From Spirulina sp. (GTDB lineage Bacteria > Cyanobacteriota > Cyanobacteriia > Phormidesmidales > Phormidesmidaceae), in assembly GCA_044070495.1 (NCBI GenBank), contig JBIPSI010000037.1, positions 1 through 48,700 of the forward strand: DNA of 48,700 nucleotides. The letters are read 5' to 3'. Made by a program: the position numbers and the translations under genes. The notes beneath the pieces were generated by a model. That model saw nothing but the letters and a program-made list of their open reading frames with translations. It was not told where the DNA came from and searched no databases. This document shows, one piece after another, positions 1-48,700 of the stretch (positions are counted from its first letter, which is position 1; each line of letters starts with the position of its first letter).

Positions 1-76
1 CGTACCAATACCGCGCCCCTTTCTCTTCAGGGTCGATCTCAGGGAGGTTCAGGTCTGAGGGGGGCTTACTCGTCAT
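1..76 (-). CDS. 5' end of a probable CDS running off the window (MTSKPPSDLNLPEIDPEEKGARYWY...)
   Basis: ATG at 76 opens a stop-free frame to the window edge; product unknown. Confidence 0.35.
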   Translation of the reverse strand, partial: MTSKPPSDLNLPEIDPEEKGARYWY

Positions 77-141
77 GCCCCTTACTCTAACGATTTTTGT
101 CCCATTCGCAATAGCCCCATCTTGTTGCGGTGACTAATTAC

Positions 142-363
142 TTAGACTTCAAACAGTGATCGGGGTAGCTGCGACTGTCGAATAATAGATTGTAGCGTTC
201 CTATTTTTAAGGCTTTGTGATTGGGGACAGGAACGGTAATGGTTGTCTCTTCTATGCGTTTTTGCATAACAATGTGGCTTCCCCGTTGTTGTACGTTCTG
301 GAATCCATGTTGTTCTAGAAGCTTGCATATTTCGCTTCCCGAAAAGATTCTAAGCTTGCCCAA
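142..363 (-). CDS. hicA: HicA family toxin
   Basis: (M)GKLRIFSGSEICKLLEQHGF..QRGSHIVM..VPVPNH..GTLQSIIRQ is typical HicA; TTG start at 363 overlaps the hicB end. Confidence 0.88.
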   Translation of the reverse strand: MGKLRIFSGSEICKLLEQHGFQNVQQRGSHIVMQKRIEETTITVPVPNHKALKIGTLQSIIRQSQLPRSLFEV

Positions 364-586
364 TGCTAACCTCCAGTCGGGTAATAAAGACTTCGGATTT
401 GAGACGACTGGCAATTTCGGAAGGATCGGCAACTTCAAAGAAAAGCTCGATGGCCTCGATTAGGTTAGTTCTGGCTTCTTCTACGGTATCGCCCTGGCTA
501 GCAATGTCTAGCTCAGGACAGAGGGAAACATAGCCTTCTTCTTCCCGTTCGATAACAGCCGTAAACTGATGTGTTTGTTTAATCAC
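350..586 (-). CDS. hicB: HicB family antitoxin (short form)
   Basis: FTAVIEREEEGYVSLCPELDIASQGDTVEEARTNLIEAIELF; GTG start with AGGAG upstream. Confidence 0.9.
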   Translation of the reverse strand: MIKQTHQFTAVIEREEEGYVSLCPELDIASQGDTVEEARTNLIEAIELFFEVADPSEIASRLKSEVFITRLEVSIGQA

Positions 587-620
587 TGTCTGAACTCCTT
601 ATGATTTGGGTGCATGGTAT

Positions 621-698
621 TTAGTCTTGCTGATGAAGATTTTTTAGATCTTCTTAAAGAATTTGAAGGCTATCAGGTAAATCGATGGTGATTTGCAT
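621..698 (-). pseudogene. Internally deleted UPF0175 antitoxin-like gene remnant
   Basis: First 13 codons MQITIDLPDSLQI match 2073..2330, joined out of frame to a tail EDLKNLHQQD* resembling its FEEDLHN end. Confidence 0.7.
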
Positions 699-701
699 GG
701 T

Positions 702-1112
702 TTAGGCTCCTGTGTCAGGGGGTTGGCTTAGGGTGTCAAGGTAGGTGATGGTTGCTTTTCCCCAGATGCTTTCTTCTAGGTAGTGCTGGGCGATATCGAT
801 GAGGGTAGCTTTGGTGGCTTGGAGGTGACGTTCGGGATTGAGCAGTTGTTGGCGAAGATTGGCCCACTTGGAGGAACTGCTGTGCTGGATTTCGGTGAAT
901 TCTACGTCAATAATTGCAAGGGCTTCGGATTCGGTGGCGACGTTAGGGTGCTGGCTTTGGAGGTGAGTTATCAGCACTTTTAGATCCATGATGGCCGCTT
1001 GAACTGATGGATCGGTGGCGTAGTTATGCTGTGCCTCGATGTAGGTATCGACCTGCTCGAAGATTTGTACTTTTTCGGCTTTGGGAAAGTTGTATTTTGA
1101 GGCTTCTGTCAT
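702..1112 (-). CDS. 136-aa hypothetical protein, copy B; N-terminus resembles the C-terminal motif of the upstream NACHT-HEAT protein
   Basis: Intact ORF; ATG overlaps the parE stop; 14 substitutions versus copy at 2334..2744. Confidence 0.8.
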   Translation of the reverse strand: MTEASKYNFPKAEKVQIFEQVDTYIEAQHNYATDPSVQAAIMDLKVLITHLQSQHPNVATESEALAIIDVEFTEIQHSSSSKWANLRQQLLNPERHLQATKATLIDIAQHYLEESIWGKATITYLDTLSQPPDTGA

Positions 1113-1432
1113 GGGGTTGGTTCTTGGTCAAGGATAAATTCTAGGTTTTGGGCACCGTGAAGGACTCGGATAATTTCTACGGTATCAGGATGAATTTGAT
1201 AGAAGATGATGTACTTGCTGAAGCCTTTGATAGGGTATTGGCGTATTTGAGCCAGCCTTGGAGATGTGAATCCACTGCGTCTACCAATTTCAGGAAGTTT
1301 GGCAATGCGTTGAAAGGTTGCCTCGGCAGCATAGAGAAAGCGATCACCCGCATCAAGGTTATCAAGACTGATGTAGGTAGCATGGGCGATCAGATCTTGA
1401 ATGACGATTGGGCGTTTGGTCAGGTTAGCCAT
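1109..1432 (-). CDS. parE: RelE/ParE family toxin
   Basis: QDLIAHATYISLDNLDAGDRF..P.IGR..KYIIFY..VEIIRVLHGAQNL. Confidence 0.88.
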   Translation of the reverse strand: MANLTKRPIVIQDLIAHATYISLDNLDAGDRFLYAAEATFQRIAKLPEIGRRSGFTSPRLAQIRQYPIKGFSKYIIFYQIHPDTVEIIRVLHGAQNLEFILDQEPTP

Positions 1433-1682
1433 TGTGGGATTGATCGCGTTGGTTTTGATGAACAGCGGCGCGGATGGACTCCCAATCGCTGGTGGTCATT
1501 GGTGTGGGTTCGCCGGAGTTAAGCCCTTCGAGAATGAGGGGTTCAAGATGGTCTTTGCGGGCTTTGTCTTGTTGGATGAGGGCTTGAATGTAGTCGTTGG
1601 CGGTGTTGTATTGGCCGGATGCAAGTTGCTCTTTGAGGTAAGCGGCTAGAGCCTCTGGGAGTGAGATGGTTAGATTAGTCAT
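1425..1682 (-). CDS. parD: ParD/CC2985-type RHH antitoxin
   Basis: LTISLPEALAAYLKEQLASGQY..A.DYIQALI..LEGLNSGEPTPMT; overlaps parE start. Confidence 0.85.
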   Translation of the reverse strand: MTNLTISLPEALAAYLKEQLASGQYNTANDYIQALIQQDKARKDHLEPLILEGLNSGEPTPMTTSDWESIRAAVHQNQRDQSHNG

Positions 1683-1705
1683 GGAGTTACTTGTATGGGT
1701 AAGGA

Positions 1706-1924
1706 CTAGGCAATTTCTCGACTAAAGACTTCGGATTTGAGGCGATTGGAAAATTCGGAAGGATCGGCAACTTCAAAGAAAAGCTCGATGGCCTCGATTA
1801 GGTTAGCCCTTGCTTCTTCTACAGTATCGCCCTGGCTAGCAATGTCTAGCTCAGGACAGAGGGAAACGTAACCTTCTTCTTCTCGTTCGATAACAGCCGT
1901 AAACTGATGGGTTTGTTTAATCAC
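1706..1924 (-). CDS. hicB: Second HicB antitoxin copy with replaced C-terminus and no cognate hicA
   Basis: Near-identical to 350..586 up to KSEVF, then SREIA*; GTG at 1924. Confidence 0.75.
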   Translation of the reverse strand: MIKQTHQFTAVIEREEEGYVSLCPELDIASQGDTVEEARANLIEAIELFFEVADPSEFSNRLKSEVFSREIA

Positions 1925-1958
1925 TGTCTGAACTCCTGACGCTGTAGATAAATAATAC

Positions 1959-2090
1959 TCATGCTCCTTCGCCAAAGGTTAGATCTTCTCTTACCTCATA
2001 GGGAAGTTGTGGTGGACGTTCTAGCGGGTTGCCATCCCAGCTACTAACGACGTTTTCAAAAAAACCAGGATGTCACCCTCGTGATTCGGG
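1959..2090 (-). pseudogene. C-terminal remnant of a further small antitoxin-like gene
   Basis: Reading through the TGA at 2073 gives PESRG*HPGFFENVVSSWDGNPLERPPQLPYEVREDL, resembling from memory the GW.PGFFE..W.G.PLERP.Q..YE.RE.L tail of small antitoxins that precede vapC; its stop overlaps an ATG giving MSIIYL. Confidence 0.55.
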
Positions 2091-2330
2091 GATGTTGTGA
2101 AGTTCAGGACGGATATTATGTAGGTCTTCTTCAAAGTCTGTGACATCGTAATGGATGCAAATACCTCGGCTACCAATAAGCTGCTGAAATTCCATTTGAT
2201 GCATTCCGGCAATCTGGCTGGCTGTGCCTAGGGTGACTCGCTCTTGCTGAAAGAGGGTTATGGCTAGTTCTGTCCGTAGGTCGGCTTCGGTGATTTGAAG
2301 GCTATCGGGTAAGTCGATGGTGATTTGCAT
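2073..2330 (-). CDS. UPF0175 family antitoxin-like protein
   Basis: ITEADLRTELAITLFQQERVTLGTASQIAGMHQMEFQQLIGSRGICIHYDVTDFEEDL. Confidence 0.85.
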   Translation of the reverse strand: MQITIDLPDSLQITEADLRTELAITLFQQERVTLGTASQIAGMHQMEFQQLIGSRGICIHYDVTDFEEDLHNIRPELHNIPESRG

Positions 2331-2333
2331 GGT

Positions 2334-2744
2334 TTAGGCTCCTTTTTCTGGAGGTTGGCTTAAGGTATCAAGGTAGGTGATGGTTGCCTTGCCCCAGATG
2401 CTTTCTTCTAGGTAGTGCTGGGCAATTTCGATGAGAGTAGCTTTGGTGGCTTGGAGGTGGCGTTTGGGATTAATCAGTTGTTGTCGCAGATTGGCCCACT
2501 TGGAGGAACTGCTGTGCTGAACTTCAGTAAATTCTGCGTCAATAATGGCGAGGGCTTCGGATTCGTTAGCGACGGTGGGGTGCTGGCTTTGGAGATGGGT
2601 AATCAACGCTTTTAGATCCATGATGGTTGCTTGCACCGATGGATCGGTGGCGTAGTTATGCTGGGCCTCAATGTAGGTATCGACCTGCTCAAAGATTTGG
2701 ACTTTTTCGGCTTTAGAGAAGTTGTATTTTGAGGTTTTTGTCAT
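2334..2744 (-). CDS. 136-aa hypothetical protein, copy A
   Basis: About 90% aa identical to 702..1112. Confidence 0.8.
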   Translation of the reverse strand: MTKTSKYNFSKAEKVQIFEQVDTYIEAQHNYATDPSVQATIMDLKALITHLQSQHPTVANESEALAIIDAEFTEVQHSSSSKWANLRQQLINPKRHLQATKATLIEIAQHYLEESIWGKATITYLDTLSQPPEKGA

Positions 2745-2746
2745 GG

Positions 2747-3148
2747 CTATATGTCCTGTTTAGGGGGTTCCCAGATGCGATGGATAGTGTAGGCATCCAT
2801 CTGGCTATCCTGGCTGACGAGGGATAGATTATGGTTGATGGATTGGGCAATGAGAATTCTGTCGAAGGGATCACGATGATGTAGGGGCAAGGAGAGATAA
2901 ATCTCTAGGGCTTTGAATGTGATAGGCAGTTGCGTGATGTCAAGGGATGTTAAATTAGGTTCGATGGTGCTAAATGGGGCAGAGAGGTCAAGTTTACCGA
3001 TGTTGGCTTTGATAGCAATTTCCCAGAGGGAGGCAATGCTGACAAAGACGGTGGGCGTGGTCTCAATTTGGGTGCGGGTGCTGGTGGGAAGTTGGGTGTC
3101 GTTGTCGAGAAACCAGATGATGGCGTGGGTATCAAGCAGGAGAGTCAT
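2747..3148 (-). CDS. vapC: VapC (PIN domain) toxin
   Basis: LLLDTHAIIW, SIASLWEIAIK, HHRDPFDRILIAQ motifs. Confidence 0.92.
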   Translation of the reverse strand: MTLLLDTHAIIWFLDNDTQLPTSTRTQIETTPTVFVSIASLWEIAIKANIGKLDLSAPFSTIEPNLTSLDITQLPITFKALEIYLSLPLHHRDPFDRILIAQSINHNLSLVSQDSQMDAYTIHRIWEPPKQDI

Positions 3149-3150
3149 GG

Positions 3151-3375
3151 CTACATGTAGTCTTTGAGATCTTCCAGGGGTGCATCAAAGTCGTCAGCCA
3201 TGGTGAACATGCCTTTCATGGTTCCGGCTTGGCGATATTGCTTAGGCGGTGTTTCAGAGGATAGATTTTTTGCATATTTGGCGGCTAGATATTCAGCGTA
3301 ATGAAGAATTTCTGTTTGCAGATTTGGAGAGAGTTTTTCAAGAGTTTCAATTAACTGACTCGATAACATTAGCAT
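3151..3375 (-). CDS. DUF2281 family antitoxin
   Basis: LEKLSPNLQTEILHYAEYL..RQAGTMKGMFTMADDFDAPLED; directly upstream of vapC. Confidence 0.82.
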   Translation of the reverse strand: MLMLSSQLIETLEKLSPNLQTEILHYAEYLAAKYAKNLSSETPPKQYRQAGTMKGMFTMADDFDAPLEDLKDYM

Positions 3376-3530
3376 TCTCCTTGGAGAGAATTTGAGTTTT
3401 CTTTGCGGGCCTTGTCTTGTTGAATGAGGGTTTGGATATAGTCGTTGGCAGTGTCGTATTGGCCGGATGCAAGTTGCTCTTTGAGGTAAGCGGCTAGAGC
3501 CTCTGGGAGTGAGATGGTTAGATTAGTCAT
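3369..3530 (-). pseudogene. Truncated ParD antitoxin copy (N-terminal RHH part only)
   Basis: First 43 codons nearly identical to 1425..1682, then unrelated ENSNSLQGEC*. Confidence 0.75.
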
Positions 3531-3573
3531 GGAGTTACCTTGATGGAGAAAGCTTGGATGATTGATTGATGGA

Positions 3574-6500
3574 CTATTGATCTGAGTCTGGGGGATGTTC
3601 ATAGTAATGTTCAACCCGCTCAAAGATTTTAACTTCAGGGGCATTAGGGAAAATATAGCTTATCGGTGCAGTTGTTGTTTCTGGAGTCTCTTTAGTCGTA
3701 TTTTGAGCGGTCATTGCTTCTTGCCAGATGCAGTAGTTATAGAACTTGCAGCGATTTTGAATAGTTGGAATCAGCCAAGAAAGCTGTGAAATATAGAATT
3801 TCCTATTTGCATCTATCAACTCAGGGAGTTTATTATTAATGTCCTGGAGAGAGCATTTTGCTAGAACAAGAGCAGCCCGATTTTGAAAATAGATATCCTT
3901 GGTATAGTTTTCTGGATTTATTAGAGCATCAATCAGTCGATTTAGCATTTCCAAATTCATTAATTCAGATAAAAAGTCTATAGTTTCGCTAGAAGACTCA
4001 TGGCCTGGGTCTACTAATGCTTCAAACAGGTTTGCCAAAACCTCCGACCCTACACTCCCTTGATGCTTAGCTAACCTACCTAATTCAATAGCTGCTCTTT
4101 GCCAATATAAGCATTTAGACTGAGTGATCTCAAGTAAAGGTTCTTTAAGGCTAAGTCTCGAAAGACTTTTCATGATTTCAACATGAGGATCAAAATTAGT
4201 AGGTGCTTTTAGTGAATCTAACAGAGTAGGAATAGCTTCTTTTTGATCAAATTTACTTAAGGAGCAAGCCGCGTTTATTCGGACATATCGATCAGAATCC
4301 TTATCAATAACGTTGAGCAAAGAAGGAATACAGTTTGAGTCACCAACAATACCAAGAACTACAGCCGCAGTTGAACGAATGCTTGATTCCTGATGGTTTT
4401 CTAACTCATTCATCATTCTTGGTAGAACTTTAGAGTCCTTCAGATGGCCTAAGACAATAGCTGCGCACCATGATATATGCCAGTTATTATGCTCAGCTAA
4501 ATTCCTCAGTTCTCCAAGATCTTTGGGATTATCTATACTTTTTAGTTTAATCAGTTGCTTAGCTGCTTCTGCCCGAAGATTTCTGCTGTCTTCGCCCAGT
4601 CGTTGGACTAAGAAGTGAATTGCGGTGTCAAATTTACTTGCACCTAAAATTTGAATTATTTGCTTCTGAAGGGTCTCATAAGGCTCCTGAGCAAATAACT
4701 GAATTAATTCCGGAATAAACAACTCATACCTTGAAGAGACTCCCAGAAGATTAAGAATATGGTTTCTTTGTCGAAATTCAGTAGAAGGAAGAGTGATCTT
4801 AGTATTCTTTAGCAGATTTATAATGTCAGCATCTACTTTCTCTTTTAAATCAGTTGAGTCGGGCACCTGGATTTCTCTTTCAGGCTCTTCCCAGTCAGCA
4901 GCTATTTTTCTATTTTCTTCATGTTGAGCATTCCTAAACTCTTCGAGTAGTTCTCGAATCATATTTTCGGCATCTAGCCTCATCAGAATTGGTGCTGCCT
5001 GGGTCATCATTAGTAATAATGTGCCATGCTCTTTTAACTTCTGACGCAAGAACTTAATGGCTAACTGTGGTGAAATATGACTAAGAGATTGAACACAGGT
5101 TGACCATGAAATTCCACTCTTGTCAGAGTCTCCCAATGACTTTTGAGAGAAAAGCTTTTCACTAATTTTACCTAGTCTTCTTGTTATAGTATCTATAGCA
5201 ACTTGATTGCTAGTTTCTCCTATATAAGATGTTGCAATTTCAACGACATCAATATTTTTATGTGTTAAGAATGATAAAAGCTCTGGGATAGCTAATTCTG
5301 ATCGTGTTTCACCCAGAAGCTCAACTTTTAACCTGTCTGTTACAGAAAGCTTGATTACTTCTCCTACAGTTGCTTCTTGAAAAAGAAGTGCCACTTCTCC
5401 AGCCAGCTTTGCTCCTAACCTTAAATCTATATCCATTGCCAGCTTTACCACTCGCAAAGCATGGTCTTTGTTATCCACCAATGCCAGCATCAGGGCAATG
5501 GGTTCTGTCCACTTCAATAGATTTAGGTAGTCACGCTTAAATTGAGCCTCATCCTCAAGTAACTCAGACAATTCCAGCTTCAGCAGCAGTGCTTCGGCGG
5601 CGTAGTATTCCTGGAAAAGCTGGTGGTGAAATTCAATTTCCCTAGGGTCTGTGGCAACTTGTAGCAGATGGTGTTCGAGCAGATCCTCCAGCCATTCCTT
5701 GGCTCGTTGTCCTGGGGCTTCTACCCGACCTGTTAAATAGGTTTCTAAAAGTCTTTCGGCTTGGCTACGATCTATCGTTAGCCAAGCTTCGGTGGGGCTG
5801 GTTGGGTCGCCCTGCAACATGCAAAAGGCAAGGTGTTGCAATAGCTCCGGCTTAAACCGCCGAAAGTCGTCAGAAACAGCCACTAGCCCCTTAAACTGGT
5901 CATACTTGGCATCAAATAGGCGAAACAGTTCACCCTTGCTCTGGGGAATTTGCCCAGTTGTACTGTCAAAGACATCACAGAGCATTTTGAGCAGCAGTGG
6001 GGTTTCAGCCACCTCTCGCAGGCGGTCTTTGAGCTGCCGCAGCAACGTATCAGCCTGGTTAGGCAATCCTCGCTGGGTCAGGTATTTGTTCACAAACTCC
6101 CGCATTTGGGGTTCGCTCAGGGGGCGCATTTCCAACCGCTTTTGGATGCCCAGGTCTCCACCCACCGCCAGATCTCGCGTGGTGAAGATCATCGGTGTGG
6201 TCGGGTTGTCTTCTCGAAAGGCTTGGAGCTTGCGCCGCTGCTGATCCGAAGGAATTTCGTTGACCCCATCGAGCAGTAACAGTAATCGGTCTTCCAGCAA
6301 CCAATCTTCCAGTTGCTCCGCACTAATCCGCACCTTCGCCCGCCGAAATTCTGCCAAGATTAGCTCAATAACGGGACGATCACCCTTAAGCTGCACATAC
6401 ACCGGAATGATCTCAGGTTGTTCCAGGGCGACTTCTGCCGCCTCCAATAGCAACCGCTTTAGCGTGGTAGATTTTCCTGAACCCGGTCGTCCTGCCAGCA

Positions 6501-6972
6501 AAAGATGTTGACGCTTTTCGCCCAGGGCATGTTTCTGTAACCCTTCCAAGACCGGAAAGCGCTCTACCTTTTGCTGAGTTATTTCAGGTGAGCGAGAAGC
6601 ATCTTCTGATGCTCGCCGCTCCACCGTTTCTGCCTCCAGCAGAATCAATACGTCAGTCTCGGTATAGAGGTCACGCACATCCTGATATCGGGAATCTTGG
6701 CGGAGGATAAATTCTAGGTACCCGGAAAAATCAAACGTAGGGGGGAAGCTGCCATTCTTCAATTTGTCCAAGTAATCCTGAATGGCGCTGAGTCCTGGCC
6801 CAATATAGCTATCGGCCCACTCCAGCAGGGCGCTAACCTGTTCGCCAACTTTGGCTGAGGTTCCGGCTCGGTTCATCCGGGGCATCGCCACAGCAATCAG
6901 TAGCCGCTCAAAGTCTGCTTGCGGCAGGCGGCTTAAATCATCAAATAGCCGAGCACGATCACCGGAATCCAT
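3574..6972 (-). CDS. NACHT (STAND) NTPase with small N-terminal helical domain and C-terminal HEAT repeats (NLR-like)
   Basis: Walker A GRPGSGKST, Walker B LLLLDGVNE, FTTR, TPLLL, FHHQLFQEYYAA; HEAT-like units (RSTAAVVLG, RINAACSLS); IQNRCKFYNY tail motif. Confidence 0.9.
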   Translation of the reverse strand: MDSGDRARLFDDLSRLPQADFERLLIAVAMPRMNRAGTSAKVGEQVSALLEWADSYIGPGLSAIQDYLDKLKNGSFPPTFDFSGYLEFILRQDSRYQDVRDLYTETDVLILLEAETVERRASEDASRSPEITQQKVERFPVLEGLQKHALGEKRQHLLLAGRPGSGKSTTLKRLLLEAAEVALEQPEIIPVYVQLKGDRPVIELILAEFRRAKVRISAEQLEDWLLEDRLLLLLDGVNEIPSDQQRRKLQAFREDNPTTPMIFTTRDLAVGGDLGIQKRLEMRPLSEPQMREFVNKYLTQRGLPNQADTLLRQLKDRLREVAETPLLLKMLCDVFDSTTGQIPQSKGELFRLFDAKYDQFKGLVAVSDDFRRFKPELLQHLAFCMLQGDPTSPTEAWLTIDRSQAERLLETYLTGRVEAPGQRAKEWLEDLLEHHLLQVATDPREIEFHHQLFQEYYAAEALLLKLELSELLEDEAQFKRDYLNLLKWTEPIALMLALVDNKDHALRVVKLAMDIDLRLGAKLAGEVALLFQEATVGEVIKLSVTDRLKVELLGETRSELAIPELLSFLTHKNIDVVEIATSYIGETSNQVAIDTITRRLGKISEKLFSQKSLGDSDKSGISWSTCVQSLSHISPQLAIKFLRQKLKEHGTLLLMMTQAAPILMRLDAENMIRELLEEFRNAQHEENRKIAADWEEPEREIQVPDSTDLKEKVDADIINLLKNTKITLPSTEFRQRNHILNLLGVSSRYELFIPELIQLFAQEPYETLQKQIIQILGASKFDTAIHFLVQRLGEDSRNLRAEAAKQLIKLKSIDNPKDLGELRNLAEHNNWHISWCAAIVLGHLKDSKVLPRMMNELENHQESSIRSTAAVVLGIVGDSNCIPSLLNVIDKDSDRYVRINAACSLSKFDQKEAIPTLLDSLKAPTNFDPHVEIMKSLSRLSLKEPLLEITQSKCLYWQRAAIELGRLAKHQGSVGSEVLANLFEALVDPGHESSSETIDFLSELMNLEMLNRLIDALINPENYTKDIYFQNRAALVLAKCSLQDINNKLPELIDANRKFYISQLSWLIPTIQNRCKFYNYCIWQEAMTAQNTTKETPETTTAPISYIFPNAPEVKIFERVEHYYEHPPDSDQ

Positions 6973-7092
6973 ACCAGATGCAGCGGGCGCGAGAAAATCG
7001 TAGACCTATCGCTATGGTAGCCGCAGTTCCCAAGAGATCCCAATGGCAAGGCAAGCAGCCCGACTTTTTCAAGAAACCGGGCGGCTGAGGGG

Positions 7093-9192
7093 TTAGGCGT
7101 TGATGCGTCCCGCCATCGGAGAACTGGGGCTGGCGGTAGTTTGGATGGGGATGCGTCCGGCGTGGTAGGCCAGTCGTCCGGCCTGGGTGGCGAGGCCCAT
7201 GGCGCGACCCATGGCCACGGGGTTTTGGGCCTTGGCGATGGCGGTGTTAATCAGCAGGGCATCGGCCCCCATTTCCATGGCCAGGGCGGCTTCGCTGGGG
7301 GTGCCAATCCCGGCATCCACCACCACGGGCACCTTGGCATTTTCGATGATGATTTGGATATTGGCGGCGTTGCGGATGCCCTGGCCAGAGCCAATCGGAG
7401 AACCGAGGGGCATCACCGTGGCGCAGCCCGCTTCCTCTAGGCGTTTGGCCAGCAGGGGGTCGGCGTTGATGTAGGGCAGCACCGCAAAGCCTTCCTTCAC
7501 CAACTGTTCCGCCGCCTCTAGGGTGCCGATGGGGTCGGGCAGCAGGTATTTGGCGTCGGGGATCACCTCTAGTTTGACGAAGTTGTTGTCTTCCTGGCCC
7601 AGCAGTTTGGCCATTTCTCGGCCCAGCCGCGCCACTCGGATGGCCTCTTCGGCGGTTTGGCATCCGGCGGTGTTGGGCAGCATCCAAATCTTCGACCAGT
7701 CCAGGGCTTCGGCGAGACCTTCGTGTCCAGGGGCATTGGTCTGCACCCGCCGCACCGCTACGGTGACAATCTCGCAACCGCTGGCGGCAATGCTCTGGCG
7801 CATGGTTTCAAAGTCGTCGTACTTGCCCGATCCGGTCATTAGGCGGGAGGCGAAGGAGCGTCCGGCGATGACCAGGGGATTGTCGGCGGGGATAGCGGCG
7901 GCGGCGGATTCGAGGGGAGTGGCGGTTAGGGTCATGGTGGGTTGGGATAGGGAGTCGGGAGTCGGGAGTGGGGAGTCGGGAATCGGGTAGGGGCGGGGTT
8001 TCCCCGTTCCCAAAACGTCGGGAGTCGGGTAGGGGCGGGGTTTCCCCGTTCCCAAAGCGTCAGGATTTGGGGGGCCGTTAAAACGCTGATAGGAGAAGGG
8101 GGGGAGGAGATCGGGGGTGCGTCCGGCGAGGTATTCGGCAATCAGGTGGGCGGTGATGGGGGCGAGGAGGATGCCGTTGCGGTAGTGTCCGGTGGCGAGG
8201 GTGAGGTTGGCGGCGGGGCCGGGGCCGAGCAGGGGCATTTCGTCCGGGGTGGCGGGTCGGTAGCCCCACCAGGTTTGTTCGAGGGTGCAGTCGGCCAGCC
8301 AGGGCAGTAGGGCGATGGCGTTGGCCAAGAGCTGGTTGACTCCGGCGGCGGTGTTGCCGGGGGCAAAGCCGACTTCCTGGCTGGTGGCCCCCAACACGAT
8401 GCGGCCATCCTGGCGGGGCACGATGTAGATGTTTTCGCCAAACAGCACCCGTTGCAGGGGTTGCACGGTGCCCAGGGCTGGGGGCACTCGCAAACTGGCC
8501 ATTTCGCCCTTTTTAGGGAAGACGGGCACAGGCAGCAGGTCGTAGCTCCAGGCTCCGGCGGCGAGGACGATGTGATCGGCCTGGAAGTCGCCAGCCTGGG
8601 CGGTGCAGACGCGCTCGATGCGGCCTTGGGATTGCCGCAATGCGGTGGCCCCAACCCCTTCGTGAATCGTCACCCCCAGATCGAGAACCGCAGCACGCAG
8701 GGCTTTCACGAGGGCTTGGTTATTCACTTGGCCATCTTCGGGATACCAAAAGGCACCTTGCACCCCAGCGCCTAGTCCGGGCTGGTAGTGGGCGAGGGCT
8801 GCGGCGGTTAACCATTGCCCTTGGGCAGTGTCCTGGGACACCTGATTCCCCTGGGATCGCTGATCCGTGAAATCAGATAAATCAGGCTCTTGGAAACGCG
8901 GAGCCAAAATGCCGCTGGGCCAATAGCCGACGGATTGCCCGGTGAGGGCTTCAATTTTCGCCACCCAGTCGGGATAGCGTTCCAAGCTGGCCAAGCACAG
9001 ATCCAGCATGGGGCCAAGGGGAATACCCTCGGCACGGGGGGCCAACATTCCGGCGGCGGCATGGCTGGCGGCGGCGGCAAAATCGCGGCTGAGGATGGCC
9101 ACGCTAGCCCCCTGCTGGCGCAGTTCTAGGGCAATGGCCAACCCCATCATGCCCCCGCCCACCACGAGGATGTCCTGTCCCGCCTGTGTCAT
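7093..9192 (-). CDS. thiG: Fused glycine oxidase ThiO / thiazole synthase ThiG (ThiG part from about 7935)
   Basis: [11 protein letters not shown] motif, [20 protein letters not shown]; then [27 protein letters not shown]. Confidence 0.93.
7950..8061. repeat. Heptamer STRR-like run (GGGAGTC) plus two REP-like direct repeats with 42-bp period in the thiO-thiG linker
   Basis: gggagtc/gggagtg/gggaatc from 7950; tcgggtaggggcggggtttccccgttcccaaa(a/g)cgtc at 7983 and 8025. Confidence 0.85.
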
Positions 9193-9261
9193 GTCTGGTT
9201 GCCTACTGATTTGCTGCCTAGTGGTTTGTCGTCTAACGGTTTACGGTCTAAGGATTCATCC

Positions 9262-9412
9262 TATAGCGGTTCCCGATTGGGTGAGATAGACCTTTGCTGG
9301 GTTCTAGATCCCCCCAGAACCTAGCTGGCTCAGTTTTACTTTGTCACCCCCCTTGGTAAGGGGGGCAGGGGGGATCATCGCCATGTCCTTCACCTGTGGG
9401 AAATCCGCGATG
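9262..9412. mobile_element. About 150-bp MITE-like element, family 1, copy 1
   Basis: Colinear similarity with 39887..40036; TATAGCGG left end, degenerate right end; internal ccccctt/aaggggg hairpin. Confidence 0.75.
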
Positions 9413-9441
9413 AGTCCAGGCAGATAACCCCCGGTACGGCT

Positions 9442-9466
9442 GGGCGAGGAGACCTCACCCCTACGG
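9442..9466 (-). repeat. GTAG-type REP-like palindrome
   Basis: Reverse complement of the ccgtaggggcgaggtctcctcgccc unit at 39859 (one mismatch). Confidence 0.7.
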
Positions 9467-9566
9467 TTTAGCCGCGAATGCCTGTCCTGGGAACATTTGT
9501 CCCTGTGACATTTTAGGCCATAGGATCTAGACAAGCAGAAACTTGATCCCTTAAGGAACCGACCCT

Positions 9567-10526
9567 GTGAACATCGCTTTTATTATCGACCCCATCGAAC
9601 GCCTCGACCCCGGCCACGATACCAGCATCGCCTTGATGGAGGCGGCCCAGGAAAAAGGGCACCAGGTCTGGATCACCGAAGCACCCTTCCTGAGTGTGGT
9701 GGGTGGCAAGGCTTATGGGCTGTTGCGGCGGGTGGAACTGACCCCGGTGCAACTGGTGGATGGCCATTGGGTGGCGGATGAGCAATGGTACGAGGTGGAC
9801 GAGGTGGAGCAGCGTCCTCTGGAAGACATGGACGTGGTATTCATGCGGACGGATCCGCCTGTGACCGTGCCCTACCTCTACGCCACTTACATTTTGGACT
9901 ACATCGACCCAGCCAAAACTCGCGTGATCAACTCGCCCAAGGGCATCCGCGCCGCCAACGAAAAGATGTATGCCCTGCAATTCACAGAGGCCATTCCCGA
10001 AACCATCGTCAGCCAAAACAAAGCGGTGATTCGTGAAACTGTGGAACGCTGGGGCGCGGCGGTACTCAAGCCCCTAGGCGGCAAGGCGGGCGAGGGCATT
10101 TTGTTCCTGCAAGCGGGGGATCGCAACCTCAACTCCATGGTGGAAATCAGCACCCGCCAGGGCCGAGAACCTGTGATGATTCAAACCTACCTCCCCGCCG
10201 CCAAGGAGGGCGATAAGCGGATTATTCTGCTCAACGGCGAACCCATTGGTGCGGTGAATCGTATTCCTACGGGCAGCGAATTTCGCGGCAACATGGCCGT
10301 TGGCGGTCGGGTCGCCCAGGTAGACATCACCGACCGCGAGCAAGACATCTGCCACCAACTGGCCCCCACCCTGCGCCGAGACGGCCTCTACTTTGTGGGC
10401 ATCGACATCATCGGCGGCTACCTCACAGAGGTCAACGTCACCAGCCCCACGGGCATTCGGGAAATTGACCGTCTCAATAACGTGCGTTTGGGCCATCAGG
10501 TGATGGACTGGCTGGCGGAACAGTAG
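9567..10526 (+). CDS. gshB: Glutathione synthetase
   Basis: HDTSIALM, FMRTDPP, ANEK, KPLGGKAGEG, GDKRI, FRGNMAVGG, EVNVTSPTG. Confidence 0.96.
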   Translation: MNIAFIIDPIERLDPGHDTSIALMEAAQEKGHQVWITEAPFLSVVGGKAYGLLRRVELTPVQLVDGHWVADEQWYEVDEVEQRPLEDMDVVFMRTDPPVTVPYLYATYILDYIDPAKTRVINSPKGIRAANEKMYALQFTEAIPETIVSQNKAVIRETVERWGAAVLKPLGGKAGEGILFLQAGDRNLNSMVEISTRQGREPVMIQTYLPAAKEGDKRIILLNGEPIGAVNRIPTGSEFRGNMAVGGRVAQVDITDREQDICHQLAPTLRRDGLYFVGIDIIGGYLTEVNVTSPTGIREIDRLNNVRLGHQVMDWLAEQ

Positions 10527-10575
10527 CCTCCGGTCAAAGATCCCAGTGGGCTGGGGGTTGGGTGGAGAATACCCC

Positions 10576-10723
10576 CTGGCTGACTGACACAACGCCGAAA
10601 AGCCTTGACCCCTCGTAGGTTGGGTGGCGCGATAGCAGAACCCAACAAGCCCAAAATCCTCTGCGGGTGTTGGGTTCCGCTTCGCTGAACCCAACCTACT
10701 TTAGAGATGTGTCAGGCAATCAG
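10576..10723. mobile_element. 148-bp MITE, family 2, with 15-bp imperfect TIRs, 9-bp target duplication and internal REP doublet
   Basis: GAATACCCC at 10567-10575 and 10724-10732; ends ctggctgactgacac / gtgtcaggcaatcag (12/15 match); internal gtaggttggg...cccaacctac. Confidence 0.82.
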
Positions 10724-10963
10724 GAATACCCCTCTGTGACCCAAGGTAGACCCCTGGGATCTAGGGGGCTCAGCCACCGGGAGGAAGGATTAAATTAAAA
10801 AGTATTGCGTTTCCCTTTAGATTGAAAAAATAATCGCTTGAACCCGCATTTTGTGGCTCGAAGTCGCTACAATTCAGGCGTCCAGCGGTGCCCCTGCCGT
10901 CCAAATTGTTGTCGGCGACGGTGTGGCCGTTGGTGTTGTGTCGTTGCCTCAGGAGTGTCCCCG

Positions 10964-11971
10964 TTGAGCCAGTCATCAACTTCTTCCTCCAAGTCACTGC
11001 TATCTACCCCGGTTTTGATGGGGGCAGGGATCGCCTGGGGCGTTTTTAGCCTGCTTTTCTCGTTATTGTTTAGTCCCTCTGGGGGAAACGACCCCGCCGA
11101 TTGGTTTGTATTGGGCATTAACTTCCTCGAAACAGGCGCTTTTTTGATTGCCTCGTTGCTGTGCTTTCGCAACTGGCGCAGCCCCCAAATCGTCAGTGGA
11201 CGAACCGTGTGGTTTTGGATTGGCCTAGGGCTGATGATGTACGTCCTCGGCAACGTGTTCTTCTTTTTGTGGGGGAACGTCTGGGGGCTGGATCCAGCGG
11301 TTTCCTTCGGTGACTTTTTCTATATCCTCAGCTACGTGTTCCTGTCGGTGGGGATGTTTCAGGCGGTGCTACCCCGACGGCTTAACCTTGAACTTTCCCA
11401 GTGGTTGATTGTGTTGGGGATTGGCCTAGCCGGAATTTTGCTGTCTATTTTTGTGAAAGTGCAGTCCGTCGAAGCTGCCTTCCTGCCCCCCACAAGCCCC
11501 CCATCACCCGCTGCCTACCTGATCGCCCAGGCTCCTCCCGCCGATGGCGTTGCTCCCGATATCCCCGCTCCTGTGACGGCTCCCGAACCCGTGGCTTCCC
11601 CCGCAGAAGCGCCCTCCTCCGCTCCGGGCTGGGCGTTGCAAATTGATAATCTGCTCAGACCCTTTGAGGGCCTGGTGGGCTTTCTCTACCTATTTGGCGA
11701 CATTGTTTTGCTGATCATCGCCGGAACCCTGCTGGTGGCCTTTTGGGGCGGGCGGTTTTCCCAGTCCTGGAAGCTGATTGCCGTGGCGGCGGTTTTCCTT
11801 TACCTGGCCGATATGTTTTTCCTCTACGCCAACAACACCAATACCTACGTAGAGGGCGTAGTGTGGGAAGTCTTTTGGACGCTGTCGGCGGTCTTTTTCT
11901 GGCTGGGGGCCGTGGTAGAACATGCCGTTTCTGTAAATTCTCGCCGTAGTTCTCGCCGCCGAAGGGGGTAG
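10964..11971 (+). CDS. Multi-pass membrane protein of unknown function with Pro/Ala-rich loop
   Basis: Several hydrophobic helices; TTG at 10964 preceded by AGGAG chosen as start. Confidence 0.75.
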   Translation: MSQSSTSSSKSLLSTPVLMGAGIAWGVFSLLFSLLFSPSGGNDPADWFVLGINFLETGAFLIASLLCFRNWRSPQIVSGRTVWFWIGLGLMMYVLGNVFFFLWGNVWGLDPAVSFGDFFYILSYVFLSVGMFQAVLPRRLNLELSQWLIVLGIGLAGILLSIFVKVQSVEAAFLPPTSPPSPAAYLIAQAPPADGVAPDIPAPVTAPEPVASPAEAPSSAPGWALQIDNLLRPFEGLVGFLYLFGDIVLLIIAGTLLVAFWGGRFSQSWKLIAVAAVFLYLADMFFLYANNTNTYVEGVVWEVFWTLSAVFFWLGAVVEHAVSVNSRRSSRRRRG

Positions 11972-12014
11972 GGCGGCTTAAGATGTTAGATGGCATGATT
12001 GCGAGAACCCGTCT

Positions 12015-13142
12015 ATGGCACCCAAAAAGCTAACCGAGGCCGACAAAGTCGCTATCTTGGGGCTATATCGCCAACCCGAAGAGACCACCTCCACCTTGGC
12101 TGAGCGATACGGGGTGAGCAACAGTACTATCAGTCGTCTGCTTAAGGCCAGTCTGCCCGAAGCAGAATACAAGCGCTTGATCCAACAAAAGCGGGGATCC
12201 TCGGATCGAGGTTCAGATTCTGTAGCCGCGCAGCCCGTGGATGCCCCTGCGAGTGCGCCTGCCCCTGATCCTACCCCCAGTCACCCTGAGGACAGCCCTT
12301 CGGTCGATAGCGCCCCTGTTGCCAAGGTAGAAGGCAGCAAGGCACCTCCCATTCTCAAAAAACGCGGATCTACCCCTGAGGCCCCTGAGGCCACAGACGT
12401 AGCCACTCCCTCTAATCATCCAGCCGATACCGTTGCTAAGGGAAACCAGACAGCGGACTCCCCGGACGGCCAGGGCAAAACTCGACGGCGGCGATCCCGA
12501 TCTGCCAGTGCGGCCCCAGAGTCTTCCTCTGAGGATGCTACCCAACTCGCCCTTTCCACCGAAGCCACCGCCGAAGATAGCCCAGAGGAGGCCACGGAGG
12601 ATCGATCAACCCCGGCCCCATCCCGCCCAGAACTGATTAAGAAAGGGCCGATTAAGAAAGGATCGGTGGCCAAAGCTGACGTTCCCGATGCCGCCAGCGT
12701 AGCCTCAGACTGGGAGGACGAAGCCTCCGACCTAGACGACGACTACGCCGAGGACGATGACGACGACGAGGACGATGAGGATGCCTGGGACGGAGATACC
12801 TCGGAACTGGCTCCGCACCTAGAGGCCGTTGAAATTATTCCCCTCACTCCCAGCGATTTGCCCGCCCAGTGCTACTTAGTAGTGGAGCGGGTGTCTTCAG
12901 AGTTGGTGGTGTTGCCCCTCAAAACCTTTGCCAGCCTAGGCCAAATTCCCGAAGAAGAGGGGGATCTACGTACCCTGCCGGTGTTTGATAACCACCGGGT
13001 AGCCCGTCGGTTTTCCCGGCGCAACCAGCGGGTGATCAAAGTGCCCGATGGCAATCTACTGCAAACCACCCGTCCCTACCTCCAGGCCAAGGGCATTAGT
13101 CGGCTGCTCATCGATGGCCAAGTCTTTGCCTTGGAGGAATAG
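12015..13142 (+). CDS. Cyanobacterial protein with N-terminal HTH, long disordered acidic linker and globular C-terminal domain
   Basis: TTSTLAERYGVSNSTISRLLK HTH; D/E tract; LPVFDNHRVARRF. Confidence 0.8.
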   Translation: MAPKKLTEADKVAILGLYRQPEETTSTLAERYGVSNSTISRLLKASLPEAEYKRLIQQKRGSSDRGSDSVAAQPVDAPASAPAPDPTPSHPEDSPSVDSAPVAKVEGSKAPPILKKRGSTPEAPEATDVATPSNHPADTVAKGNQTADSPDGQGKTRRRRSRSASAAPESSSEDATQLALSTEATAEDSPEEATEDRSTPAPSRPELIKKGPIKKGSVAKADVPDAASVASDWEDEASDLDDDYAEDDDDDEDDEDAWDGDTSELAPHLEAVEIIPLTPSDLPAQCYLVVERVSSELVVLPLKTFASLGQIPEEEGDLRTLPVFDNHRVARRFSRRNQRVIKVPDGNLLQTTRPYLQAKGISRLLIDGQVFALEE

Positions 13143-13237
13143 GCGGAGGGCTGCCTAGGATGGGTTTGCCCCCCAACCCGACCGACCTGCCTTCGTCCAC
13201 GGAGACCACAAGCCCCTGCAACGGGAATGGAGGAAAC

Positions 13238-13849
13238 ATGGCCCTCAGTCCTCGCCTGGTTCAGCGTTTGTTGCGTTTGGCCCAGACTATCGATGCCCTG
13301 ATCGAACCCATCGGCAAGGCTCTCAACGGCCTAGTGCTGCTGTTGGTGGCCATCGGCTTCTATAACGTGATGGCTCGTTTTATTGGGCGCTGGGTGGGCA
13401 TGTCGCTGTCCTCCAACGCCCTGATTGAGCTGCAATGGTATTTATTTGCGCTCATTTTTTGGCTGAGCTTTCCCTACATCCTCAAGCATGGGGCCAACGT
13501 GCGGGTAGACTTTCTGGAATCCCGCTGGAGTAGCCAACGCAAGGCGCTGATTGGCTTTTGGGGCACCGTGCTGTTTCTAATCCCTTTCTGTCTGCTGGCC
13601 TTGGGGGTTACCTTTCACCCTGTCCTACAGTCCTGGGGACGCTTGCCCGATGGCAGTTGGGGCCGCTGGGAAGTCTCCGCCGATGCCGATGGTCTTCCTA
13701 GGGCACCGATTAAAACCATGGTGCTGGTGTCCTTTGGGTTGCTGCTGATTCAGGGGGTGGCCCAGGCCATCAAGTATTGGGCGGCTTGGGCTGGCCATAG
13801 CAGCGAGGCGGCAGCCCTAGTGGAATCGGAACTGCCGCCCCTGGAATAG
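13238..13849 (+). CDS. TRAP transporter small permease (DctQ family)
   Basis: ELQWYLFA, ANVRVDF, GLPRAPIKT; GGAGG before ATG 13238. Confidence 0.85.
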   Translation: MALSPRLVQRLLRLAQTIDALIEPIGKALNGLVLLLVAIGFYNVMARFIGRWVGMSLSSNALIELQWYLFALIFWLSFPYILKHGANVRVDFLESRWSSQRKALIGFWGTVLFLIPFCLLALGVTFHPVLQSWGRLPDGSWGRWEVSADADGLPRAPIKTMVLVSFGLLLIQGVAQAIKYWAAWAGHSSEAAALVESELPPLE

Positions 13850-13917
13850 GTAAATTCCCGTTGTTACGAGAATCATGATTTATAGCGCCGGTGGTGTCTT
13901 AACCCACTAACCGATGG

Positions 13918-15123
13918 CTAGACCGCCTCAAAGTCGATGGGGTAGTCCACCTTCTCCACCCAGGGCAGGCCAAACTCTCCAAGCTGGGCCAGGAAGGGAT
14001 CGGGGTTAAACTGCTCTACATTCCAGACACCCGCCCCGCTCCATTGGCCCGTGAGCACCATGGCGGCACCGAGCATGGCCGGAACCCCGGTGGTATAGGA
14101 TACGCCCTGGGCTCCGGTTTCGCGGTAGCAGGCGGCGTGGTCGCAGTTGTTGTAGATGAAGTAGGTGCGTTCTTGGCCATCCTTTACCCCTCGGATTTGG
14201 CAACCGATGGAGGTTTGGCCAGAGTACCCCTCACCGAGGGAGGCAGGTTCCGGCAGCACGGCTTTGAGGAACTGGAGGGGCACAATTTCCTTGCCTTCGT
14301 ACATCACCGGATCAATGCGGGTCATGCCAACGTTTTCCAGCACTCGCAGGTGGGTGAGGTAGTTTTCCGAGAAGGTCATCCAAAAGCGGGCGCGGCGGAG
14401 GGTGGGGAAGTGTTTGACGAGGGATTCCAACTCCTCATGGAAGAGTAGGTAGGATTCGCGAGGCCCCACCTCCGGGTAGTTCACCGGACGATGCACGGAG
14501 AGAGGATCGGTTTCGTGCCACTGTCCCTGCTCCCAAAAGCGCCCCCGCTGGGTAATTTCGCGAATGTTGATTTCGGGGTTGAAGTTGGTGGCAAAGGCCT
14601 TTCCATGGTCGCCAGCGTTGCAGTCCACAATGTCGAGGGTGTGGATTTCATCGAAGTGGTGCTTCACCCCATAGGCGGTGAATACTCCCGTCACACCAGG
14701 GTCAAAACCGCAGCCGAGGACGGCGGTGAGGCCCCGTTCCTTGAAGCGATCCTGGTAGGCCCATTGCCAACTGTATTCAAACTTGGCCACGTCGGGGGGC
14801 TCGTAGTTGGCGGTATCCAGATAATGCACCCCGGCTTCTAGGCAAGCCTCCATCAGGTGCAGATCCTGGTAGGGCAAGGCCACATTGATCAAAATGGCGG
14901 GCTGGAAGCTGCGGATCAACTCGACGGTCTCCGCCACATTATCGGCATCCACCGCTGCGGTTGAGAGACGCGGGGAGTTAATTCGCGCTGCAATGGCGTC
15001 GGCCTTCGCTTTGGTGCGACTGGCCAGCATCACCTCGGAGAAGACGCTATCGTTCTGCACACACTTGTGCGCCACCACATTGCCTACGCCGCCTGCCCCG
15101 ATGATTAGTACACGCTGTCTCAT
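13918..15123 (-). CDS. Saccharopine dehydrogenase family, probable carboxy(nor)spermidine dehydrogenase
   Basis: IGAGGVG, NVALPYQDL, YLDTANYEP, GCGFDPG, FATNFNPEINIRE, VSYTTGVPA. Confidence 0.88.
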   Translation of the reverse strand: MRQRVLIIGAGGVGNVVAHKCVQNDSVFSEVMLASRTKAKADAIAARINSPRLSTAAVDADNVAETVELIRSFQPAILINVALPYQDLHLMEACLEAGVHYLDTANYEPPDVAKFEYSWQWAYQDRFKERGLTAVLGCGFDPGVTGVFTAYGVKHHFDEIHTLDIVDCNAGDHGKAFATNFNPEINIREITQRGRFWEQGQWHETDPLSVHRPVNYPEVGPRESYLLFHEELESLVKHFPTLRRARFWMTFSENYLTHLRVLENVGMTRIDPVMYEGKEIVPLQFLKAVLPEPASLGEGYSGQTSIGCQIRGVKDGQERTYFIYNNCDHAACYRETGAQGVSYTTGVPAMLGAAMVLTGQWSGAGVWNVEQFNPDPFLAQLGEFGLPWVEKVDYPIDFEAV

Positions 15124-15245
15124 CCCTGACCGATCTCCTTTCAGATCATCGTTTGATCATTTCCTGGCAGATACAGTGTAATCGAAATAGAGCGGATGCC
15201 GGTGTGGGGCAATGCTCAAGCCTGCCTTAGCCGCCGCTGATCACC

Positions 15246-15273
15246 AAAAAGGCGCAGACTACCTCTGCGCCTT
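15246..15273 (-). terminator. Intrinsic terminator after glnB
   Basis: aaggcgcag/ctgcgcctt stem with U-run on the minus strand. Confidence 0.7.
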
Positions 15274-15336
15274 AGCATGGTCGGTTTTGCCCTAGGGCTT
15301 CGCCACCCGAATTCTCGTCGAGGAGAACCAAGAACC

Positions 15337-15693
<357 letters not shown>

Positions 15694-15755
15694 TTAGCGT
15701 TAACCGCTGACAATCTCAGCCGACCTATGTTTAGCGATCTTGACCCTTACAATAC

Positions 15756-15771
15756 TGTATCTTGCGATACA
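15756..15771 (-). promoter_or_regulatory. NtcA binding site upstream of glnB
   Basis: tGTAtcttgcgaTACa = GTA-N8-TAC, about 80 nt upstream of glnB. Confidence 0.8.
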
Positions 15772-15807
15772 AGTTTGCATCTCGGATGCGGAAACCGCCT
15801 AAGTTCC

Positions 15808-16488
15808 CTAACGAGAACCATTGAGGAGGGGTCTCATAATCAGGAAACCGGCCCCAAAGGCGCTCACCACAATCAGCAGAATGGTGGCCGCCAGCCACAG
15901 ACCACTGAGATCGGCATGGCGCTCTCGGCTTTGCCCTGGGCGGTTCAGGTCGAGCCGCTCCTCGGTGTAGAGCATTTGGTGCTGGGGGCGCTTCATCTTC
16001 GGCTGAGCCGCCTTGGCTTTGCTAGGGGCCTTAGCCGCCTTAGCCTTGGGGCTAAATATCTGAGCCATGTGATCCGTCAGGTGCGACACCCCCGCTAAAG
16101 GATTGTCTAGGCTGCGGCTTTCCTCGGTCAGATCCATGGCAGCAGTGGAATCTGAGAGCGTCGCAGACCGGGGCGGTTCTACGGCAATGGGCTGGAGCGA
16201 GTAGGCGGCAGGTGGAGCGTCGCTGGCGGTAGGCTGGCCATCCACCACCTGTTTCAGGTGGGCGGCAGAATCGGCAAATTTCAGCATTTCCTGGCGCAAA
16301 AATAGGTTTTGCTGGCCTAGCTGCTGATTTTGCTGCGTCAGGGAGTCTACCAGGGCCTGGGTCGCTTTTAGCTCCGTAGCCAATTCACGATAGACCGAAA
16401 TCGGCACAGAAGGAGCCTGTCGAGATCCTTGGGCCCGATCCGTAGCCGCAGGTTTAACCAAGGATTCTGAAGAGTAGGAGGCGTTCAT
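15808..16488 (-). CDS. Hypothetical protein with coiled coil and C-terminal membrane anchor
   Basis: PSVPISVYRELATEL coiled coil; C-terminal TM LWLAATILLIVVSAFGAGFLIMRP. Confidence 0.75.
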   Translation of the reverse strand: MNASYSSESLVKPAATDRAQGSRQAPSVPISVYRELATELKATQALVDSLTQQNQQLGQQNLFLRQEMLKFADSAAHLKQVVDGQPTASDAPPAAYSLQPIAVEPPRSATLSDSTAAMDLTEESRSLDNPLAGVSHLTDHMAQIFSPKAKAAKAPSKAKAAQPKMKRPQHQMLYTEERLDLNRPGQSRERHADLSGLWLAATILLIVVSAFGAGFLIMRPLLNGSR

Positions 16489-16606
16489 GGTGGGTATCGG
16501 CAGCAATTAACGACGGATATTCTAGGGATTGAAATTGGTTTGCCCAAGGGTAAACCAATTTGACGAAATTGAACCAGCTTTTGGGAGAAATTTCCTAAGG
16601 GAAATC

Positions 16607-17413
16607 CTAGGCGTCTTGGGACTTTTCCTTAGGTGCTTCTGTGGCCCCTAGGGCGGCGACTAAGGCTTCCCCATCGGTAACAAAGCCAAAGCATTGATTC
16701 ACGTTATATACCGTGGCCTGGGCGCAGTAGTCAGGAGAGGTGGTGGCGCTACAGTCACGGAGCAAAATACAGTCGTAACCTAAAAAGTTGGCATCCTGCA
16801 AGGTGGCCATAACGCATTGATCCATATTCACCCCGGCGAAAAAGAGGGTGGTTTTGCCGAGGTTACGCAGGATGCTATCGAGGGGGGTGTCCCAAAATCC
16901 GCTCATGCGGTATTTATCGACTCGGATGTCCTCCGCTTGGGGCGTTAGTTCATCCACCACCGCCGCCGCCCAACTTCCTTGGATTAGTACTGGAGATCCA
17001 TGCTTGGGCAGGGGATCTCCTAGCCCCACCCCAGCCCCGGTGGGGTTATAGACATGGCGCAACCCCGCACTAATGTTGAGCAGATCAGGACGGTTGCCCC
17101 AGTTCACCCACATAATGGGCACCTGGGCCTGACGCAGATGGGGCAGCAGCCGCTGCAACGGGGCAATGGGGGCGCGGGCAGGCGTGACATCCACGCCAAT
17201 GCTAGCCAACCAGCCGTCGGGGTGGCAAAAGTCGTTCTGCATATCCACCACGAGGCAGACAGATTTATTGAGATCTAGGCGTAGGCGTTTGGTATCCGTC
17301 GGCAGCTCTATGGATCGCACGGGTAAGGCTGGACGCCGGATATCGGCCCACCGATCATCAACCCACCAGCCCTGGGCTGGGGTTCCTAGCGGTCGCAGGG
17401 TTGAATCCTCCAC
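16607..17413 (-). CDS. Isochorismatase-family cysteine hydrolase
   Basis: Catalytic D-K-C motifs VVDMQNDF, DKYRMSGF, GVNMDQCV; substrate not determinable. Confidence 0.88.
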   Translation of the reverse strand: MEDSTLRPLGTPAQGWWVDDRWADIRRPALPVRSIELPTDTKRLRLDLNKSVCLVVDMQNDFCHPDGWLASIGVDVTPARAPIAPLQRLLPHLRQAQVPIMWVNWGNRPDLLNISAGLRHVYNPTGAGVGLGDPLPKHGSPVLIQGSWAAAVVDELTPQAEDIRVDKYRMSGFWDTPLDSILRNLGKTTLFFAGVNMDQCVMATLQDANFLGYDCILLRDCSATTSPDYCAQATVYNVNQCFGFVTDGEALVAALGATEAPKEKSQDA

Positions 17414-17507
17414 ACTACACCTCGCCTTTGGACTTCACCTGAAGACTATGCGGTCATCCATGGTCGATGGCAGATCATCACCCCATGGGCCTAGGGTGGC
17501 GTGGGGT

Positions 17508-18602
17508 CTACCCTAATCGTACCGCCAGGAGAGCTAGGAGGGCCGTGGTGAGATAGGCCGCAGCAACCACTTGGGTTTCCGTCCAGCCTGATAGCTCGAA
17601 ATGGTGATGCAGGGGAGCCATCTTGAAGAAGCGTTTGCCCACGCCATCGGGGCCTTTGGTGGCCTTGAAATAGACGACCTGAATAATGACGGAGAGGGTC
17701 TCCGCAAAAAAGAGTAGGGTCAGAAGCAACAGGGCGAAGAGGTTGCCGCTAAGGATGCCCACCGCGCCGAGGGCAGCCCCTAGGGCGAGGGATCCGGTAT
17801 CGCCCATGAAGACCTTGGCGGGGTTGCGGTTGTGGAATAAAAAGCCTAAACAGGCCCCGCTCATGGCCGCGCAGAACACCATCAAATCCGGGTGGGTGGG
17901 GGCCGTCACCGCCGCGAGACCCAAAAAGGCAAGGGATCCCGTGCCGCCCATCAGGCCATCGAGGCCATCCGTGAGATTCGTAGCGTTGCTTTCTGCCACT
18001 AAAACAAACCCAGCCAAGGGCCAAAACAGCAAACCGAGGGGCAAGACCAACCCCAGGGGCAGCGATACCGTAGTAATGGTGACGGGCTGGGTGGTGAGCA
18101 CCCACAGACAAAACAGGGCCGCTAAAACAATTTGCAGGGCTAGCTTGGTTTTGGGGGCCATGCCTTGGTTAGACCGCAGTCGCAGGACTTGCCAATCGTC
18201 TAGCCAGCCGATGGCTCCATAGGCGAGGGTGAGGGAGGAAACGGCCAGCACGTCCTGGGAAAATCCCGTGGCCAGCAGCGCTAAAACCACGGCTACTGGC
18301 ACAAAGAAAATGCCGCCCATGGTGGGAGTTCCTGCTTTTTTCAGATGTCCCTGGGGGCCTTCTTTGCGGATAAACTGACCTGTTTTGAAGGCCCGCAATA
18401 GGGGGACAACCCAGGCACCCAGCAAACCACTGACCACCGCCGAAACCACCAAGGGAATGGTGATTGATTGCCCTAGGCCGTAGGTATGGCCAAAGGCCGC
18501 ATCGGCCATAAGGGCGGAGCCTCCTAGCCCTGCAGCAAGCACCCAAAGTAGAGCCTTGCCATTAAGGCTTACTCCCCTTGAGGCTAAAAACTTTGCATCC
18601 AC
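17508..18602 (-). CDS. mraY: Phospho-N-acetylmuramoyl-pentapeptide transferase
   Basis: KAGTPTMGG, NATNLTDGLDGL, FMGDTGS, MAPLHHHFEL. Confidence 0.96.
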   Translation of the reverse strand: MDAKFLASRGVSLNGKALLWVLAAGLGGSALMADAAFGHTYGLGQSITIPLVVSAVVSGLLGAWVVPLLRAFKTGQFIRKEGPQGHLKKAGTPTMGGIFFVPVAVVLALLATGFSQDVLAVSSLTLAYGAIGWLDDWQVLRLRSNQGMAPKTKLALQIVLAALFCLWVLTTQPVTITTVSLPLGLVLPLGLLFWPLAGFVLVAESNATNLTDGLDGLMGGTGSLAFLGLAAVTAPTHPDLMVFCAAMSGACLGFLFHNRNPAKVFMGDTGSLALGAALGAVGILSGNLFALLLLTLLFFAETLSVIIQVVYFKATKGPDGVGKRFFKMAPLHHHFELSGWTETQVVAAAYLTTALLALLAVRLG

Positions 18603-18620
18603 AACGATTCCTCAATTGCG

Positions 18621-18631
18621 TCACACCACAC
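18621..18631 (-). promoter_or_regulatory. Candidate Yfr1 sRNA pairing site in the mraY leader
   Basis: mRNA reads GUGUGGUGUGA, complementary to the UCACACCACAC stretch of Yfr1; mraY is a reported Yfr1 target in Nostoc. Confidence 0.6.
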
Positions 18632-18797
18632 ACCAACAGGAGTCTACTGGAGAATTTCACCGTTGACTAGCCATGGGCGGTGGAAATAGCCAGGAAGTTT
18701 AGGTGAATTGAGCCAAGGTGGCGGCAAAGATTCACAAGACTTAACGGAGCGCCTGAGGCTGAAACGGCCTAAATTAGGGGGTTAAGGCGTTGCCTCC

Positions 18798-19049
18798 CTA
18801 GTCGTCATCGTCCAGTTCTAGGTCGCTGTCGTCATCATCATCTTCAAAGCTGTCGTCGCCACCCATCAGATCCGAAATTTCTTCGCTTTCGGCTTCGTCC
18901 GGCAGAATTTCCTGGGGTTCACGGCTGCGAAGACGACCGATGCTCTCCAGCCAGACTAAAATAGAAGACTCGCCGGAGGACGGTAGGATAGGCGCTTTGG
19001 AGCTGCGAGGCACTTGGCGCAGGGAAGGGTTATAGATTTTATCGGACAT
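18798..19049 (-). CDS. Small acidic protein, DUF3134-like
   Basis: YNPSLRQ.PR..SILVWLESIGRL..RE, acidic tail. Confidence 0.75.
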   Translation of the reverse strand: MSDKIYNPSLRQVPRSSKAPILPSSGESSILVWLESIGRLRSREPQEILPDEAESEEISDLMGGDDSFEDDDDDSDLELDDDD

Positions 19050-19206
19050 GGGTAGGCCAAACTAGGGTTTTAGGCGAATTGTCAGCACTCTATTATAGCA
19101 GGGCTACCCTGGGCAGAGGCGTTGGCCCTGTCCACGACCCAGATCCGTTCTGGCGTCCCCCGGGCTGGCCGCTGTTTCCCATGGTTCTCCGTTAGGAACC
19201 TTCGTT

Positions 19207-19650
19207 ATGAAATTAACGACCCGTGGCCACTATAGCGTTAAGGCCCTGCTGGATTTGGCGCTCCAACCTTCGCGGCAGCCCGTTTCGGTGCAGACCATTG
19301 CCCAGCGCCAGGGGTTGCCCTCGCCCTACCTCGAAAAGCTGCTGATTGACCTGCGGCGGGCGGGTATTGTGGAGTCGGTGCGAGGTGTGCAGGGGGGCTA
19401 TCGGCTGGCGAAGCCCCCGGCCCAAATTTCCCTGGGCCAAATTTTGGAGGCGGTGGGGGAGCAGGTGACGCCCCTGCCTCGCCATCAGCCCCAGGCCGAT
19501 CAGGCGGAGGATTGGGTGACCTTTGCGGTCTGGAATCGCCTGTCTCAAAAGCTGAAGGAGGCGCTCTACAGTATTTCCCTGGAGGATTTGTATTTTGATG
19601 CCCGCAGTTGGCAGGCGGCCCAGGGGGATGACGTGAGCTTTGTGGTCTGA
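19207..19650 (+). CDS. Rrf2 family transcriptional regulator (cysteine-less cyanobacterial type)
   Basis: MKLTTRGHYSVKALLDL, PYLEKLL, SVRGVQGGY; no Cys. Confidence 0.92.
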   Translation: MKLTTRGHYSVKALLDLALQPSRQPVSVQTIAQRQGLPSPYLEKLLIDLRRAGIVESVRGVQGGYRLAKPPAQISLGQILEAVGEQVTPLPRHQPQADQAEDWVTFAVWNRLSQKLKEALYSISLEDLYFDARSWQAAQGDDVSFVV

Positions 19651-19755
19651 GATGGGGCCGTGCAACGTTTCTTATCCTAAAACCAAATCTGCGATAGTTG
19701 CTGGGGGCCAGTGGGCACCACTAAATCAAGGCGTCATTTACCTTGGAGGGTCGCC

Positions 19756-20670
19756 ATGAGTACCGCCGTTGCCCAGTGGAAAACCGAATACGAAACGGGT
19801 AACCCCCTAGTGGATGCCCAGCACCAAAGCATTTTTAGTATCATCAACGCCCTTCAGTCGGCCATGGCGGCGGGGCAGGGCACCGAAATGCTAGAACAAA
19901 CCATTCGCAGCGTCCGGGACTATACCACCGTCCACTTTGACACCGAAGAACAGTACATGCGGGATCACAGCTATGCAGGCTATGAGGCCCACAAGCGCAA
20001 GCACGATGCCCTGCGGGCCAAGTTTGCGGCCTTTGAGCAGCAGTCCTATCCGGATATGCAGCAGCACGTCATTATGGTGGCGCACTTTTTAACCACCTGG
20101 CTGATTCAGCATATCCAAAACGACGATCAGGCCATGATTGCCGCCTGTCGCCAAGCGGCCCAGCCAACGCCACCAGCCCTGCCCGCCGCCCTGCCCGCCG
20201 CCCTGGCGGAAATTGCCCAGTGGCGACCGGAATACGAAACGGGCTACACCCTGATTGACGACCAGCACCGCAGCCTTTTTCACGCCATTAATGCCCTCCA
20301 TAGCGCCATTTTGATGGGCCGAGGCGAAGACCTCCTGCCACGCACTCTAAAAATTCTGGAGAGCTATACCACCATCCACTTTGAGACCGAAGAGAACTTC
20401 ATGGTGGAATTTCAATACCCTGGCTATCAAGACCATGCGGAAAAGCATCGGCAACTGCGCCAACGGGTCGAGGCTTTTTTGGCCCAAGAAACCCAGGTGA
20501 CGGATCGCTGGTTGGCCCTGCGGGTATCTCGGTTCCTAACGGATTGGCTGATTAACCACATCAAGGCCGAAGATCAGCGGATGATTGACTTTCTGCGTCA
20601 GGCTCGCCAACGTCAGCAGCAGCTTACAGCCGAGGTGGAACGCACGAAGGGCCAATCCAGCGGTGTCTAA
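19756..20670 (+). CDS. Tandem two-domain bacteriohemerythrin
   Basis: Two repeats of W..EYETG...D.QH / HF.TEE / H...H / WL..HI...D. Confidence 0.9.
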   Translation: MSTAVAQWKTEYETGNPLVDAQHQSIFSIINALQSAMAAGQGTEMLEQTIRSVRDYTTVHFDTEEQYMRDHSYAGYEAHKRKHDALRAKFAAFEQQSYPDMQQHVIMVAHFLTTWLIQHIQNDDQAMIAACRQAAQPTPPALPAALPAALAEIAQWRPEYETGYTLIDDQHRSLFHAINALHSAILMGRGEDLLPRTLKILESYTTIHFETEENFMVEFQYPGYQDHAEKHRQLRQRVEAFLAQETQVTDRWLALRVSRFLTDWLINHIKAEDQRMIDFLRQARQRQQQLTAEVERTKGQSSGV

Positions 20671-22424
20671 TCCTTGGCGAGGGCTTCGCGCAGGGTCTCG
20701 TGGAGAAAGCCATAGGCCCCACCCCACCGCCGCAGCACCCGTCGCTGAGTCCAGCGCTGGAGCCAAGGCCCCCAGTCCAGGGGAAACCGGGATGGAACGC
20801 GGGCCAGCAGCAGCCGCAGCACGCCATGCTGAAGGACAAAGGAGAACCACAGGTAGCCGCTCAGTAAGGCGGCGGCTACCACCCGCAATCGGGGCACCGA
20901 GAGCAGGGTGAGGGGCGGTTGGCCATTGACGACCGCTGGCCCCACCAGCACCAGGGCAAAGACCAGGGCCAATAACCCAAACATCATGCCGCCATTGCGA
21001 AGCGCCATCTGAAGGTCTTGGGTGGGGTGTTGCTGAATTTGAATCCCCTGGGGCAACCCTCCCCATAGACTAACCCCCAGTCCTAATCCCCAGCCCAGCA
21101 CCGCCCCTACCAAACCACCCCAGCCAAAGGCGGGCAATCCCAGATCAAACCGCCCCAACACCAAAGATCCCAAACTGCCGACGCCCAGTCCCAGGACGAG
21201 GGCAGGCACAATAGAAACCAGAACAAGGTTGCCCAAACTGCGCCAGGAGGCTAGGGCCAAGCTGAGGTGAGTATAGGGAAACGCCTCTAGGTCGAGCTGG
21301 GAAAAGGCCAAGCCCCAGGCTAGCCCTAGGCCAGGGTTGCCGCCGATGAGGGTAAAGATGACCAAAAACGTTAGCCCCAGGAGCCCTCGATAGATCAACC
21401 GCTGGGACTCCGGCAACCAAGTTTGCCGCAAACGATCTAGGTGCAGGAAGCGGGAACGATGGGCCATTTGGCTGGCCAACCAGCGCAGGGAAGCGCGTTC
21501 CGCAGGGGTGGCAGGGCTAAGGTCGCACTGATAACTGAGAAACTGCTGCACTAAAGCGTCCTTTCCGGTGATAGCCGAGGCATCGACCCTGAGGACAGGA
21601 GCCAAGGCCACAAGCAAGGTGAGGTACAGCGGGAATCGGCCTAACTGCTGGAGCGCTTTGCTGGCCTTCACTTGGGGCCAAAGGGCATCGCAGCCCTGGG
21701 CTAGCAGGTAATCCTTCACCTGCTGGGCGGCCAGGGGCACAATATGCAGGCCGCCGTTAAATTCGCTGAATTCAATGCCCCCCGATTCCAACACCTGGCG
21801 ACGACAGCAGAGCAGGGCGGTTTGCTCTGGGTTGGTTCGCAGCAGCGTGTTGATTTCCTTGGCACAGGCCCGCTGGCGGGGGGCAGGCAGGTGATCAAAA
21901 CCATCCAGCAGCAGGGTGAACTGGCCAGCCTGAAGCCACACCATGGCCGTGGGCTGACAGATGCGATACACCTCCCAGAGGTAGGCCACCAGCCATTGAT
22001 CGAGATTGTCGCCGTTCCAAGCCGACAGATCCACCAAAACGGGCACCGGGCCGCTCTGCTCTGAACGGTTGAGCAATTGCTCGCCCATGGCCAGCAGGGT
22101 GTGGGTTTTGCCCATACCGGGGCCGCCCAAAATCAGCAGACGGCCATCAATGCCGTCCTTCAAGAAAAAGTCGGTAATGGCCGATTCGGAGGTCAACACC
22201 TGGTTGGAGGACTGGCCATACTGCAACCGCCACACCTGGTAGCGGAGGGGAATGGTTTGGGGGCGCGGGAGCGAGGTTTGAGCCTGACCATCGGCCTCGG
22301 CCAACACCGACAGCCCTGCCCGATAGACCCGCAACTGTTGGCCCACCGCCCGCCTAAGATCCTGCCGTTCGGCGACGAGGCTAGCCCGCAATGGCGTGAA
22401 CTGAAGTAAAACACTGGCCAACAT
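20667..22424 (-). CDS. NACHT domain protein with C-terminal transmembrane region
   Basis: LLILGGPGMGKT, PVLVDLSAW, LLLDGFD, Gly-rich TM segments, GGAYGFLH. Confidence 0.8.
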   Translation of the reverse strand: MLASVLLQFTPLRASLVAERQDLRRAVGQQLRVYRAGLSVLAEADGQAQTSLPRPQTIPLRYQVWRLQYGQSSNQVLTSESAITDFFLKDGIDGRLLILGGPGMGKTHTLLAMGEQLLNRSEQSGPVPVLVDLSAWNGDNLDQWLVAYLWEVYRICQPTAMVWLQAGQFTLLLDGFDHLPAPRQRACAKEINTLLRTNPEQTALLCCRRQVLESGGIEFSEFNGGLHIVPLAAQQVKDYLLAQGCDALWPQVKASKALQQLGRFPLYLTLLVALAPVLRVDASAITGKDALVQQFLSYQCDLSPATPAERASLRWLASQMAHRSRFLHLDRLRQTWLPESQRLIYRGLLGLTFLVIFTLIGGNPGLGLAWGLAFSQLDLEAFPYTHLSLALASWRSLGNLVLVSIVPALVLGLGVGSLGSLVLGRFDLGLPAFGWGGLVGAVLGWGLGLGVSLWGGLPQGIQIQQHPTQDLQMALRNGGMMFGLLALVFALVLVGPAVVNGQPPLTLLSVPRLRVVAAALLSGYLWFSFVLQHGVLRLLLARVPSRFPLDWGPWLQRWTQRRVLRRWGGAYGFLHETLREALAKD

Positions 22425-22565
22425 AGGCAGATCCTAGGCATACCATCCTAGGCACAGAGTCAGCCGCCATTGTAGCCGCTCAATATTAGATATGGGTGTC
22501 ACTAAGGTAGGCTCTATCGAGATCCTGAGATGGGCGATGGTTACAGATCAGCAGTCCTACTGGGG

Positions 22566-22901
22566 CTAAACCGGGAAACAGTACACCACCGCTCCGGTGT
22601 CGGATACGTCGAAGCTGGCGTTCAGTCCCTTGGCTTTTTCGTCCAGAAAGGTTTTCGCGTCATCCATTGACAGTTCCGCCGCCGCCGCAAACTGTAGGAT
22701 GGTGAGCCGCCCTTGGTGCTGTTGCAGCATGTCCAGAAAAAGCCGCTCCCGCTGTTTAATCTGCTTCTGAGCGACCTGCCGATGACTTTGGCTCAAACTC
22801 CACGCTAGCCAACTTCCTAGGGCGGTTGGCGGAAATCCCAGAATAAATAGAGCGGCTGACGCTTCATCCCGATCCTGGGGGCTGGTATCGGGATTGGTCA
22901 A
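22566..22901 (-). CDS. Small membrane-anchored hypothetical protein
   Basis: TM segment then GRLTILQFA..AKTFLDEKAK..F.VSDTG.VVY.F. Confidence 0.7.
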   Translation of the reverse strand: MTNPDTSPQDRDEASAALFILGFPPTALGSWLAWSLSQSHRQVAQKQIKQRERLFLDMLQQHQGRLTILQFAAAAELSMDDAKTFLDEKAKGLNASFDVSDTGAVVYCFPV

Positions 22902-23040
22902 TTGTTAGGAGGGTCAGCAAAACCACTGGAAGGCCAATTAACAAGCAGAAGCCAGCTAGAGCTTTCTGTAATAATCTCATACCAGTTCCTCTGACGTGGC
23001 AACCTCATTCTGTCAGCGTTTAGGCCATCTAGTTTATTCC

Positions 23041-23454
23041 CTAGGCTGGGGTAAAACGCCGATTTTGGCGCAGGAGTTTTTGCTCGAAGTGGCGCACCCA
23101 TAGGCCAAACTTATCAGATTGTTCGACATCTTTGAACAAGATCGGATCCCGCATCAACAGGGCAATATAATCGTCCTTGCCACGCACCACAATGGCCGTT
23201 TGCTGACCCGAACCAATGGAGATGTGCAAAAAACCATCTAGCTTCAGGGATGACATCAACAGCGATTTTAAGCCCAGGGCCTGGAATACCAGTTGCACCC
23301 AATGGGTATTGTCATTCTCAGGGGTGATGTAGTACTCCTTGGGCAAACTATTGAGGTCGAAAATGGCCACCCCCAGAATGCTGTTGAGAATGGCCTCCTG
23401 GGACACCAAGGGCGAGGACTTTTCCGTAGGTTCTGGGGCTTGCACCGTAGTCAT
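23041..23454 (-). CDS. Hypothetical protein
   Basis: 137-aa ORF with globular composition (GVAIFDLNSLPKEYY, WVQLVFQALGL). Confidence 0.7.
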   Translation of the reverse strand: MTTVQAPEPTEKSSPLVSQEAILNSILGVAIFDLNSLPKEYYITPENDNTHWVQLVFQALGLKSLLMSSLKLDGFLHISIGSGQQTAIVVRGKDDYIALLMRDPILFKDVEQSDKFGLWVRHFEQKLLRQNRRFTPA

Positions 23455-23834
23455 AGGCGGGTCTGGGCGGCTAACGCAGGGGCAGGAAGGATGAAGGCTA
23501 GAGTTTTCGCTGAGTGTTTCAAGATTTTGATATCACTGCACCGCTACGGTAGCGCTGATTTGGAAGGTGTCGCTACCGTAGCGAGAAACCTCGGATGGCT
23601 CATATGGACTACACCACCAAGGGTATGGCGGCTAGGACTGATGTTGACCCAAAAGGTTTCTTGACCCCGATTAGTCTTAGCATACCCAGCCCCCGCCCTA
23701 AACTACCCATGCGCCAAAGATGCTTGCTTTAGCCGCTTAGAGGTTAAAGAAAACGTACAGATTTCCCAAAGCGTCCCCCGGAAACGTATGGTTTTCAAAG
23801 GATACTCACAAGCATACTCGCACGTATTTTAGCT

Positions 23835-25802
23835 ATGGCTTCACCTACCATTGAATCGGTTCTCAACGAAAGCCGTCTTTTTTCGCCCCCCGCTAGCTTC
23901 ACCGATACGGCGGCGATTAACAGTCTCGATGCCTACAAAGCGTTGGCCGAAAAGGCCGCTGCCGACCCTGCTAAATTCTGGGCCGATTTGGCCGAACAGG
24001 AACTCCATTGGTTCAAGCCCTGGGAAACCACCCTGGACTGGCAGCCGCCCTTCGCCAAGTGGTTTGTGGGTGGCAAAATCAACATTTCCTACAACTGTCT
24101 AGATCGCCACCTCACCACCTGGCGACGCAACAAAGCCGCCCTCATCTGGGAAGGGGAACCCGGAGACAGCCGCACCCTCACCTATGCCCAACTGCACCGG
24201 GAAGTGTGCCAGGTGGCCAACGTCCTGAAAAGCCTGGGGGTGAAAAAGGGCGACCGAGTCGGGATTTACATGCCAATGATTCCCGAAGCGGCCATTGCCA
24301 TGCTGGCCTGCGCCCGGATTGGGGCACCCCACACCGTGGTGTTTGGCGGCTTTAGTGCCGAAGCCCTCAAGGATCGCCTCAACGATGCCGAAGCCAAGCT
24401 GGTGATCACCGCCGATGGGGGCTTCCGCAAGGACAAAACCATCGCCCTCAAAGCCGCCGTGGATGCCGCCCTGGTGGATAATGGCGTGCCCAGCGTGGAG
24501 AACGTCCTGGTCGTCCAGCGCACCAAGGCCGAAGTCACCATGGAAGAAGGCCGCGACCACTGGTGGCATGAACTCCAAGTCAGTGCCTCCGCCCACTGCC
24601 CCGCCGAGGAAATGGACGCGGAGGACATGCTGTTTATTCTCTACACCAGTGGCACCACGGGCAAACCCAAGGGGGTCGTTCACACCACAGGCGGCTACAA
24701 CCTCTATACCCACACCACCTTTAAGTGGACGTTTGATATTAAGGACACCGATGTGTATTGGTGTACCGCCGATGTGGGCTGGATTACGGGCCACAGCTAC
24801 ATCGTCTACGGCCCCCTCTCCAACGGGGCCACCACGGTGATGTACGAAGGGGTGCCCCGGCCCTCGAATCCCGGCTGTTTTTGGGACGTGATCGAAAAGT
24901 ACGGGGTGACGATTTTCTACACCGCCCCCACCGCCATTCGCGCCTTCATCAAAATGGGCGATGAGCTACCCAAGGCGCGGGATCTGTCCTCCCTGCGGCT
25001 GCTGGGCACCGTGGGCGAACCGATCAACCCCGAAGCCTGGATGTGGTACCACACCGTGATCGGCAACGAGCAATGCCCGATTGTGGATACCTGGTGGCAA
25101 ACCGAAACGGGCGGCTTTATGGTTACCCCCATTCCTGGTGCGGTGCCCACTAAGCCCGGTTCCGCCACCCTGCCCTTCCCCGGCATCATCGCCGATGTGG
25201 TGGATCTGGATGGCCACCCCGTTGCCCCCAACGAAGGCGGCTACCTGGTAATCAAACACCCCTGGCCTAGCATGATGCGCACCGTCTACGGCAACGACGA
25301 ACGCTACCGCCGCACCTACTGGGAGCACATTGCCCCCATCGATGGCCAGTACCTCTACTTCGCTGGGGACGGTGCCCGCAAGGACGAAGATGGCTATTTT
25401 TGGGTGATGGGCCGCGTCGATGACGTGATCAGCGTCTCCGGCCACCGTTTAGGGACGATGGAAATCGAGTCGGCCCTGGTGTCTCACCCCGCCGTGGCCG
25501 AGGCCGCCGTGGTGGGCCGCAAAGATGACATCAAGGGCGAAGATATCTTTGCCTTTGTCACTCTAGAAGGCCAATACAGCCCCAGCGATGCCCTCAAGCA
25601 GGAGCTAAAGGATCACGTCGTTAAGGAAATTGGCATCATCGCCCGACCGGGGGAAATTAAGTTTGCCGATGCCCTACCGAAGACCCGTTCTGGTAAAATT
25701 ATCCGTCGCTTTTTGCGGAATTTGGCCAGCGGCGAAGCCATCGCCGGAGATGCCTCCACCATGGAAGATCAGTCGGTTCTAGACCAGTTGCGCGAAGGCT
25801 AG
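23835..25802 (+). CDS. acs: Acetyl-CoA synthetase
   Basis: [43 protein letters not shown]. Confidence 0.97.
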
Positions 25803-25877
25803 ACTCCCCGCCAGACACGGTTTAAACTGGGCGAAGGGATTGATCCATCCTAGCCCTAGCCACCACCACATTCTCTT

Positions 25878-25916
25878 GCAGACGGAACGTCCTTTCTAGG
25901 GCACCGTCTGCTTTTT
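25878..25916 (+). terminator. Intrinsic terminator after acs
   Basis: gcagacgg...ccgtctgc followed by ttttt. Confidence 0.7.
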
Positions 25917-26621
25917 GATCGGCCTTAATCCCTATCTCCCAGGCCCATTCATCGGCCTCGGTGCCCCGTCACCTTACCCCACAAAAACCGCCCCTTCTCC
26001 TTCACTGCACTCCCTTCAGCACGGCGCGAAAGCTCCGATTAAGGCCCTGACAAGGCCCCGACAAGGCCCAGGGCAAGAGCCAATTTACGGCCCAGATTAG
26101 TCCCGACATCCACCGTTCGATCTAGCCCTAGGCTATCGCCATTGCACCTCGACCTTCCCAAAAAATCAACAATCTATGGCATCCACTGGGGCCATCCATA
26201 ACCATGGCCTAGCTGAGGATATACCTAAAAGAGGTCTGATAAATCCTGCGGCTTTTTTGTCCTATCCGCCAGAATCGTTGGGATTTGATCCGGGGTAGGG
26301 GCATTCCTTCGCGCCCCAAAAGCTTTAAACATGGGGCCAACGGTGCTATGGTCAGTATCCTTAGTCCGTGACAAAGTGCGCCCCCAAGACTTTGATCATC
26401 CTAATAAGTTAAACAAGAAACTTGCTAAAACTTTCCATTATCAGATGACAGATTTCTACCCTATGCCTATAATAAATTCATGGGATCAGACCCTACCAAA
26501 ATATTGCGGTCTATCTAGTGAATGCCAAGCTGACAGGATACTTTAGGCCCTTGCAGACCATTATCGCAAGTAGCCTAGTCCACCTTGGCCTCGTACTTTT
26601 CTATAAGGACTTCTCCTAACA

Positions 26622-27002
26622 ATGGCAGAAAAAACGACTCCCCTTGCGGGCAAAGCCCTGCTGCAAAAGGTCAAAGAGCTCAGCCACCTGACTAAGCGCG
26701 AAACCGCCAAAGAGTGCGGTTACTACACCCTGACCAAGGATGGGCAGCCCCGTGTAAATCTCTCTGGTTTCTACGATGCTCTACTAGAGGCGAAAGGTAT
26801 TAACCTAGAGCCTGATAGTGGTAAAGATGGTCGTGGCCGCGAACCGACCTATCGGGTCAGCGTTCACAAAAACGGACAAATCGTCATCGGTTCCACCTAC
26901 ACCCAGGAAATGGGCCTTAAGTCTGGCGATGAGTTTGAGATCAAGTTGGGCTATAAGCACATTCATCTGAAGCAGATGGACGGCACCTCCGACGAAGACT
27001 AG
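26622..27002 (+). CDS. Cyanobacterial AbrB-like regulator (cyAbrB)
   Basis: GKALLQKVKEL..AKECGYY..FYDALLEAKG..GREPTYRVSVHKNGQIVIGSTYT..GDEFEIKLGYKHI. Confidence 0.93.
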   Translation: MAEKTTPLAGKALLQKVKELSHLTKRETAKECGYYTLTKDGQPRVNLSGFYDALLEAKGINLEPDSGKDGRGREPTYRVSVHKNGQIVIGSTYTQEMGLKSGDEFEIKLGYKHIHLKQMDGTSDED

Positions 27003-27073
27003 GGGGTAGATGGCGCTGTTTTGTCCTAAACAAGCTCTTCAGCCTTCCTAGACCATCGCCAATCGGTTCGTAG

Positions 27074-27240
27074 CTTGTCGTGCGGCTCATTAGGTTATTC
27101 CGACTCAACTGAATCCCTCAATCCGTTGGCTGTCGATGCAGTGGATGGCCAAAGGATTCAGTCTAGGGTCAGCCGACAAGAACAATAGGAATTGAGAACC
27201 TAGCCAGCTTACCTGTATGGTAAGTTGGCTTAGCGTTTTG
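27074..27240 (+). ncRNA. Candidate structured RNA (nested hairpin plus terminator-like hairpin) downstream of cyAbrB
   Basis: Nested stems whose G-U wobbles work only on the + strand; see findings. Confidence 0.45.
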
Positions 27241-27350
27241 CCATCATGACTATTATCCTAATGACTATTTTTGTGATGGGGATGATCCTGTAAATGGGGC
27301 ACTCGATGGAGTGGATAGCCGGTGGGGTAGATGCTATCCTCTTTCTGGGT

Positions 27351-27370
27351 TGTGGAAAAACTGTGGAAAA
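27351..27370 (-). promoter_or_regulatory. Two tandem cyanobacterial-type DnaA boxes (TTTTCCACA)
   Basis: tgtggaaaa at 27351 and 27362. Confidence 0.45.
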
Positions 27371-27385
27371 CATGAGTCTCCTACC

Positions 27386-28200
27386 ATGTCCTCAATATTA
27401 GACTTGAGTGTTTTTTTTTAGGTTGGATTGGGCTATGGGTTCCCGTTGCCTTGGCCGTAGCCCGGTTCGCCAAAATTCCCTGGCGTTATCCTGTCGCCCC
27501 AGACCATAAGCTACCGCTCTTACTGCCGCTCTATCTCTTGGCCCCCGTCGCCGTTGAACTCTACCGTCGCTACGGCAACGGTGATGCCTGGGCCAGCTAT
27601 GGCGTGGTGTGGCAAGCCAGCACCTTCCGATCCCTAGCGGTGGGGGTTGGGGTAGCTATCTTGGGCGTTGGTCTTTTGGTGGTTAGCCAACTGCTCCTGG
27701 GATGGCGACAATGGCGGCCCCGCACCGATGGGCCAGATCAGCCCCCGGCCCCCTCCCCTTTGCTTTTCCTCGCCCTGCCGCTCCTCACCCTATTCATTGG
27801 CTGGGTGGAGGAACTGATCTTTCGAGGGGTTTTGGTGAATGGTCTGATCTCGGTGCTGCCTTGGGTGGGGGTGGCGATTCTGGCTAGCGCTATTTTTGCG
27901 GTGTCGCACCTGGTGTGGGATGGCCCCGGCGGCATCCCCTCCTTACCAGGACTGGCCCTGATGGGTGCTGTGCTGTTGCTGGCCCGGTGGGTTACGGCTG
28001 GCGACCTCAGCTTGGCCTGGGGTCTACACACGGGCTGGATCTTCGCCATCGCCCTGATCGATACCCTACATCTCACCCAGCCCGCCCCCACTGCCCCAGG
28101 GCTGGCGGGTCAGCCCGATCAACCCCTAACGGGCCTCCCTGCCTTAGGATTAATGGTATTGACGGGCCTTGGCCTATGGGGCTATACCCTCTGGCGGTAA
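27386..28200 (+). CDS. CPBP/Abi (CAAX-type) intramembrane protease; 5' end frameshifted in a T9 run
   Basis: EELIFRG, FAVSH, GLHTGW motifs in frame 27451..28200; ATG 27386 joins this frame only with one extra T. Confidence 0.82.
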
Positions 28201-28279
28201 TCGTCTAGAGGCGATCCCATTGCCCCTTTCCACAGATGACTTTATTTCCCCTCTCCCAACTACGCCTTCACAGTTCCCC

Positions 28280-29269
28280 ATGCCAGCTTACTTTTTCTGG
28301 GGCGACGACGACTTTCAACTGCAAGCGGCGGTGCACACCCTGCGTCAGCAAACTCTGGATGAAGCCTGGGCCAGCTTTAACTACGAGGTGATTCCGCCCT
28401 CGCTCGCCAATGGCCCCATCCATGCCCTCAACCAGGCGATGACACCGCCCTTTGGCCTGGGCAAACGGCTTGTGTGGCTGCAAAATACCACCCTAGGCCA
28501 GCGCTGTCCCGAAGACTGGCTTGCCGAACTAGAGCGCACCTTACCCAACCTGCCCAGCGATTCGGTGCTGTTGCTGACCAGTGCCAGCAAACCCGATGGT
28601 CGGTCTAAGTTTTATAAGCTGTTCAAAAAACACGGTGAAATTCGAGAGTTTGCGGTGATTCCGCCCTGGAAAACCGATTTAATTCGTCAGCAAGTAGAAA
28701 CTATCGCCCAGGCTAGATCCCTCAAGCTAGCCCCTAAAACCGTTGATTTGCTGGCGGAGGCCGTAGGCAATGACACGCGCCAACTCCACCTCGAACTCGA
28801 AAAACTTTCCCTTTTTTGGAATGATCCCCATCGGCCCATCCCCCCTGAAGCCGCCGTCGCCCTGGTAACGGTCTCCACCCAAAACAGCTTGAAATTGGCC
28901 CAGGCTGCCAAGCAGGGCGATACGCCAACGGCCCTGGGCTTAGTGGACGATCTGCTGAATCGCAACGAACCGGCGCTGCGCGTCGTGGCGACCCTAGTCA
29001 GCCAGTTTCGGCTGTGGCTGTGGCTGAAGGTGATGGAGGCGGAGCGCATCACCAGCGACGCGGAGATTGCCGCCGCTGCGGAAATTACGAACCCTAAACG
29101 TATCTATTTTTTGCGTCAGGAGATTCGAGGGATTACCCTCGCCCAGTTGCAACGGAGCTTGCCTTTGCTACTAGAATTAGAGTCTGAATTAAAACTCGGT
29201 CGCGATGAACGGGCTACCTTACATACCAAAGTGATTGAACTATGCCGAATTTTTCAACCGATTAACTAG
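28280..29269 (+). CDS. holA: DNA polymerase III subunit delta
   Basis: YFFWGDDDF, AMTPPFG.GKRLV, KPDGRSK, AVGNDTRQLHLELEKL, NEPALR. Confidence 0.92.
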   Translation: MPAYFFWGDDDFQLQAAVHTLRQQTLDEAWASFNYEVIPPSLANGPIHALNQAMTPPFGLGKRLVWLQNTTLGQRCPEDWLAELERTLPNLPSDSVLLLTSASKPDGRSKFYKLFKKHGEIREFAVIPPWKTDLIRQQVETIAQARSLKLAPKTVDLLAEAVGNDTRQLHLELEKLSLFWNDPHRPIPPEAAVALVTVSTQNSLKLAQAAKQGDTPTALGLVDDLLNRNEPALRVVATLVSQFRLWLWLKVMEAERITSDAEIAAAAEITNPKRIYFLRQEIRGITLAQLQRSLPLLLELESELKLGRDERATLHTKVIELCRIFQPIN

Positions 29270-29446
29270 CGTTACCGCAGGGGAACTTAACGGCATGACT
29301 GCCATTCAAAGCAGGAAGGGTGGCCTAGGATAGCGATAATGGCGCGTAGCCCGCCCGCAAGCCTCAGCCCATATTCGCCATTAGGTTGTCTACCTTACCC
29401 TCAACGTATCCATCTTGTTCGAGAAAGTTCGGTGTTAGCCATAGCT

Positions 29447-30001
29447 ATGAACATGTCCACATCCCTTTCCATCACTATTGCCCAGTGGGGGCGATCCCTG
29501 CTCGTATCTAGCCTGTTGGCTAGCGCCACCCTGATGGCCAGCACGGTTCCCCTTTCCTTCCCTGGGACGGGTATGATCTCATCAGTACATTGGGGGGCAG
29601 CGGCTTGGGCCCAAGATATCAACGTATCCCCCGAAGAGATCATGGGCTATGCCCGATCCGTCCTGGAAATGGAAGGGCCGCGCACAGAAGCCTATAACGA
29701 CATTCAGGCGCTCCTGGCGGGCACGAATGTCAACATCAACAGCATTAGCCTGCGCTGCACCGCCACCAATAGCCTCAACCAACTCCCCCGCAATCTTCGC
29801 AATGACGTGCGCACCATTGTGGTGAACTACTGCAACCAGGCCAGCCAGATTGTGCAAGCCAATGGCCTGCGAAATGAGCGCTTTGATGCCATTACCGCCG
29901 CCTATCCCCAAGACGCAACCCTGGCGGAACAAATTCGGGCCGCCCTGATGCAGATTCAGCAGCAGTCCCAGTCCAGCCCCGCCTCCGACGAGTCTCCCTA
30001 A
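29447..30001 (+). CDS. Exported DUF4168-like protein
   Basis: Signal-like N-terminus ending AAAWAQ; EEIMGYARSVLEME..NYCNQASQIVQANGL..RF..IT. Confidence 0.72.
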   Translation: MNMSTSLSITIAQWGRSLLVSSLLASATLMASTVPLSFPGTGMISSVHWGAAAWAQDINVSPEEIMGYARSVLEMEGPRTEAYNDIQALLAGTNVNINSISLRCTATNSLNQLPRNLRNDVRTIVVNYCNQASQIVQANGLRNERFDAITAAYPQDATLAEQIRAALMQIQQQSQSSPASDESP

Positions 30002-30140
30002 TTCAATGGTTCGTAGCCCTAGAAGGCCCTGCTATCCCGATGTCGCGGGGCGCTTCATCCCTCTGTTAACGGCTGGGTAAACGGCCTTTCTCTAGCCCCC
30101 ATTGCCTCAATCAAGTTTCCCCCATCATCCCCCTGACCCA

Positions 30141-31130
30141 ATGCAATTTATCGATCAAGCTGAGGTAGACGTCATTGCCGGAAAAGGTGGCGATGGTATT
30201 GTGGCGTTTCGCCGCGAAAAGTATGTGCCTGCGGGAGGGCCATCGGGGGGCAACGGCGGTAACGGCGGGTCGATCCTCCTCAAGGCGACGGAACAGTTAC
30301 AAACCCTCCTAGATTTTCGCTATGCCCACCAGTTCAAGGCAGAAGACGGCCAGCGGGGCGGCCCCAAAAACATGACCGGAGCCTGTGGACACGATCTGAT
30401 GCTGGAGGTTCCCTGCGGCACCATGGTCTACGATGCCGACACCGACGAAATCTTGGGGGACTTGGTGGATCCTGGCCAAATCCTCTGTGTGGCCAAGGGC
30501 GGCAAGGGGGGCTTGGGTAACCGTCACTTTCTCAGCAACCGTCAACGCGCCCCGGAACATTCCCTGCCTGGACTTCCTGGCGAAGAACGACGATTGCGGC
30601 TAGAACTGAAGCTGCTGGCGGAGGTGGGTATTATTGGCCTGCCCAATGCCGGAAAGTCTACGCTGATTGCATCCCTCTCGGCGGCGCGGCCCAAAATTGC
30701 CGACTATCCCTTCACCACCCTGATTCCAAACCTGGGTGTGGTGCGGCGGCCCACGGGCGATGGCACCGTCTTTGCCGATATTCCGGGTTTAATCGAAGGA
30801 GCCCACCAGGGGCTGGGCCTTGGCCATGAGTTTCTGCGCCACATCGAGCGCACTCGGCTGCTGCTGCATCTCGTCGATGCCACCGCCGAAGATCCGATCC
30901 ACCATTACCACACCATCCAGCAGGAACTGATCGCCTACGGCCACGGTTTAGTGGATCGGCCTCAAATCGTCGCCCTCAACAAAATTGATGCCCTCGACGA
31001 GGCCACCCTAGATGCCCTTGTGCAGCAGTTTGAAACCGAACTCAATCACTCCATCCACTGCATTTCCGCCGTCAGTGGGGTCGGTACCCAACCCCTGCTG
31101 CAACAGGTTTGGCTCACGCTGGGTGTCTAG
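30141..31130 (+). CDS. obgE: GTPase ObgE/CgtA
   Basis: [43 protein letters not shown]. Confidence 0.97.
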
Positions 31131-31166
31131 CTAGCCCTTGGGGGGAGAACCCGCTGTCCAAGGGCT

Positions 31167-31215
31167 GTCAGATTAAGGGGCGTTAGATAAGGGGCGTCAG
31201 ATAAGGGGCGTCAGA
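31167..31215. repeat. Short tandem repeat, about 14-bp unit x3.5
   Basis: gtcagattaaggggc gttagataaggggc gtcagataaggggc gtcaga between convergent genes. Confidence 0.85.
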
Positions 31216-31723
31216 CTAACGAGCCTGACAGGTCGCCAGCACATCACGGTCAAGGGCGGAGAGGTGGGCGATGGGGCTCATGCCTTCCAGGTTGGGCAGC
31301 ACCGCCCCACCGTTGAGGCCAGCCACCGTAGTTTCACCGGGCATGAGCGCTACACTATGGGGCCACTCCGTTTGGTCGTAGGCATCAACGATGGTCAGTT
31401 CTAGGGCGTCGGGGGTCACGGTGCCATGCACACAATCGTAGGACGAGGACACCTGATAGACCGCCCCCGTCAGGTCGGTGCCCGATACCTCAAACACAAA
31501 GTAGGTGGCTCCCACCGTTGCCGCAATGGGAGACTCGCCATAGAGATAGGTGCCATTGGCTAGGCCAGGAACTTGGCTGGAGGCCTCTTGGCTGGCCATG
31601 GCCCAAAGGCCCACTACGGCGGCAAGGGCAGTGGCGATGCGAGCCAGATTCGTTTGGGTTGACGACTGCCGAGGGGCAGCTACACCGTGGTCGGAAATGG
31701 GGGGAAAGAGCAGGGCAGCCATG
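31216..31723 (-). CDS. Hypothetical exported protein
   Basis: Hydrophobic signal, then NGTYLYGES..GATYFVFEV..GAVYQ.SS.YDC.HG; start uncertain. Confidence 0.7.
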
Positions 31724-31792
31724 GCAGGAGGATAGGTCTCAATGGCTTTACTATCCTGCAAAGGGGCGGCAAGGGCAGTGATACCCTCCCAC

Positions 31793-31861
31793 AAAAAACG
31801 TGATTTCAGTCAACGAAGGGTGTGACTGAAATCACGCTGGGGTGGAGTATTAAGAAGTGTT
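31793..31861 (-). ncRNA. Candidate about 70-nt small RNA
   Basis: TATAAT at 31873-31868, CU-rich leader, perfect 14-bp stem (31799-31836) and U6 tail. Confidence 0.5.
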
Positions 31862-31931
31862 TCGACTATTATAGCCAAACCTGGCAATGGTGGGGCTATT
31901 TGGTCTAAGTTCGCCCCCAAGAACGGCGGCT

Positions 31932-32020
31932 CTATCCGACGGACTCAACGGCTAAAAGCCTTGATATATAGCAGGTTGGGTGGCGCGATAGCAAATCCCA
32001 ACAAGACCGATATCTTCGGC
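31932..32020. mobile_element. Degenerate left half of MITE family 2
   Basis: ctatccgacggactcaacggctaaaagccttga..aggttgggtggcgcgatagca.a.cccaacaag aligns with 10576-10650. Confidence 0.65.
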
Positions 32021-32029
32021 TAGCCCGCA

Positions 32030-33445
32030 TTACAGATCGGCCATGGGCGGGCGATGGTGGTGCCAGGGGTAGGCCGATTCGATTTGGTGGGCCAGGGCAA
32101 ACAGGGTGGCTTCGGCGGCAGGACGCCCGACGAGTTGCACCCCCACGGGCAACCCCAGGGGTGAGAAGCCCGTGGGAATGGCCAGGGCCGGTTGTCCACT
32201 GGCATTAAAGGGCGGACAGGGGGCCACCCAGTTGATTACGTTGGCTAAAATTTGGGGTGACTTGAGGGATTGCCACGCCCCCACGGGGATGGTTTGGTGC
32301 ATGTAGACCGGCAGGATGAGGACATCGTAGGGGGCGCAGAAGCGGACAATGTCGCGGGCCACCTGTTGGAGCTTGGCCACCGCCCGCAGATAGGCTCCAC
32401 TGTTAATGCGCCAGGCGCGCCAGTAGAGCCAGCGGTTCATTTTTTCGAGGACCACCCAGGGAATCCCGGCCTCGGCCAGCACGCACTGCCACACCACCGT
32501 AAAGGGTTCGATTAGGTCTTCCAGGCTCGGAAAGGTAACCTCCTCGGCGGTGTGGCCCAGTTCCTCCACCCGCTGCACCGTTTCGTAGACCGCCTGCCGA
32601 CAGACCGCATCGGCCTCACCAATGGGGTCTAACCGAGTTGCATAGCCAATCCGCAGGGGTGGTGGCGGAGTGACCAGTCCCTTGAGAAAGCTAGGGTCAG
32701 GGTCGGGTAGCCAGTAGGGATCCCCCAATTCGTAGCCGCTGAGGGCATCGAGCAACGCGGCGGCATCGGTGGTGGTGCGCCCCAGGGGGCCGTTGATCGC
32801 TAATCCATTCAGCCGCTCCCCCACCGGAGAAAAGCTCACGCGCCCCCGCGCCGCCTTCATGGCCACCAACCCACAGCAGAAGGCTGGCCCCCGCAGGGAA
32901 CCGCCGCCATCAGACCCCTGGCTGAGGGCGCACAGCCCCGCCGCCAAGGCCGCAGCGCCGCCACCACTGGATCCCCCAGGGGTATAGTCCAGATGCCAAG
33001 GATTGCGGGCGGGGGAAAAGCCGGGAGGTTCCGTGTAGGGCAGCGATCCCATCTGGGAGGTGGCGGTTTTGCCTAAAATCACCATCCCCGCCTGCCGCAG
33101 CTTGGTGACAATATAGTCGTCTTGGCTGGCAATGCGGTCGCAGGCTGCCTTGATGCCGTAGGCGCACGGTGCTCCCGCCACTGGGTTGAGGTCTTTCACG
33201 GACACCGACACCCCAAACAGGGGCGGCAGGTCAGCGGGGTCGGTGGTCATCACCCGATCGGTTTTGGCCTTAGCATCGGCTAGGGCAGCGTCGGCCATCA
33301 CCGTGACGTAGGCCCCAAGTTGTGGGTTTAACCGTTCAATGCGCTCCAGGTAAAGCTCCACCAGTTCCAGGGGCGATACCTGGCGCTGACGAATTAGATC
33401 GGCCTGAGCCGTGGCAGGCAAAAACGCAAGATCAATGGAGTTCAT
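32030..33445 (-). CDS. Amidase signature family enzyme
   Basis: VSVKDL, GKTATS, GGSSGG, GSDGGGSLRGPA. Confidence 0.92.
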   Translation of the reverse strand: MNSIDLAFLPATAQADLIRQRQVSPLELVELYLERIERLNPQLGAYVTVMADAALADAKAKTDRVMTTDPADLPPLFGVSVSVKDLNPVAGAPCAYGIKAACDRIASQDDYIVTKLRQAGMVILGKTATSQMGSLPYTEPPGFSPARNPWHLDYTPGGSSGGGAAALAAGLCALSQGSDGGGSLRGPAFCCGLVAMKAARGRVSFSPVGERLNGLAINGPLGRTTTDAAALLDALSGYELGDPYWLPDPDPSFLKGLVTPPPPLRIGYATRLDPIGEADAVCRQAVYETVQRVEELGHTAEEVTFPSLEDLIEPFTVVWQCVLAEAGIPWVVLEKMNRWLYWRAWRINSGAYLRAVAKLQQVARDIVRFCAPYDVLILPVYMHQTIPVGAWQSLKSPQILANVINWVAPCPPFNASGQPALAIPTGFSPLGLPVGVQLVGRPAAEATLFALAHQIESAYPWHHHRPPMADL

Positions 33446-33522
33446 AGACGACCATGTCGGGAAGTAGAGGCCACGATTAGGCGAGACCCAGGCCCGCGCC
33501 TGCTGCCTATCCTACAACTCCC

Positions 33523-34650
33523 CTATAGCGGTAGCGCCGCCTCTTCCCAGGCTTGGGGGTCGTCGGGGGCCAAAATGGTCGCCTCGTAGGGAATGACCCC
33601 CACCTGAACACTGTCTAAACAACGGGCCGCCGCATAGGACAAATCCAGGGATCGATCCCCCACGTAGGGGCCACGATCATTGATGCGAACCACCACAGTT
33701 TTGCCGTTCAGGAGATTACGCACCTCTAGGTAGGTATTGAAGGGCAGGGTTTTGTGGGCGGCGGTGAGTGCTTCCTGATCAAAGACCTCCCCCGTGGCGG
33801 TTTGACGACCATGGAAGTATGGCCCATACCAGGAGGCCGTACCCTGAAACCGATTGGAGGTATGGTCTAGTCCGTAGGTTACCCGCTGTACTTGCCCGGG
33901 GTTGAGGGGCTCAGCCCCTAGCGCTAACCGCAGATTATTCACCCATTGGGCCGTGGTTATGGCTAGCGAATCATCGGGATCGATGCCCCCCGTGGGTAGG
34001 GAAAAAATGGTTTCATTCTGAAGCTGCCCAAGGCCCATGTCCCCCTCCACCGTGGGTGTGAGATCCTGGGGGCGTTGGGTTAACATAGGCATCGCCTCCC
34101 GTAGATCCACCGCAACCTGATCCGCCACCGCCGCCGAAGAAACCTGGCCAACGGCCACCCCTTTGACCCGAATCACAAAGTCAGTCCGCTTCTGACCCTC
34201 GCCACTGGGCTGCACCTCGGATTGGGTTTTGACAGCGGGTGCAAGGGCTGACGAAGCTAGGCGAAAGGACTTAGCCTCTAGGCGCGGAGGATGGGCCGCC
34301 GGACAAGTGGCGGAGGTCAGGGTTTTGGGTTGTAGATCTGGATCGGTAGAAGCCGTTGCTTCTAGGGCCGTTGTGGTCACCACCGTCACCGCCGCCGTAT
34401 TCGTCCACCGCTGCCAGTCCACCGCTATCGACAAATCCTGCATGGCCTGGGAGGCCAAGGTTTGCAGGGGCATAAGAGGCCCAGGATCCAAGTCTGAAGC
34501 CAACGCCGCTGGAGCCGAGGAGGGCTGAGCCCCAATCTGGGATTGCTCCACCTGGGGTGCTTCTTCCAGAGGATCAATGGCGACAGGATGGGGGAGATAT
34601 CCCAAGGGGGAGGGTAGATGCGCTACCCATAGAATTCCAAGTAAGGTCAT
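33523..34650 (-). CDS. rlpA: RlpA family septal lytic transglycosylase
   Basis: GTASWYGPYFHGRQTATGE, TAAHKTLPF, VRINDRGPY, DLSYAAA; start uncertain. Confidence 0.88.
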   Translation of the reverse strand: MTLLGILWVAHLPSPLGYLPHPVAIDPLEEAPQVEQSQIGAQPSSAPAALASDLDPGPLMPLQTLASQAMQDLSIAVDWQRWTNTAAVTVVTTTALEATASTDPDLQPKTLTSATCPAAHPPRLEAKSFRLASSALAPAVKTQSEVQPSGEGQKRTDFVIRVKGVAVGQVSSAAVADQVAVDLREAMPMLTQRPQDLTPTVEGDMGLGQLQNETIFSLPTGGIDPDDSLAITTAQWVNNLRLALGAEPLNPGQVQRVTYGLDHTSNRFQGTASWYGPYFHGRQTATGEVFDQEALTAAHKTLPFNTYLEVRNLLNGKTVVVRINDRGPYVGDRSLDLSYAAARCLDSVQVGVIPYEATILAPDDPQAWEEAALPL

Positions 34651-34970
34651 TGACGCGTGTGCTGAGTTCAACGCCCAGACCACCCACTAGCCATTGCCCT
34701 AGGGAAATGGCTAGTGGCAAGCTTGTGCTCTGCGCTGCAATGCTAATGAAGGATATAACGGACTGCGCTTGCCCAATCCGTTGCTACTTTGGGTCACTTC
34801 ATTAACGGTATGTTTGTGCTCTAGCCCTTCACAGTACCACTAGTCACTTGGTATCGGCAATGACATTTTTTGAGGCCTAATCAGGCTATGGGAAAAACCC
34901 TATTGCAGCCTCAGGAAACGATACTCCATCCGAATCCTGTACCCCTGAATCCCAGCTCATTCAACCGTAG

Positions 34971-34993
34971 GTAGGGGCGAGGGCTGCTCGCCC
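34971..34993 (+). repeat. GTAG-type REP-like palindrome
   Basis: gtaggggcgagggctgctcgccc. Confidence 0.65.
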
Positions 34994-35130
34994 GCCAAAC
35001 CGGAGGGAATTAACCAGGCCTTGCTCTAAAAATAGATTTTTATCCTTGGGGTGTCGCGCCAGCGGCATGGACGAGTGGTATGAGCTTGGGACGAGGCCAC
35101 AGGGAGAAACGCCCATTAGGTCTTTGCGAC

Positions 35131-35194
35131 CTAGAAACTAAGACGCCGAGGAACCAAGACCCCAGGACAACAAGACCCCAGGACAACAAAACAA
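35131..35194. repeat. Degenerate octamer tandem repeat
   Basis: caagaccc caggacaa caagaccc caggacaa flanked by decayed 8-mers. Confidence 0.6.
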
Positions 35195-35518
35195 GTAGCA
35201 GCCCCGCCATATTGACGCCAACAGAGGGGTCAGACGGGGCTGGAGACGCAGTTAGGAGGTATCTTGGCTTTCAGCATATCGGCCATCTAGGTGTTTGAGC
35301 AGAGCCTTAATAAGTTTTTAAGGTCTCCGGTTTCAGGGCTCTGGGCAAAAGGGACTTTATGGGCCTGTAAAGCTTGCGTGAATTCCCAAAAACGATGTGC
35401 TTTAGAGAACTCAACTAGTGAAGGTTAGAATTAGTCCCCCAGGCGAGTCACCGCTTCTGTGACGCTCATCTTGCCTCGGGCGGATGTCCCTTCGCTAGGG
35501 CATATAGCCCGTTTTGAG

Positions 35519-35719
35519 ATGAAAGCTACGCTGATTCGTCTTTTCCTTGTGCCCAGTGGCATCGTCAGCGTCATCGGTTTTTGTGTGTTGATTTTGATAC
35601 TCGTTCATGCGCCCTTGCCCACAGCCCATCCCACCAGCCAGGGAGATCGAGATGAGTTTCCCCTTCAGCGGCGGGGGGGTGGCACCCACTGGACTATGGC
35701 CCCAGGGGATGTGGCTTAA
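35519..35719 (+). CDS. 66-aa signal-anchored peptide with FPLQRRGGGTHW motif
   Basis: MK plus hydrophobic stretch then short polar tail; upstream of and co-oriented with the CHASE2 gene. Confidence 0.6.
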   Translation: MKATLIRLFLVPSGIVSVIGFCVLILILVHAPLPTAHPTSQGDRDEFPLQRRGGGTHWTMAPGDVA

Positions 35720-35932
35720 TGGTGCCAGAGGTTAATAGGGTGCCCCGGTAAAGGCGATCAGCGGGCTGAGGAAGAGTGCCTTGAACCTCTGGCCCTCCGC
35801 AATCGCGATTTACCGTACTACCCTCCGGAAATGCTCTCATCTCGCTCGTATAACGCAGTACTCAGGGATTTGAGACAGGGACTTTGAGCTGCCCCCTATC
35901 CCCTCAATGTCTACCGATCTATTCCACCCCCT

Positions 35933-38521
35933 ATGACACATTTTTGGCTCCGGTCTTGGCGACCACGAGCACTATCCTTGGCTGCCAGCCTAGTTCGCCC
36001 CCTTAGTTTTGGCAGTCGAGCCATTTTGGTATCCACCTTGTTGGCCCTTACAGCCGTTTCCGTGGGGAAACGGCTGATGGTCTTTCAACCCCTAGAGATG
36101 GCCAGCTTCGACTTTTTAAGTCGTCTTCAGCCCGCCCAGCCCCCCGATGATCGGATTCTGATTGTGGAGGTGACGGAGGAGGATCTGTCTCGCTACGGTT
36201 GGCCCCTCAGCGATCAACGCATTGCTGAGGCTGTGACGATCCTTCAGCGCTATGACCCCGCCGTCATTGGGGTTGATCTATATCGCAATATGCCCCAACC
36301 GATCCTCACCCAGGAAGACGGCGAATCACCAGAGCCCAGCCCTAACGTGGTATCCCAATCTGAACAGGCGACCCTCGCCGAGGTCTTTCAGTCGCCCAAG
36401 GTGATCGGAATTTTCAACGTGGGAGACCAGGCTCAGGGACAGGAGGTTCCTGCCCCAAAGGCGTGGCCTCCCGATCAGGTGGGCTTTAATGATCTCGCCC
36501 TTGATCCGGATGGGGTGTTGCGGCGCAATCTGCTGTTTGTCGATCATCCAACCCAGCCCTACTACTCCTTTCCGTTGCGCCTAGCCATGGTCTATAGCGC
36601 GAATCCTCCCCTGGAGGTACATCCCGAAGGGTCTGTACTATGGGTGGGGGATACCCCCCTGCCCGCCCTGCGCCCAGGCGATGGAGGCTATGCCGCCATT
36701 GATGATCGGGGCTATCAAATTCTGATGCACTACCGCACCCCCCACAGCCCGGCTAACAAAATTACGATCAGTCAAGTGCTGGCGGGGGATGTGCCCGCCC
36801 CCTGGGTGCAAGGACGCGCCGTGTTGATTGGATCGACTGCGCCTAGCCTCAAAGACGATTTTCTCACCCCCTATAGCCGCCAAGCGACGAATCGCTTTAT
36901 GCTGGCGGGGGTAGAAGCCCATGCCCACGCCCTGAGCCAGTTGCTCGGTGCCCTGGCTGGGGAATCGGTGATCTATCGATTTTTGCCCCAGTGGGGAGAG
37001 TTCCTGTGGCTGACAGGCTGGATTGTGGTAGGGGGATGGTGGGGTTGGCGCACCCGACGCCCTCTATCGTTGATTATGATCGTGGGCCTGGCTATCCTCG
37101 GCCTTTGGGTGGTGGGTGGCGTTGCCCTCACCCAGCAGTGGTGGCTACCGACCATCGAGCCCCTGGCCGGATTTTTGCTGGCCCTAGGTCTGGTAGTGAC
37201 CCAAAAGGCGCTCTATCGTACCAGCTACGACCAGTTGACGCTATTGCCTGGTCGGGAGATGTTTTTAATCTATCTCCAGCGGGAACTGAATCTTCAGCGC
37301 CGTACCGATGTGCTACCGCCGCTGACGGTGGTGTTCCTAGATATTGATCGCTTTAAGCTGATCAACCAATCCTTTGGCCACAGCGCTGGCGACCGGGTGC
37401 TCCAAACCATGGCTAAGCGTTTACGGACGACCTTGCCCGAATTTGCCCGTCTGGCGAGGGTTGGCGGCGACGAGTTTGCCTTTTTGTTGCCCCTCAACGA
37501 CCAAGTCACCATCGATACCATCATCGACCAAGTGCAGCGGGATCTGGCGGAACCGATCACCATTGCCAAGCAGCGCCTTGCTATTACCAGCACCATGGGG
37601 ATGGTGATCAGCCGGGGGGATGAGGTACTGCGTCCTGAAGATTTGCTCCGTGATGCCCACACCGCTATGTATCGCGCTAAGGCCCTCAGTGAAGACCGCT
37701 ACGAGGTGTTTGCTTCCACCATGCGAGAAGAAGCGGTGCGACGGCTCGCCCTGGAAGGCCATCTGCTCCATGCCATGGAAAATCAGGAGTTTTTGCTCTA
37801 CTACCAGCCCATCGTTTGCCTGCAAACCCGCCAACTCTTGGGCTTTGAGGCACTGATTCGCTGGTACCGCCCGGAGGAAGGCTTCATCTCGCCGGGGCAG
37901 TTTGTTCAAATTGCTGAAGAGACGGGCCTGATTCTTCCCCTAGGCCAATGGATTTTTCGCGAAGCGAGTGGCCAACTCAAGCGCTGGCAGGATGAATTTC
38001 CCCAGCACCGCCTCAAAATGAGTATCAACCTCTCTCGCCGCCAATTTCACCAGCCCAACTTGGTGGATCAGTTTGCCCAATGCCTGGAGGATTTGGGCCT
38101 AGATGGCCGATCTATCCAGCTCGAAATTACAGAAAGCATGATTATGCGAAACGTGGAGGGAGCCCGCCACCTGATGCAGCAACTCAAAGCCCTGGGGCTG
38201 CAACTGGCCATTGATGACTTTGGTACAGGCTATTCATCCCTCAGCTATCTCCATCGCTTTCCTACCGATACCCTCAAGATTGATCAGTCCTTTGTGGGCC
38301 GCATGGAGAAAAGCCAGGATGACCGCGAAATCGTCCACACGATCATTGCCCTGGGCTGCAAGCTGGGGATGGGCCTGGTGGCGGAGGGCATTGAGGAGGA
38401 AAACCAGGTCGATATGCTACTCGCCATGGGCTGCGAACGGGGGCAGGGCTATCTCTTTGCCAAACCCCTCAATGTTCAAGATGCCACCGCCTTTATCGCC
38501 ACCCAATCGGCTCATCCGTGA
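35933..38521 (+). CDS. CHASE2-GGDEF-EAL c-di-GMP signalling protein
   Basis: PDDRILIVEVTEED..WPLSD..IGVDLYR, DPDGVLRR, GVEAHAH; 3 TM; GGDEF, EAL and DDFGTGYSS intact. Confidence 0.93.
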   Translation: MTHFWLRSWRPRALSLAASLVRPLSFGSRAILVSTLLALTAVSVGKRLMVFQPLEMASFDFLSRLQPAQPPDDRILIVEVTEEDLSRYGWPLSDQRIAEAVTILQRYDPAVIGVDLYRNMPQPILTQEDGESPEPSPNVVSQSEQATLAEVFQSPKVIGIFNVGDQAQGQEVPAPKAWPPDQVGFNDLALDPDGVLRRNLLFVDHPTQPYYSFPLRLAMVYSANPPLEVHPEGSVLWVGDTPLPALRPGDGGYAAIDDRGYQILMHYRTPHSPANKITISQVLAGDVPAPWVQGRAVLIGSTAPSLKDDFLTPYSRQATNRFMLAGVEAHAHALSQLLGALAGESVIYRFLPQWGEFLWLTGWIVVGGWWGWRTRRPLSLIMIVGLAILGLWVVGGVALTQQWWLPTIEPLAGFLLALGLVVTQKALYRTSYDQLTLLPGREMFLIYLQRELNLQRRTDVLPPLTVVFLDIDRFKLINQSFGHSAGDRVLQTMAKRLRTTLPEFARLARVGGDEFAFLLPLNDQVTIDTIIDQVQRDLAEPITIAKQRLAITSTMGMVISRGDEVLRPEDLLRDAHTAMYRAKALSEDRYEVFASTMREEAVRRLALEGHLLHAMENQEFLLYYQPIVCLQTRQLLGFEALIRWYRPEEGFISPGQFVQIAEETGLILPLGQWIFREASGQLKRWQDEFPQHRLKMSINLSRRQFHQPNLVDQFAQCLEDLGLDGRSIQLEITESMIMRNVEGARHLMQQLKALGLQLAIDDFGTGYSSLSYLHRFPTDTLKIDQSFVGRMEKSQDDREIVHTIIALGCKLGMGLVAEGIEEENQVDMLLAMGCERGQGYLFAKPLNVQDATAFIATQSAHP

Positions 38522-38559
38522 AGCTCGGCCATGGCCAGAACGCTTCAATCCAGAACACT

Positions 38560-39792
38560 TCAGACCTGACGACCCCTTTCAAGGCCGATGGCCTGGGGCA
38601 AATTGGCCTGAAGAAACTCGCTGTAGGGATGTTTCCGCTCTAGGGTGGCGGCGGTTTCCGTCAGGCGATACACCGACGGGGGCGGCAGGCCATTGAACCA
38701 GCTATAGGTGACATCAACGTAGTGGCCCATGTTTTCCATCACGAGGCGGTCGCCCACCTGAAGCGGCTGCCCAAATTGGTAATACTCCTTGGAGTCGCAG
38801 GTAGCGCAGGACAGTCCGCCAATGCGGTAGGTATGGGCACGGGCTTCATCGGGCAACTGGGCGTATTCCGCTGGGGATAGGTAAGTTGCACCTGTGATGG
38901 TCAGCGGCAAATCGGCTAGCAGTGAGCCAATCAAAAAGTCGTTCAAATGGGCGCGGAAGGAGCAGTCGATAATGGCTGTGGCGATACCGCTGGGACGCAC
39001 AATATCCCGCACGGTGGTGACCAGTTGACCCGCCTCCCAAAACCAGGCGGCACCGGGTTCTAAGAACAGCGTTAGGTGGGGATGGGCGTGCTTCAGATCA
39101 GCGATCACTTGGCCTAGACGCTCATCTTCGTAGTCCTCAGCCGTCATCAAATGGCCACCGCCTAGGTTGAGGTACTGCACCTGGGAGAGCCAAGGCCCGC
39201 CCTCTTTTATGAATACTTCGACCACCTTCGCCAAGTCCGCTGCCCCGTTTTCGCACAGCACATGGGCATGGAGTCCAGCGATACCGTCCGGCAATGTTGG
39301 AGGCAGTTCCGCCAGGGGCACCCCAAACCGACAGCCCTTCGCCCCGGCATCGTAGTCGCTGTGGGAGGAGACCTGGACGAGGGGATTCACCCGCATCGCT
39401 GCCGCAATGCCCGCCGCCGCCGCCCTGGGGCCAAACTGCGCCGCCTGACTGAGGGAATTAAAGGACAAATGCCCCACGCTCTGGGAAATTTCCTCCCATT
39501 CTTCCTCCACGATGGCGACAAAAAAGCCGTGGGTAGGCACCCCTGGAAAGAGTTTTTGGGCCAGCCGCAGTTCACCAAGGGAACCCACTTCAGGCATCAG
39601 CCCCGGCACCTCCGACAGCACCCCCAACCCCGCATAGGATGCTTTCATTGCCAGCAGGGGCGTGAATCCATAGCGTCTTCCCAAGGATTGGATTCGCTCG
39701 GCATTCGCTCGCAGTCGAGCTTCGTCGTACACCAAAGCCGGGGTGGCAACGGTCTGGAGGGCGGGGTGAAGGGAATTAAACCTAACGTCCAC
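38560..39792 (-). CDS. PLP-dependent group IV decarboxylase, divergent carboxy(nor)spermidine decarboxylase-like
   Basis: TPALVYDE, LAMKA, HLSFNS, RVNP, RFGV, GLHAHVLCE, NLGGGHLMT, EPG, FNG. Confidence 0.78.
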   Translation of the reverse strand: MDVRFNSLHPALQTVATPALVYDEARLRANAERIQSLGRRYGFTPLLAMKASYAGLGVLSEVPGLMPEVGSLGELRLAQKLFPGVPTHGFFVAIVEEEWEEISQSVGHLSFNSLSQAAQFGPRAAAAGIAAAMRVNPLVQVSSHSDYDAGAKGCRFGVPLAELPPTLPDGIAGLHAHVLCENGAADLAKVVEVFIKEGGPWLSQVQYLNLGGGHLMTAEDYEDERLGQVIADLKHAHPHLTLFLEPGAAWFWEAGQLVTTVRDIVRPSGIATAIIDCSFRAHLNDFLIGSLLADLPLTITGATYLSPAEYAQLPDEARAHTYRIGGLSCATCDSKEYYQFGQPLQVGDRLVMENMGHYVDVTYSWFNGLPPPSVYRLTETAATLERKHPYSEFLQANLPQAIGLERGRQV

Positions 39793-39858
39793 AGCGATTT
39801 ATCCCAATAAGGCTCGAATTTCCGATTCTTCAACAAACTCTGTTTCTAACCCGTCATA

Positions 39859-39884
39859 CCGTAGGGGCGAGGTCTCCTCGCCCT
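39859..39884 (+). repeat. GTAG-type REP-like palindrome abutting a MITE
   Basis: ccgtaggggcgaggtctcctcgccct. Confidence 0.7.
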
Positions 39885-39886
39885 TC

Positions 39887-40036
39887 TATAGCGGTTCTCG
39901 ATAGAGTGAGATACACAGTTGCTGGGTTCTAGATCCCCCCAGTACCTAGCTGTCTAAGGCTCACTCTGTACCCCCCTTGATAAGGGGGGCAGGGGGGAGC
40001 ATCGCAATGCACTTCAACCGAGTGAAATCCGCTATA
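39887..40036. mobile_element. 150-bp MITE-like element, family 1, copy 2
   Basis: TATAGCGG ... CCGCTATA ends; homologous to 9262..9412. Confidence 0.8.
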
Positions 40037-40118
40037 TGTCAGAGGACATTTATCAAGATTTGGCCCCTGTTCAGGATACCGTATCTGTTTTTGCCTGGTG
40101 CATTGAGGCGCAACCGAT

Positions 40119-40193
40119 AAAAAAGCTGAGCCTCTGCAGTAGAAGCTCAGCTTGGCCTTAAAAGCACCCCGATTGCAGTACAACCGGGGGCTT
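40119..40193 (-). terminator. Two tandem terminator-like hairpins after groEL
   Basis: aagctgag/ctcagctt and cccc.attg/caa.cgggg stems, each with a U-run on the minus strand. Confidence 0.65.
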
Positions 40194-40203
40194 AATTGGA
40201 ACC

Positions 40204-41835
40204 TTAGTAGTCGAAGTCGCCGCCCATGCCAGCGCCAGCGGGAGCGCCTTCCTTGGGTTCGGGCTTATCGACGATGATGCACTCGGTGGTTAGCACCATA
40301 CCAGCGATGGAGGCCGCGTTTTGCAGGGCAGAACGGGTCACCTTGGCGGGGTCAACGATACCGGCTTCAAACATATCGACGAATTCGCCGTTGGCGGCGT
40401 TGTAGCCGACGTTGAAGTCCTTCTCTTTGACGCGCTCGGCGATCACGGCACCGTTTTGGCCAGCGTTTTCAGCAATCCGCATCAGGGGAGCAGCCAGGGC
40501 GCGGGCCACAATGGTAGCGCCAGTGTGCTCTTCGGCGGTGAGGTTGCTGTCAACCCATGAGAGCAGATCGGGCACCAGGTGGGCCAGGGTGGTACCGCCA
40601 CCGGGGACGATGCCTTCTTCCACAGCGGCCTTGGTGGCGTTGATGGCGTCTTCCAGGCGCAGCTTGCGATCCTTCATTTCGGTTTCGGTGGCCGCACCAA
40701 CCTTGATGACGGCCACACCGCCGGACAGCTTAGCCAGCCGCTCTTGCAGCTTCTCCTTGTCGTAGCTGGATTCGGTTTCTTCGATCTGACGACGGATTTG
40801 CTCGCAGCGGGCCTTCACATCCTTCTCGTTGCCTTCGGCGACGATGGTGGTGGCATCCTTGGTGATGGTGAGGCGGCGGGCCTGACCCAGCATGTCCAGC
40901 TTGGTGTTGTCCAGCTTGAGTCCGGTGTCTTCGGAGATCACCTGACCGCCCGTCAGCACGGCGATGTCTTCCAGCATGGCCTTACGACGGTCGCCAAAGC
41001 CAGGGGCCTTCACAGCCGCGACATTCAGCACACCGCGCAGACGGTTGACCACCAGGGTAGCCAGGGCTTCTTTTTCGATGTCTTCCGCGATGATTACCAG
41101 GGGACGACCGGAGCGAGCCACTTGCTCTAGCACGGGCACCAGGTCTTGCACCAGGGCAATTTTCTTGTCGGTGATCAGGATGTAAGGCTCGTCGAGGACG
41201 GCTTCCATCCGCTCGGTGTCGGTGACGAAGTAGGGGGAGATGTAGCCCTTGTCGAAGCGCATCCCTTCGGTGATTTCCAGCTCGGTGGTCATGGACTTCC
41301 CTTCTTCCAGGGAGATGACACCCTCGCGGCCCACCTTGTCCATGGCTTCGGCGATCATCGCGCCCACTTCTTCGTCGTTACCAGCCGAGATGGAACCCAC
41401 CTGGGCGATGGACTTGGAATCTTCCACCGGACGGGCGTGCTCAGCAATTTTGTCCACCAGGAAGGCGGTGGCTTTGTCGATACCGCGCTTCAGGGAGATG
41501 GCGTTGGCACCCGCCGCCACGTTCCGCAGACCTTCTTTGACGATGGCGTGGGCCAGTACGGTGGCGGTGGTGGTACCGTCGCCAGCGGCGTCGTTGGTCT
41601 TAGAAGCGGCCTGACGAATCAGCGCTACCCCGGTGTTTTCAATGTTGTCTTCTAGCTCGATTTCCTTAGCGATGGTCACGCCATCGTTAACGATCTGAGG
41701 AGCGCCGAACTTCTTCTCCAGCACCACGTTCCGACCCTTGGGACCGAGGGTGACGGCAACGGCTTCGGTCAGAATGTCCATACCCTTTTCAAGGGCGCGA
41801 CGGGCATTTTCGTTGTAAACAATGCGCTTAGACAT
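40204..41835 (-). CDS. groL: Chaperonin GroEL
   Basis: [42 protein letters not shown] tail. Confidence 0.98.
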
Positions 41836-42083
41836 GAATAGAGTTCTCCGAAAATAAGTAGGAGGAAGCGAACAAATCGCAGGGTGCATCACGCTCAGGC
41901 GAGGTTGCGCCAACGCAATGCACCAAAATCTCAAAGCCCTGAAGCAATCTATCGGTGGGGTGAAAGCTTTATTTCAAACTCAACCGATTTCAGTTACGCT
42001 CTCAGGTTGATGGTGGGCAGTGCCCACCCTACGGGGAATCTGTAGGGTGCATTTACGAAGTAATGCACCAAAGCCAATGGGAT

Positions 42084-42395
42084 TTAGCCCAAAACAGCCA
42101 GGATATCTTTCTCGGACAGCAGCACAAACTCTTCGCCGCCCAGCTTGATGTCGGTGCCAGCGTACTTGGAGTACAGCACCTTGTCGCCAATTTTCACTTC
42201 CAGGGTTTGACGGTTGCCCTTGTCATCGGTTTTGCCGGGGCCAACGGCGGTGATTTCGCCAACCTGGGGCTTTTCTTTGGCGGTGTCGGGCAGCAGAATG
42301 CCGCCAGCGGTGGTTTCTTCAGAAGCGCTGACTTTGATCAGAACTCGATCCGCCAGGGGCTTAACGCTGGATGCGGCTAGGGTGATAGCGGCCAT
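42084..42395 (-). CDS. groS: Co-chaperonin GroES
   Basis: [33 protein letters not shown]. Confidence 0.98.
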
Positions 42396-42471
42396 ACAAA
42401 AATCTCCGGGATTTAGCGACGTACAACGAACGCCTGAGCGAATCTCTCGCCTGCTCAGACCAAACGGGAAC

Positions 42472-42498
42472 TTAGCACTCTCAAGCTCCGAGTGCTAA
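42472..42498. promoter_or_regulatory. CIRCE element (HrcA operator)
   Basis: Perfect TTAGCACTC-N9-GAGTGCTAA upstream of groES. Confidence 0.97.
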
Positions 42499-42537
42499 TT
42501 TACGTTAGTTCAAGGATCAATAGCAACAAAGGGTACT

Positions 42538-42553
42538 GTACGGGTTCCCGAAC
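42538..42553 (-). promoter_or_regulatory. K-box of cyanobacterial groESL promoters
   Basis: Minus strand GTTCGGGAACCCGTAC fits GTTCGG-NNAN-CCNNAC, upstream of CIRCE. Confidence 0.8.
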
Positions 42554-42561
42554 TAGGCATA

Positions 42562-43128
42562 TCAATAGGGTCTTCGTCGCCAGCGTCGTCGCCGGAAAAT
42601 CAGCCAGAACAGGACGATCACCACCAGCAACACCAGGATCGGGGTGGCGATGGCCAGCACCGATAGCACGGTGGAACTGGCTAGTTCGGTACCCGAAACC
42701 GCCACATTGCCCACTGGCCCTGCCGCTGCGGTGGAGGCAAGGCGTGCCAGTCCGGTAAAGGCTTGGGTGCCGCTGGCCACGGTGCCCCCAGCAATCAAGG
42801 CCAAACTCCACTGCAAAAAGGGGCTCATGTCTTCCCCCACCACGGCGGCGGTGAGCACGGTTCCGGCGATGGCGGCGGCGGGCAGTTCTACGGCATCCAT
42901 CAGGTTATCCACCACGGGCACCAGGTAGATCAGCACCTCAATCACGGTAGCGACGGCAAAGGCCATGATGGCCGGAGTCGTGGCCATCCAACTCATCCCT
43001 GGCGAAAGGGTGAGGTAGCCCTGCTGGGCGGCAATGCCCGTGATCAAAAACGGCACCAAAATCCTAAACCCTGCCGCCGCACTGAGGCCAATGCCAATGG
43101 CAATGTGCAAGAGAATATCCAACTCCAT
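42562..43128 (-). CDS. DUF4126 family membrane protein
   Basis: GIGLSAAAGFRILVPFL, VATVIEV..Y.VP.VDNLMD, WSLALIAGG. Confidence 0.82.
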   Translation of the reverse strand: MELDILLHIAIGIGLSAAAGFRILVPFLITGIAAQQGYLTLSPGMSWMATTPAIMAFAVATVIEVLIYLVPVVDNLMDAVELPAAAIAGTVLTAAVVGEDMSPFLQWSLALIAGGTVASGTQAFTGLARLASTAAAGPVGNVAVSGTELASSTVLSVLAIATPILVLLVVIVLFWLIFRRRRWRRRPY

Positions 43129-43254
43129 GGTGGCCTCGCTGAAGCATCGACTAGCGTTCTAGGCCCAATCATAAACCCTGTCTTTGGTCAGGGATGGAAA
43201 GGCTGTGGGATCATAGATATTAGACGACATCAGACGGCCCCTGGAGAACGGTTT

Positions 43255-43659
43255 ATGAGCAAAGCAGAGCAGCTTATTCGCATGGCGGAAGACGAGCTAA
43301 CGGAATACAGCACCGATGCCCGCAAAATTGAAAAGCTGCGCCGCAAGTTTAGCTTTGCCGTGCCCTACCCCGAACAAAAGGCGGTGCGGGAGGAAGTCGA
43401 GGCCAGCCTGCCCAAGAATTTCCTGGCTACATTGGTGGAAGAAAATCGCCAAACCGTGGCTCTCCCCTTTTGGGGCATTGGGGGCCTGGGGCTGTTGCTC
43501 GGTATTTCTGGCAAGCAACCGCTGGATTTGATCGCCACCGGAATCGGCTTTTACGTCGCTTTTCAAGTGCAAAAATGGGGCTGGGAACTCCAGGCCAAGC
43601 GGCTGGTGCTCAATACCCTCGATGCCATTGAGGCCAGCGTTCAGGATCCGACGCCTTAA
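43255..43659 (+). CDS. Hypothetical membrane protein
   Basis: MSKAEQLIRMAEDELTEYST..TVALPFWGIGGLGLL..GWELQAKRL; GGAG before ATG. Confidence 0.75.
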   Translation: MSKAEQLIRMAEDELTEYSTDARKIEKLRRKFSFAVPYPEQKAVREEVEASLPKNFLATLVEENRQTVALPFWGIGGLGLLLGISGKQPLDLIATGIGFYVAFQVQKWGWELQAKRLVLNTLDAIEASVQDPTP

Positions 43660-43671
43660 TCCGGATCCAAA

Positions 43672-44595
43672 CTACCGCAAAGCCATGGCAGGTACGAGGT
43701 CTTGGGGATCTTGGGCCACCCAACCCATGGCCGAATTGAGGCGCACCTCAAAAAACAGGAAGGAGTTGTCCTGACCTGTCCGAGGAGCGACCCGACCCAG
43801 GCGATCTCCCTGCCGCACCGTTTGCCCCACGGCTACATTCATCTGGGCTAGGTTGGCGTAGCGGGTCTGAAGCCCATCGGCATGGTTCACAACAACGAGA
43901 TTGCCATAGACCGCATCCACCCCCGCAAAGGCCACCGTTCCGGCTCCCACAGCGAGCACGGGAGTCTCTGCCGCCGCTGCCAGGGCAACCCCCGTGTTAA
44001 ACACCACCTCATCGCGATCTGGGGCAGGTTGCCAGCCATAGTTCACCACCACCTCGGCCCGTTCGGGTAGGGGGTAGCCTTGCAGAGGACTGGGGCGGGT
44101 TTGCGTTGAGGTACTGGCACTGGCGGCGGTGCTCACACCGGGAAACCAGTTTACACCGGGGACAAAAATCTCGGTGGGGACGGTGCCCACACAGCCGTTG
44201 ATCTCAAACAAGAGATCGGCTTGGCGATTGTAGGCTTGGGCCACCTGCGCCCAGGTTTGGCCAGGACTCACCCGCACCCGAATGCCGTTGTGGGGCGGAA
44301 TGATGAGATCCTGTCCGACGCTGACCCTCCCCCCTTGCACGGCAGGATTAAACCCCATAATCGTGGCGCTCAATAACCCGTACTGTTGGGCGATGGTGTC
44401 GAGGGTTTCCCCAGCGGCTACCCGATGGCGCGTTAACCGGGAGAGTGCCGGAGCAGGGCAGAGGGACTCGGCGGACGAACTTTGTGCGATGGTTTGATCG
44501 ACTAACGATGTCGCCAAGGCGGGATACGCTAATGGCCAAGCGCCAACGCTACCCATACCCACGCTAACTAAGGCAGATAGTCCCCAGCGGTTCAT
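43672..44595 (-). CDS. LysM / M23 peptidase family protein
   Basis: HRVAAGETLDTIAQQYGL LysM; YGNLVVVNHADGLQTRYANL..FFEVR M23 fold. Confidence 0.85.
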   Translation of the reverse strand: MNRWGLSALVSVGMGSVGAWPLAYPALATSLVDQTIAQSSSAESLCPAPALSRLTRHRVAAGETLDTIAQQYGLLSATIMGFNPAVQGGRVSVGQDLIIPPHNGIRVRVSPGQTWAQVAQAYNRQADLLFEINGCVGTVPTEIFVPGVNWFPGVSTAASASTSTQTRPSPLQGYPLPERAEVVVNYGWQPAPDRDEVVFNTGVALAAAAETPVLAVGAGTVAFAGVDAVYGNLVVVNHADGLQTRYANLAQMNVAVGQTVRQGDRLGRVAPRTGQDNSFLFFEVRLNSAMGWVAQDPQDLVPAMALR

Positions 44596-44681
44596 TAGCC
44601 TGAGAATCACGCAGGATCGACCAAAACGCCAGGGTGTCATCCTATGGAGGGTGCTGTGGATCATAGGTGAAAGAGTAAGGA

Positions 44682-46214
44682 TCAAAGCCCCTGCTGGATG
44701 TACTGCAAAATGCCACGGGCGATGGCTTGGGCGGCGGTTTCGCGCCAAGCGGGATCGGCCAGACGGGGGGCATCCTGGGCACCGGTGACAAACCCCACCT
44801 CCACCAGGGCGGCGGGCATATTCGTATGGCGAATCACGTAGAATCGGGCCTGCTTCACGCCTCGATCCCGCATTCCTGTCGCCGCCAGCATGTTCGATTG
44901 AATCGTTGCCGCCAGCCGTCGCCCACTTTCGGAGGCAAAGTAGGTTTCCACGCCGTTTACATCGGGGCGGCTCATGCTGATGGCGTTGGCGTGAATGCTG
45001 ACAAAAATGTTGCCCCTGGCCCGATTGGCAATGTCTACACGGCTTTGCAGGTCTAGGGTAATGTCTTCGCGGCGAGTCATCACCACCACCACACCCTGTT
45101 GTTCCAGCAGTTCGGCTACCCGCAGAGAAATCGGGAAGATCACCTGTTTTTCTTGAAGGCCACCAATACCAACAGCCCCTGGATCGCGACCACCGTGGCC
45201 CGGATCAATCACCACCACCACCCGCTGGTTGGAGACGCTGGGCAGGGGAGGTGAATTGGTGGGCTGGGGCGGCACCACGGCGGGTTGGGGCGGTGGCACC
45301 ACAGGGCGATTGGGGCGGACAACCGGAATCGTTGGGCGCACTTCCGCCACGGGAGTAGGCGGAGGGGGTTCATCGGGAATCGAGCTAATGGGAACCCCGC
45401 TGGGGGGCAGCAAAATCACGCCGCTTTGGTTGCGCAAGGCCCGCCACCCCGGGCTATCGGGCGAGAGCCGTAGGGTGATGCGGGTGCTGGGAGGGTTGGT
45501 TTCCTGCTGCACCACCTCCCAGGCCCGCACGCTGTAGCGAAAGTTGGGCAGATCGCCAGGGCGCAGGGTGGTGGCCACGGCGGTATTAGGTAAGTCAATC
45601 ACCGCCACGCGGTCGTCGGGGCCATCGCCAGAAAAGCGCAGGGTGGGATTAGGAACGGTGCCGCTGATTTGCATCAAGAAGCCGTCGCCTGTGGTGGAGA
45701 CCCGGCTGAGGGTGGCGGCGGCTCCTGTGCCCGTACTGCCTTGCACCTGATTGGCCACTGGCGATGATCCTGGGGAACCTGATGCTTCGCCCGTTGAGGC
45801 AGCGGCGTCAGAGGCGTCCGTGGAGTCTCCCGGCAACTGAACCACCCATTGATTGGGGCGCACTCCCTGCACTTGGACAGCCCGTGGGTCGAGGCGATAG
45901 CCCGGAGCAAACTCAATCACGAGCCGAGTGGTTTGGGCATCAAACTGGCCCGCCCGCACCTCGCGCACGTTGCCGCCCACCGTTTGCCGCGTCGTGCTGC
46001 CCCCCAGTTGGGTATTGGGTAGATCCACCACAATGCGGGTCGGGTTGGTGAGCATCTGCGCCGTTGGCTGTACGTCCCGGTCGGTGGTAAAGGTCAACTG
46101 GTTGGTTTGGGCATCGAAGCGCCAGTATTGCAAGGTTGCGGCCTGGGCCGGAGCGACCACCACCAGAGCACCCAGTGCCCCTAGGGTTCCTGAAACAAGC
46201 CAGCTCGACACCAT
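44682..46214 (-). CDS. amiC: N-acetylmuramoyl-L-alanine amidase with AMIN domain
   Basis: NPTRIVVDLP AMIN; IDPGHGGRDPGA, FVSIHANA, ALVEVGF. Confidence 0.92.
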   Translation of the reverse strand: MVSSWLVSGTLGALGALVVVAPAQAATLQYWRFDAQTNQLTFTTDRDVQPTAQMLTNPTRIVVDLPNTQLGGSTTRQTVGGNVREVRAGQFDAQTTRLVIEFAPGYRLDPRAVQVQGVRPNQWVVQLPGDSTDASDAAASTGEASGSPGSSPVANQVQGSTGTGAAATLSRVSTTGDGFLMQISGTVPNPTLRFSGDGPDDRVAVIDLPNTAVATTLRPGDLPNFRYSVRAWEVVQQETNPPSTRITLRLSPDSPGWRALRNQSGVILLPPSGVPISSIPDEPPPPTPVAEVRPTIPVVRPNRPVVPPPQPAVVPPQPTNSPPLPSVSNQRVVVVIDPGHGGRDPGAVGIGGLQEKQVIFPISLRVAELLEQQGVVVVMTRREDITLDLQSRVDIANRARGNIFVSIHANAISMSRPDVNGVETYFASESGRRLAATIQSNMLAATGMRDRGVKQARFYVIRHTNMPAALVEVGFVTGAQDAPRLADPAWRETAAQAIARGILQYIQQGL

Positions 46215-46290
46215 ACGCGCAACCTTCAAACAAGCCAATCGACAGTATAGCCACGGGAACCCAGGATCGGTAACCGGGGGAGGGGGGATC

Positions 46291-47418
46291 TCAGCGAGAA
46301 CCGAGGGCTTGATCCAAATCGGCGATCAAATCCTGCGGGTGCTCTAGGCCAATGGACAGGCGCAGCAGGTTGTCGGGAGTGCCCGTTCCAGGGGATTCCA
46401 CCGAGGCCCGATGCTCCAGAGTGCTGTGGGGGCCACCAAAACTGGTAGCTCGCACGAACAACTTGACCTGAGCCGCAACCGCCAGGGCCGCAGGTTGCCC
46501 ACCCTTGACCAGGATCGACATTAGCCCCCCATAGCCCCCCGTCATTTGGCTTTGGGCCACGGCGTAGCCTAGGTGCTCCGGCAATCCTGGATAGAGGACG
46601 TGCTCAATGGCGGGATGGGATTGCAGCCATTGGGCCATCATCATCGCCGACTGACTCTGGGCCTTAACCCGCACTGCCAAGGTTTGCAGTCCGCGTAGGG
46701 TTAGCCAGCAGTCAAAGGGAGAGGGCACGGCTCCACCAATGGATTGAATCAGCCGCAGTTGTTCAAATAGAGGGTTGATGCCTTTGGTAATGACGGCCCC
46801 ACCAATCACATCGCTGTGCCCTGCTAGGTATTTGGTGGTGGCATGGATGACAAAATCAGCCCCGTGGTTGAGAGGCTGCTGGAGGATCGGGGAGGGAATC
46901 GTGTTATCGCAGGCGAGGTAGGCCCCGGCTTGGTGGGCCAGATCCGCAACGGCCTGAATATCGGTGATGGCCAGTTGCGGATTGGAGGGAGTTTCAATCA
47001 AAATCAGCCGCGTGTTGGGTTGGATGGCGGCGGCTACAGCCTCTAAATTTGTGGTATCCACCAACGTGTATTGCAGCCCCCAAGGAGCCAGAATCTTCGC
47101 CAGAATTTCCTGAATGCCAAAGTAGACATTACGCGGAGCCACCACATGATCGCCTGTCCTTAAGGCTTGCAACAAACTAAACGTCGCCGCCGACCCCGAC
47201 CCAAACGTTGCCGCCGCTTCCCCTTGTTCTAGGGTGGCCAAAGCCGTTTCTAATGACTGGCGGTTGGGGTTGTCGCTGCGGCCATAGACATAGCCCTGGG
47301 GATAGGAGCCATCCATCCCTCGCTCGAAGGTGGTGGAAAGATGAATCGGGGGCACCAATGCGCCAGTAGCGGAATCGATCCAACGACCGCTATGGATGGC
47401 TTGGGTATCGGGATGCAT
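46291..47418 (-). CDS. Cys/Met metabolism PLP enzyme (cystathionine gamma-synthase/lyase family)
   Basis: PPIHLSTTF, YGRSDNPNR, ETPSNP, DNT, TKYLAGHSDV, LRLSIGLE. Confidence 0.9.
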   Translation of the reverse strand: MHPDTQAIHSGRWIDSATGALVPPIHLSTTFERGMDGSYPQGYVYGRSDNPNRQSLETALATLEQGEAAATFGSGSAATFSLLQALRTGDHVVAPRNVYFGIQEILAKILAPWGLQYTLVDTTNLEAVAAAIQPNTRLILIETPSNPQLAITDIQAVADLAHQAGAYLACDNTIPSPILQQPLNHGADFVIHATTKYLAGHSDVIGGAVITKGINPLFEQLRLIQSIGGAVPSPFDCWLTLRGLQTLAVRVKAQSQSAMMMAQWLQSHPAIEHVLYPGLPEHLGYAVAQSQMTGGYGGLMSILVKGGQPAALAVAAQVKLFVRATSFGGPHSTLEHRASVESPGTGTPDNLLRLSIGLEHPQDLIADLDQALGSR

Positions 47419-47440
47419 AGCAAAGACCAAAAATAAATAC

Positions 47441-47470
47441 AAAAGGCCCTGCCGTTGAACAGCAGGGCCT
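47441..47470 (-). terminator. Intrinsic terminator after the porin gene
   Basis: aggccctgc/gcagggcct stem with U-run on the minus strand. Confidence 0.75.
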
Positions 47471-47508
47471 CAAATCTAAGACCAATCTAAGTCAAAGAAG
47501 CTAAAGTC

Positions 47509-48700
47509 TTAGAAACGGAAGGTAGCGCGGACAACGCCCCACCAACCGGTGGAATCGCTACCGGGGCTGGTCAGGTTGGCATCACCATAGATGACGGCGG
47601 GGGTAACGGTGAGGAACTGGTTGAAGGGAATTTCGTAATAGCCCTCAACCAGGAAGGGGTTGTTGGTGTAGCCCGCCAACTGAGGCAGTTGAGCCGCGTA
47701 CACACCAAGCTGAGACCCTTCGATCCCGAAGTCGTTGAAGCCAGCGCCACCGCTCCAGCTAAAGTCTTCGCCGCCATTGAAGTCTTGGAAGGCGATGTGG
47801 CCACCGAGGAAGAAGCGACCGAAGTCTAGGCTAGCCAAGCCAGCGTAGGTGTTGACGGCACCAGCGGGAGCCGCAGGGTTGCCAAACACGCCGTGCTGGG
47901 CAAAGTTGGGGGAACCATCGCTGTGCATGTAAGCAATAGCCGCATTGAACGCACCCTCAGGCACAAAGTTCAACTGAGCAATGTAGCTCTGGCTGTTGGC
48001 AGCAAAGACACCAATAGAAGGATCGAAGGCTTGGTTGCTGGTGGAGTAGCCCAAGTCGAGCACGAAGCTGTCGGTGAAGGCAATGTTGACACCCAAGCCA
48101 GGGCCGCTGGAGGAGTTACCACCAACATCATAGAACTGAGGGCCGGAAGCATCTGCCACACCAGGGCCATCGAAGGGCACGATGGTGCTGGTCACCCAGT
48201 CGTCACCCTGAAGACCGCGAGCGGCCAGGGTCACATCCACTCGGCCACCGAGGGGGAAGCTGTAGTAGAAGTCATCCACCACGAGGTCAAAGTTGGTGTT
48301 GGTGGTGCCGCTGGAGTTGGCCAAGCCGCCGAAGCCAGACAGGGCTTGGTTGCCGCTGGCCCCTTGCAGACGAATGCGCAGGCGGTCGTTGCCGGTGAAG
48401 CTGGAGTCGAAGTTCAAGCGAGCCCGAGCTTCAACACTGGTGCTGTTTTCCAGGACGGTGCCGGTGACGGGGTTGATCCCGTTGTAGGTGTCGAAGGGCA
48501 CCACGACGGCCATGTCAGCCTGACCACGCAGTTTGGTGGTGGTGGAGAACTGCTGGGCGCGCAGGGTAGCGGTTTCGGCTTCCAGGGCATCCACACGACC
48601 GCGCAGGGTAGCCAGTTCAGCCTGGAACTCTTCTTGCAGACGGCGGATGGCAGCGAGATCGTCGGGGTTGATGCCGGACTGGGAAATCAGAACGGCCATC
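47509..48700 (-). CDS. Cyanobacterial outer-membrane porin (OprB/'iron uptake porin' type), 5' part outside window
   Basis: RLQEEFQAELATLRGRVDALEA..QFSTTTKLRG, RLNFDSSFTG.D.L, terminal RATFRF. Confidence 0.92.
   Translation of the reverse strand, partial: MAVLISQSGINPDDLAAIRRLQEEFQAELATLRGRVDALEAETATLRAQQFSTTTKLRGQADMAVVVPFDTYNGINPVTGTVLENSTSVEARARLNFDSSFTGNDRLRIRLQGASGNQALSGFGGLANSSGTTNTNFDLVVDDFYYSFPLGGRVDVTLAARGLQGDDWVTSTIVPFDGPGVADASGPQFYDVGGNSSSGPGLGVNIAFTDSFVLDLGYSTSNQAFDPSIGVFAANSQSYIAQLNFVPEGAFNAAIAYMHSDGSPNFAQHGVFGNPAAPAGAVNTYAGLASLDFGRFFLGGHIAFQDFNGGEDFSWSGGAGFNDFGIEGSQLGVYAAQLPQLAGYTNNPFLVEGYYEIPFNQFLTVTPAVIYGDANLTSPGSDSTGWWGVVRATFRF

Follow-up and report, generated by a model that had tools for sequence, protein, structure and literature searches.

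How did two tandem sets of toxin-antitoxin (TA) genes come to share three sequence blocks in the same order and yet carry different genes between them? We examined this question in a window of 48,700 nucleotides, the start of which is also the start of its contig. The first-pass annotation had read the array as a mosaic locus in which conserved small genes act as homology arms for the exchange of TA cargo. The gene names that it assigned agree with Pfam and NCBIfam, although both HicB copies have sub-threshold matches only (E 3e-4 to 5e-3); the 136-aa protein (p136) has no family match in Pfam or NCBIfam. The features are listed below, with comparisons to Phormidium sp. FACHB-1136 where available.

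1..141, no strand: end of a multi-copy repeat, where the contig breaks; the same 139-141 nt stand at the ends of contigs C19, C41 and C69
142..438, minus: hicA toxin; Pfam E 1e-17, match at residues 34-91 of the listed frame
350..586, minus: hicB; sub-threshold HicB/UPF0150 matches; 98.7% aa identity to FACHB-1136
661..701, minus: UPF0175 5' stub, 41 nt, within the 454-nt block; same stub present in FACHB-1136
702..1112, minus: p136_B; 90% aa identity to p136_A; 91.0% nt identity to FACHB-1136
1109..1432, minus: parE toxin; Pfam E 1e-13; 98.1% identity to FACHB-1136; stop overlaps the p136_B start by 4 nt
1425..1682, minus: parD antitoxin, intact; TIGR02606 47.7 bits, above cut-off; 97.6% nt identity to FACHB-1136
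1699..1724, no strand: junction of unit A and unit B; homology to FACHB-1136 starts at 1724
1706..1975, minus: hicB', 3'-truncated, no hicA behind it; 94.4% identical to 385-599; homology stops at 1723
2073..2330, minus: UPF0175 antitoxin-type gene without its usual DUF3368 partner; Pfam E 3e-22
2334..2744, minus: p136_A, the 136-aa gene; detached C-terminal module of the NTPase family, of which fused homologues exist
2747..3148, minus: VapC (PIN) toxin; Pfam PIN E 2e-15
3151..3375, minus: DUF2281/VapB-type antitoxin; Pfam E 3e-24 to 1e-25; NCBIfam TA_VapB 89.9 bits
3369..3530, minus: parD' stub; first ~44 parD codons, then 10 unrelated codons; 147-nt block match
3574..6972, minus: NACHT-HEAT STAND (NLR-like) NTPase, 1132 aa; Pfam NACHT E 2e-11, HEAT_2 E 1e-29
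3611..3651, minus: NTPase C-terminal tail motif; 76% identical to 2680-2720

The three repeated blocks are present and slightly longer than originally claimed: the parD 5' block (3400-3546 versus 1552-1698; 147 nt, 93.2% identity, offset 1848), the p136 and UPF0175-start block (2293-2746 versus 661-1114; 454 nt, 89.4% identity, offset 1632), and the hicB block (1723-1937 versus 385-599; 215 nt, 94.4% identity, offset 1338). These identities are far above chance level. Unit A runs parD'-DUF2281/vapC-p136-UPF0175-hicB' and unit B parDE-p136-UPF0175'-hicBA. The contrast drawn by the first-pass annotation is correct: unit A lacks hicA and has a full-length UPF0175, whereas unit B has hicA and retains only the 41-nt start of UPF0175. 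No DUF3368 remnant was found in positions 1-4000. The arrangement of parD' stub and DUF2281-vapC also occurs at loci L012 and L061, and a third copy of the 136-aa gene, broken, lies at the start of contig C41 in the same genome.

The 136-aa gene had been treated as a free-standing small gene, and in this respect the earlier description does not hold. The gene encodes, in detached form, the C-terminal module of the NACHT-HEAT NTPase that lies upstream, and the true left arm of the array is the NTPase 3' end. A 1269-aa NACHT-HEAT protein of Nostochopsis ends with p136 in frame; based on precomputed Pfam lists, p136 is contained in 54 longer proteins, among them 23 with NACHT, eight with Roc-COR, two with EAD8 and 12 with HEAT only. 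At split loci, the NTPase retains a matching motif of ~20 residues at its own C-terminus; in the window, the 41-nt repeat coding for the p136 N-terminus recurs as a third copy in this tail (3611..3651). In seven of nine relatives the tails are 52-81% identical, compared with 16-34% for the HEAT part, and the whole NTPase has only ~40% aa identity to the NTPase at the equivalent place in FACHB-1136. The tail and the p136 N-terminus co-vary across at least six motif types (own-pair scores of 40-90 versus other-type means of 17-35), the types having been sorted by eye and types 2 and 6 cross-matching at least as strongly as their own pairs do. When one representative per type was permuted, the observed sum was reached by 1 of 720 arrangements. 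p136 is not strictly bound to this NTPase, because it persists without it at locus L043, where p136 is kept beside thiO-thiG and dynamin-like GTPase genes have replaced the NTPase.

The locus is chromosomal and adjoins thiO-thiG. A TA-type gene lies immediately upstream of 35 of the 60 p136 copies; another 11 copies are fused, eight are split within HEAT, and six have nothing upstream. The 35 upstream TA genes belong to nine families: parE (11), RelE-type (nine), DUF2281-vapC (five), other PIN, DUF3368, UPF0175 and DUF4926 (two each), and HepT and HicA (one each). On a quick p136 tree of 136 columns, in which 27 of 57 inner branches are unresolved, the upstream state changes at least 26 times, and one clade of six copies with 100% support carries four cargo types. 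The expectation that identical anchors would flank differing cargo is thus borne out, and relatives share no one fixed arrangement. None of the 30 further genomes in the order that gave a match has the same two-unit array; one of these genomes (G104, locus L055) has a different p136 array.

The two p136 copies differ at 14 of 136 residues, as first reported (Nd 14.0), with dS 0.49 and dN/dS 0.09. This dS exceeds the values to copies elsewhere (0.27-0.39, including 0.32 between p136_A and the FACHB-1136 copy and 0.27 between p136_B and the C41 copy), in agreement with the earlier view that the array is not a simple recent duplication. Its description as a mosaic is also upheld: unit B and the lone unit of FACHB-1136 are collinear (95.4% over 1591 nt), and the unit A cargo matches Nodosilinea EUL_358 at ~85%; for vapC alone, nt identity is 84% to EUL_358 and 83% to a paralogue on contig C1 of the same genome as the window. 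Divergence from FACHB-1136 is uneven along unit B, with dS of 0.073 for parD, 0.056 for parE, 0.389 for p136, 0.210 for hicB and 0.000 for hicA (99.5% nt identity over 142-349); the background, estimated from one flanking gene (thiO-thiG), is 0.223. Mismatches number 37/411 in p136 and 26/1138 in the rest of the stretch, first 42 nt excluded (Fisher p 4e-8); outside p136_B and those 42 nt, the collinear stretch is 94-99.5% identical. The FACHB-1136 p136 shows A-like and B-like segments in alternation, and PHI tests for recombination inside p136 were not significant (p 0.57 with six sequences and 32 informative sites; p 0.15 in a second set with five sequences and 29 sites).

The units are not joined at an anchor; they meet at one illegitimate junction with 2 nt of microhomology (the overlap with the hicB homology). 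Position 1724, where unit B starts, corresponds exactly to the FACHB-1136 NTPase stop codon, and the junction fuses a 3'-cut hicB to DNA starting at the NTPase stop codon of the closest relative.

With moderate confidence, we favor an explanation that combines a split NTPase module, TA slots, a tandem of two descents and recombination in the flanks. The region would form the downstream part of an NLR-like (NACHT-HEAT) operon, carried by a filamentous cyanobacterium of Nodosilinea type, and type II TA pairs may settle and be replaced in two slots, the gap between NTPase and p136 and the space just behind p136. Units A and B would be two TA units of different descent, placed in tandem. Turnover would proceed by recombination and gene conversion in the conserved flanks, without a site-specific recombinase; candidates for such flanks are p136 itself, the final ~180 nt of the NTPase gene, the segment where p136 ends and UPF0175 starts, and the 5' part of parD. 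Such turnover would leave direct repeats of flank sequence around the cargo and 5' stubs of displaced antitoxin genes. In FACHB-1136, hicBA has 44-nt direct repeats (37/44 identical) of the p136-end and UPF0175-start on both sides; at L043, UPF0175' and DUF2281' scraps lie ahead of MNT-HepT; and in the window, copies of the 41-nt motif stand on both sides of the cargo. Because these copies are only 76% alike in DNA, they are unfit as a recombination substrate today. The idea of anchors as homology arms draws on the flanking direct repeats, the antitoxin stubs and the uneven dS, with no significant PHI signal within p136; we infer it, together with the order of events. No tyrosine recombinase or integrase was found on this contig, and no attC-like inverted repeats were found; "integron-like in outcome" fits the interchangeable cargo, with the likeness limited to outcome. 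The mosaic looks like ordinary recombination at conserved flanks rather than an integron.

An older in-situ event could account for part of this pattern. An ancestral parDE-p136-UPF0175-hicBA unit may have been duplicated by unequal crossing-over and then diverged, one copy swapping parD3'-parE for DUF2281-vapC and the other losing most of UPF0175, with single-unit relatives having lost a unit and the repeated blocks having no special role. Tandem duplication predicts a single novel junction, as observed, and the same block order in both units; moreover, the FACHB-1136 parD 5' block is A-like at its 5' edge (three sites) and B-like at six of seven other informative sites, the pattern expected if a window-like array had undergone deletion between its two parD copies. 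That parD evidence amounts to 10 informative sites, however, and the unit copies are not mutual nearest relatives, given their dS of 0.49 versus 0.27-0.39. Duplication would also require at least two more replacements and a unit loss in every relative examined, and it leaves unexplained why parDE and hicA (dS 0-0.07) fall below the flank (0.22); we consider it unlikely. A chimera is far harder to sustain. Two strains in a mixed sample, contributing one unit each, might have been joined by the assembler: the draft genome has 74 contigs, the ends of which overlap by ~141 nt, as in de Bruijn graph behavior, and the array sits at a contig edge. In addition, no more than a third of the words sampled are present in the best public run, at a depth of 2-4, and no piece among the 32 contig pieces listed (of 172) spans 1699-1724. 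The longest exact runs common to the block copies are only 83, 32 and 53 nt, however, and the hicB'/parD joint is unique sequence; because these runs are shorter than the ~141-nt overlaps and the joint is unique, collapse or a graph mis-join via repeats is unlikely. A unique junction with 2-nt microhomology means that some molecule must carry it. Both units are represented in public run X1 by exact pieces of similar depth, and the unit A UPF0175-hicB adjacency recurs in another sample (X10, piece 1871-2237) at 95% identity, making a chimera very improbable. In X1, the repeat at 1..141 lies within a 1580-nt contig at depth 13.6, compared with 2-4 for the array.

A functional reading of the slot, which we regard as improbable, takes the TA pairs as exchangeable effector modules of an NLR-like system, read out on the NTPase and p136 signal, with selection keeping a toxin gene between sensor and partner. 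The genes are tightly packed on one strand (a 4-nt overlap of parE stop and p136 start, a 2-nt gap between vapC and p136, and ~40 nt between NTPase and parD'), and a weak scan of 1-7200 found no terminator-like site on the array strand. The nine families upstream of 35 of the 60 copies resemble the modular effector positions of defence systems; at locus L049, the end of the NTPase is a TIR_2 domain in place of the tail motif seen in others; and p136 is also fused to an EAD8 protein, EAD8 being classed as effector-recruiting by Kaur et al. 2020. Against this, the TA pairs are complete and self-contained, with own-genome near-copies away from p136 (DUF2281-vapC on C1, hicB on C30); the slot is empty in the six copies with nothing upstream and missing in the 11 fused forms; and stubs and scraps indicate turnover, with no single toxin conserved. 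We infer that the TA pairs ride along as passengers and do not belong to the NTPase system.

Among known systems, Vibrio chromosomal superintegrons hold different TA pairs at equivalent positions between repeated elements. The array shares with their TA cassettes a single direction and interchangeable cargo as the outcome; unlike superintegrons, it has no IntI-type recombinase on the contig and no attC-like inverted repeats, and what it repeats are not recombination sites but protein-coding genes that evolve under purifying selection (dN/dS 0.09). In CDI/Rhs arrays, tandem cassettes stand behind a large gene and each opens with a short copy of the conserved 3' region of that gene, a layout that lets homologous recombination reshuffle the downstream part; what varies is the toxin tip at the C-terminus of the large protein. 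Here, too, a large gene precedes tandem cassettes headed by short copies of its conserved 3' region, but the C-terminal module (p136) is constant and the whole TA operon varies. Zhang et al. 2012 (PMC3482391) treat polymorphic toxin genes (CDI, Rhs) with orphan toxin/immunity cassettes arrayed behind them. Pfam identified no secretion-related domains in the array.

NLR-effector pairs with matched amyloid signaling motifs (BASS) are treated by Dyrka et al. (10.1101/2020.01.06.895854), and Bab/Agp in a related preprint (10.1101/2024.11.07.622273). The likeness lies in a co-varying terminal motif of ~20-25 residues that is common to a NACHT-type NTPase and the small helical protein encoded next to it, in filamentous cyanobacteria, with all-in-one (fused) and two-gene forms coexisting. 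The canonical BASS motif, as given there, is at the NLR N-terminus and the effector C-terminus, whereas here it is at the NLR C-terminus and the partner N-terminus; p136 also differs in having no Pfam family, and any amyloid behavior of it would be putative. The term "toxin-antitoxin" has zero occurrences in the main text of the Dyrka preprint, the part of that source to which the count applies.

Variable hotspots between conserved backbone genes, for example in SXT/R391 elements (PMC4147863) or at phage and satellite defence hotspots, likewise combine conserved flank genes with diverse cargo across relatives. Exchange at such hotspots is ascribed to homologous recombination in the flanks. The locus in the window differs in being chromosomal, in lying within one defence-type operon, and in having as its flanks two halves of one protein family.

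The assembly is a 74-contig draft, and the window comprises the first 48.7 kb of contig C37. Every gene from 142 to 6972 lies on the minus strand. Gene families were assigned with Pfam and NCBIfam, and two tandem units lie behind an NTPase gene: unit A, from parD' to hicB', and unit B, from parD to hicA. The prime denotes a stub or 3'-cut copy, and p136 denotes the 136-aa gene present in both units.

Genes of the array, in order of transcription
6972-3574, minus: NACHT-HEAT NTPase, 1132 aa (Pfam NACHT, E 2e-11; HEAT_2, E 1e-29)
3530-3369, minus: parD stub (parD')
3375-3151, minus: DUF2281/VapB, over cut-off (DUF2281/TA_VapB)
3148-2747, minus: VapC/PIN, PIN over cut-off
2744-2334, minus: p136_A, 136 aa, no family match
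2330-2073, minus: UPF0175
1976-2072: gap, 97 nt
1975-1706, minus: hicB', 3'-cut, HicB sub-threshold
1682-1425, minus: parD, TIGR02606 over cut-off
1432-1109, minus: parE, over cut-off
1112-702, minus: p136_B, no family match
downstream of p136_B, minus: UPF0175 start, 41 nt (UPF0175')
586-350, minus: hicB, sub-threshold scores only
438-142, minus: hicA, over cut-off

Adjacent antitoxin and toxin genes of known families, which define type II toxin-antitoxin (TA) systems, were identified as ParD/ParE, DUF2281-TA_VapB/PIN and HicA. Three antitoxin-type genes (parD', hicB' and UPF0175) stand in the array without a toxin. This genome encodes at least nine DUF3368 homologues elsewhere, yet the UPF0175 gene at 2073-2330 lacks a DUF3368 partner, and a search of 1-4000, which includes the 1976-2072 gap behind it, found no DUF3368 remnant. 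An Rfam scan of 1-7000 gave no match, and a promoter/terminator scan returned fewer sites than were found in shuffles.

The first-pass annotation described three repeated blocks in the same order in both units, and we recovered all three.

Repeated blocks (unit B copy / unit A copy, length, identity, offset)
parD 5' block: 1552-1698 / 3400-3546, 147 nt, 93.2%, offset 1848
p136 + UPF0175 start block: 661-1114 / 2293-2746, 454 nt, 89.4%, offset 1632
hicB block: 385-599 / 1723-1937, 215 nt, 94.4%, offset 1338

A third, weaker copy (76%) of a 41-nt piece of the p136 + UPF0175 start block is located at 3611-3651, within the 3' end of the NTPase gene. Because contig ends share terminal sequence (the terminal 100-mer is common to another place at 120 of 148 ends), we infer that the assembler used a de Bruijn graph, with k close to 141. 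The longest exact runs between block copies are 83, 32 and 53 nt, and the joint between the units (1699-1724) is unique sequence; with such short runs (≤83 nt) and a unique joint, a mis-join through repeats is unlikely. Among public sequencing runs, the largest share of sampled words was 0.33. Contigs of one such run (X1) are exact matches to parts of both units, at a depth of 2-4; none of the 32 contig pieces listed (of 172) crosses the joint, so the array stands without independent confirmation.

Positions 1-141, where the contig breaks, form a multi-copy repeat that ends 0-8 nt past the hicA stop and recurs where contigs C19, C41 and C69 of this genome end. In X1, the repeat sits in a 1580-nt contig about 4-6 times as deep as the array. 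The repeat probably represents a mobile element, the body of which is missing from the assembly.

For 60 copies of p136, namely the three of this genome and loci elsewhere, we assigned the immediately upstream gene to a class. The upstream gene was parE (11 copies), RelE-type (PF06296; 9), DUF2281-vapC (5), another PIN gene (2), DUF3368 (2), UPF0175 alone (2), DUF4926 (2), HepT (1) or HicA (1); p136 was fused to the NTPase in 11 copies and split within the HEAT repeats in 8, and nothing recognizable preceded it in 6. Fourteen loci or copies lie outside this tally and the tree: L012 and L061, in which p136 is truncated; L008, a near-duplicate of L048; a distant second p136-like copy of L055; and L057, L060, L075, L090, L096, L099, L101, L102, L110 and L117, in which the upstream gene is unclear or the contig ends. 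On a quick p136 tree, the upstream state requires at least 26 changes (minimum possible 11; shuffled mean 41.9), and one fully supported clade of six copies contains four cargo types. The thiO-thiG flank is common to the window and to loci L042, L005 and L043. Relatives therefore do not share one fixed arrangement, in agreement with the mosaic locus first proposed; the same flanks enclose different cargo across relatives, a feature that the p136 locus shares with defence/TA hotspots. Behind p136 or the fused gene, UPF0175 is common, with or without DUF3368, and Leptolyngbya sp. PCC 6406 (L055) has a different array, built of p136-like genes in alternation with UPF0175-DUF3368 pairs. In genome G071 (L043, 9400-14750), at the thiO-thiG locus that it shares with the window, Dynamin_N (dynamin-like), DO-GTPase2 and two unannotated genes replace the NTPase, and MNT-HepT followed by an intact p136 is retained.

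TA clusters and mosaic defence islands are already familiar. The p136 locus places TA pairs of nine families at one precise, recurrent site inside a defence-type operon, and it offers a natural system in which to ask whether TA pairs are passengers, stabilizers or effectors of immune sensors. In the limited collection of literature searched, we found no account in which TA pairs sit between an NLR-like gene and the gene for its partner.

The first-pass annotation also proposed that the cargo is swapped with an integron-like outcome, with no integrase or attC sites visible. The array shares with integrons cassettes in one orientation. For IntI-type tyrosine recombinases, the PF00589 model matched five times in the genome, always outside contig C37. 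No attC-type inverted repeats of ≥14 nt within 120 nt were detected in 1-3700, in a scan that a degenerate attC could escape, and 1-6000 contains no inverted repeats of ≥30 nt. The likeness in outcome stands, and because the contig has no integrase and no attC-like repeats were found at the cargo, the comparison extends to outcome only.

Several loci retain footprints of earlier cargo. A parD stub ahead of DUF2281-vapC is common to the window, L012 and L061, and in L043 a scrap of the UPF0175 start and the middle of DUF2281 precedes MNT-HepT. In Phormidium sp. FACHB-1136, hicBA is bracketed by a 44-nt direct repeat (37/44) made up of the final p136 codons and the opening codons of UPF0175; two other samples have contigs with hicA followed by the same p136-end/UPF0175-start sequence. 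Displaced genes always leave their 5' part behind, and the start of p136 is always kept, often 0-15 nt from the toxin stop.

The two p136 copies of the array differ by 32 synonymous and 14 nonsynonymous changes (dS 0.49), and a dN/dS of 0.09 argues that both have been kept by selection. p136_A is nearer to the copy of FACHB-1136 (dS 0.32) than to p136_B, and p136_B is nearer to the copy on contig C41 (dS 0.27) and to those of genomes G071 and G091 (0.32) than to p136_A. The array has one novel junction with parts in the same order, as a tandem duplication would; by p136 dS, its copies are not each other's closest relatives. The initial view that this is no simple recent duplication is borne out, as the dS between p136_A and p136_B exceeds the values of 0.27-0.39 to the G066, G071, G091 and C41 copies. 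The C41 copy (L003, 128-920) lies behind a PIN gene that is truncated at its 5' end. Its N-terminal motif has diverged, it carries an in-frame TAG, and it abuts the 141-nt repeat; perhaps the array was longer in the past, or the repeat element broke it up.

FACHB-1136 carries a single unit, to which the window aligns gap-free from 1724 to 134 (95.4% over 1591 nt). This alignment starts at the TAG stop of the FACHB-1136 NTPase gene, and in the window its start abuts hicB' with a 2-nt overlap, which argues that the units meet at one illegitimate junction.

Unit B genes compared with FACHB-1136 (nucleotide identity, dS)
parD: 97.6%, 0.073
parE: 98.1%, 0.056
p136: 91.0%, 0.389
hicB: about 95%, 0.210
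hicA: 99.5%, 0.000

The flanking thiO-thiG gene is 92.8% identical (dS 0.223). Along the FACHB-1136 p136, A-like and B-like segments alternate; a PHI recombination test on few p136 sequences was not significant. The NTPase (3574-6972) has ~40% protein identity to the FACHB-1136 gene at the same place (L004/L042), against 95-99.5% DNA identity for the TA genes, and nucleotide similarity in the NTPase gene returns only in the last ~180 nt. Based on these alignments, the sensor gene appears to have been replaced or to be hypervariable.

The best-supported reading has three parts. The slots between the NTPase and p136, its split-off module, and behind p136 would collect TA pairs; recombination and gene conversion within these conserved flanks would exchange them; and in this genome, a single illegitimate recombination event would have joined two units of different descent. 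In the main alternative, a unit was duplicated in situ long ago and replacements then took place independently. This alternative accounts for the single junction and for a suggestive pattern in parD of FACHB-1136, which is A-like at the 5' edge and B-like after (10 informative sites), but it does not fit the divergence pattern.

In a large protein collection, p136, which has no Pfam family, matched 272 clusters of near its own length and 54 longer proteins; the longer proteins include 23 with NACHT, 8 with Roc-COR, 2 with EAD8 and 12 with HEAT only (precomputed Pfam lists). Within the order, 31 of 173 genomes have a match. A NACHT-HEAT protein of 1269 aa in Nostochopsis has p136 in frame as its C-terminal end. 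This uncharacterized family thereby gains a context as the module that ends NLR-like, ROCO and EAD8 proteins in filamentous cyanobacteria. In eight genomes (loci L050-L054 and L112-L114), p136 lies inside a protein of ~220 aa that also contains one or two HEAT repeats, and HEAT and NACHT are encoded ahead of it in reading frames of their own; this form represents a second conserved way to split the NTPase family. In L051, the pieces of the split HEAT/NACHT/p136 locus are separated by an IS4/5 transposase.

AlphaFold predicted five helices in p136 (residues 35-128) behind 33 unstructured N-terminal residues, with low confidence. A fold search with a p136 model of mean pLDDT 59 gave no clear match (best Z 7.1, generic helical bundles). 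In the model of the fused C-terminal region, HEAT is confident; the motif and p136 parts have low confidence and therefore give no docking information. In PADLOC, p136 matched no defence family, and the NTPase gave only weak matches, to HEAT and P-loop models. An atlas feature score of 0.90 made TCAD2 (PF19971) no more than a lead for p136; when 42 p136 members were scanned with Pfam at E up to 1, it did not appear among the 25 most-matched of 96 families.

The NTPase of split loci ends in a conserved tail, with 52-81% identity in 7 of 9 relatives compared with 16-34% in the HEAT part, and the N-terminus of p136 resembles this tail. Across 22 loci, the tail and p136 N-terminal motifs change together through at least six types, grouped by eye. 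Alignment scores within own pairs were 40-90, compared with means of 17-35 for other types, and with one representative per type (6), the observed sum was reached by 1 of 720 permutations; types 2 and 6 cross-match. In the commonest type, the tail and p136 copies each keep their own flavour across genera, which suggests that both are maintained and not decaying. The motif is present once in fused forms and in two tandem copies in Leptolyngbya boryana, and its region is modelled as unstructured (pLDDT < 50), a prediction that speaks neither for nor against amyloid formation.

The motif pair is a candidate signalling link. BASS-like NLR-effector pairs combine a NACHT or NB-ARC NTPase bearing a repeat domain, as in the window NTPase, with a short homologous motif at the termini of the NLR and an adjacent small protein, as in the NTPase tail and p136. 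In canonical BASS, the motif is N-terminal on the NLR and C-terminal on an effector with a Bell-type domain; the NTPase/p136 polarity is the opposite, and p136 has neither a Pfam family nor a clear fold match. The pairing resembles the NLR-effector amyloid signalling pairs described for filamentous bacteria (preprint 10.1101/2020.01.06.895854). A speculative reading, which we consider rather improbable, is that the NACHT-HEAT NTPase and p136 form a mirrored NLR-partner signalling pair. Matched, co-evolving motifs of ~20 residues, C-terminal on the NLR and N-terminal on its partner, would associate homotypically, possibly in an amyloid-like way; type II TA pairs would repeatedly have colonized, or been recruited into, the gap between these two co-dependent genes, either as hitch-hikers that accompany the system at all times or as its swappable killing modules. 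In the filamentous cyanobacterium CCP5 (L049, 3647-4300), a TIR_2 domain (E 1e-14) ends the NTPase in place of the tail motif, and parDE and then p136 still follow.

What the first reader, a model, noticed from the sequence alone, without database searches (positions are those of the whole stretch)
702..3670. Two free-standing genes continue the NACHT protein's own C-terminal motif
Seen: the NACHT-HEAT protein ends SYIFPNAPEVKIFERVEHYYE and stops eight residues later. Both 136-aa ORFs begin KYNF(P/S)KAEKVQIFEQVDTYIE, the same Y.F..A..V.IFE.V..Y.E pattern, and continue into an approximately 110-aa helical domain. Inference: these may be detached C-terminal domains of the NLR-like protein. Alternatively the shared motif may be a homotypic (beta-strand or amyloid-like) coupling element linking receptor to a separately encoded effector, analogous to fungal and bacterial NLR amyloid-motif pairs. 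Either reading links an NLR-like sensor to a TA array.
Basis: partly seen in the sequence, partly recalled or inferred. Interest (0 to 1): 0.8.

Follow-up and report, generated by a model that had tools for sequence, protein, structure and literature searches.

The report
Split NLR receptor with paired tags
A cyanobacterial immune-receptor-like gene has lost its last domain to separate small genes, both halves keep the same short peptide tag, and toxin-antitoxin pairs sit in between, a layout that recurs in many cyanobacteria and may show a new way of wiring such receptors to a partner.

Summary
The NACHT-HEAT protein (3574..6972, minus strand) ends in a 20-residue motif that matches residues 7-26 of two 136-aa ORFs: 11/20 identical, pairwise E 4e-4.

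The 136-aa protein belongs to a cyanobacterial family with no Pfam model: 272 near-length hits and 226 clusters at 50% identity. The same motif plus helical domain forms the extreme C-terminus of 53 of 54 longer homologues, mostly NACHT-HEAT proteins. The ORFs are therefore detached C-terminal domains.

The split layout recurs.
- 34 of 41 free-standing loci with enough upstream DNA have a NACHT/HEAT gene upstream.
- In 29 of 39 loci that gene ends in the same motif class as the downstream gene begins with.
- 31 of 40 gaps hold a type II TA pair from at least 6 families.
- The receptor-side motif is under purifying selection, dN/dS about 0.14 with synonymous sites mostly saturated.

Best reading: a gene fission in which the duplicated motif acts as a homotypic coupling peptide. 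Binding is not shown.

TA pairs also follow the fused genes, so they are probably passengers. The topology is the reverse of known amyloid-signalling pairs. I rate it a new variant of a known kind.

The parts
3574..6972 (-). NLR-like receptor, 1132 aa. It has an N-terminal helical region with no Pfam model, then NACHT (residues 157-299), then HEAT repeats, then a variable linker, then the motif and a 7-residue tail.
   Evidence: ORF; Pfam NACHT 2.2e-11 and HEAT_2 1.3e-29; N-terminal 140 aa without a Pfam hit.
3598..3657 (-). Receptor-side copy of the class-A motif (residues 1106-1125). The tail and stop codon are at 3574-3597.
   Evidence: Conserved in 10 other class-A receptors with dN/dS about 0.14.
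3369..3530 (-). Truncated ParD-like antitoxin, 53 aa, with no cognate toxin.
   Evidence: 93% DNA repeat of 1552-1698 (family D3); start codon read; no Pfam hit for the longer ORF 3369..3644.
3151..3375 (-). DUF2281 antitoxin-like gene.
   Evidence: Pfam DUF2281 3.4e-24.
2747..3148 (-). PIN-domain (VapC-like) toxin.
   Evidence: Pfam PIN 1.6e-15.
2334..2744 (-). Free-standing motif plus helical C-terminal domain, copy B, 136 aa. The motif is at nt 2667-2726. The start lies 2 nt after the PIN stop.
2073..2330 (-). UPF0175 antitoxin-like gene.
   Evidence: Pfam UPF0175 3.3e-22.
1706..1975 (-). HicB-like antitoxin copy without a HicA partner.
   Evidence: 94% DNA repeat of 385-599 (family D2); weak HicB_lk and UPF0150 hits.
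1425..1682 (-). ParD-like antitoxin.
   Evidence: Pfam ParD_antitoxin 0.0018, below the curated cut-off; position directly upstream of ParE.
1109..1432 (-). ParE toxin. Its stop codon overlaps the start of copy A as ATGA.
   Evidence: Pfam ParE_toxin 1e-13; coordinates.
702..1112 (-). Free-standing motif plus helical C-terminal domain, copy A, 136 aa. The motif is at nt 1035-1094.
350..586 (-). HicB-like antitoxin.
   Evidence: Weak HicB_lk and UPF0150 hits; sits next to HicA.
142..438 (-). HicA toxin.
   Evidence: Pfam HicA_toxin 1e-17.

Best explanation
The locus is a two-part NLR system produced by gene fission. In the ancestral or alternative all-in-one form, one protein reads NACHT - HEAT - short motif - helical C-terminal domain (CTD) of about 100 aa. 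In this window the receptor stops just after the motif, and the motif plus CTD is encoded separately, twice.

I propose that the duplicated peptide of about 20-30 residues is a homotypic docking or templating element, forming either a beta-strand pairing or an amyloid-like stack. It is disordered in the monomer. When the receptor senses its trigger through the HEAT repeats and oligomerises through NACHT, the clustered C-terminal tags recruit free CTD molecules by tag-tag contact. This rebuilds the fused architecture in trans and concentrates the CTD, whose own output is unknown. The CTD behaves like an assembly or adaptor module, because it is also found after EAD1, EAD8, Roc-COR, Band_7, pentapeptide and FGE-sulfatase domains.

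The TA pairs between the two halves are most likely passengers of a TA-prone 3' block. They are co-transcribed and turn over by cassette replacement.

Shown: family membership, fused forms, recurrent synteny, class-level matching of the tags, and purifying selection on the receptor-side tag.

Inferred: physical tag-tag binding, recruitment on activation, and the passenger status of the TA pairs.
For: 1. Fused forms exist. 54 longer homologues were found, and in 53 the match ends within 6 residues of the C-terminus. 23 carry NACHT, 12 HEAT only, 8 Roc/COR/LRR and 2 EAD8. Of 70 long representatives, 16 have NACHT, 20 HEAT only, 5 COR, 3 EAD1 and 1 each Band_7, FGE-sulfatase, Pentapeptide and DUF4926. 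22 have no family.

2. The synteny recurs. Of 79 genome loci, 57 are free-standing. 41 of those have at least 1500 nt of upstream DNA, and 34 of the 41 have a same-strand NACHT/HEAT gene ending within 3.5 kb.

3. The tags match in cis. The upstream protein ends in the same motif class as the downstream gene begins with. The cognate mean Smith-Waterman score is 51.4 against 29.2 for non-cognate pairs, 0 of 10000 permutations reach the observed mean, and 29 of 39 pairs exceed the 99th percentile of shuffled tails. At least 5 distinct classes are matched.

4. Non-NLR proteins carry matched tails too: a trypsin-like protease (L023) and a pentapeptide-repeat protein (L064).

5. The receptor-side motif is conserved as protein, not as DNA. 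NG86 gives mean dN 0.137 and mean dS 0.983 on the 21 usable of 55 pairs; in the others dS is saturated. The linker just upstream of the motif is variable.

6. There is no sign of recent gene conversion between the cis copies, because dS is mostly saturated.

7. The motif region has pLDDT below 50 in both AF2 runs while the helices are modelled. A flexible terminal tag would look like this.

8. TA pairs are not specific to the split. They also directly follow fused NLR-CTD genes in 6 of 12 fused loci scanned, and they lie downstream of free CTDs in 12 of 21 loci given to the scan.
Against: Within class A there is no fine-scale covariation between cognate tags. Observed identity is 10.00 of 18 positions against 10.03 for non-cognate pairs, and 6803 of 10000 permutations reach the observed value.

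HEAT region, tail, TA pair and CTD behave as one linkage block. NACHT modules that are 71-78% identical are joined to HEAT and tail regions only about 30-40% identical, and each tail class is matched in cis. Class-level matching could therefore reflect common descent and linkage, not selection for pairing.

10 of 39 loci show no tail match. Some of these are mis-picked upstream ORFs or splits inside the HEAT region. One is a real exception: L013 is NACHT-HEAT-TIR_2 with no tag but is followed by ParDE-CTD.

The class-A motif in this window lacks the G/N/Q-rich signature of described amyloid signalling motifs.

The CTD fold and function remain unknown.
Confidence: 0.55

Rival explanations
1. 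The receptor-side motif is a historical by-product of the rearrangement that split the gene. It is kept for a receptor-intrinsic reason, for example as a cap on the last HEAT repeat. The free CTD acts independently of the receptor and there is no tag-tag coupling.
For: There is no within-class covariation. Cis matching can be explained by linkage of the HEAT-tail-TA-CTD block. L013 shows a ParDE-CTD unit behind an NLR with no tag. Free CTD genes also occur without a detectable NLR upstream, in 7 of 41 loci.
Against: The same tag classes sit at the C-termini of unrelated upstream proteins, a trypsin-like protease and a pentapeptide protein, directly before a matched CTD. The tag follows a variable linker rather than packing directly after the repeats. 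In fused proteins the tag always lies at the CTD boundary.
Confidence: 0.2
2. The motif-coding DNA is a recombination handle. Units of [TA + motif-CTD] are mobile cassettes that enter the 3' ends of NLR genes by recombination at the junction, as orphan C-terminal cassettes do in polymorphic toxin (CDI/Rhs) loci. On this view the downstream copies are spare C-termini.
For: The window holds two tandem units with homologous ends (ParD 93%, HicB 94%, CTD 90%) but different inner TA cassettes. At least 6 TA families occupy the same position in different genomes. L013 has ParDE-CTD behind a different NLR C-terminus.
Against: Synonymous sites in the motif are saturated, both between genomes and between cis copies, so there is no DNA-level conservation to serve as a handle. 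The longest identical run in the window pair is about 12 nt. The two CTD copies are 90% identical, not diversified. Free CTD genes have their own start codons and are conserved at about 134-136 aa in 272 clusters. No inverted repeats were found around the cassettes. No contig joined the receptor tag to a CTD tag in the 4 runs laid, although coverage was fragmentary.
Confidence: 0.1
3. The TA pairs are functional parts of the system. Receptor activation or CTD assembly frees the co-transcribed toxin, which serves as the executioner. The split exists to place the TA pair inside the operon.
For: 31 of 40 gaps hold a TA-family gene. The toxin stop overlaps the CTD start as ATGA in the window and in 8 other loci. 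No minus-strand terminator-like site was found in the array. In L008 a DUF5615/PIN_10 toxin ORF ends in the class-A tag.
Against: At least six unrelated TA families occupy the site, so a specific protein contact is unlikely. Split loci without a TA pair exist (L009, L064). TA pairs are about as common downstream of fused genes and of free CTDs. The window carries decayed TA fragments (truncated ParD, lone HicB), which is typical of cassette turnover.
Confidence: 0.1

Closest known systems
NLR-associated amyloid signalling motif pairs: fungal HET-S/NWD2 and bacterial BASS1-11, including Bell/NLR and Bab/Agp. Sources: Dyrka et al. 2020 bioRxiv 10.1101/2020.01.06.895854, passages read; Ibarlosa et al. 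2024 bioRxiv 10.1101/2024.11.07.622273, abstract and section 4 read.
   Same: A short motif of about 20-25 residues is duplicated between a STAND/NLR-type sensor and a small protein encoded nearby. All-in-one fused versions exist for the same domains. Several unrelated motif classes are used. The systems are enriched in filamentous cyanobacteria. Some classes here contain G-(D/N)-Q-(I/V)-G, which recalls the G-phi-Q-phi-G core those papers describe for BASS3, RHIM and PP.
   Different: The topology is reversed. Here the tag is at the receptor's C-terminus, after the sensor repeats, and at the partner's N-terminus. The papers place the motifs at sensor N-termini and effector C-termini. The partner domain is not Bell/HeLo-like and has no Pfam match. 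A TA pair is usually interposed. The window's own class-A tag is not G/N/Q-rich. Fibril or prion behaviour is untested.
Effector-associated domains (EADs) as homotypic coupling adaptors. Source: Kaur et al. 2020 eLife, PMC7159879, passages read.
   Same: The logic is the same. The same module appears on the core NTPase and on a stand-alone partner, and direct fusions occur elsewhere. The CTD family is itself found fused to EAD1 and EAD8, and a relative of the receptor carries EAD10 at its N-terminus.
   Different: EADs are globular domains; the Pfam models that matched here are 77-96 positions long. Here the duplicated element is a peptide of 20-30 residues that AF2 leaves unstructured, and it sits at the receptor's C-terminus.
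Orphan C-terminal cassettes of polymorphic toxin loci (CdiA-CT, Rhs-CT). This comparison is recalled knowledge; no paper was read.
   Same: A conserved junction motif precedes a separable C-terminal domain. Extra copies that begin at the junction lie downstream, interleaved with small protective genes.
   Different: The copies here are not diversified (90% identical) and have their own start codons. The junction is conserved as protein, not as DNA. The interleaved genes are complete TA pairs rather than immunity genes.

Membership tests
NLR / STAND NTPase of the NACHT clade (the receptor) | NACHT P-loop NTPase domain followed by C-terminal superstructure-forming repeats | tested here: met
   Pfam NACHT 2.2e-11 (44.3 bits, cut-off 26.7) at residues 157-299; HEAT_2 1.3e-29.
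CTD family (motif plus helical domain; no Pfam or NCBIfam model) | Full-length similarity to the family of about 135 aa, including conserved core positions such as the invariant N92, P93, R95 and H96 of alignment A1 | tested here: met
   272 hits with E <= 1e-3; alignment A1 invariant columns; 226 clusters at 50% identity; 0 Pfam families for either copy and only a sub-threshold NCBIfam hit.
Bacterial amyloid signalling sequence (BASS) pairs | Motif at the N-terminus of the NLR and at the C-terminus of the adjacent effector | tested here: not met
   Here the motif is at the receptor C-terminus (residues 1106-1125 of 1132) and at partner residues 7-26. The papers state N-terminus of the sensor and C-terminus of the effector.
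Bacterial amyloid signalling sequence (BASS) pairs | The same motif on both partners encoded in one neighbourhood, with all-in-one fused counterparts | tested here: met
   29 of 39 cognate pairs are significant; fused forms.
Bacterial amyloid signalling sequence (BASS) pairs | The motif forms amyloid fibrils or prion-like foci, and the sensor-side motif templates the effector-side motif | not testable with these tools
   No amyloid predictor or assay was available. AF2 leaves residues 1-32 below pLDDT 50.
Bacterial amyloid signalling sequence (BASS) pairs | Sequence membership in BASS1-11, or a RHIM-like G-phi-Q-phi-G core | tested here: inconclusive
   No RHIM or HET-s Pfam hit for the 136-aa proteins, and none among the 25 families listed. 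Classes seen in other loci carry G-(D/N)-Q-(I/V)-G, but the window's class A does not. The motif tables of Dyrka et al. are in supplements that I could not read.
TCAD2 (PF19971), a lead from the ESM Atlas | Match to the Pfam TCAD2 model | tested here: not met
   Atlas score only 0.86-0.90. PF19971 found in 0 of 201 cyanobacterial genomes, including the window's own genome, which holds 3 CTD copies. The search also rang in none of the 14 control genomes.
Type II toxin-antitoxin pairs (the interposed genes) | Adjacent small antitoxin and toxin genes with family matches | tested here: met
   ParE 1e-13, PIN 1.6e-15, HicA 1e-17, DUF2281 3.4e-24 and UPF0175 3.3e-22. ParD is only 0.0018, below the cut-off. 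Activity was not tested.

The most novel reading that the evidence does not exclude
The tags are a new, reversed-polarity class of NLR signalling motif. On activation, the receptor's C-terminal tags template prion-like or beta-stack polymerisation of a free, previously undescribed helical output domain. The TA toxins embedded between the two genes have been co-opted as executioners, released when the operon's products are sequestered. A conserved internal Met in fused genes would let even all-in-one receptors make free CTD for the same polymer.
Probability: 0.15. Interest if true: 0.85.

Novelty: new variant of a known kind. Interest (0 to 1): 0.68.

Why it matters
Two-component NLR signalling through short paired motifs is known only in one polarity, with the motif at the sensor's N-terminus and the effector's C-terminus. 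This locus and about 30 related ones suggest the same logic can operate from the receptor's C-terminus, after the sensor repeats, onto an uncharacterised domain family present in about 6% of sampled cyanobacterial genomes (24 of 401).

The locus offers a natural, compact test set for asking whether a 20-residue peptide can rewire a split receptor. It supplies fused and split forms, at least 5 tag classes, and non-NLR carriers of the tag.

It also documents a very consistent hot spot for type II TA cassettes at the 3' end of NLR genes. That bears on how TA modules spread through defence loci.

Tried and rejected
- **Complex prediction.** I submitted the receptor tail (60 aa, alignment A2) with the CTD (alignment A1). 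The result was no verdict, score 0.00, and the controls were not run. This is not evidence for or against binding.
- **AF2 structure of the CTD.** Two runs with alignments of 28 and 67 rows gave mean pLDDT 55.6 and 57.3. That is too low for fold assignment.
- **Structure and sequence searches for the CTD.** Foldseek against the PDB gave no match with E <= 1e-3. A PDB sequence profile search gave only E about 0.9.
- **Pfam at a loose threshold.** Scanning all 28 A1 members at E <= 5 gave only coiled-coil-type noise.
- **ESM Atlas.** It returned the family's own unnamed cyanobacterial clusters and a weak TCAD2 lead. The lead was rejected by the PF19971 genome search.
- **Sequencing runs.** No run held half of the stretch. 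The 4 runs laid gave only short contigs. No joint linked the receptor tag to a CTD tag. One contig of a relative skipped 2817-3170. Pieces in an RNA library come from relatives and do not show transcription.
- **Inverted repeats.** None were found around the cassettes, so nothing resembles an integron attC site.
- **Within-class covariation of tags.** None was found.
- **Mantel test, NACHT against CTD distances.** r = 0.136, with 499 of 5000 permutations at or above the observed value. A first version based on local alignments was unreliable and was replaced.
- **Earlier findings of this scan.** Three look-ups returned nothing.


Full report
**Observation**

On the minus strand the window carries a 1132-aa ORF at 3574..6972. 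Pfam finds NACHT at residues 157-299 and HEAT repeats. The protein ends with a 20-residue motif at residues 1106-1125, then 7 residues and a TAG stop.

Two 136-aa ORFs lie at 702..1112 and 2334..2744. They are 122/136 identical and carry the same motif pattern at residues 7-26. BLASTP aligns the motif copies with 11/20 identities and E 4e-4 for that one comparison. The coding DNA is 76% identical over 41 nt. A pattern scan of the whole 5.3-Mb assembly finds this motif class only at these three places, and the assembly holds only one NLR of this kind.

**Gene order**

Reading the minus strand 5' to 3', the genes are:

1. NLR
2. truncated ParD-like gene (53 aa)
3. DUF2281 and PIN
4. CTD copy B
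5. UPF0175
6. a lone HicB copy
7. ParD-like and ParE
8. CTD copy A
9. HicB and HicA

Genes are tightly packed. ParE and CTD-A overlap as ATGA. No minus-strand terminator-like site was found, though that scan is weak evidence.

Two tandem units share homologous ends: ParD 93%, CTD 90%, HicB 94%. They differ in their inner TA cassettes.

The first 7 kb has 39-54% G+C against about 58% for the rest of the window. This fits an acquired island.

**What the 136-aa protein is**

It has no Pfam family and only a sub-threshold NCBIfam hit. A near-length search finds 272 relatives with E <= 1e-3 among 281 candidates. Almost all are 131-141 aa, and those that are named come from cyanobacteria.

A search among longer proteins finds 54 relatives among 1262 candidates. 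In 53 of them the match ends within 6 residues of the C-terminus. The remaining one, P0174, matches only up to query residue 51. By precomputed Pfam the 54 break down as follows:

| Architecture | Count of 54 |
|---|---|
| NACHT (mostly with HEAT) | 23 |
| HEAT only (many on short contigs) | 12 |
| Roc/COR/LRR | 8 |
| EAD8 | 2 |
| no domain | 9 |

An exhaustive profile search gives 226 clusters at 50% identity with E <= 1e-3. Of 70 long representatives scanned, the counts are:

| Architecture | Count of 70 |
|---|---|
| NACHT | 16 |
| HEAT only | 20 |
| COR | 5 |
| EAD1 (one also with trypsin) | 3 |
| Band_7, FGE-sulfatase, Pentapeptide, DUF4926 | 1 each |
| no family | 22 |

The ORFs are therefore free-standing versions of a promiscuous C-terminal module of conflict-system proteins.

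The family is patchy. It occurs in 24 of 401 sampled cyanobacterial genomes and 17 of 156 genera, and in neither of the 2 sampled genomes of the window's own family.

**The motif is a separable, variable head on a conserved helical body**

Alignments show a conserved helical core preceded by a head of 20-30 residues. The head comes in several unrelated classes. One class resembles the window's. Others are G/N/Q-rich and contain G-(D/N)-Q-(I/V)-G.

AF2 models five helices over residues 35-128 at low confidence and leaves residues 1-32 below pLDDT 50 in both runs.

**The split layout recurs**

A scan of one genome per species returned 79 loci. In 22 the domain is the end of a long frame, and in 57 it is free-standing.

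Of the 41 free-standing loci with at least 1500 nt upstream, 34 have a same-strand NACHT/HEAT gene ending within 3.5 kb.

The upstream protein typically ends with a copy of the same motif class as the downstream gene begins with, followed by a short tail that aligns with the linker of the CTD. Among 39 loci with both segments:

- the cognate mean Smith-Waterman score is 51.4 against 29.2 for non-cognate pairs;
- 0 of 10000 permutations reach the observed mean;
- 29 of 39 cognate pairs exceed the 99th percentile of shuffled tails.

The 10 misses include mis-picked upstream ORFs, loci split inside the HEAT region, and L013. L013's NLR ends in a TIR_2 domain and has no tag.

Matched tails also occur on a trypsin-like protease (L023) and a pentapeptide-repeat protein (L064).

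**TA pairs**

The gap between receptor and CTD gene is usually 600-800 nt. In 31 of 40 gaps scanned it holds genes of TA families:

| TA family in the gap | Loci |
|---|---|
| ParE (with ParD-like) | 9 |
| DUF2281-PIN | 4 |
| RelE PF06296 | 13 |
| UPF0175-DUF3368 | 3 |
| UPF0175 alone | 1 |
| HicA | 1 |

L008 additionally has DUF433-DUF5615. Split loci without a TA pair exist (L009, L064).

A control shows the TA pairs are not tied to the split. They also lie directly downstream of fused NLR-CTD genes in 6 of the 12 fused loci whose downstream ORFs were scanned, out of 16 fused loci with enough downstream DNA. They lie downstream of free CTD genes in 12 of the 21 loci given to the scan. For that second group I gave only 34 of the 73 candidate ORFs, dropping mostly minus-strand ones. 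The TA association is therefore with the 3' end of these loci in general.

**Is the receptor-side tag functional?**

Across 11 class-A receptors, the 18 motif codons give mean dN 0.137 and mean dS 0.983 on the 21 usable of 55 pairs. In the remaining pairs dS is saturated. The linker just upstream of the motif is not conserved. The tag is therefore kept as protein, not as DNA. This argues against a decaying remnant and against a DNA recombination handle.

Cis copies are 44-67% identical in protein and mostly saturated at synonymous sites, so there has been no recent gene conversion.

**Results that limit the coupling claim**

- Within class A, cognate tags are no more alike than non-cognate ones (10.00 against 10.03 of 18 positions; 6803 of 10000 permutations reach the observed value).
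- NACHT and CTD distances correlate poorly (Mantel r 0.136; 499 of 5000).
- NACHT modules that are 71-78% identical (L005/L056, L004/L041, L025/L057) carry different HEAT regions and different tail classes, each matched in cis. Identity drops at the NOD/HEAT boundary.

HEAT region, tail, TA pair and CTD therefore travel as one block. Class-level matching may come from linkage. It is still what a functional unit would look like, but it is not independent proof.

**Mechanism**

I commit to the following at confidence 0.55. This is a gene fission in which the duplicated head peptide lets the detached CTD dock on, or be templated by, the receptor's C-terminus. Receptor oligomerisation clusters the tags and concentrates the CTD.

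The CTD's own output is unknown. Its occurrence as the only other domain after EAD1 suggests an assembly or adaptor role or an effector role.

The TA pairs are probably passengers in a TA-prone block. A functional role for them is a minority reading (0.1).

**Comparison with known systems**

The closest known systems are the amyloid signalling motif pairs of fungi and bacteria. In those the motif sits at the sensor's N-terminus and the effector's C-terminus. Here the polarity is reversed, the partner domain is new, and amyloid behaviour is untested, so I do not file it as a BASS member.

The EAD homotypic-adaptor logic is the same in principle. EADs, however, are globular domains.

Four full-text searches found no description of a C-terminal receptor tag paired with an N-terminal partner tag, or of TA pairs nested between NLR halves. 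The text of Dyrka et al. contains neither 'toxin-antitoxin' nor 'HEAT'. The supplements with the BASS motif tables could not be read, so overlap of some tag classes with BASS7-10 cannot be excluded.

**Verdict**

I rate this a new variant of a known kind, with interest 0.68.

Noticed in passing
L003 (G000:C41) about 520-920: A third CTD copy in the same genome follows a PIN-like gene. It has a different head motif and an in-frame TAG where the other copies have Gln, so it is probably a pseudogene. The contig starts just upstream, so any receptor there is unseen.
   Followed up: partly
Fused homologues P0121-P0312 (no window coordinates): In 97 of 110 fused proteins a Met lies 28-50 residues before the helical domain, at the position where free-standing genes start. 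Background Met frequency is 1.4%. This suggests either an internal start site or frequent fission and fusion.
   Followed up: partly
L008:7926-8615: A 229-aa ORF with a DUF5615/PIN_10 toxin domain has a C-terminal extension that ends in the class-A tag plus tail. It is either a toxin carrying the receptor-type tag or a relic fusion.
   Followed up: partly
L013:2166-5905: A NACHT-HEAT-TIR_2 receptor without a tag is followed by ParD/ParE and a tagged CTD gene. The ParDE-CTD unit can therefore sit behind a different receptor C-terminus.
   Followed up: partly
L041:8426-10330: The receptor tail belongs to a further tag class (a D-L-R-G-A type head). It is matched by the head of a 141-aa protein with no Pfam family, encoded right after an UPF0175 gene. 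A CTD gene with another tag class lies further downstream, so there may be a second kind of tagged partner.
   Followed up: no
window 6775-6966 and L083:1957-3843 (G000:C5): Residues 3-66 of the receptor are 53% identical to the N-terminus of a 628-aa STAND protein elsewhere in the genome. By reading its sequence, not by a domain scan, that protein looks like an NB-ARC/TPR type. The shared N-terminal helical module has no Pfam match, while a relative of the receptor carries EAD10 at that position.
   Followed up: partly
L005/L056, L004/L041, L025/L057: The receptors are mosaics. NOD modules are 71-78% identical but are joined to HEAT regions only about 30-40% identical, with the break at the NOD/HEAT boundary.
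   Followed up: partly
window 1-7000: G+C is 39-54% here against about 58% in the rest of the window. The flanking thiO-thiG-like fusion gene (7093..9192) is also next to the receptor in L005, so the island sits at a conserved site in at least one relative.
   Followed up: no
window 7093-9192: The 699-aa ORF upstream of the receptor has an internal tandem duplication of about 14 residues, a proline-rich stretch, between its two halves.
   Followed up: no
L060:10441-11011: XisH and XisI genes lie directly downstream of a CTD gene. L043 has an MNT/HepT pair in the same position.
   Followed up: no
L054:9818-10339 and P0291: Some CTD proteins carry two different heads in tandem. In L054 these are two distinct G/N-rich classes. 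In P0291 a receptor-type head is directly followed by a Met and a CTD-type head. This looks like read-through re-fusion of split genes.
   Followed up: no

Follow-up and report, generated by a model that had tools for sequence, protein, structure and literature searches.

The gene studied here lies in a window of 48,700 nucleotides, i.e. the whole stretch of DNA that was analysed. It very probably encodes a modular NLR-like receptor whose HEAT-repeat sensor is a cassette exchanged between two fixed junctions, at window positions 5432/5433 and 3762, its modules having been recombined among relatives. Judging from sequence comparison, alleles that share the NACHT half (and, in three of five alleles and in metagenome contigs, the tail as well) carry unrelated HEAT blocks between these junctions. 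The step in base composition inside the gene is the seam: the G+C content of the NACHT module roughly follows that of the hosts, and that of the sensor block does not. An earlier note on this DNA had proposed that the sensor segment was exchanged between conserved flanks; non-uniform identity along the gene, incongruent trees of its halves, and alleles with the same edges all bear this out.

Gene organization and base composition

The gene is placed between a fused thiO-thiG gene and a toxin-antitoxin array (Table 1) in a draft genome of 5.31 Mb (74 contigs, G+C 0.567). From its domains, the product is an NLR-like STAND NTPase of a cyanobacterium. Within the open reading frame (ORF), the G+C content falls from 52.5% to 37.8% at about codon 513, and the values over 5561-6972 and 3574-5560 were 0.529 and 0.384, respectively. 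Among 5203 segments of 2 kb from the genome, only 12 showed a G+C content of 0.38 or less. Amino-acid make-up alone is insufficient to explain the step, since GC3 itself falls from 0.55 (aa 1-500) to 0.29 (aa 501-1074). In the size of its internal composition step, the gene ranks 4th among the 814 ORFs of at least 500 aa in the genome.

The G+C counts on which the shift had originally been noticed (38/60 at 6121-6180 and 19/60 at 4501-4560) were exact, and the shift indeed lies inside the ORF. Its placing at 5560-5600 needs a slight shift: the step is 0-170 nt downstream of there, as the maximum-likelihood change point was 5573 for all bases (2-log-unit support, 5360-5640) and codon 513, position 5433, for third codon positions (support, codons 496-527). 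Likewise, both motifs described as flanking the AT-rich block were found, FHHQLFQEYYAA at aa 448-459 (5596-5631) and IQNRCKFYNY at aa 1071-1080 (3733-3762), but the first junction is about 55 codons past FHHQLFQEYYAA. After IQNRCKFYNY the G+C content stays low (0.41 at aa 1075-1132), without a return to high values. The description of the NACHT half as host-like is roughly right, but only 90 of 982 in-frame segments of 1.5 kb from long ORFs have a GC3 as low as this or lower (9th percentile), and this half is atypical for the genome; for the HEAT half, the corresponding number is 5 of 982 (0.5th percentile).

A profile of high G+C in the N half and low G+C in the C half was also observed in the homologs of G033, G015, G034, G037, G012, and G028. 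The strongest internal steps in the genome also mark variable modules of other conflict proteins. AT-rich modules of this kind include the TPR of TPR-CHAT proteins and the LRR of a Roc-COR protein, and the eCIS_core toxin ends and the target-recognition end of an MmeI-family enzyme are also AT-rich, with the same step.

Table 1 Features of the receptor gene and its surroundings (window positions).
Feature	Position	Strand	Evidence
Predicted NLR-like STAND NTPase gene, 1132 aa	3574..6972	-	ORF list, translation; Pfam NACHT, NB-ARC, HEAT_2
Putative N-terminal adaptor-like domain, aa 1-77, four helices	6742..6972	-	Genome copies, AF2 model
NACHT module and helical extension, aa 78-513, G+C 0.52	5433..6741	-	Pfam; 79-82% protein identity to G015, L078, L193
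HEAT-repeat sensor (HEAT-A), aa 514-1070, G+C 0.38, GC3 0.29; probable swappable cassette	3763..5432	-	HEAT_2, composition, replaced in alleles
Stretch with the highest DNA conservation in the family, aa 481-510, next to junction J2 (5432/5433) on its upstream side	5443..5532	-	Exact matches
Conserved C tail, aa 1071-1132 and stop; junction J3 at 3762	3574..3762	-	DNA identity to G005, alignment A4
Conserved leader (5') and region of the start codon, with junction J1 of whole-gene replacement	6963..7027	-	97% DNA identity to G005
Fused thiO-thiG gene, 699 aa, conserved upstream flank	7093..9192	-	Pfam ThiG (E 1.3e-109), DAO (E 1e-72)
Downstream array	702..3644	-	Pfam, NCBIfam; internal direct repeats
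ParD-like	3369-3644	-	Pfam/NCBIfam, array member
PIN	2747-3148	-	Pfam/NCBIfam, array member
136-aa protein	2334-2744	-	Array member
UPF0175	2073-2330	-	Pfam/NCBIfam, array member
HicB-like	1706-1975	-	Pfam/NCBIfam, array member
ParD-like	1425-1682	-	Pfam/NCBIfam, array member
ParE	1109-1432	-	Pfam/NCBIfam, array member
136-aa protein	702-1112	-	Array member

Domain architecture

Pfam searches detected NACHT (PF05729, 44.3 bits; cut-off, 26.7) at aa 157-299, NB-ARC (32.3 bits; cut-off, 23.5), and, in the C half, HEAT_2 (102.8 bits). The protein has the tripartite NLR-like layout of an N-terminal helical domain, a central NACHT, and a C-terminal HEAT-repeat sensor. According to alignment A1, the Walker A motif GRPGSGKST is invariant in 17 relatives, and so are D235, G236, N238, and E239 of Walker B, which reads LLLLDGVNE; at the position of the first acidic residue of the NACHT signature D[GAS]hDE, an Asn is found. 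Searches with PADLOC profiles gave no good match to a defence family and no match to an Avs model, the best scores being those of HEAT-ARM_XIII (27.9 bits, 175 of 1972 profile positions), mad8 (26.2 bits), and RT_UG21 (15.5 bits).

At least six further ORFs of the genome carry the same N-terminal domain (about 70 aa). These are NB-ARC-TPR (C5), CHAT (C10), CHASE2 (C1), another NACHT (C18), an unassigned ORF (C7), and an ORF called trypsin-like by eye from its sequence (C54). A small terminal domain common to the core NTPase and several effector or signalling proteins of one genome is the behaviour of EAD-type domains. None of nine copies (that of the window and eight more) matched a Pfam EAD model at E up to 1, nor did any match another Pfam family in this range except for a chance-level Chalcone (E 0.056). 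In relatives, the effector slot holds Pfam EAD10, Trypsin_2, or TIR_2; P0005, which has a different N-terminus, matches EAD10 with E 1.5e-22. The AF2 model of the domain (pLDDT 81.8) shows four helices, as compared with the six-helix bundle of solved death-fold domains. Foldseek with this model found nothing at E ≤0.001 (best, ASC PYD with E 3.9), and VIA-align gave weak Z scores of 5-7, in a range (below 8) that is common for helical models, and most of the rows were CARD, DD, PYD, and bacterial death-like chains.

Replacement of the HEAT block in related alleles

Identity along the gene was far from uniform. With G015, a member of the same genus, it was 79% over aa 78-470 and 22% over aa 591-1060; with G033, which belongs to another family, it was 45% and 57%, respectively. 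When G015 (L022) and L078 were compared with the gene in bins of 20 aa, identity was 70-100% in each bin as far as aa 500, 35-55% in the next one (aa 501-520), and 13-50% in those that follow; the two alleles resemble each other at a level of 84-90% before aa 500 and of about 20% from there on. For all of the nearest NACHT relatives (79-82% protein identity) and the metagenome contigs (97-98% DNA identity), the matching ends at 5432, so that homology breaks where the composition seam falls (GC3 change point, 5433). It restarts at 3652-3762 in three of the five alleles and in the metagenome contigs, with different HEAT blocks in between; the remaining two alleles end in a different C-terminal domain. 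Position 3762 is the first base of the IQNRCKFYNY motif.

The metagenome allele L193 showed the same edges as other alleles. Protein identity to it is 79-91% within aa 101-500 and only 21-33% within aa 601-1100, and blastn matched it to 5432-6960 (79.6%) and 3400-3652 (76.8%). The sensor slot between these matches is occupied by another HEAT array, which consists of 19.8 copies of a 93-nt unit and is G+C-rich (0.61-0.64).

Contigs from public runs X1, X2, X5, and X7 gave a similar picture; these runs come from three studies, and the sequences are assembler contigs from metagenomes, placed at 85% likeness and compared with the window by the positions at which their likeness to it ends. Contigs of X1 differ from the window by 32 of 1187 nt on 5432-6618, and those of X2 by 17 of 1093 nt on 5494-6586. 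About 255 unlike letters precede 5432 in the X5 and X7 contigs, the contigs of X1, X5, and X7 continue with unlike letters behind 3762, and one X2 contig links 3762 to 5432. HEAT-A is replaced in G015, L078, L193, and the metagenome contigs. Exact DNA matches of at least 14 nt across 93 family loci peak just upstream of the first junction, at aa 481-510 (mean, 7.8 loci per base); the bin ranked second has 4.6, and the others have 0-4.5.

Trees of the two halves and the family-wide pattern

The trees of the two halves were incongruent: HEAT-A carriers fall into three deep NACHT clades, each of which also has members with other sensors. The NACHT alignment rejected HEAT-A carriers as a single clade (lnL difference, 949.5; p-AU, 4.6e-43), the group having been chosen from the HEAT search, though after the NACHT tree had been inspected. 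No relative of HEAT-A exceeded 68% protein identity in the searches; across the entire block, identity to 16 proteins is 49-68%, and the full-length ones have varied N-termini. Short inner branches give the HEAT-A tree a star-like shape, within which the query groups with P0004 (SH-aLRT 90). The two halves of P0004, P0006, and P0012 resemble those of the query to nearly the same degree (66-67% and 60-63%), and hence the pairing of this NACHT with HEAT-A is not new. On these similarities, the present pairing may go back a long way, with both halves passed down together, and the latest swap may have been either into this lineage or out of that of the relatives.

Among 78 distinct complete genes, sensors were less than 35% identical in 16 of 66 pairs with NACHT modules 75-85% identical and in 2 of 17 pairs with NACHT modules 85-95% identical, the pairs being phylogenetically non-independent. 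Over 51 loci, likewise not phylogenetically independent, the G+C content of the NACHT part tracks that of the flank (r 0.61), whereas that of the sensor part (mean, 0.42) does not (r 0.11). Mean GC3 at these loci was 0.35 for sensor halves and 0.50 for NACHT halves, and it is lower in the sensor even in low-G+C hosts. Sensor halves that are AT-rich are widespread in the family irrespective of the host and are not a one-off; accordingly, the composition step alone neither dates nor proves a transfer into this lineage, and part of it may be intrinsic to such sequences.

This family-wide difference in GC3 also fits a reading without any exchange, in which the AT-rich half arose in place, by AT-biased mutation in a fast-evolving and weakly constrained sensor or by selection for AT-rich codons (e.g. 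for low expression), and the low similarity of the relatives' sensors is divergence. The AT-richness of the other variable modules noted above (TPR-CHAT, Roc-COR LRR, eCIS_core, MmeI) is in line with it. We consider this origin improbable, however, as the breaks are abrupt and at the same base (5432) in independent alleles, identity drops from 80-90% to about 20% within some 20 codons, the same HEAT-A block is on three deep NACHT clades, and one allele has a G+C-rich HEAT array in the same slot. Drift in place may contribute to the low G+C content but does not suffice as an explanation.

Exchange of the whole gene body at the thiG locus

The upstream flank is conserved, with thiO-thiG products 88-95% identical in close relatives of the same genus. 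DNA identity to G005 was 95% at 134-1724, 85.5% at 3400-3750, 97% in the leader, and 91.5% at 7066-10516, and only weak patches were obtained for 3750-6963. G019 has the same edges, with homology also beginning at 6963, where contigs of X2 and X5 have loose ends. The NACHT clades at this locus are I in G000, IIb in G005, and IIa in G019. Taken together, these alignments indicate that replacement among close relatives at the thiG locus also extends to the entire gene body, from the start codon to the tail. Downstream of thiO-thiG, G050 has a dynamin-like and DO-GTPase2 set and G055 has PIN and TumE genes, suggesting that other defence or toxin-antitoxin genes can replace the NLR gene.

The replacement of the body from 3750 to 6963 relative to G005 and G019 goes beyond the sensor alone, and the gene may accordingly have arrived whole, NACHT and HEAT-A as a unit between 6963 and about 3750, with the step already present in the donor. 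The similar identity of P0004, P0006, and P0012 in both halves, the low GC3 percentile of the NACHT half itself, and the N-high, C-low profile of the homologs listed above agree with such an arrival. We regard it as possible but rather unlikely: the X1 and X2 contigs are nearly identical to the NACHT half, one of X2 joins the two junctions, the X1 tail contigs are unlike behind 3762, and L193 retains NACHT and tail with another sensor. Sensor-only swaps do occur on this NACHT lineage, because these contigs and L193 keep the NACHT and change the sensor. Arrival of the whole gene and exchange of the sensor cassette are compatible and differ only on the latest event.

The conserved flanks also bear on the assembly, in which the NACHT half of one organism or paralog could have been joined at a conserved stretch to the HEAT half of another. 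In favour of this, the assembly has draft status, the junction adjoins the family's most DNA-conserved stretch, and the search of public runs turned up none that has the window in full (highest share of words, 0.21). Yet both gene ends are anchored in a locus syntenic with G005 and G019 (leader at 6963-7027; tail and array at 134-3750), and a chimera would therefore need two in-frame switches. In addition, the longest exact match to any family member compared is 47 nt, the same pairing of NACHT clade and HEAT-A occurs in other assemblies (P0004, P0006, P0012), and the genome is without a second close copy (next best, 29-30% identity). An artefact of this kind is extremely improbable, and exchange of the sensor cassette is the preferred explanation.

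The C tail and the toxin-antitoxin array

In alignment A4 (eight tails), the C tail consists of the CKFYNY motif (3733-3762), a variable linker, and the motif YIFPNAPEVKIFERVEHYYE (3598-3657). The tail copies the N-terminal motif of the 136-aa proteins encoded downstream, which are 90% identical to each other, and a copy of a 41-nt repeat at 3611-3651 matches the 5' ends of both of their genes. Among 114 family genes, a helical domain of about 110 aa is fused to the NLR C-terminus in 18 and is present as a separate downstream 136-aa protein in 31. In the split form, a motif of about 20 aa ends the NLR and starts the small protein (FPNA.EVKIFERVE.YYE and FPKAEKVQIFEQVDTYIE), and the gap between the two genes holds toxin-antitoxin pairs, namely ParD/ParE in at least five loci, and elsewhere other small genes.

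The shared motif may mark the split point of a once-fused C-terminal domain. A bolder reading, which we regard as doubtful, is that the tail is one half of a split signalling module: the motifs would re-join the NLR and the detached domain, as a mirror image of fungal and bacterial amyloid-motif NLR/effector pairs, the gap would be a dedicated capture site for toxin-antitoxin cassettes, and NLR, cassette, and 136-aa protein would form one unit. If so, this unit would be a new wiring of NLR-like receptors to toxin-antitoxin effectors.

Discussion

Bacterial NLR-like receptors are known as modular, mostly from domain architectures compared across distant genomes. Here, the exchange is visible at the level of alleles, in which the core is kept, the sensors differ, and the edges are the same to the base. 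Such alleles are 79.6% (L193) to 97-98% (run contigs) identical in DNA over the NACHT half and 76.8-89% over the tail. The gene would offer a clear case from nature of the reshuffling of receptor specificity in bacteria. If sensors of natural alleles are to be exchanged, codons 513/514 and 1070/1071 are concrete places at which to join them, and cassettes of this kind can be recognised by a step in G+C content within a long gene. The host-independent and mostly low G+C content of the sensor halves raises the question of whether specificities come from a pool shared among cyanobacteria or from evolution within a lineage.

The exchange would proceed via homologous recombination in the conserved stretches flanking the junctions, and joins would survive only at the domain boundary, because only such joins would yield a working protein. 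A role of the receptor in phage defence or sensing is suggested by its domains. By analogy with bacterial NACHT and Avs proteins, the HEAT block would bind a phage or stress-derived ligand, upon which the NACHT module would oligomerise. The clustered N-terminal domains might then recruit proteins of the genome with the same domain (CHAT protease-like, trypsin-like), leading to cell death or arrest. A cassette swap would alter what is sensed and retain the signalling core.

Polymorphic toxin ends and the target-recognition domains of restriction-modification enzymes also combine a conserved core with a variable specificity module, which is not the same in close strains and often departs in G+C content. 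The eCIS_core proteins and the MmeI-family enzyme of this genome show the same N-high, C-low step; in the present NLR-like gene, however, it is a repeat sensor that varies, with conserved coding sequence on both sides. Domain shuffling is described for DGR-diversified STAND sensors (PMC10907252), whereas no DGR or transposase was noticed on informal inspection of the flanks here.

BASS/Bell pairs couple NLR-associated amyloid signalling motifs with Bell-domain effectors, and, as described by Dyrka et al. (bioRxiv 10.1101/2020.01.06.895854), they resemble the present locus in that a motif of about 20 aa is common to the end of an NLR and the end of an adjacent small helical protein in filamentous cyanobacteria. 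We rejected an assignment to these pairs, as the motif here is at the NLR C-terminus and the N-terminus of the 136-aa protein, whereas BASS are given in that preprint as at the NLR N-terminus and the effector C-terminus. The shared motif here also differs in being charged.

Kaur et al. (2020, PMC7159879) described NTP-dependent EAD conflict systems of multicellular bacteria and, as 'EAD coupling', a small non-enzymatic terminal domain on the core NTPase and on other peptidase-like or signalling proteins of the genome. The N-terminal domain here is similarly spread over the NTPase and effector-like ORFs, but differs in that it matches no Pfam EAD model.

Avs proteins are STAND NTPases with a C-terminal sensor, and one sensor domain was found across many STAND clades (PMC13581612). 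The words recombination, swap, and GC content are absent from the main text of that paper, and no allele-level junctions or composition data appear in the passages considered. The present protein differs from Avs in the PADLOC search, and the presence of HEAT-A on three NACHT clades is the same pattern as that of the Avs sensor.

A similar layout is that of the bNACHT antiphage proteins, which have a central NACHT, an N-terminal effector or adaptor slot, and C-terminal 'antigen receptor type' repeats including HEAT; NACHT proteins are encoded by 58% of cyanobacteria, in many paralogous copies in each genome (Kibby et al., bioRxiv 10.1101/2022.07.19.500537). The present gene has the same core, N-terminal slot, and HEAT-repeat sensor. 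It differs in that the members given as assayed in the available text of that preprint include none of its family, and in that its Walker B region is DGVNE, in contrast to the signature reported there. Furthermore, its family shows different sensors where the NACHT modules share 75-95% identity (in 18 of 83 pairs, which are not phylogenetically independent).

Composition step within the NLR-like gene

The NLR-like gene (hereafter the query) lies in a draft genome (5.31 Mb in 74 contigs; 56.7% G+C), of which the window is contig C37. Its product matched the Pfam models NACHT (aa 157-299, 44.3 bits; cut-off 26.7), NB-ARC (32.3 bits) and HEAT_2 (102.8 bits, best stretch aa 851-926); only HEAT-type matches, weak and far under the cut-offs, were obtained with NCBIfam. 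The named relatives of the query are cyanobacteria, and a good match to it was absent from PADLOC. The promoter and terminator scan of 3200-7300 gave fewer sites than shuffled sequences and none in the leader. Public sequencing runs were uninformative on expression and on the source sample, the largest share of sampled words being 0.21 and no RNA holders being listed.

The earlier note had reported a composition shift inside this ORF from two sample lines. Their G+C counts per 60 nt were exact on recount, and the shift was confirmed by G+C, GC3 and change-point analyses. The values were 0.525 (G+C) and 0.55 (GC3) for aa 1-500 and 0.378 and 0.29 for aa 501-1074, and the final 58 codons had a G+C of 0.414. 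The change point was at 5573 (support 5360-5640) when all bases were used and at codon 513, position 5433 (support codons 496-527), when third positions were used. Among 814 host-genome ORFs of at least 500 aa, the query ranked 4th for such an internal step. The GC3 of the HEAT half was at the 0.5th percentile of long-ORF segments (5/982) and that of the NACHT half at the 9th (90/982); accordingly, the NACHT half, which had been called host-like, is closer to the host than the HEAT half but is still atypical of it. Near-identical DNA repeats in the style of fungal NLRs were not found in the HEAT half, where Tandem Repeats Finder returned 0 rows and the direct repeats were short and chance-like.

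Of the other ORFs ranked highest for internal steps, 17 were scanned (ranks 1-3, 5-15, 21, 26 and 28), and most were modular conflict-type proteins with an AT-rich variable part. The step ORFs of the host genome included four TPR-CHAT, two NACHT, one WD40-repeat, one LRR-Roc-COR, four eCIS_core and one TPS-CHAT protein and one MmeI-family enzyme; one secretin and one TonB-dependent receptor were also present, and two ORFs had no informative family. The strongest steps coincided with the variable modules of conflict-type proteins, namely the TPR of TPR-CHAT, the C half of NACHT proteins, the LRR of Roc-COR, the eCIS_core ends and the target-recognition end of the MmeI-family enzyme.

Locations of the query, its modules and related features (window positions unless a contig or fetched locus is named)
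Feature	Location	Strand	Remarks
NLR-like gene (query)	3574-6972	-	1132 aa; single long ORF
HEAT-repeat sensor block (HEAT-A)	3763-5432		aa 514-1070
Query region 1	aa 1-77		best relatives G004, G018, G012, 60-65%
Query region 2	aa 78-470		best relative same-genus G015, 79%; others 42-54%
Query region 3	aa 591-1060		best relative G033 (another family), 57%; G015 22%; rest 11-25%
Query region 4	aa 1061-1132		best relatives thiG-adjacent alleles G019, 60%, and G005, 57%; G033 0%
Fused thiO-thiG gene	7093-9192	-	upstream of the query, same strand
Small toxin-antitoxin-type genes	downstream of the query		ParD-like, PIN, UPF0175, HicB-like, ParD-like, ParE (Pfam/NCBIfam profiles)
Two 136-aa ORFs	702-1112; 2334-2744		downstream of the query, within the toxin-antitoxin array; without family
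Third 136-aa copy	G000:C41:576-917		host genome; internal TAG, different start
Shared motif/repeat sites	3598-3657; 2680-2720; 1048-1088
Array repeat, 300 nt	661-960 / 2293-2592		90%
Array repeat, 215 nt	385-599 / 1723-1937		94%
Array repeat, 147 nt	1552-1698 / 3400-3546		93%
HEAT array of the metagenome allele	L193:6655-8496		tandem 93-nt (31-aa) units, 80% matching, 19.8 copies
Sensor-less ORF	G010:C580 (L032:5145-6080)		312 aa; first ~197 NLR residues fused straight to the conserved C tail
Cargo at the locus, G050	L181:7046-13746		dynamin-like protein, DO-GTPase2 protein, HepT/MNT pair
Cargo at the locus, G055	L182:3863-6135		PIN and TumE genes
Extra PIN pair, G005	L189:6384-7162		between thiO-thiG and NLR
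Step ORFs of the host genome (others exist)	C1:174261-178901; C35:3466-6672; C10:146894-149026; C15:109836-112514; C11:20588-23317; C19:58561-60741

Mosaic identity and shared junctions

Subsequently, identity to the query was compared region by region over 40 relatives, and the best relatives differed from region to region (Table). The composition step is a seam joining modules with different relatives. No donor paralog was found within the same genome, where the next best match was 29-30% identical.

Against the alleles of G015 (L022) and Tildeniella torsiva (L078), identity of the query was 70-100% per 20-aa bin up to aa 500, fell to 35-55% at aa 501-520 and stayed under 50% in most bins thereafter, and L022 and L078 were 84-90% identical to each other before the break and about 20% after it. 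For the metagenome allele L193, identity to the query was 79-91% at aa 101-500 and 21-33% at aa 601-1100. Thus, the four closely related NACHT modules bear four unrelated HEAT blocks. By blastn, L193 matched the window at 5432-6960 (79.6%), at 3400-3652 (76.8%) and in the downstream array (82%), and the sequence between its matches was a G+C-rich (0.61-0.64) array of HEAT units. As the L193 cassette is G+C-rich, AT-richness is not intrinsic to the sensor slot.

We also aligned assembler contigs from four public runs (three studies) to 3400-7100. Contigs of X1 and X2 covered 5432-6618 and 5494-6586 with 32 differences in 1187 nt and 17 in 1093 nt, respectively, and in X7 the coverage was of 5432-6844 at about 91% identity; the run contigs also aligned to about 3402-3762 at about 89%. 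About 255 unlike letters continued before 5432 in the X5 and X7 contigs, unlike sequence continued behind 3762 in those of X1, X5 and X7, and 3762 was joined to 5432 in one X2 contig. The public-run evidence for the junctions consists of these loose ends and the one joint; that no contig of the four runs lay on 3772-5383 at 85% likeness or more is not a finding taken alone. The first junction, 5432/5433, falls between codons 513 and 514 and is the GC3 change point, and the motif IQNRCKFYNY (aa 1071-1080), which the earlier note had named as a conserved flank, has its first base at 3762. Exact DNA matches of at least 14 nt to 93 family loci peaked at aa 481-510, directly before the first junction. 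The NACHT half, used to scan metagenome contigs, found relatives of 82% and 79% identity at best. Taken together, the proposal that the sensor was exchanged as a cassette is supported, with its junction positions corrected and its frame widened.

In addition, a sensor-less ORF was observed in G010 (Table), which resembles the product of a deletion that brought the conserved parts together.

Phylogeny of the NACHT and HEAT parts

A search with aa 520-1060 of the query found 16 proteins that were 49-68% identical over the full block and one at 40%; a HEAT-A donor closer than 68% was not found. The full-length HEAT-A proteins carried NACHT behind varying N-termini (Trypsin_2, EAD10 or none), and some HEAT-A proteins carried TIR_2, C-terminal where located. 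In a quick IQ-TREE analysis of the NACHT part (37 rows), the HEAT-A carriers fell into three deep clades (SH-aLRT 99-100), each of which included members with other sensors, and the query grouped with L022, L078 and the protein P0014 (SH-aLRT 95). Constraining the 18 HEAT-A carriers, a group taken from the HEAT search but named once the NACHT tree was known, to one NACHT clade cost 949.5 log-likelihood units (p-AU 4.6e-43).

The HEAT-A tree (22 rows) was star-like, and in it the query adjoined P0004 of Vacuolonema (SH-aLRT 90). Since P0004, P0006 and P0012 resembled the query to nearly the same degree in its two halves (66-67% and 60-63%), the pairing of NACHT clade I with HEAT-A is presumed to be old. 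The latest swap may have occurred in the query or in its nearest NACHT relatives.

Sensor composition across the family

From 456 confirmed relatives in the genome collection, the best 80 were kept and 51 loci with enough sequence were analysed. In the NACHT part, G+C tracked flank G+C (r 0.61; means 0.481 and 0.470), and in the sensor part it did not (r 0.11; mean 0.422, sd 0.036). Mean GC3 was 0.50 in the NACHT part versus 0.35 in the sensor part, and total G+C dropped by more than 0.05 in 30 of the 51 loci and by more than 0.10 in nine. In the four hosts for which DNA was available, HEAT-A had a GC3 of 0.29-0.37 at a flank or genome G+C of 0.47-0.57, the proteins being only about 60% identical. 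In high-G+C hosts, then, AT-rich sensor halves are the norm and not a sign of a single recent event.

Among 78 distinct complete genes, sensors were less than 35% identical in 16 of 66 pairs with NACHT parts 75-85% identical and in 2 of 17 pairs at 85-95%, these pair counts being phylogenetically non-independent.

The locus downstream of thiO-thiG

In the close relative G005, the thiO-thiG protein was 95% identical. DNA identity between G005 and the window was 95% at 134-1724, 85.5% at 3400-3750, 97% at 6963-7027 and 91.5% at 7066-10516, with weak patches only between 3750 and 6963; the edges were identical in G019. The NLR genes at this locus in the query's genome, G005 and G019 belonged to NACHT clades I, IIb and IIa, respectively. 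Other cargo occupied the locus in G050 and G055 (Table), and no NLR match was found at any of the eight loci examined in more distant congeners, whose thiO-thiG was 72-75% identical by tblastn and 76-80% in another comparison. The differing cargo and the NLR-less loci mark this site as a variable defence spot, and the start codon and the tail form a further pair of junctions outside the first. No mobile-element genes were noticed on informal inspection of the fetched flanks.

C tail, 136-aa protein and toxin-antitoxin array

A 41-nt repeat at 3611-3651, where the NLR gene ends, recurred at the 5' ends of both 136-aa genes; YIFPNAPEVKIFERVEHYYE forms the end of the NLR protein and YNFPKAEKVQIFEQVDTYIE the start of the small proteins. 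A motif of about 20 aa within the final ~27 residues of the NLR thus also opens both 136-aa proteins, and this pairing recurred in several cyanobacterial genera (loci L189, L024, L193, L075, L195, L091 and L074). Two motifs, with a variable linker between them, were common to eight aligned NLR tails.

The fetched loci contained 114 distinct complete NLR genes, in which the 136-aa body was sought. In 18 of them it formed a fused C-terminal domain, and in 31 it had a gene of its own downstream, often 606-628 nt past the stop. No copy was found in 47 genes with sufficient flank; the flanks were too short in 15 and the matches partial in three. In the split form, ParD/ParE homologs occupied the gap at five loci, and different small genes did so at others. 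From these fused and split forms and the toxin-antitoxin genes in the gap, the second conserved flank appears to be what is left of a C-terminal domain, with a site behind it at which toxin-antitoxin cassettes insert. The paired motifs of the tail and the 136-aa protein might have a part in signalling.

The 136-aa protein had no Pfam family, its AF2 model was weak (pLDDT 64), and the ESM Atlas placed it in cyanobacterial clusters without a family. An identity as TCAD2 (ESM Atlas cluster score 0.90) was unsupported by hmmscan of 14 members. No PHROGs family matched the HEAT half, the tail or the 136-aa protein.

The array at 134-3750 is composed of repeated units (Table), and the copies of the 136-aa gene are separated by different toxin-antitoxin pairs; its pattern resembles that left by cassettes inserted step by step or by unequal recombination. 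The ParD-like ORF at 3369-3644, as listed, overlaps the final 71 nt of the NLR gene. Since its family match begins at residue 42, its true start probably lies beyond the NLR stop.

N-terminal domain and working model

The N-terminal domain was modelled as four helices (AF2 pLDDT 81.8). Copies of it occurred in the same genome in NB-ARC-TPR, CHAT, CHASE2 and another NACHT protein, in an ORF judged trypsin-like by eye and in one ORF without assignment. It matched none of the Pfam EAD models and, by sequence, no solved structure at E values up to 10; its fold matches were weak and mostly death-fold domains.

The architecture, modules and junctions of the query were observed directly. By analogy with work on bacterial NACHT/Avs proteins and with the EAD principle, the HEAT block would sense a ligand, NACHT would then oligomerise and the N-terminal domain would recruit partners. 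Cassettes would be exchanged by homologous recombination within conserved stretches, and selection would retain joins at the domain boundary.

The value of the query gene lies in sensor exchange seen at the level of alleles and in the unexplained arrangement of the tail, the 136-aa protein and the toxin-antitoxin genes. The query belongs to the known bacterial NLR-like receptors, as a previously undescribed member, and the HEAT array of its metagenome allele L193 is of a repeat type known from fungal NLRs.
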